A stretch of 21,152 nucleotides of DNA from assembly GCA_964035545.1 (NCBI GenBank), contig CAXIUT010000173.1, forward strand, positions 1 through 21,152, given 5' to 3'. This DNA comes from Bugula neritina. Lineage: Eukaryota; Animalia; Bryozoa. Below the pieces are notes generated by a model. The model was not told the origin of the DNA. It saw nothing but the letters and a program-made list of their open reading frames with translations, and did not search any database. Made by a program: the position numbers and the translations under genes. Below, one piece after another: positions 1-21,152 of this stretch (its first letter is position 1; the number at the start of each line of letters is the position of its first letter).

Positions 1-106
1 CCCAACCCCAACCCCAACCCAACCCCAACCCCAACCCCAACCCCAACCCCAACCCCAACCCCAACCCCAACCCCAACCCCAACCCCAACCCCAACCCCAA
101 CCCCAA
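1..106. repeat. Left telomere (CCCCAA)n
   Basis: Perfect C4A2 tandem repeats at the 5' end; Tetrahymena-type telomere repeat (established). Confidence 0.99.
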
Positions 107-330
107 TTTTAAAACCTTTAATTGTTCCTTTTTAATTGACATCTTTTAATAACTATTTTAAAAGAATGATATCAATCTTGTTATTCTTTTATTTTAACCA
201 ATTCTTGATTGTATTTCAAAATTCAACTTTCAAGAGATTTAATCTATTCATGATAAATATATTTTAAGCAATTATCTTTTTGATAAATAAAATAAAATTT
301 AATCAATATTAAATCTATATAAAATAAAAA

Positions 331-1034
331 TCAATTTTGTTTGATACTTTTAGAATCTATCCTGAATCTTGACCCATATTTAGTGATAAAGAAAGCTTAA
401 CTTAATCTCATATCATTGGCTCTGGTGACTCTTTCTTTTTCTTGTTCTATTTTTTTTAACATCTTTTTTTTATTTTCTTATATTTTATAGAAAGAGTTAA
501 GAGTTGATCTGATATTGGCTTGATCTTTTCCTGGTATATGTTGTTTAGTAAATATTTTTTTTCTTTATTATTTTTTTTTACTAATGAAGTAATTTCCTTT
601 AGGGTTTTTTTATAAAGAATGAGTATTGTTACTTTTACCTAAGCTATCTTGATCTTGGTGTTTACTGAAATTATTTTTGAAATAATTTTAGTTATCTATT
701 TCACATACTTCTGTTTTTATTTTAGCTCTTATATTTCTATTCTGATCTCCTTGGTTGAAAGTTGGAGTCTAAGCTAGTGATTAATTTTATGAGGCACAGG
801 ATTATTATTTTATTTGTCGAAGTGCCTTATTTGGTTTTACATCATCACATAAACGAAAATATTATTTAAGAGTTATACCTCGATAACTCACTTTCGGTGG
901 AGTTTATCTCTTCTTCTATCCCTTAGACTCCTTTGAATCTCTATTGATAGAGTTATTTATCTAGGGTAAACCATTCCACATCGGTAATATTATCTATTTT
1001 ATTTATAATTCATCCAACGAGTAGCATCTTTCAT
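331..1034 (-). CDS. Hypothetical hydrophilic K/E/N-rich protein (5' end uncertain, one apparent frameshift)
   Basis: With UAR=Glu, a TGA-free frame runs from ~960 to TGA at 331-333 (...TPPKVSYRGITLKEYFRLCDDVKP...SRFRIDSKSIKQN*). Candidate ATG at 1034 is in another frame. No domain recognised. Confidence 0.45.
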
Positions 1035-1129
1035 TAATAAAACCAAAAAACTTTATTTAAATTAAAACAATTTAATATACCGAATAATATATGACTATCT
1101 ACAATGTTGGCATAATTAAGCATTAACGA

Positions 1130-3247
1130 TCAGAGATACTTTTTGCTATCGATTCCGTTAATAGGATTGAGTTTTTGTAGTTTAGCATTTTTCTTTTATG
1201 CCACCATATCGAATGTCATCTATTGTCTTCCCTTATCCTTCTGATCATATTTTAAAGGCGTTAGTTGGGCTCTATTCACTATTGTCATTGATTTCATTGA
1301 AGGAGGATGTTGATTCTTACCTATTGGCGAGTCTCCTTATCTCGCGTTCTTTAGGATATGGTTCACTCGCATGCCTTAGTTACTTGCTCTTTCCATCTAT
1401 TTTGAAGAAGTTGCCTTGAATATCACCTATTTTTTCTATTTCTACTGTTATGCAGATTATCGACGATTTCCACTGTTTGCTAACTTAGGCAGTCCCATAT
1501 TCTTTTATTTATAGCTGAAATAAGGTACATACCATTAGTTTTTTTCTTAACTCCATTCTGAATTCATGACTATGTAGTCAAGTTGTTCTTGGTTCATGAG
1601 GATATTGACAATAGCTGAAAACTTTTTGATTATTTTTATTGTTATCTGATGGTATCAAGTAGTTATTCTTTTTAATCTTAGTGTTAATTTTGAATATCTT
1701 TGAGATCTTCAAGGGTGGCCACATATTTATTTTTGACTTATTTGAATCGATATTTCATTTACTATACTTCTTCATTTAATGATTTATAATTCTTTTAGAT
1801 ATTGAGTAATTAAGCTTATCTTCTTTCTTTTTATTTTTTATATTACTATTCTTTCTTTTTTTGTGATTTTAACTTATCTTTTAACTTTTTTATTCTCTAC
1901 ATCTATGATTTATCTTCACTTCCTGGAGCATTATTAGGTGAAAATACTTTTTGTAAACTTTATAATTTCTATGCTAGTAATCTCTTCTCTTATTGTTAAT
2001 TTTTTAGTTAATTTTATTTATTTCTTAATTATTATTAAAGTTATGTATTATTTTATTTATTTTAACCATCTCTATAAACTATTCTTTCTTGAATAATAGT
2101 CGTTCCTGCATTGTTCTCTATTCCATTAGCTGCAAAAGCTGCAGGACTTACTGGTACTTTTCCTTAAAGCATCATTTTTAATTTATTTATCTATTATTGA
2201 TATTATCTCAATAAAGCATCTTTGGATCTTAGTTTATTTTAGCTTATTTTTTATATTTTTAGCTCGATTCGCATATCTTAAAGTACTTAATGTTTATTCA
2301 TAGTTGTAATTTGCTGGAGAAATAGCAGCTATCATTATTGTTTTAGTATTACCTCCCAGTGAATCTTGAAGCAATCTTGTTAGTTTTGAATCACGATAAG
2401 GAATATGATGAGTTTTACCATCAACTAATGCTGATATAACGTTACCCAAAGCACTTAAAGATAAATTGATTTTAGTAGCTTATTCATGCCATCACCAGTA
2501 GCACCTGTTTGCTTGATCTTTCTGATCCAGCCAAATCGACAAGATTAAGTTTTGAAGCTTTATATTTTTAATTTCCTTATTGATCTGTTTCCTGGGTGTC
2601 ATAGTAGATGGTGAAGATACTATGAGATCGAGATGATTATGCGTTCATGTTGGTAGCTCTGGTAGCTCTGTTTTTGAATCCAACTTCCATATAATGTTCC
2701 ATTTTGGATATTGAATCAACTTCTATTTGCAATACATCTTTTATGAAGACTCCTTTATCTGGACTCTACTTTAGCTACATTTTAGCTTTGGCATCTTTAC
2801 CTAGAAGGTCATGAATTTCTTCGTTATAGATTTAAATAAAACTGCAACGAACGAGGTGAGTAATCGATGGATCGTTTTTGGTGATTGTTATAATTTGACT
2901 GAATGTCCTTGGAATGATTCCTTTTGATTCTTAACTTTAGTTGCTGCCCATCATGGTATGCGTTTTACCGCAACCGGTTTGTCCATAGGCAAAGATGGTT
3001 CCATTGTATCCTTCAAGTACATTATCTACAAGTGAGAAGGCACTTTGTTCATAGATATAGTTTTGAGCAGTATCAGGAGCAAATACTCCATCAAAAGTAA
3101 AGCTTTTGGGTTGTTCTTTTGATGACTATTTGACTAGATTAACTTGATGGTTGGCTGCGTCAATGTTGATAACGCTTTGACAGCCTCTTTCTATTTATTT
3201 TTATTCATGGGTCGGCATCTGACCATAACTCTTACGCATTAGGCCAT
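1130..3247 (-). CDS. Kinesin-2 family motor (KIF3/KIF17/OSM-3-like anterograde IFT kinesin); several apparent single-base deletions
   Basis: [16 protein letters not shown]-loop [25 protein letters not shown], switch [12 protein letters not shown], switch [34 protein letters not shown], kinesin-2 neck KINEDPKDALLREYQEEI, tail EKEELLDTIREQE...SEWSEEKNEWYVP. TGA at 1130-1132 (C-terminal frame less certain). Confidence 0.93.
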
Positions 3248-3353
3248 TTGTATTATTATTCACTAATAAAATATGTTTCTTGATTTTAAAATTATCACAT
3301 TAATATCATATCATATTCAAAAAAGTATAACCTCCATCAACGCATGCTCTGCT

Positions 3354-4776
3354 TCAACCATTTATGCTCAAATATCTATCATTAAATAATATCTACCTTT
3401 GATTTCCATCCTAAACCACCCCTCTTCTCTGAGGATCGATCTGTAAAATCTAACTCAAAAAACTTTTTAATTCTTGTGATCTGGGATATTAAGGAAATAT
3501 GAGTTTTAGATTTTTGTTGTGGATTATTCGTTATGCGAGGTGCTAGATGGGAAAAGGAGGAATGAAGAAAGCGCTTTCATATAAAAGAAGTCCTATTTCC
3601 AGAATTGATGAGCTAGGCATCGAATTTAGTTGATAAATCTGGATCTAACTCTATGGAGCGAGATAGGCTATATTGATTTTGGTTTGATTGATACATAGAG
3701 CCGAAGAGATGACGATTCTATCTTTGATGAGTATGTGTTTAGGTCTAAGAGAGTACAAAATGGTGTTTTATCTGTCAGTGAGTGCCATGAGTTTATAGAA
3801 GATGCTAACAAGATCGATTTATTTGATAATATGTTACTATTCTAGAGTTCTTATAGACTTTTTTGATCTGAAGAGTAAGGTGATATAATAAGAAACTATT
3901 ATTTATTTTAGATGCATATAAAATTTATTATTTGTTACTGGTCAATCTGAATTATTCTAAAATTTTCTTATTATTTTATTTGTCTCTTCTGTTATTTTCT
4001 TTACCTTTCTGATAATGATCATTTATTTATTTTATTTATGGTGCAAAGAGTGTTCTCTTAATCGATTTATTCTGCATAATAGTCTGATTAATCAAAAAAG
4101 AAACCATAAGCGCCACTGATGTAGAGTAGTTTGCTATTGGAGAAGGTGCACTAATAGATACTTTGACTGATATCATTGAGGAAGGTTTTGTAGTTAACTT
4201 AAAATTTACTAAAACTTTTTTTACCAGCGCTAGATGTATTTTATTTTTATTTTTATCTGAATGAAATCTACTGAACAAGCAGGTTATAAAATTTCTTTTA
4301 TGATCTTATTCTAGTCTTCCTAAACTTTTTTATCTATCGATGATGATATTGAATGCTTAGTTATGATATTTTTATCTATTTTTTAAAAAGTTGGTCATGA
4401 TTTAGCATTTTTATCTGACATAAAATAAAGATCTTATTCTTACGAATGTAAAATTATTTATTTAGATTGTGCTGATATAGTTGCCATCTGTATATTTCTA
4501 ATATGTATTTGCTTTTAATAGAATGATGATGGAGAAGATAAAAATATTAATTTGTTATCGCGAGTAGGTTATCTATTAAGGATCCTGAGGTAGTTATGGA
4601 GGTTATTGGGATTATCTATAGTAATATTTACTAGATAGTCATCTTTTGCTAATTATTTCGATTTGTCTTTAACTCATTTTGGTTTATATTTAATAATCAT
4701 ACTATCCTATAATATAAAAAAATCATTCATAAGGTATTTGGTGTTAATACTACATCTTTTTGTTTATTGCTTACAT
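3354..4776 (-). CDS. Degenerate protein-kinase-like protein (probable pseudokinase); 5' boundary uncertain
   Basis: C-terminal frame reads ILYSLRPKHILIKD (catalytic-loop position, no HRD), AYLAPE, LEIGLLLYESAFFIPPFP, LKSFLSEILQIDPQRR, then TGA at 3354-3356. The upstream part needs frameshifts or introns I could not resolve. Confidence 0.5.
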
Positions 4777-4899
4777 CCTTTTTTTAATAATATTTTACCC
4801 TTTAGGGTTTTTATATTTTTAATGGATGATTTGGTGATGATTTGTAATTGATGATATAATTGATTTAAGCTATAGATTGTGTGCTTGATAATATTTAAA

Positions 4900-6207
4900 A
4901 TGAAACTAAAGAAGATATTGATTCGATACTATCCTCCTGGAATAACACTTGAGTACATGAGAAGCAATGGCTAAGTAGAATCTAAATGCATTGATTTACT
5001 CAATCTATCAAAAGATACCAACATTGATGATCTCATTACATAAATAATGATGTAGTAACCTTTGATCACTGAATCAAAACGTCCACAAATAAAAGCTATC
5101 ATCAAAAGTATTCATCTATTTATGAAGAATTGGTTAAAAAAATAGAATAAAAACGATAGCAATAATTTGTTTTAGTTAAAAAACTTAAAGGACATGTTTT
5201 GCCTTTAACTAACTGTTGCTTTAACAAAAATGGAGATAAATTTATAACTGGTAGTTATGATAGAACTTGTAAAATATGGGATACCAACACTGGAACTCTT
5301 ATCATTCTTTAGAAGGACATAAAAATGCTGTCTATTGTATGGCTTTCAATGTCCCATATGGAACCAGAGTAGCCACTGGATCTTTTGATTAAACTGCTAA
5401 GTTATGGGACACTGTAACTGGTAAACCAATATCGACATATGCTGGGCATCAAGGTTAAGTTGTTGCTATTTCTTTGATCCTAATGATTGATGGTGGCTAC
5501 TGGATCGATGGATTGTTCAGCTAAGTTATGGGACGTGTAAATGGGTAAAATCCATTCAACACTTAAAGGTCATGATGGATAGTTGGTATCTTTGAATTTT
5601 AATTCTGATGAGATTTGATTCTAACTGGTTCATTTGACAAAACAGCCATGATATGGGATGCTCGTATTGGCGATCCTGTGCATCAGCTAGTTGGGCATGA
5701 AAAGGAAATATCTAGTACTCAATTTTAGTTTACTGGAGAATATTGTGCTACTGCTTCTATTGATGGAACTTGTCGTTTATGGGATGTAAGAATGGGGAAG
5801 TGTTTGAAGGTTTTTAGTGGACATGAAGATTAAGTGCTTGATTTGGCTTTTAACAACACTGGAACGAGGTTGGCTACTGCTAGTGCTGATTCGATATGCA
5901 GAGTGTATAGTGTAGCTTAGGCTGAATGTCTGTTGACTTTATAGGGTATGTATTTGATGATATAGGTCATGAAAAAGATATATCTAAAGTGGTATTTAAT
6001 CCTCAAGGGACAAAGATACTGACTGCAGGCTTTGATCAGATTGCTCGTTTGTGGGATAGTTAGACTGGAGAGTTGTTGCAGCAGTTGTAGGGACATTCTG
6101 ATGAGATCTTTTCTTGTTCGTTTAACTATGAAGGAGATACTATTATTACTGGTTCAAAAGATAATACTTGTGGCATTTGGAGGGACAAAAATACATATGA
6201 TATGTGA
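4900..6207 (+). CDS. DAW1: Dynein assembly factor with WD repeats 1 (ODA16/WDR69), outer-dynein-arm IFT adaptor; 2 introns, ~4 apparent frameshifts
   Basis: Diagnostic N-terminus [19 protein letters not shown]...KCIDLLNL, then [31 protein letters not shown] and further GH...WD repeats, ending [31 protein letters not shown]; TGA 6205-6207. Confidence 0.95.
5108..5127 (+). other. 20-nt spliceosomal intron (DAW1 intron 1)
   Basis: GTATTCATCTATTTATGAAG; removal restores ...AIIK-KLVKKI... and removes an in-frame TGA. Confidence 0.85.
5946..5965 (+). other. 20-nt spliceosomal intron (DAW1 intron 2)
   Basis: GTATGTATTTGATGATATAG; removal restores the WD40 motif [13 protein letters not shown]. Confidence 0.92.
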
Positions 6208-6384
6208 TTCGTTAAGTTATTCTAGTCATAAAATAACATCGTCAAGACTTAATTTATCTATCATTTGAAAAGAATAAAAAATATCAACAGTTTATTTAAG
6301 GTTTTATTATTATTGATTGTTAAAGAATATATTATGATCTTTTTTTAAATAGGATTGACTTTATTTGAGTTTATAATTTAAAAA

Positions 6385-6739
6385 ATGGACTCATCAATGA
6401 AGAAGGCCTTTGCGGTCAAGGTAAGATCTTTGACTAGAACTCTAAAAGAATACAAAAGCTATAAGACTGAAGTAAATGCCTACGACATCAATGTTGTTTC
6501 TCAGGATAAGAAACAACAAGAGTTTTATCAAGAGAGTAAGTCAGCACTTGAAATGGTATAAAAGAAGTTGATTGATTACTACCAGCAGTTGAAGACTTAT
6601 ATTGTATTTGATATTAGTATTTTAGATTGAGAATCAAGAAGAAATAGAGGGAGATGAGTAAGTATCTGTTAAATCTGATTTATAGGCTGCAAATGCTAGT
6701 ATTCAGGAGGTGCAAAATTTACTTCCTTCAGCTGCTTGA
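6385..6739 (+). CDS. TBCA: Tubulin-binding cofactor A-like protein (~110 aa, one intron)
   Basis: MDSSMKKAFAVKVRSLTRTLKEYKSYKTE...DKKQQEFYQESKSALEMVEKKL...; size and the K.....R..KE...Y..E and KKQ.E..QES patterns match TBCA/Rbl2; TGA 6737-6739. Confidence 0.72.
6604..6625 (+). other. 22-nt intron in TBCA-like gene
   Basis: GTATTTGATATTAGTATTTTAG; the unspliced frame hits TGA at once, the spliced frame gives an acidic helical C-terminus. Confidence 0.75.
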
Positions 6740-6804
6740 ATGATAGAATTCAATAATCTCTTATTATCACTTTTAGAAAATATTTATCATCCAATATATT
6801 TTAT

Positions 6805-8691
6805 ATGCCTGAAAACTATTTAACAAAAAACAATAAACAACTACAGCCATCTTCATCTACTGGAGATAATAAACTTCCTAGATCTGGAAAGACATCCTAG
6901 GGATCGAGAAATATGAAGACTCCTTCTTCTGTCTTTAAGCAATTGAGTCCAAAAGGAGATAGGAGTGTTCAAATAGTATTTCCTGATGAGGTGGTTGAAG
7001 TAGAAAGCGATCATGGTTTTAAGTAGAGTAAAGGATCTGATGGTTTGAATAGAAAAAATTCTTAGATATTGATTGAAGATGTCTTTAGTGTTGAGGGATA
7101 GCCTTTGCAGGACACTATTAAGAATACTGGATCATTTCATTATTCTAATCATTAGCTGCAAATAACAGCTGTTTTTAGTTAGTTATCTGATCTAAAATAC
7201 CTTAAAAAAGAGTTAGTATCAATGATAGTTAAAGAACAAAAGATGTTTTCTGAGTTGAAAAATAGCTTTATTAAACAAATTGGTTCTCAAATATAGATAT
7301 ATCGAACTAAAATATAATAAAAGCAGTAGATAAAAACCTAAAAAATGAGAAGTAGCATATTATCGATATAAAATGATCTTAGAAATAAAATATAATAAAT
7401 TAGCAGCTGATCCAATAAATACATTCTCTTAGATAGTTCAAAAATAACTAAAACTACTCTCATAATTCATCTAATATAGTGGGCTAATGTCCTAATTGCA
7501 AGCTATTATAGATCAAGTTGACTTCACTACATGATGATGCCAAGGAATCAGGACTGAAGTTATCGAAATCTATGTTTGAAAATTAAAAATTACAAGAGAA
7601 GATATTCGATTTATAGCAGGAGGTAGTTGGATTGAACTCTAGGTGTAAAGAGGTTGAAGAAAGCGATCACATAGTTGCCTGAAATATCAAATATACCTAA
7701 ATCAAATATACCTAAATCAAATAGTTAGGTAGTTTAAAATTTAATGAAAAATAACGATATGTTATAGACTAGATGCAAACATTACTAGGAACTTTATCAA
7801 ACTGAAGAATATCTCAATCAAAAAGAATATTAGTTGAGTAATGCTGTTCGATAGTATTAGATTAAAAATTAATCTTTGTTGTTGGCTATTGCTAGGGCAG
7901 AATAAACTAATGATCGTAATTATTAGAAATAGCATCAGTTGTTGGTGCTGAGTAGGATCTTTATAAAAAGATCTAAGAAATTAGACAAAAATAAATATAG
8001 CTTAGCTAATGGGAATCTTCTCTAACTTAAAAAAGTAAAAGAGTTATAGGAAATTCAACGCCTGCTTTTCAACCACCTTCATCCTAAAGGTTTAATAGAG
8101 ATAATAGAGATCAATAGATAAAATCAGGCAATGCATCGAAGTAGATACCAATATCTTATCATGCGCAGGAATAATATTATTCTGACTACCGGATAGCCCT
8201 TCCTCAGAGAATCGTTAGAGCGATTATAATCATCAACATAAGCAAGAAGTGGTAATACCAAAATTGCCTCTATCTGGTGAAAATAATTCTAAATATGCTC
8301 CTAGAGGATCTAACCGTTAAAATTCAAAAGACAACAGATATCTTCATTATATTTAGCTCTCAGAGCAAAAGAAACATGATTTTGTAAGCATAATAAAGGC
8401 AATTACAATGGAATCAATCCTTCTAGATCGATTAAAAATTTATCTGATGCTTATAGAAGTGACAAGATGAGTGTATATAATAGTAGAACCAAACAAGATA
8501 GTAGAGCCAAGTATGAAGTCGGAAGGGGGTATAGGGAGAGAAGTAGTTCACCTAAACATTTTAGGAATAGTCGGACTTCTCATTCTAGAGGTCATGGGGT
8601 GTCGAATGGTGGTTATAATGTTGTGGAAGGTAAGCTAGATAGGTTGAGAGATTAGTTGAAAAGATAGATTGAGCATATTAAAGATCTTTGA
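6805..8691 (+). CDS. Hypothetical coiled-coil / low-complexity protein (~620 aa, apparent frameshifts)
   Basis: Frame open from ATG 6805 (MPENYLTKNNKQLQPSS...) for ~200 codons, E/K/L-rich heptad-like middle, S/R-rich tail ending GKLDRLRDELKREIEHIKDL-TGA (8689-8691). Could be more than one gene. Confidence 0.6.
7686..7723 (+). repeat. 15-nt tandem repeat (ATCAAATATACCTAA x2.5) inside CDS
   Basis: Units at 7686-7700 and 7701-7715, partial at 7716-7723; encodes SNIPK-SNIPK-SN in frame. Confidence 0.9.
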
Positions 8692-8886
8692 TATTTTATT
8701 TATTTATTTTAGAAGAATAATTAGTTTAAAGATGATGATTAGATGGCTAAATATTGAATTATTACTTTTAAAAAGAGGTATTTTGATCTTATTCTTTCAT
8801 AGCTATATGATTTGAATAGATTTAGATAATTGAGATAAATAATATTTGTTGACTTTGTGATTGATGATATATTTTATACAATACAA

Positions 8887-9720
8887 ATGTTGACCCAACT
8901 ATTCAAGAAAGTATCTTCGCATTCATATCTCTATACATTTGCTACGACTAGAGATTCAGTCAATTATTATGGAAGATTATAACTTCAAAGCGGAGCGACA
9001 GAATAATCCATTAGAAATGCATATTCAGAAACTAACCAAAGGTCTTATTCCTGAAATAGATGTGCAAAAATTTAAAGAACTTAATTAAGCTTTTGTTATT
9101 TTAACTGATAGCAAAACCAGAGACGCCTATGATTCTTTACTAAGTGTCAGAAAAAAATACTATCTTAGTCCTGAAGAATAAAAATCAGTTGCTACTAGAT
9201 CGTATCTTTCGACAAGAAAAGCTGATAAGTAAATATCAATTGATAAAGGTAAGCTGAAATGAGGAAGAAAATCAATATTGATGAATTTGGACGATATAAA
9301 GGAGGACTGCCTAGGAGAAATACTTAGAATAGAGGCAATTCTTTGGGAGTGACTGGATAAATGTATAGACAAGATGAGGTAGAGGAAGAGTTGGATACTC
9401 GTCCTGAATTCAATAATATTACTGCATAAAAGGCAGAATCTTTTAAGAATTTCCATCAGGATGAGAGAAAGGCAAGGACTATGAAATGGCCTTGGTTTTC
9501 ATTTTAGGTTGACTACGATTATTTTACATTCAGGACATTCAGAACTTACTATTGGCCAAAAATTCAATTTTAATTCTTTTCTTCTATATCATTCCAACTC
9601 TGTACTATGTGATTGATAACATGGAAAAGAAAAACGCCACTGAAGGTATTTATTTTAATATTAGCTCTTAAACAAAAAGCTATTGAGAAGGCAAAAAAGG
9701 CTGAATCTGAACAAGTCTGA
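8887..9720 (+). CDS. J-domain-like membrane protein lacking HPD, likely mitochondrial; candidate ortholog of the ciliate complex I accessory subunit NDUJ1
   Basis: Presequence-like MLTQLFKKVSSHSYLYTF, J-domain helices NYYGRLELQSGATEESIRNAY...LIPE...KFKELNEAFVILTDSKTRDAYD, later IDEFGRYKGGLPR, one hydrophobic helix SILILFFYIIPTLYYVI. Two introns, two apparent frameshifts; TGA 9718-9720. The NDUJ1 link is from memory of architecture only. Confidence 0.75.
9229..9248 (+). other. 20-nt intron
   Basis: GTAAATATCAATTGATAAAG; removes an in-frame TGA and joins RKADK-EAEMRKK. Confidence 0.85.
9646..9664 (+). other. 19-nt intron
   Basis: GTATTTATTTTAATATTAG; joins NATEA-LKQKAIEK. Could be 20 nt if a homopolymer base was lost. 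Confidence 0.7.
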
Positions 9721-9858
9721 TTGATCATAAATATCATAAATATCATGTTTTCAGAGTTATTATTATCATTTTTTGAAGAATTACTATTGAAAAAGTTATA
9801 AAGCCAAATGTTAATAAGTTAATATAAATTATCTAACAGACTTACTTCATTTAAAATA

Positions 9859-10744
9859 ATGGGTACATGTGAAACATGCTAAAGCGTATCGAATGTCTCA
9901 ACTATATCTCTTGTTCCTCAACAATAGACAACAACTCCTGCTTTTTCATTTTAAGAACTATCTAAAATATGTCCTGAAGCAGTTAAAGAAACATATCTAC
10001 GATTGGGATAGTTCACTTTTAACCAAACTTTTCCATATCCAACTCAGACTCCAACTCAACTATAAAATGGAGCTATCTACTACGGACAGTGGAAAGATGG
10101 CAAAAGAAATGGGCGAGGACGGCAGGTCTGGAAAGATGGAACTTTTTATTAAGGATATTGGGTGGACGATATGGCTTGTGGAGAAGGTCGTTTGATTCAG
10201 GCGGGTGGAGATGTATATGAAGGCGAATGGGTTGGTGATAAGGCTCAAGGAAAGGGAGTTTATTTTCATCAAGACGGGACTTCTTATTCTGGTGAGTGGC
10301 ATGATGATAACAACATGGATATGGCAACTAGAAGTGGCCGGATGGAGCTGAATATGATGGTAACTATTTTTAGGGAATGAAAGAAGGACATGGAACTTTC
10401 AAGTGGACTGATGGGAATGTCTATGAAGGCGAGTTCAAAGTAATAATATCTAAGGATATGGACGGTATTTATGGGCAGATGGAAGAGAATATGAAGGATT
10501 TTGGAGGAATAACAAGATGAATGGAAAAGGGACTTTTGTTTGGTCGGATGGTAGACAGTATGAGGGAGAGTATGTTAATGAGAAGAAAGAGGGATATGGG
10601 TAGTTTAGTTGGCCTGATGGACGATGGTACAAAGGCTAGTGGAAGGGAGGCAAGCAAGATGGCAGAGGTTTGTACTGCAACAAGTAGGGAGTAGAAAGGT
10701 AGGGCGTATGGTCGAATGGTAAGAAGATAAAATGGTTGAATTGA
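9859..10744 (+). CDS. MORN-repeat protein with N-terminal acylation motif; two apparent single-base deletions
   Basis: MGTCETC N-terminus (myristoylation/palmitoylation-like), about nine YxGxWxxxxxxGxG repeats ([44 protein letters not shown]...), ending [14 protein letters not shown] (10742-10744). Confidence 0.93.
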
Positions 10745-10828
10745 CTGATGAATTAATATCATTGTTTTTATTTTCATTATTTATGTTTAAGGTCGAGTAG
10801 ATCTTGGCTTATATCCATATACTATGCA

Positions 10829-10905
10829 GGGGTTGGGGTTGGGGTTGGGGTTGGGGTTGGGGTTGGGGTTGGGGTTGGGGTTGGGGTTGGGGTTGGGGTT
10901 GGGTT
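10829..10905. repeat. Internal telomeric tract (GGGGTT)12 + GGGTT
   Basis: Same orientation as a right-end telomere, 84 nt after the MORN stop; no CCCCAA tract follows it. Confidence 0.99.
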
Positions 10906-11862
10906 ATCTGCTTTTTTAGTTGATTTTTATTGGTTTTAATGTTATTATGGCTTCTAATGAAGGCTTGCTTGTAGTTTTGAGGCTATAAGGGCATAAAATA
11001 GTTTATTGAACTTATCGTTTGTATTCTTTTTATTTTATTAGACTAATTGCTTTAATTATGCAGATTTATTTGATTTCAACTTTTTCAAATGTTTATTTAC
11101 CTCCTGAAATTAACTCAATCTCATCATATTATCCTCTTAGCTATTTCTGAAAGGTCTATGAAGATTTTTATCGTCCTAGCTATCATTTCTATGAGGTGAT
11201 TAATATATTTACTGCATTACTACTAAAGGTTGTTATTTTCTCAACTATCTAAGACTCATAAGTTCATCTTTGAAGACCTATACTGAAGATGTTTGTGGAT
11301 GAATGCGATAGAGGGGATACTTGTGGTTGAATCAACTTGTTTTCTTTTGATTTAGTGTAAGAGATCAGGTCTATTTTTAACAAACTTTTAATGTTAGAAC
11401 TATATTTAATTCTTATCTCCTCTTACTTTATGGAAATTATACATGTTTAGCTGTATTAGTGAGTATTACTTGTCTGACGAAAGAGGACATATTAGAATGT
11501 TTAAAATATTTGGGTAAAACTATTTATTAAAAAGCTCTTAAATTATGTATTTTGAAGGAACATATTGGTTGTATTCTTCGATGCAGAAGCTATCTCTATC
11601 CGTACCATTCTTGTCCTTGGTTCATTTGGTATAGATGTTGGTCTTGATTTTCACCCCAACTGACTATGCTGTCAAATTGTTTTTATTGCAAAATTGAATA
11701 GGTTTTTTGGATGAAGTTGTTGACTGATGGAATATTGGTAGATTTTCTTTATTTTTTTGGTTGATTTTAGTGGAGATTGGGAAGGGAGTGGTGCTGAATG
11801 AGTTGGATAGAAGGGATTTAGTTTTATTGTTTGATATTGTCTTTGCGGTCTTATTGTTTCAT
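10906..11862 (-). CDS. HSF: Heat shock transcription factor (HSF DNA-binding domain + HR-A/B-like coil), 3'-truncated at the internal telomere
   Basis: NNFIQKTYSIL...IVSW...SFKIHNLRAFEEIVLPKYFKHSNMSSFVRQ|LNMYNFHKV...FEHEKFVKNRPDLLHEIKRK; later heptads ending NDKFNKLFYALI. One apparent frameshift near 11300. The frame runs without TGA into the telomeric tract. Confidence 0.93.
11451..11469 (-). other. 19-nt intron in HSF DNA-binding domain
   Basis: GTAATACTCACTAATACAG precisely interrupts the invariant SFVRQ-LNMY motif. Confidence 0.95.
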
Positions 11863-11911
11863 GTTATTTATAATTATAGATGATGATGATATTTTGAATA
11901 TAGAGATTGAA

Positions 11912-13719
11912 TCATGGTGCTAGACAGCGTTTGAGTTGATCGATTATTTATTCCATTTAAGGTCTTCTGGTAGGATTTTAATGCCAGCATTTTCTGATTA
12001 GATTTTTTATTTATGGTTTTATTTGTTATGGTAGTTTAGGTCTAAAATTTTACTATGCAAATTTTATAACAACCTATCTGAGTGACAGTTGTCGATATTG
12101 TCTATTTTTGGTGACAATTTCATAGAGAATAATGCCAAAGGAGTAGATATCTGCAGGTTTTTTAGGCTTCAATATGATATTATTTTTATCTTTTAAATGC
12201 TAAATAGCTGTATACATATTTTTATTGGTATATCCTGTTATCAATGATAGATATTTCCTCATCGAATGAAGACCACACCCATTCAGAATGACTCTCTATC
12301 TGTCTGCGAAGGTGTGATTAGGCGAGAGACATCCATGAACTATCTAGTTGTCATGTAGCTATCTGATGGCTTCTGCTAGATCAATACCTAATTTTATGAT
12401 ATCTGATTCTGACTTTAATGAATCTACTTGAGAATCTAGATTGTTTTGATAATATTTTTATACCAAATGGATGATTTATCCTTCGTAGAAATATGATAGT
12501 TTTGAAAGGGATCGCATGTTGATTTGATTCCATAGACTGATCTCATTTTAGATATCTTAGAAGATGTATCTGGAGATTTAGTGTTTTGATATTCTGATGA
12601 TGTATTGTTTGTTTTATATTTATCCTTTCTTGACTACCCAGATTGATTATTATTTTGCTAGATTTATATCTTATAGATTTTTGAAACTTTTCAGTCTGAG
12701 TTCGAGAAGTTCTTATTCGTCTCTTGGGTCGGAGTTGTTGAGGTTCTTATCTAGAAGGGAATTCTATAAATCTTAAGAATAACGAGTAATTATACTTTAT
12801 TTATAGTCTAAGGTGGAAGGCTTGTAATTTAGTGATTGAACTACACTGCTTCTTAAACTATACATCACTGGTAACCCTTCAGTCAGTAAAATCAGTACTA
12901 TTGTTCCAACAAATAGTATAGCTAACACGATCTAGTAGGAAAGATTCCAGCTGCATATAGTTTCTTGGAATGAGCTAGGCACATAGAGAGCGATCAGTAG
13001 TTATAAAGTGATCATGAAAGTGCGGCTAAGCAAGATTATAAGTTGAACTTTATAGACTCTTTTAATGACTTAGTTTAATCTTGTCTAAACGAGAACTCCT
13101 GTCATTTTGAAGTTGAAGTAAAAGAATGTAACTAGGAAAATAATAACTACCAAGAGATTGAGACCAAGGCTGATACCATTCAATACGCTATAGTACAACT
13201 TATCAACGTCCATGATTATGAGAGGAATTATGAGGACGATACTGACTGCTACTTGGATGGTTCTGAGTCCAAGAGAGATGGCTCTTGATTTTTTCTGAAT
13301 TATGGAGACGATACTTGTGAAAATTTTTATTTAAGAGTAGAGAGGCAGAGTTCAAAATAGTGTTAGAGACTGACTAAAAACAATTCTATTACTACTAGAT
13401 CTGCTAGGATCATGCCTGACTTGATGAACATTTCAATATTATCTGTACTTAGATTTTAAAAAGAGTTAGTGAAGCCGACCACTACTTCTATCCCTGTGAT
13501 GCCGCAGAGGATGAGTTTTGTTCCAATGTAGAAGATAATGACGAAATAGTATCTTCTGTTGTAGAGTTCTATAAGTTTTTTTGCTCTTCTGATGACTATA
13601 AGGAGCAAACATATCAGGTAGATGGTGACCATTACTATCGCTAGGAAAAGAATCAGCACTGTTCTGGTATCAAGGGGATCGGCTTTGATGAAATGTTTGA
13701 TTGAAGTGTCACTATTCAT
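11912..13719 (-). CDS. Seven-transmembrane protein fused to a C-terminal TKL-type pseudokinase (~600 aa)
   Basis: Seven hydrophobic segments (last IVLAILFVGTIVLILLTEGLPVMY), linker, then LGIDLAEAIRELHDNEIVHGCLSPNH, VILNGCGL, YTAIE, ADIYSFGIILYEIVT, FRPKLP, LIRKCWHENPTRRP; TGA 11912-11914. One apparent missing base in an A-run near 13320. Confidence 0.85.
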
Positions 13720-13788
13720 TAGGTTAATATGAATGGTATAATATTATTAAAGCTATCAATATAGTTAAATAATAGATATTTAATGATA

Positions 13789-13844
13789 GTTGTATCATTT
13801 TTTGAAGGGACGTCGTTGTATCATTTTTTGAAGGGACGTCGTTG
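13789..13844. repeat. 26-bp exact tandem duplication spanning the chitin synthase stop codon
   Basis: GTTGTATCATTTTTTGAAGGGACGTC at 13789-13814 and 13815-13840, followed by GTTG. Confidence 0.95.
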
Positions 13845-16800
13845 GTTATGTTATTGTTCTTTCGATGACATACTAAGTTATCCTTAGTCTTCTTCTGCTA
13901 GTCTAAGATTGCTTTGACTAGCATTTTTTGAAATATTTATCCCATTTTTCTTCTTTAGGACTTCTTTGTATTTGCTATTATTAATTTGATTTTTTTGTTT
14001 AGCATTTTTTTGGTTTTGTTCTTCTTTAATTTACTACAAATGGTATTACAAAGGAGGTTTTTTTTAGAAGATATTTGCTCTCTTGTTTATAATAGCTGAT
14101 CTCTTTTTTTGTACATTAATTTTCATATAGGATTATTTGAATATTTTTTTAGATTTAGTATGTTGCATAAAGGATGATCCTTTATTTCCATTATTTTTAT
14201 AATTAAGATAGTCATTTGATACGTTTTCAAGAAAAGTTCTTACTTCTAACTGAACTTACTTTTAATATTTTTATATCTTTTAGATAATTCTTTTTTAAGC
14301 TCTGAATTGGGGAACAGGATCTTTGATTGTTACATTTGAGCACCAATATAAAAACATGTAGAGGATAGCTATTAGAATTTTTATAGCAAGAGTACCTCCT
14401 ATGAGTCCTATCATGATTAAGGTCACCATAAAACGAGGTGTGTAGCTTGATCCGAGAGTTAAGAGGACAGCACCAATGACGATGTTCCAAATGACATATT
14501 TACCTACATGGATAAACTTGATTAGTCTCCAAGAACCTTTTAGATCGCTATTTTTTGTTGAAGTGCTATCAAGACCTTTAGTTCCCCATGAAATATCATC
14601 AATTCTACAAAGTGAATAGATGTTGAGTATGCTTAGATAGGTTGGAGTGAAAAATAAGAATGAAAGGGCACCTAAAATAATTTAACAAAGAATATTAGTT
14701 TTTCCAAAAAATAGTAAATAGATTGAAATGGGAACAAGATAAACAGCAATAGAGCCAAGAAGTGCCCATCTCATGATTTAAATTGATTGATTGCCTCCTG
14801 GAACAGAATCAATGTTTGACTAATTTGTAACAAGAACTAGATAACAATAAAATTACATGTTTATTGACCACCTATAAGTCCTCGAACGAGATCTACAGTC
14901 AAAACTATAAAGACAATAAGCATAAATAACCCAAAAAGAGTTGATACAATGTATATGTAGGGTTTAAACTTCGAATTATTGTTGGTTAGATGAAGACTGA
15001 AAAAGATAATAGCTAGCAAAAGCATGACATAAATGAAGTCTATCGTGTAGACAAAGGCATTATAGAATTAGCTATTATTAGGATCAGAAACTACTCCTCC
15101 TAAAGCTTAAACAAGAACATCCTATCGAAATGCTTCCATAGCTATATGAACAGTAAAGAGAAATAGAGACGGTGCAAAGTAAGCCAGAGAGTTCATCAAA
15201 GTTAGGTAAAATATTTGAATATTAAGACCTATTTAACAACCATTTTGACTCTCGTGTTCAGAAAGTTATCTTTTGACCTTTTCAAAAGCAAAATAACTTC
15301 CATTGATCCACCTTTTTCTTTGACCCATCAAGCCATGGACTGTTTTAATAGGATCAACTTAAGCATAGGCATCAGGAAGGAAAGCCATTCCAAAGCCTTT
15401 TTTATGGATGCCCATACAAAGAATACGATCTTCAGCTAGATACACATTTTCATTGTAAAGCATAGCTTCATCAGACTCTGGGTCAATGTTTATACAACAA
15501 CTATTGATAAAGTCAGGAAAGGCAGTTCTAAGAATAGCATTTCTAACACCCATTTAGCTTTTCACTACTTTTCTATTTGCGAGTTTTTGATCTATTGAAG
15601 AAAAATAAGATTTCAATAGTGTATCGTCTTAATCATGATCATATCTTACTATAGCATTCATATTGTATGCTGAAAAAGCTCCAGGTAAGACATGAATGAA
15701 CCCAAAGGCAGCTTAGAAAGGCTTGTCCATTAAGTGAGCAAAGTGATACTAAACTTGTTGAGTTCTTTGAATGTCTGTGAATTTTGAGGTAATATAAGTC
15801 AAAAAGTCGATATCTTAGTCTTTAACTTCTTCTTACTCATGAACTTTTTCTATTTTAAGACTCATGTATCCACAAACACCTCCAACACCATGATTTTTTG
15901 TCATATATTTGTACATTTTAAGAAGAGCAACTCCTTCAGGTTTCAGTCCTACATCTAGTAAAACTGCATATCTGGGCTTTAATTATTTGCAAAAGCCATT
16001 GAAAAACCAGTTATGAGATGATAACTTTCCACTATTTTTGTACTTAACACATAAAAATAGGTTCATGTGAGTTGATTTTTCCAATCTTTAATCATGTTAA
16101 TCATTCAAACATCTTGCTTCAAAACTATTTGGATTTTTATCTAGCCAGGCTACTAATCTTTAGCTTTTTCTGAATTATATTTTCTTTCTGAAAGTAGCCA
16201 AGTAGGAAAGATCTTCTCTTGTATTGACATATTATTGACAATATCTGTATGCTTCTTGAAGTGCCTACATTACTATTGGTCGAGCTCTTCTAATATCAGA
16301 CATATATTCATCTATTAAAGCTTAGCTTTTTAATTTATTAATTTCTTCATCACTCTCGACATACTCTTTCTTTCTCTGCTTTTTTATCTACTCAAGGACA
16401 AAGATCTGCAACTTATGAGGAAGATCTTCGTAACGAGGTTTTTTCTTTTGAAATTATTTGATTTTTCCAAGAAGTTGCTTCTTTTATATGTAATCTGAGT
16501 GAATAGCTTCGAATCTTAAATTTTGACGTTCTATCAGTTAAACTGGATCAAATAAAAGAGCATTTGTATTTTTCATCTATTCTTCGTTGATTTCATCTTC
16601 AGTCATTGTTTTTGCTCTTTGATCCATCTCTTCAACAGTCAAGGAAGGAGGACTAAAGTTTCCTAGGTTGATATTGCAGCTGTGTTAGCATTATTAGAAG
16701 TAATGAACAACTGAATCATCTACTTTTTCGATTCCATCCATCATCACAAAGACTCCTATTTTATCAGGATCAATATTTTCGTAAGCAACTAGATTGGCAA

Positions 16801-17197
16801 TATTTTCTGAGACTCCAGCGAGAGTGTTTTTGAGCATAGCCTTATCTTAACTATACATGCAGATGCAGATGGCTAGTTAGATTCCTTCTCTTTGTTTTAA
16901 GAGAGAAAGAATGTTATCTTGACTATTTTATCTTAGTTCTGATAGAATTGCTCTGTCATGGATCCTCTCTATATTTTTGAGGATTCTTTTATCGCTATTA
17001 ATTGATGTTTTTACGGCTATTTTCAGTCCTGCAGGAAGAGAATCTGATTTAAGTTTAGAGTCTTCATCGAGGATTTCTGTTTGATAGGTTTTTAAAGCGA
17101 TTTCAATCGGCTTCAAGAAACCTCTGTGGAGAAGATCTTCGCTTTTGATCTTCTAAAGAGCCATCTAAACTATTCTGTTTGGATCTTACTCGGGCAT
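13821..17197 (-). CDS. CHS: Chitin synthase (GT2), paralog 1, ~1118 aa, one intron
   Basis: ICMYSED, VMMDG, KYKNSGKLSSHNWFF, LLDVG, GGVCG, QQVEY...DKPFEAAFGFIHVLPGAFSAY, YLAEDRILC, QRKRWING, TM helices, IDDISWGTKG. ATG 17197 to TGA 13821-13823; 3377-20=3357 nt is a multiple of 3. Confidence 0.96.
14837..14856 (-). other. 20-nt intron in CHS paralog 1
   Basis: GTAATTTTATTGTTATCTAG; same position as the intron in paralog 2. Confidence 0.88.
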
Positions 17198-17452
17198 TAT
17201 ATTTTTATACTTTTTAAGACATCTATCAGAAAATTAAGTCTATCGTTCCGCTAGACTTATTTAGGTCAAAATGAACAATAAAAATAGGATTTAGTTGATG
17301 AAGATGATAAATAAGAATGCTTTTTAGAGTTATTTTAGATTTTATTTTTCAATAAAACTAGCAATACATTGAAGTGATTAAATTAAAATAATCAATCTCG
17401 TAAGATAGATTCAAAGAATTAAATTTATTATATTAAATGATGGATAAATGAA

Positions 17453-20400
17453 TCACTTTTAAGATGATCTTTTAACATTTTTGAACTGTTACTTCTTTAA
17501 TTTATCTTGTGATTTTTATTTTGCTTTAAAGACTCCTCCTTCTTATTTCTATTGAATCCCAGGAACAATAGGTGGAAGATATTATCTTTTCGGAAGAGGA
17601 TTGACAAGTGCGTCTGAACTTCTCTCATGCTCACTTAAACCAGAACTATTTTGCATTATTTATTAATGAACAACTTTGTTGTTATTTTTAGTTTATGGTT
17701 TATTGACTTGTTTTTTATTACTTCCAGGTTCTTAAAGGATAGTAGGAAGAACTGTTTTTTTAGGTTTTAGTTTTCCTAATTTATTTATTCCACTTTGAAC
17801 TTTTGACAATTGATTTTGTTTTCTAAATGATTATGCTACATTTTTTTTTGTTCTTGAAGCTTGAATAAATGATCCAACTGCGTTATTGCTCATATACTAA
17901 TTTTTCATATTTTAAAGATGTGTTCTAACTTAGTCCATAATTTATCCCCTATAGCTATCAATAACTGTTCCAATTCTTGAATCAGTTTTAAGAACTACTC
18001 TTTTCTTTTTCAATGAATCACTTTTACACCAATATATCAACATATATATGACTCCAACTATGACCTTAATAGACATAGTAAAACCAATAAGGACAACCAT
18101 AAGAATAGTAACAAAGAATCGAGGCACATAACTAGATCCAAGAGTAAGTAGTGCTGCAGCTATGATGACATTCCAGATGACATATTTAGCAACATGAACA
18201 AATTTTATCAGTTTCCATGAATCTTTAAGATTGGCATTTTTAGTTGATGTGTTATCAAGACCTTTAGTTCCCCAGGAAATATCATCGATTCTGCATAAAG
18301 AGTAAATGTTAAGAATGTTTAAATAGGTGGGACTGTAGAAGAGAAATGAGAAACCTCCAAGAATGACCTAGCAGAGAATATGTGCGTTACCGAAAAGGAT
18401 GAGGTAGAACATGATAGGAACGATGTAGATGAGAATTGATCCTACTAGCATCCATCTCATCATGTTGATAGTTTAAATTCCTCCTGGAATTTATTCAATT
18501 AGAGCTGCATTTTGAATCAAAACTGAATAAAACCATAATTACATGTGTCATTATGAATTAGACCACGGATGACATCGACAGATAAGACAATAAATACGCA
18601 GATCATAAAAAGACCGAAAAGAGTTGATATTCCGTAAATATAGGGTTTGAATTTTTTGTTATTGTTAGTTAGGTGAAGACTGAAGAATACTATTGCCATC
18701 ATTAGCATGACATAGATGAAGTCAATAGTGTAAACAAAGGCATTGTAAAATTCACTACTGTTCGGATCTGACACGACTCCTCCTAATGCTTTAACTAGTA
18801 TATCTGATCGAAATGCTTACATGGCTATGTGAACAGTGAAGAGGAAAAGAGATGGAGCAAAATATGAAAGAGAGTTCATCAAAGTTAAGTAAAATATTTG
18901 AAGATTCAGACCAATCTCACATCCTATCTATTTTTCATGCTCAGAGAGCTATCTTTTGACCTTTTCAAAAGCAAAATAACTTCCATTGATCCACCTTTTT
19001 CTTTGGCCCATCAAACCATGGACTGTTTTAATAGGATCAACTTAAGCATAAGCATCAGGAAGAAAAGCCATTCCAAAACCTTTCTTATGAATACCCATAC
19101 AAAGAATACGATCTTCAGCTAGATACACATTTTCATTGTAAAGCATAGCTTCATCAGACTCTGAGTCGACAGTTATACAACAACTATTTATCATATCAGG
19201 AAAGGCAGTTCTAAGAACAGCATTTCTAACACCCATTTAGCTTTTAACTATTTTTCTATTTGCGAGTTTTTAATCGATCGAAGAAAAATAAGACTTTAAA
19301 AGAGCATCATCTTCTGTCTCGTCATATTTAACTATAGCATTCATATTGTAGGCTGAAAAAGCTCCAGGTAAGACATGAATAAAGCCAAAGGCAGCTTAGA
19401 AAGGCTTGTCCATTAAGTGAGCAAAGTGATACTAAACTTGTTGAGTTCTTTGAATGTCTGTAACTTTCGATGTAAGTCCAGTTAAGAAATCAACTTCATC
19501 ATCTTTAATTTATTCATCTGAAGAAACCTTTTCGATTTTAAGACTCATATATCCACAAACACCACCAATTTAAGGATATTTGACCATATAGTTATACATT
19601 TTAAGAAGAGCTACTCCTTCTGGCTTCAGTCCTACATCTAGTAAAACTGCATATCTGGGTTTTAGTTATTTGCAAAAGCCATTGAAAAACCAGTTATGAG
19701 ATGACAACTTTCCACTGTTTTTGTATTTCACACATAAAAATAGGTTCATTACTGTACTTGGTTCAGATTATTATAACTACTGGTTCAATAATTAATGATC
19801 GCTTTGAATATACTTTTTACTGTCAATTTTTTAATCTTCAATTTGACTTTAGACGATTTGGCTCCAAGAAAAAGGAACTTTCTTCCTGAAGAAAGATAAA
19901 TATGCTAAATCTTATCTACTTGAGATATAGCTTTTACAGAATATTTATGCTTAATTCAAGGCTTTCATGACTATAGGTCTAGTTCTATGTACATCTGAAG
20001 CATATTCTTCAAGAAGAGCTTTTTCAGGAATACTTTTAGCTTCTTAATCTGTTTCTAAATAATCTTTTTTTCTTTGTTGTCTAGCCTAATCAATGAAAAA
20101 TATTTGAAGTTTACTAGGTAAGTCATCATAAAGTGGTCTTCCTTTTTTTAGCTTTTGTATTGTTTTTAGAAGTTATTTCTTTTATTGATAATCTTGATGT
20201 ATTGATTCGAATCTTAATCGATTTCTTTATTAGATTTAAGCAGGATTAAACAAAAAGTTATTAACATTTTTCATTTATTATTAATTGATTTATTCTTCTG
20301 TCATTGTTGTTGCTCTTTTATGCATCTAAGCTACTGTAAGTGAAGGAGCAATATTGCTTCCAAGATTTATATTGCTACTTCTCTAGCACTATTAGAAGTA

Positions 20401-20892
20401 GTGAACGACTGTTTTATCTACTTTTTAAATTCCATCCATCATTACAAAGACACCTATTTCATCAGGATTGATATTTTAAAGTGCTACTAAGTTGGCTATA
20501 TTTTCTGAGACTCCTGCTAAAGTACTTTTAAGCATAGTTTTGTCTTAACTGTACATACAGATACAGATAGCTATTTTTATTCCTTATTTTTGTTTCATGA
20601 GGGTAAGCATATTGTCTTGATTATTTTATTGTAGTTCTTGGTAACTTTATTTTTCATAGATTTATTCAATATCTTTGAGAATTTTTTTTTCACTTTATAG
20701 TGATGACTTGACAGCTATTTTGAGGCCTCCTGGAAGAGAGTCAGGCTTCAGATGGGAATCATCTTTAAGCAATTATGTTTTGTGAGTTTTAAGTGCAATT
20801 TAGATGGGTTTAAGGAAGCCTTTGTGGGTGATATCTTACCCTTTAATGTTTGAACATGCAATCTAAACTAGTTTTTGTGCTTCTCTTTACAT
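17453..20892 (-). CDS. CHS: Chitin synthase (GT2), paralog 2, ~1139 aa, one intron
   Basis: Collinear with paralog 1 (MEREAQKLVEI...GFLKPIEIALKT, CMYSED, VLPGAFSAY, YLAEDRILC, QRKRW, DDISWGTKG). ATG 20892 to TGA 17453-17455; 3440-20=3420 nt is a multiple of 3. Confidence 0.96.
18523..18542 (-). other. 20-nt intron in CHS paralog 2
   Basis: GTAATTATGGTTTTATTCAG; the unspliced frame ends at TGA (the supplied ORF 18517..18774), the spliced frame continues FLIQNAALIEEIPGG. Confidence 0.9.
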
Positions 20893-21056
20893 GATAAAAG
20901 TTTCAAATTAGATATGATTATAAGTATAGCTTTTTTCAATTTGAAATAAACTCATAAAGCTAGACTTATCTATTAAACCACTTATTTCATCAAACTAAAC
21001 TATTATTTATCATCATACGATATTTAAGAATAAATCCATATTTTCAATCAAAGGTA

Positions 21057-21152: not shown

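Follow-up and report, generated by a model that had tools for sequence, protein, structure and literature searches.

We have found that the minus strand of a small contig deposited with the genome assembly of the bryozoan Bugula neritina carries a real and conserved gene for a putative 7TM-pseudokinase, in which seven hydrophobic helices, a variable linker of ~60 aa and a TKL-like kinase domain with a degenerate active site follow one another in a predicted product of ~595 aa (135 aa from exon 1 and 460 aa from exon 2). The existence of the gene is confirmed by comparison with homologous sequences, and the interpretation offered in an earlier note on this DNA, that of a single-chain receptor-pseudokinase standing in a chitin synthase module, is partly supported. 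Taken one by one, neither the architecture nor the loss of catalytic residues is out of the ordinary; what is new is their combination in a family that is lineage-specific, uniformly dead, strongly constrained and equipped with an orphan 7TM domain.

The window, that is the whole stretch of 21,152 nucleotides that was analysed, is the entire contig C182 of a 216-Mb assembly. This assembly is made up of eight multi-megabase contigs that are read in the standard code and of ~300 small contigs with in-frame TAA and TAG codons, from which it follows that a ciliate is present as a passenger in the animal assembly. The gene belongs to this peritrich ciliate, whose small macronuclear contigs sit within the animal genome assembly.

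One gene, read in the peritrich code

Reading the region on the plus strand or with the bacterial code gave only short ORFs and was rejected, as the gene lies on the minus strand and follows the peritrich code, in which TAA and TAG are Glu and TGA is the stop. At the family columns in which a TAA or TAG codon occurs, the other members have E in 54%, D in 12% and Q in 8%, a tally that favours Glu over the assignment of the two codons to Gln (code 6). The AIE and CWHENP motifs depend on TAG and TAA being read as Glu, and the Glu of the "APE" position, which is the last residue of the activation segment, is a TAG codon (12200-12202). The window is AT-rich, with a GC content of ~31%. Read in this way, the span 11912-13719 that the earlier note had assigned to the gene proved to be exact (Table 1), and all of the motifs it had named were located in the minus-strand frame, with TEGLP at 12883, HGCLS at 12337, NGCG at 12283, DIYSFG at 12151 and CWHENPTRRP at 11989-11960.

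Table 1. Features of the 7TM-pseudokinase gene and of its neighbours in the window
Feature	Position	Strand	Remarks
7TM-pseudokinase gene (putative)	11912-13719	minus	ATG 13719, TGA 11914-11912
Exon 1, 135 aa: short extracellular N-terminus and TM1-TM3 (predicted)	13315..13719	minus	ATG, three hydrophobic segments
Intron, 20 nt, GTATCG..TTCAG, in the TM3-TM4 cytoplasmic loop	13295..13314	minus	resolves the frame change near 13300
TM4-TM7 including ICL3 (FKMTG..IKRVYK); LLTEGLPVMYSLR motif marks the end of TM7	12863..13273	minus	
Juxtamembrane segment and acidic, weakly conserved linker, ~60 aa	12680..12862	minus	majority fraction 0.51
TKL-like pseudokinase domain (predicted), ~255 aa	11915..12679	minus	HMM of active ciliate kinases
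Degenerate catalytic loop HGCLSPNH for HRDLKxxN	12314..12337	minus	Asp to Cys, Asn to His
NGCGLH for xDFG	12266..12283	minus	Asp to Gly in either alignment register
Activation segment SMRKYLSLITGYTNKNMYTAIE	12200..12265	minus	most conserved stretch of the family
TGA stop codon	11912..11914	minus	
Chitin synthase A, upstream neighbour	13821..17197	minus	Chitin_synth_1 (PF01644), EDR and SWGTK motifs
Chitin synthase B, tandem second copy, followed by the right-hand telomere	17453..20955	minus	
HSF-type DNA-binding gene, downstream neighbour	10906..11862	minus	PF00447

The frame changes near 13300, and this calls for an explanation. Together with the finding that no RNA run contains the sequence (the four runs examined are genomic contigs without a spliced joint), it could be taken as a sign of an artefact, be it a pair of separate genes, a pseudogene in decay or a frame that was mis-assembled. 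Among the candidate introns submitted to a local open-frame check, however, a 20-nt GT..AG intron was the shortest removal that joins both frames without a stop, and its position is common to the orthologues L005 (20 nt) and L004 (21 nt, in frame); an intron at this shared position is absent from L009 and L025-27. In the contigs of four public runs that cover 10950-15500 there was no indel inside the gene, which rules out an assembly error as the cause of the frame change. Furthermore, TM4-7, the linker and the kinase-like domain share one uninterrupted exon in the window and in 16 full-length homologues, the TM4-to-kinase ORF being unbroken in all homologues, and dN/dS in the family is 0.02-0.06. 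The artefact reading is therefore close to refuted. The single-chain fusion that had been proposed is supported as one gene at the level of sequence, and a single transcript is suggested by the unbroken exon 2 and by an intron whose position is conserved.

A kinase-like domain without its catalytic residues

The stop-free kinase pieces of the window are at most 41 aa long, and the one that contains DIYSFG (12077-12199, 41 aa) reached 17.9 bits against PF07714 (E=0.002), which is below the cut-off because the piece is short. The GC-richer orthologue L005 offers a stop-free C-lobe of 179 aa (L005:2535-3071), which matched PF07714 with 81.2 bits (cut-off 23.1, E=9.5e-23), and the full kinase-like domain of the window could be aligned to positions 20-276 of a local HMM (E=2.5e-18) that was built from 19 active kinases encoded by this ciliate and that sets the register of the N-lobe. 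The domain belongs to the eukaryotic protein kinase fold (PF07714/PF00069). The best solved relatives of the L005 C-lobe in the PDB were TAK1, KSR, ILK, RIPK1, CTR1 and RAF, all of them of the TKL group, and two of these are classical pseudokinases. Along with the DIYSFG and CW..RP motifs, these relatives indicate that the domain descends from TKL-group kinases.

The earlier note had described the TKL-like kinase as catalytically dead and as having no clear Gly-rich loop, and both observations were borne out in alignments to TAK1 and to the HMM of active ciliate kinases. No glycines are found at the GxGxxG position, the Lys of VAIK is replaced by Arg, the Asp of HRD by Cys, the catalytic Asn by His and the Asp of DFG by Gly; the DFG register falls by alignment on either GCG or GLH within NGCGLH, and the Asp is Gly in both. 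The alphaC Glu is kept, APE reads AIE and the C-lobe is intact. With five catalytic elements replaced, the domain is predicted to be no longer capable of transferring phosphate, and with the Lys and both Asp residues lost in a domain under purifying selection it answers to the definition of a functional pseudokinase, for which the loss of one or more of these three residues is enough.

The loss of the motifs was found to extend to the orthologues. Both catalytic Asp residues are absent in all of the ~17 members with a visible kinase region, and all loci that reach this region have HG[C/S/G/V] for HRD and Gly for the Asp of DFG. It might be argued that the kinase is still active by an unconventional, WNK- or CASK-like mechanism, as it has retained the alphaC Glu and the C-lobe and as a Lys is present at the beta3 position in the sister clade of L008, L021 and L023 and likewise in L016; but five separate catalytic elements have gone together in the window protein and neither catalytic Asp is kept by any family member, and we regard such activity as very improbable. 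On the same grounds of the alphaC Glu and the side clade with the beta3 Lys, the domain may bind a nucleotide without catalysis.

A seven-helix domain without recognisable relatives

Like the kinase motifs, the seven hydrophobic segments noted earlier could be recovered. Kyte-Doolittle analysis of the window protein placed three segments in exon 1 and the other four in exon 2, and family-averaged profiles (of 13 and 16 sequences) yielded the identical seven. The number of K+R per loop is 4.6 / 0.5 / ~3 / 0.2 / 4.9 / 0.7 / 3.1, an alternating positive-inside arrangement, and the outer loops are acidic. This textbook pattern predicts an N-out, C-in topology with the kinase-like domain in the cytoplasm. 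The extracellular parts are short, with ~20, 17, 7 and 16 aa. Conservation peaks at the cytoplasmic face, where ICL3 is the top loop, and in the activation segment, and is lowest in the extracellular loops and the linker, as seen from majority fractions of 0.81 in ICL3, 0.75 in TM3, 0.74 in TM7 and 0.52-0.54 in the extracellular loops. Nearly invariant charges lie within the membrane, namely a Lys in TM2, an Asp and a Glu in TM3, an Arg and a Glu in TM6 and a Glu in TM7.

Because of the in-frame TAA/TAG codons and the intron, no stop-free piece extends across the seven helices, and the searches with the 7TM part were made with such pieces and at a correspondingly limited sensitivity. In Pfam, ten pieces of the window and eight pieces from five orthologues gave nothing significant for the 7TM part, the only matches being to kinases; matches to WLS-like_TM (E=0.0025) and Lit (E=0.022) were below threshold and inconsistent between members, and were discarded. 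Read-through six-frame scans of the assembly with the GPCR families PF05462 (cAMP-receptor, Dicty_CAR), PF10192 (GPR180/TMEM145), PF06814 (GOST/GPR107) and PF00002 (secretin, 7tm_2) gave no match at C182. The same scans did match other loci, in ciliate as well as in host genes, which demonstrates that the method works. Profile searches of the PDB sequences with the TM1-3 and TM4-7 family alignments found no relative, and the best score in a feature search of the ESM Atlas (0.77) was within noise.

A GPR137/TOM1-like identity, which the earlier note had put up for comparison, was not borne out. The THH1/TOM1/TOM3 family PF06454 (GPR137-like) matched one weak host locus in a read-through six-frame scan and none at C182, and the pieces had no match to it in Pfam. 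Proteins of the THH1/TOM1/TOM3 and GPR137 type do have seven helices and short loops like the window protein, and they presumably share with it a Pro that is preceded by an acidic residue where TM7 reaches the cytoplasm, a resemblance that is no more than a lead. As far as the stop-free pieces can tell, the 7TM part appears to be an orphan with no tie to GPCRs or to TOM1/GPR137 at the level of sequence, and it is on account of its topology that we speak of a receptor-like domain.

It is conceivable that the seven helices form a transporter or channel and that the pseudokinase is its cytoplasmic regulatory domain. The charged residues within TM2, TM3, TM6 and TM7, the very short extracellular loops and the failure to match any GPCR family would all agree with this, but no transporter family was matched either, and the repeat of TM1-3 in TM5-7 that is expected for 3+1+3 carriers was not significant (hhalign probability 0.8%, E=0.07), leaving a transporter or channel quite unlikely.

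Conservation of the family and a possible mode of action

When 1.84 billion representative proteins were searched exhaustively with HMMER, the stop-free piece of 87 aa at 13459-13719 found 28 relatives, all of them unannotated fragments of 48-174 aa, since gene calling in the standard code cuts at TAA and TAG. Loci were assembled from the contigs of these fragments and from JGI metagenomes that were scanned with a TM4-5 alignment, and 25 were recovered, with a GC content from 28% to 51%. Among both the representative proteins and the JGI metagenomes, relatives were found on peritrich-code contigs only. Every locus that reaches the kinase region has the same fusion in one open frame, and no paralogues were found in the window's own assembly with the 87-aa and the 69-aa TM pieces. 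In an ML tree the main clade splits into three subclades; L008, L021 and L023 form its sister clade, and L025 is a distant branch.

Of the 460 aligned columns, 69 are invariant, and these include the substituted HG and G.G positions; the H and G of HGCLSPNH are invariant in all members, and the activation segment (KYLSLITGYTNK.MYTA.E) is nearly so across the family. Synonymous sites are saturated between most lineages, and dN/dS was obtained from pairs in which they are not, with values of 0.019 (L021/L023) and 0.055 (L005/L010) for the gene and of 0.023 and 0.038 for the pseudokinase domain in the same two pairs. The pseudokinase is constrained as strongly as the TM domain, and the linker has a pN two to three times as high as the domains on either side. 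Purifying selection of this strength indicates that the dead kinase is functional and is not decaying, and that the dead site, which is family-wide, is ancient and maintained.

A site that is uniformly dead and yet under strong purifying selection argues for a non-catalytic function of the pseudokinase. Action as a scaffold or by allostery, as suggested by the pseudokinase state, is the most likely mechanism and in our view a fairly probable one. In this model the 7TM bundle would anchor the protein in the membrane, and a cue would probably be sensed within the bundle, since the extracellular loops are short and variable. The state of the bundle might then be relayed through the highly conserved cytoplasmic face (ICL3 and the TM7 end) to the pseudokinase, which a flexible linker would join to the helices and which might act as a docking or allosteric partner of an active kinase or of another effector, as do KSR, ILK and HER3. 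Alternatively, the pseudokinase might be a phospho-acceptor by way of its invariant Ser/Thr/Tyr-rich activation segment. Like the window domain, KSR and ILK have a TKL-like fold with a degraded active site, and the L005 C-lobe matched KSR (8bw9_D) with E=7e-11 and ILK with 1.5e-10, a similarity of ~25-30% that covers the C-lobe only. KSR and ILK are soluble multi-domain proteins, whereas the window pseudokinase is fused to a membrane domain, and the comparison would serve, by analogy, as a working model for how a protein of this kind could act without catalysis.

7TM-TKL fusions have been described in ciliates, amoebae, oomycetes and choanoflagellates (PMC10463195, PMC1420674, PMC5784254, PMC12716839). 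The Dictyostelium proteins 7TMK1 and 7TMK2 were the first two 7TM-kinase proteins to be noted (PMC1420674), GPCR-TKLs are the largest GPCR-bigram class of the oomycetes (PMC5784254, PMC6033456), and ciliate GPCR-type transmembrane kinases with TKL-related domains were reported in a cross-kingdom survey (PMC10463195). The ciliate and amoebozoan GPCR-type kinases of that survey and 7TMK1/7TMK2 have, like the window protein, an N-terminal 7TM part and a C-terminal cytoplasmic TKL-like kinase, and those of ciliates share with the window family both their occurrence in this group and a function that is uncharacterised. Going by the published descriptions, the window family is set apart from them by its uniformly dead kinase, and its 7TM part matches no GPCR Pfam family of those used to define GPCR-type transmembrane kinases. 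The oomycete GPCR-TKL bigrams and the acanthoecid choanoflagellate GPCR-TKL/K (PMC12716839) have the same domain architecture, but they are described as kinases and not as obligate pseudokinases, and the window protein comes from another lineage and has no DEP domain; their 7TM domains are probably unrelated to that of the window, and this looks like a convergent architecture. In a 2025 eLife survey it was concluded that 7TM-kinase fusions have had repeated origins, none of them being functionally characterised (PMC12716839). Pseudokinases are predicted to make up ~22% of the kinases of Tetrahymena and Paramecium (bioRxiv 10.1101/168187), and among the papers searched none was found to treat peritrichs and pseudokinases together.

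Gene neighbours and the chitin synthase link

The gene had been reported to start ~100 nt downstream of a co-oriented pair of chitin synthase (CHS) genes and to be followed by an HSF gene, and this arrangement was found as described. The TGA stop of chitin synthase A (13821-13823) and the ATG of the 7TM gene are 101 nt apart, and PF01644 matched at C182:15905-16081 (61.8 bits) and at 19588-19764 (61.1 bits), as well as at 16697-16858 (26.1 bits on the piece 16697-16846). The ATG of the HSF gene is 49 nt past the 7TM-gene stop, and PF00447 matched a 28-aa piece of it (11440-11523) with 26.1 bits (cut-off 22), the rest of the domain being seen in the translation. PF03142 (Chitin_synth_2) matched host loci only, the ciliate enzymes being of the Chitin_synth_1 type.

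The linkage to chitin synthase was found to be conserved in one part of the family and absent from another. A CHS gene stands directly upstream and co-oriented in the window, in L005, L010 and L012 and in the L017-L020 group, that is in five lineages from all three subclades of the main clade, with a gap of 100-180 nt. Other genes and no CHS are found upstream in L014, which is nested in the main clade, in L022 and in L025/26. An HSF gene lies between the 7TM gene and the next gene in the window, L012, the L017 group and L024 only. An unrelated MORN-repeat gene located downstream on the opposite strand is conserved in at least nine loci (L005, L010, L011, L012, L013, L014, L015, L017 and L028) and occurs as well in the window, where it stands beyond a telomere-like tract; more loci have it than have CHS. 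Gene order is the same in the window and in L005 along the whole 9.7-kb L005 contig, which also includes a DnaJ and a WD-like gene, and the third CHS of the same ciliate, on contig C105, has no 7TM-pseudokinase neighbour.

The CHS adjacency is ancestral and long-lived, but no more so than that of neighbouring gene pairs. As the conservation of the MORN gene at least equals that of CHS and as the window and L005 are collinear, the linkage to CHS is best seen as inherited collinearity, a background synteny, and the adjacency alone is no argument for a functional module. The proposed module of sensor, chitin synthesis and stress regulator, for which the absence of CHS from L014, L022 and L025 and the restriction of HSF to some of the loci are unfavourable, is weakened by these results and is speculative.

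It has nevertheless to be considered whether the protein might be dedicated to the adjacent CHS as a membrane regulator or partner, for example by sensing attachment or the state of the membrane at the scopula and controlling the deposition of chitin in the stalk, lorica or cyst, with the pair being kept on one small chromosome and thus at a shared copy number. The close, co-oriented position in all three main-clade subclades, between which synonymous sites are saturated, would be in line with such a partnership, as would the chitin that has been reported from the stalks of sessilids (Jiang et al. 2025, cited in PMC12411067). However, L014 shows that a member of the main clade can have other genes in this place, the more widely conserved MORN gene and the collinearity with L005 remove the need for a special explanation, and the CHS on C105 does without such a neighbour, so that we consider a dedicated partnership rather unlikely. 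Unlikely as well is the joint proposition that the 7TM-pseudokinase is both the membrane sensor and a regulatory subunit of the peritrich CHS machinery for the stalk, lorica or cyst wall and has shared one small chromosome with CHS from the time the main peritrich clade arose. A connection with the deposition of chitin is possible, for which no support was found beyond the inherited gene order. Should the protein prove to be such a sensor and regulatory subunit, a cellular function would be assigned to a 7TM-kinase fusion for the first time. Sessile peritrichs are amenable to culture and the chitin of their stalks can be stained, which makes the CHS hypothesis cheap to test.

Today these results are of modest practical value. 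They provide a clean gene model, define the family and map its synteny in a group of organisms for which most genes in public databases are wrongly called, since TAA and TAG encode Glu. To the known 7TM-kinase fusions the family adds a restriction to peritrich-code contigs, a 7TM domain without recognisable relatives and a kinase that has been dead since the origin of the family. The constraint on this dead kinase, which ranks with the most constrained parts of the protein, suggests that signalling proceeds by binding and not by catalysis.

Source of the DNA and public gene calls

In the Bugula neritina assembly, eight multi-Mb contigs use the standard code, and about 300 others, all of them small, contain TAA and TAG codons in frame. 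This small-contig set, which includes the window (C182), is a peritrich ciliate carried along in the animal genome assembly. DNA near-identical to the gene for the 7TM-pseudokinase, a seven-pass membrane protein fused to a dead TKL-like kinase domain, was also present in runs from three studies, labelled as three different organisms. In public protein collections this family is represented by mistranslated fragments only. In one public gene call (P0001) on a contig carrying a homologue, TAG was read as Gln and a 21-nt in-frame intron was read through.

Chitin synthase and HSF neighbours

The tandem duplication of the chitin synthase gene (CHS) was seen only in the window's species, a single CHS being located upstream of the 7TM-pseudokinase gene in the homologous contigs L010, L012 and L017. 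A third Chitin_synth_1 gene was mapped to another contig of the same assembly.

In the HSF gene, contigs from three independent runs have an extra G after window position 11296. The window assembly has probably lost 1 bp at this position, a deletion that would account for the broken frame in the C-terminal half of the gene. As assembled, the last HSF ORF runs without a TGA up to the telomere-like tract, which may be due to the same indel.

Coordinates of the features
Feature	Location	Strand	Length
Internal (G4T2) tract	window 10829-10905		77 nt
Last HSF ORF, as assembled	window 10906-11331	(-)	
Tandem chitin synthase pair	window 13821-20955		
Third Chitin_synth_1 gene	G000:C105:84738-84899		
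Region noted with public gene call P0001	L004:301-825		
Sister-clade region compared for chromosome ends (L021)	L021:1784-3574		
Sister-clade region compared for chromosome ends (L023)	L023:2178-2198		

Internal telomere-like tract and chromosome ends

The internal (G4T2) tract sits exactly in the tail-to-tail gap between the HSF and MORN genes. Gene order across it (CHS, 7TM-pseudokinase, HSF, tract, MORN, DnaJ and onwards) is collinear with other peritrich contigs, and in L012, L017 and L005 the MORN gene adjoins either the HSF or the 7TM-pseudokinase gene with no telomere repeat between them. Thus, the window's two "minichromosomes" lie side by side elsewhere. When window region 10950-15500 was compared with public runs, contigs from two of them (X1 record 1 and X2 record 9) continued leftwards beyond 10950. 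The tract may mark a site of chromosome breakage that is alternative or confined to one lineage.

In the sister clade, a G4T2 telomere was found about 90 nt past the end of the 7TM-pseudokinase gene in L023, whereas in the near-identical L021 the gene is followed by one for an apparently active kinase that has an HRDLKPAN motif. This difference indicates that chromosome ends differ among close relatives.
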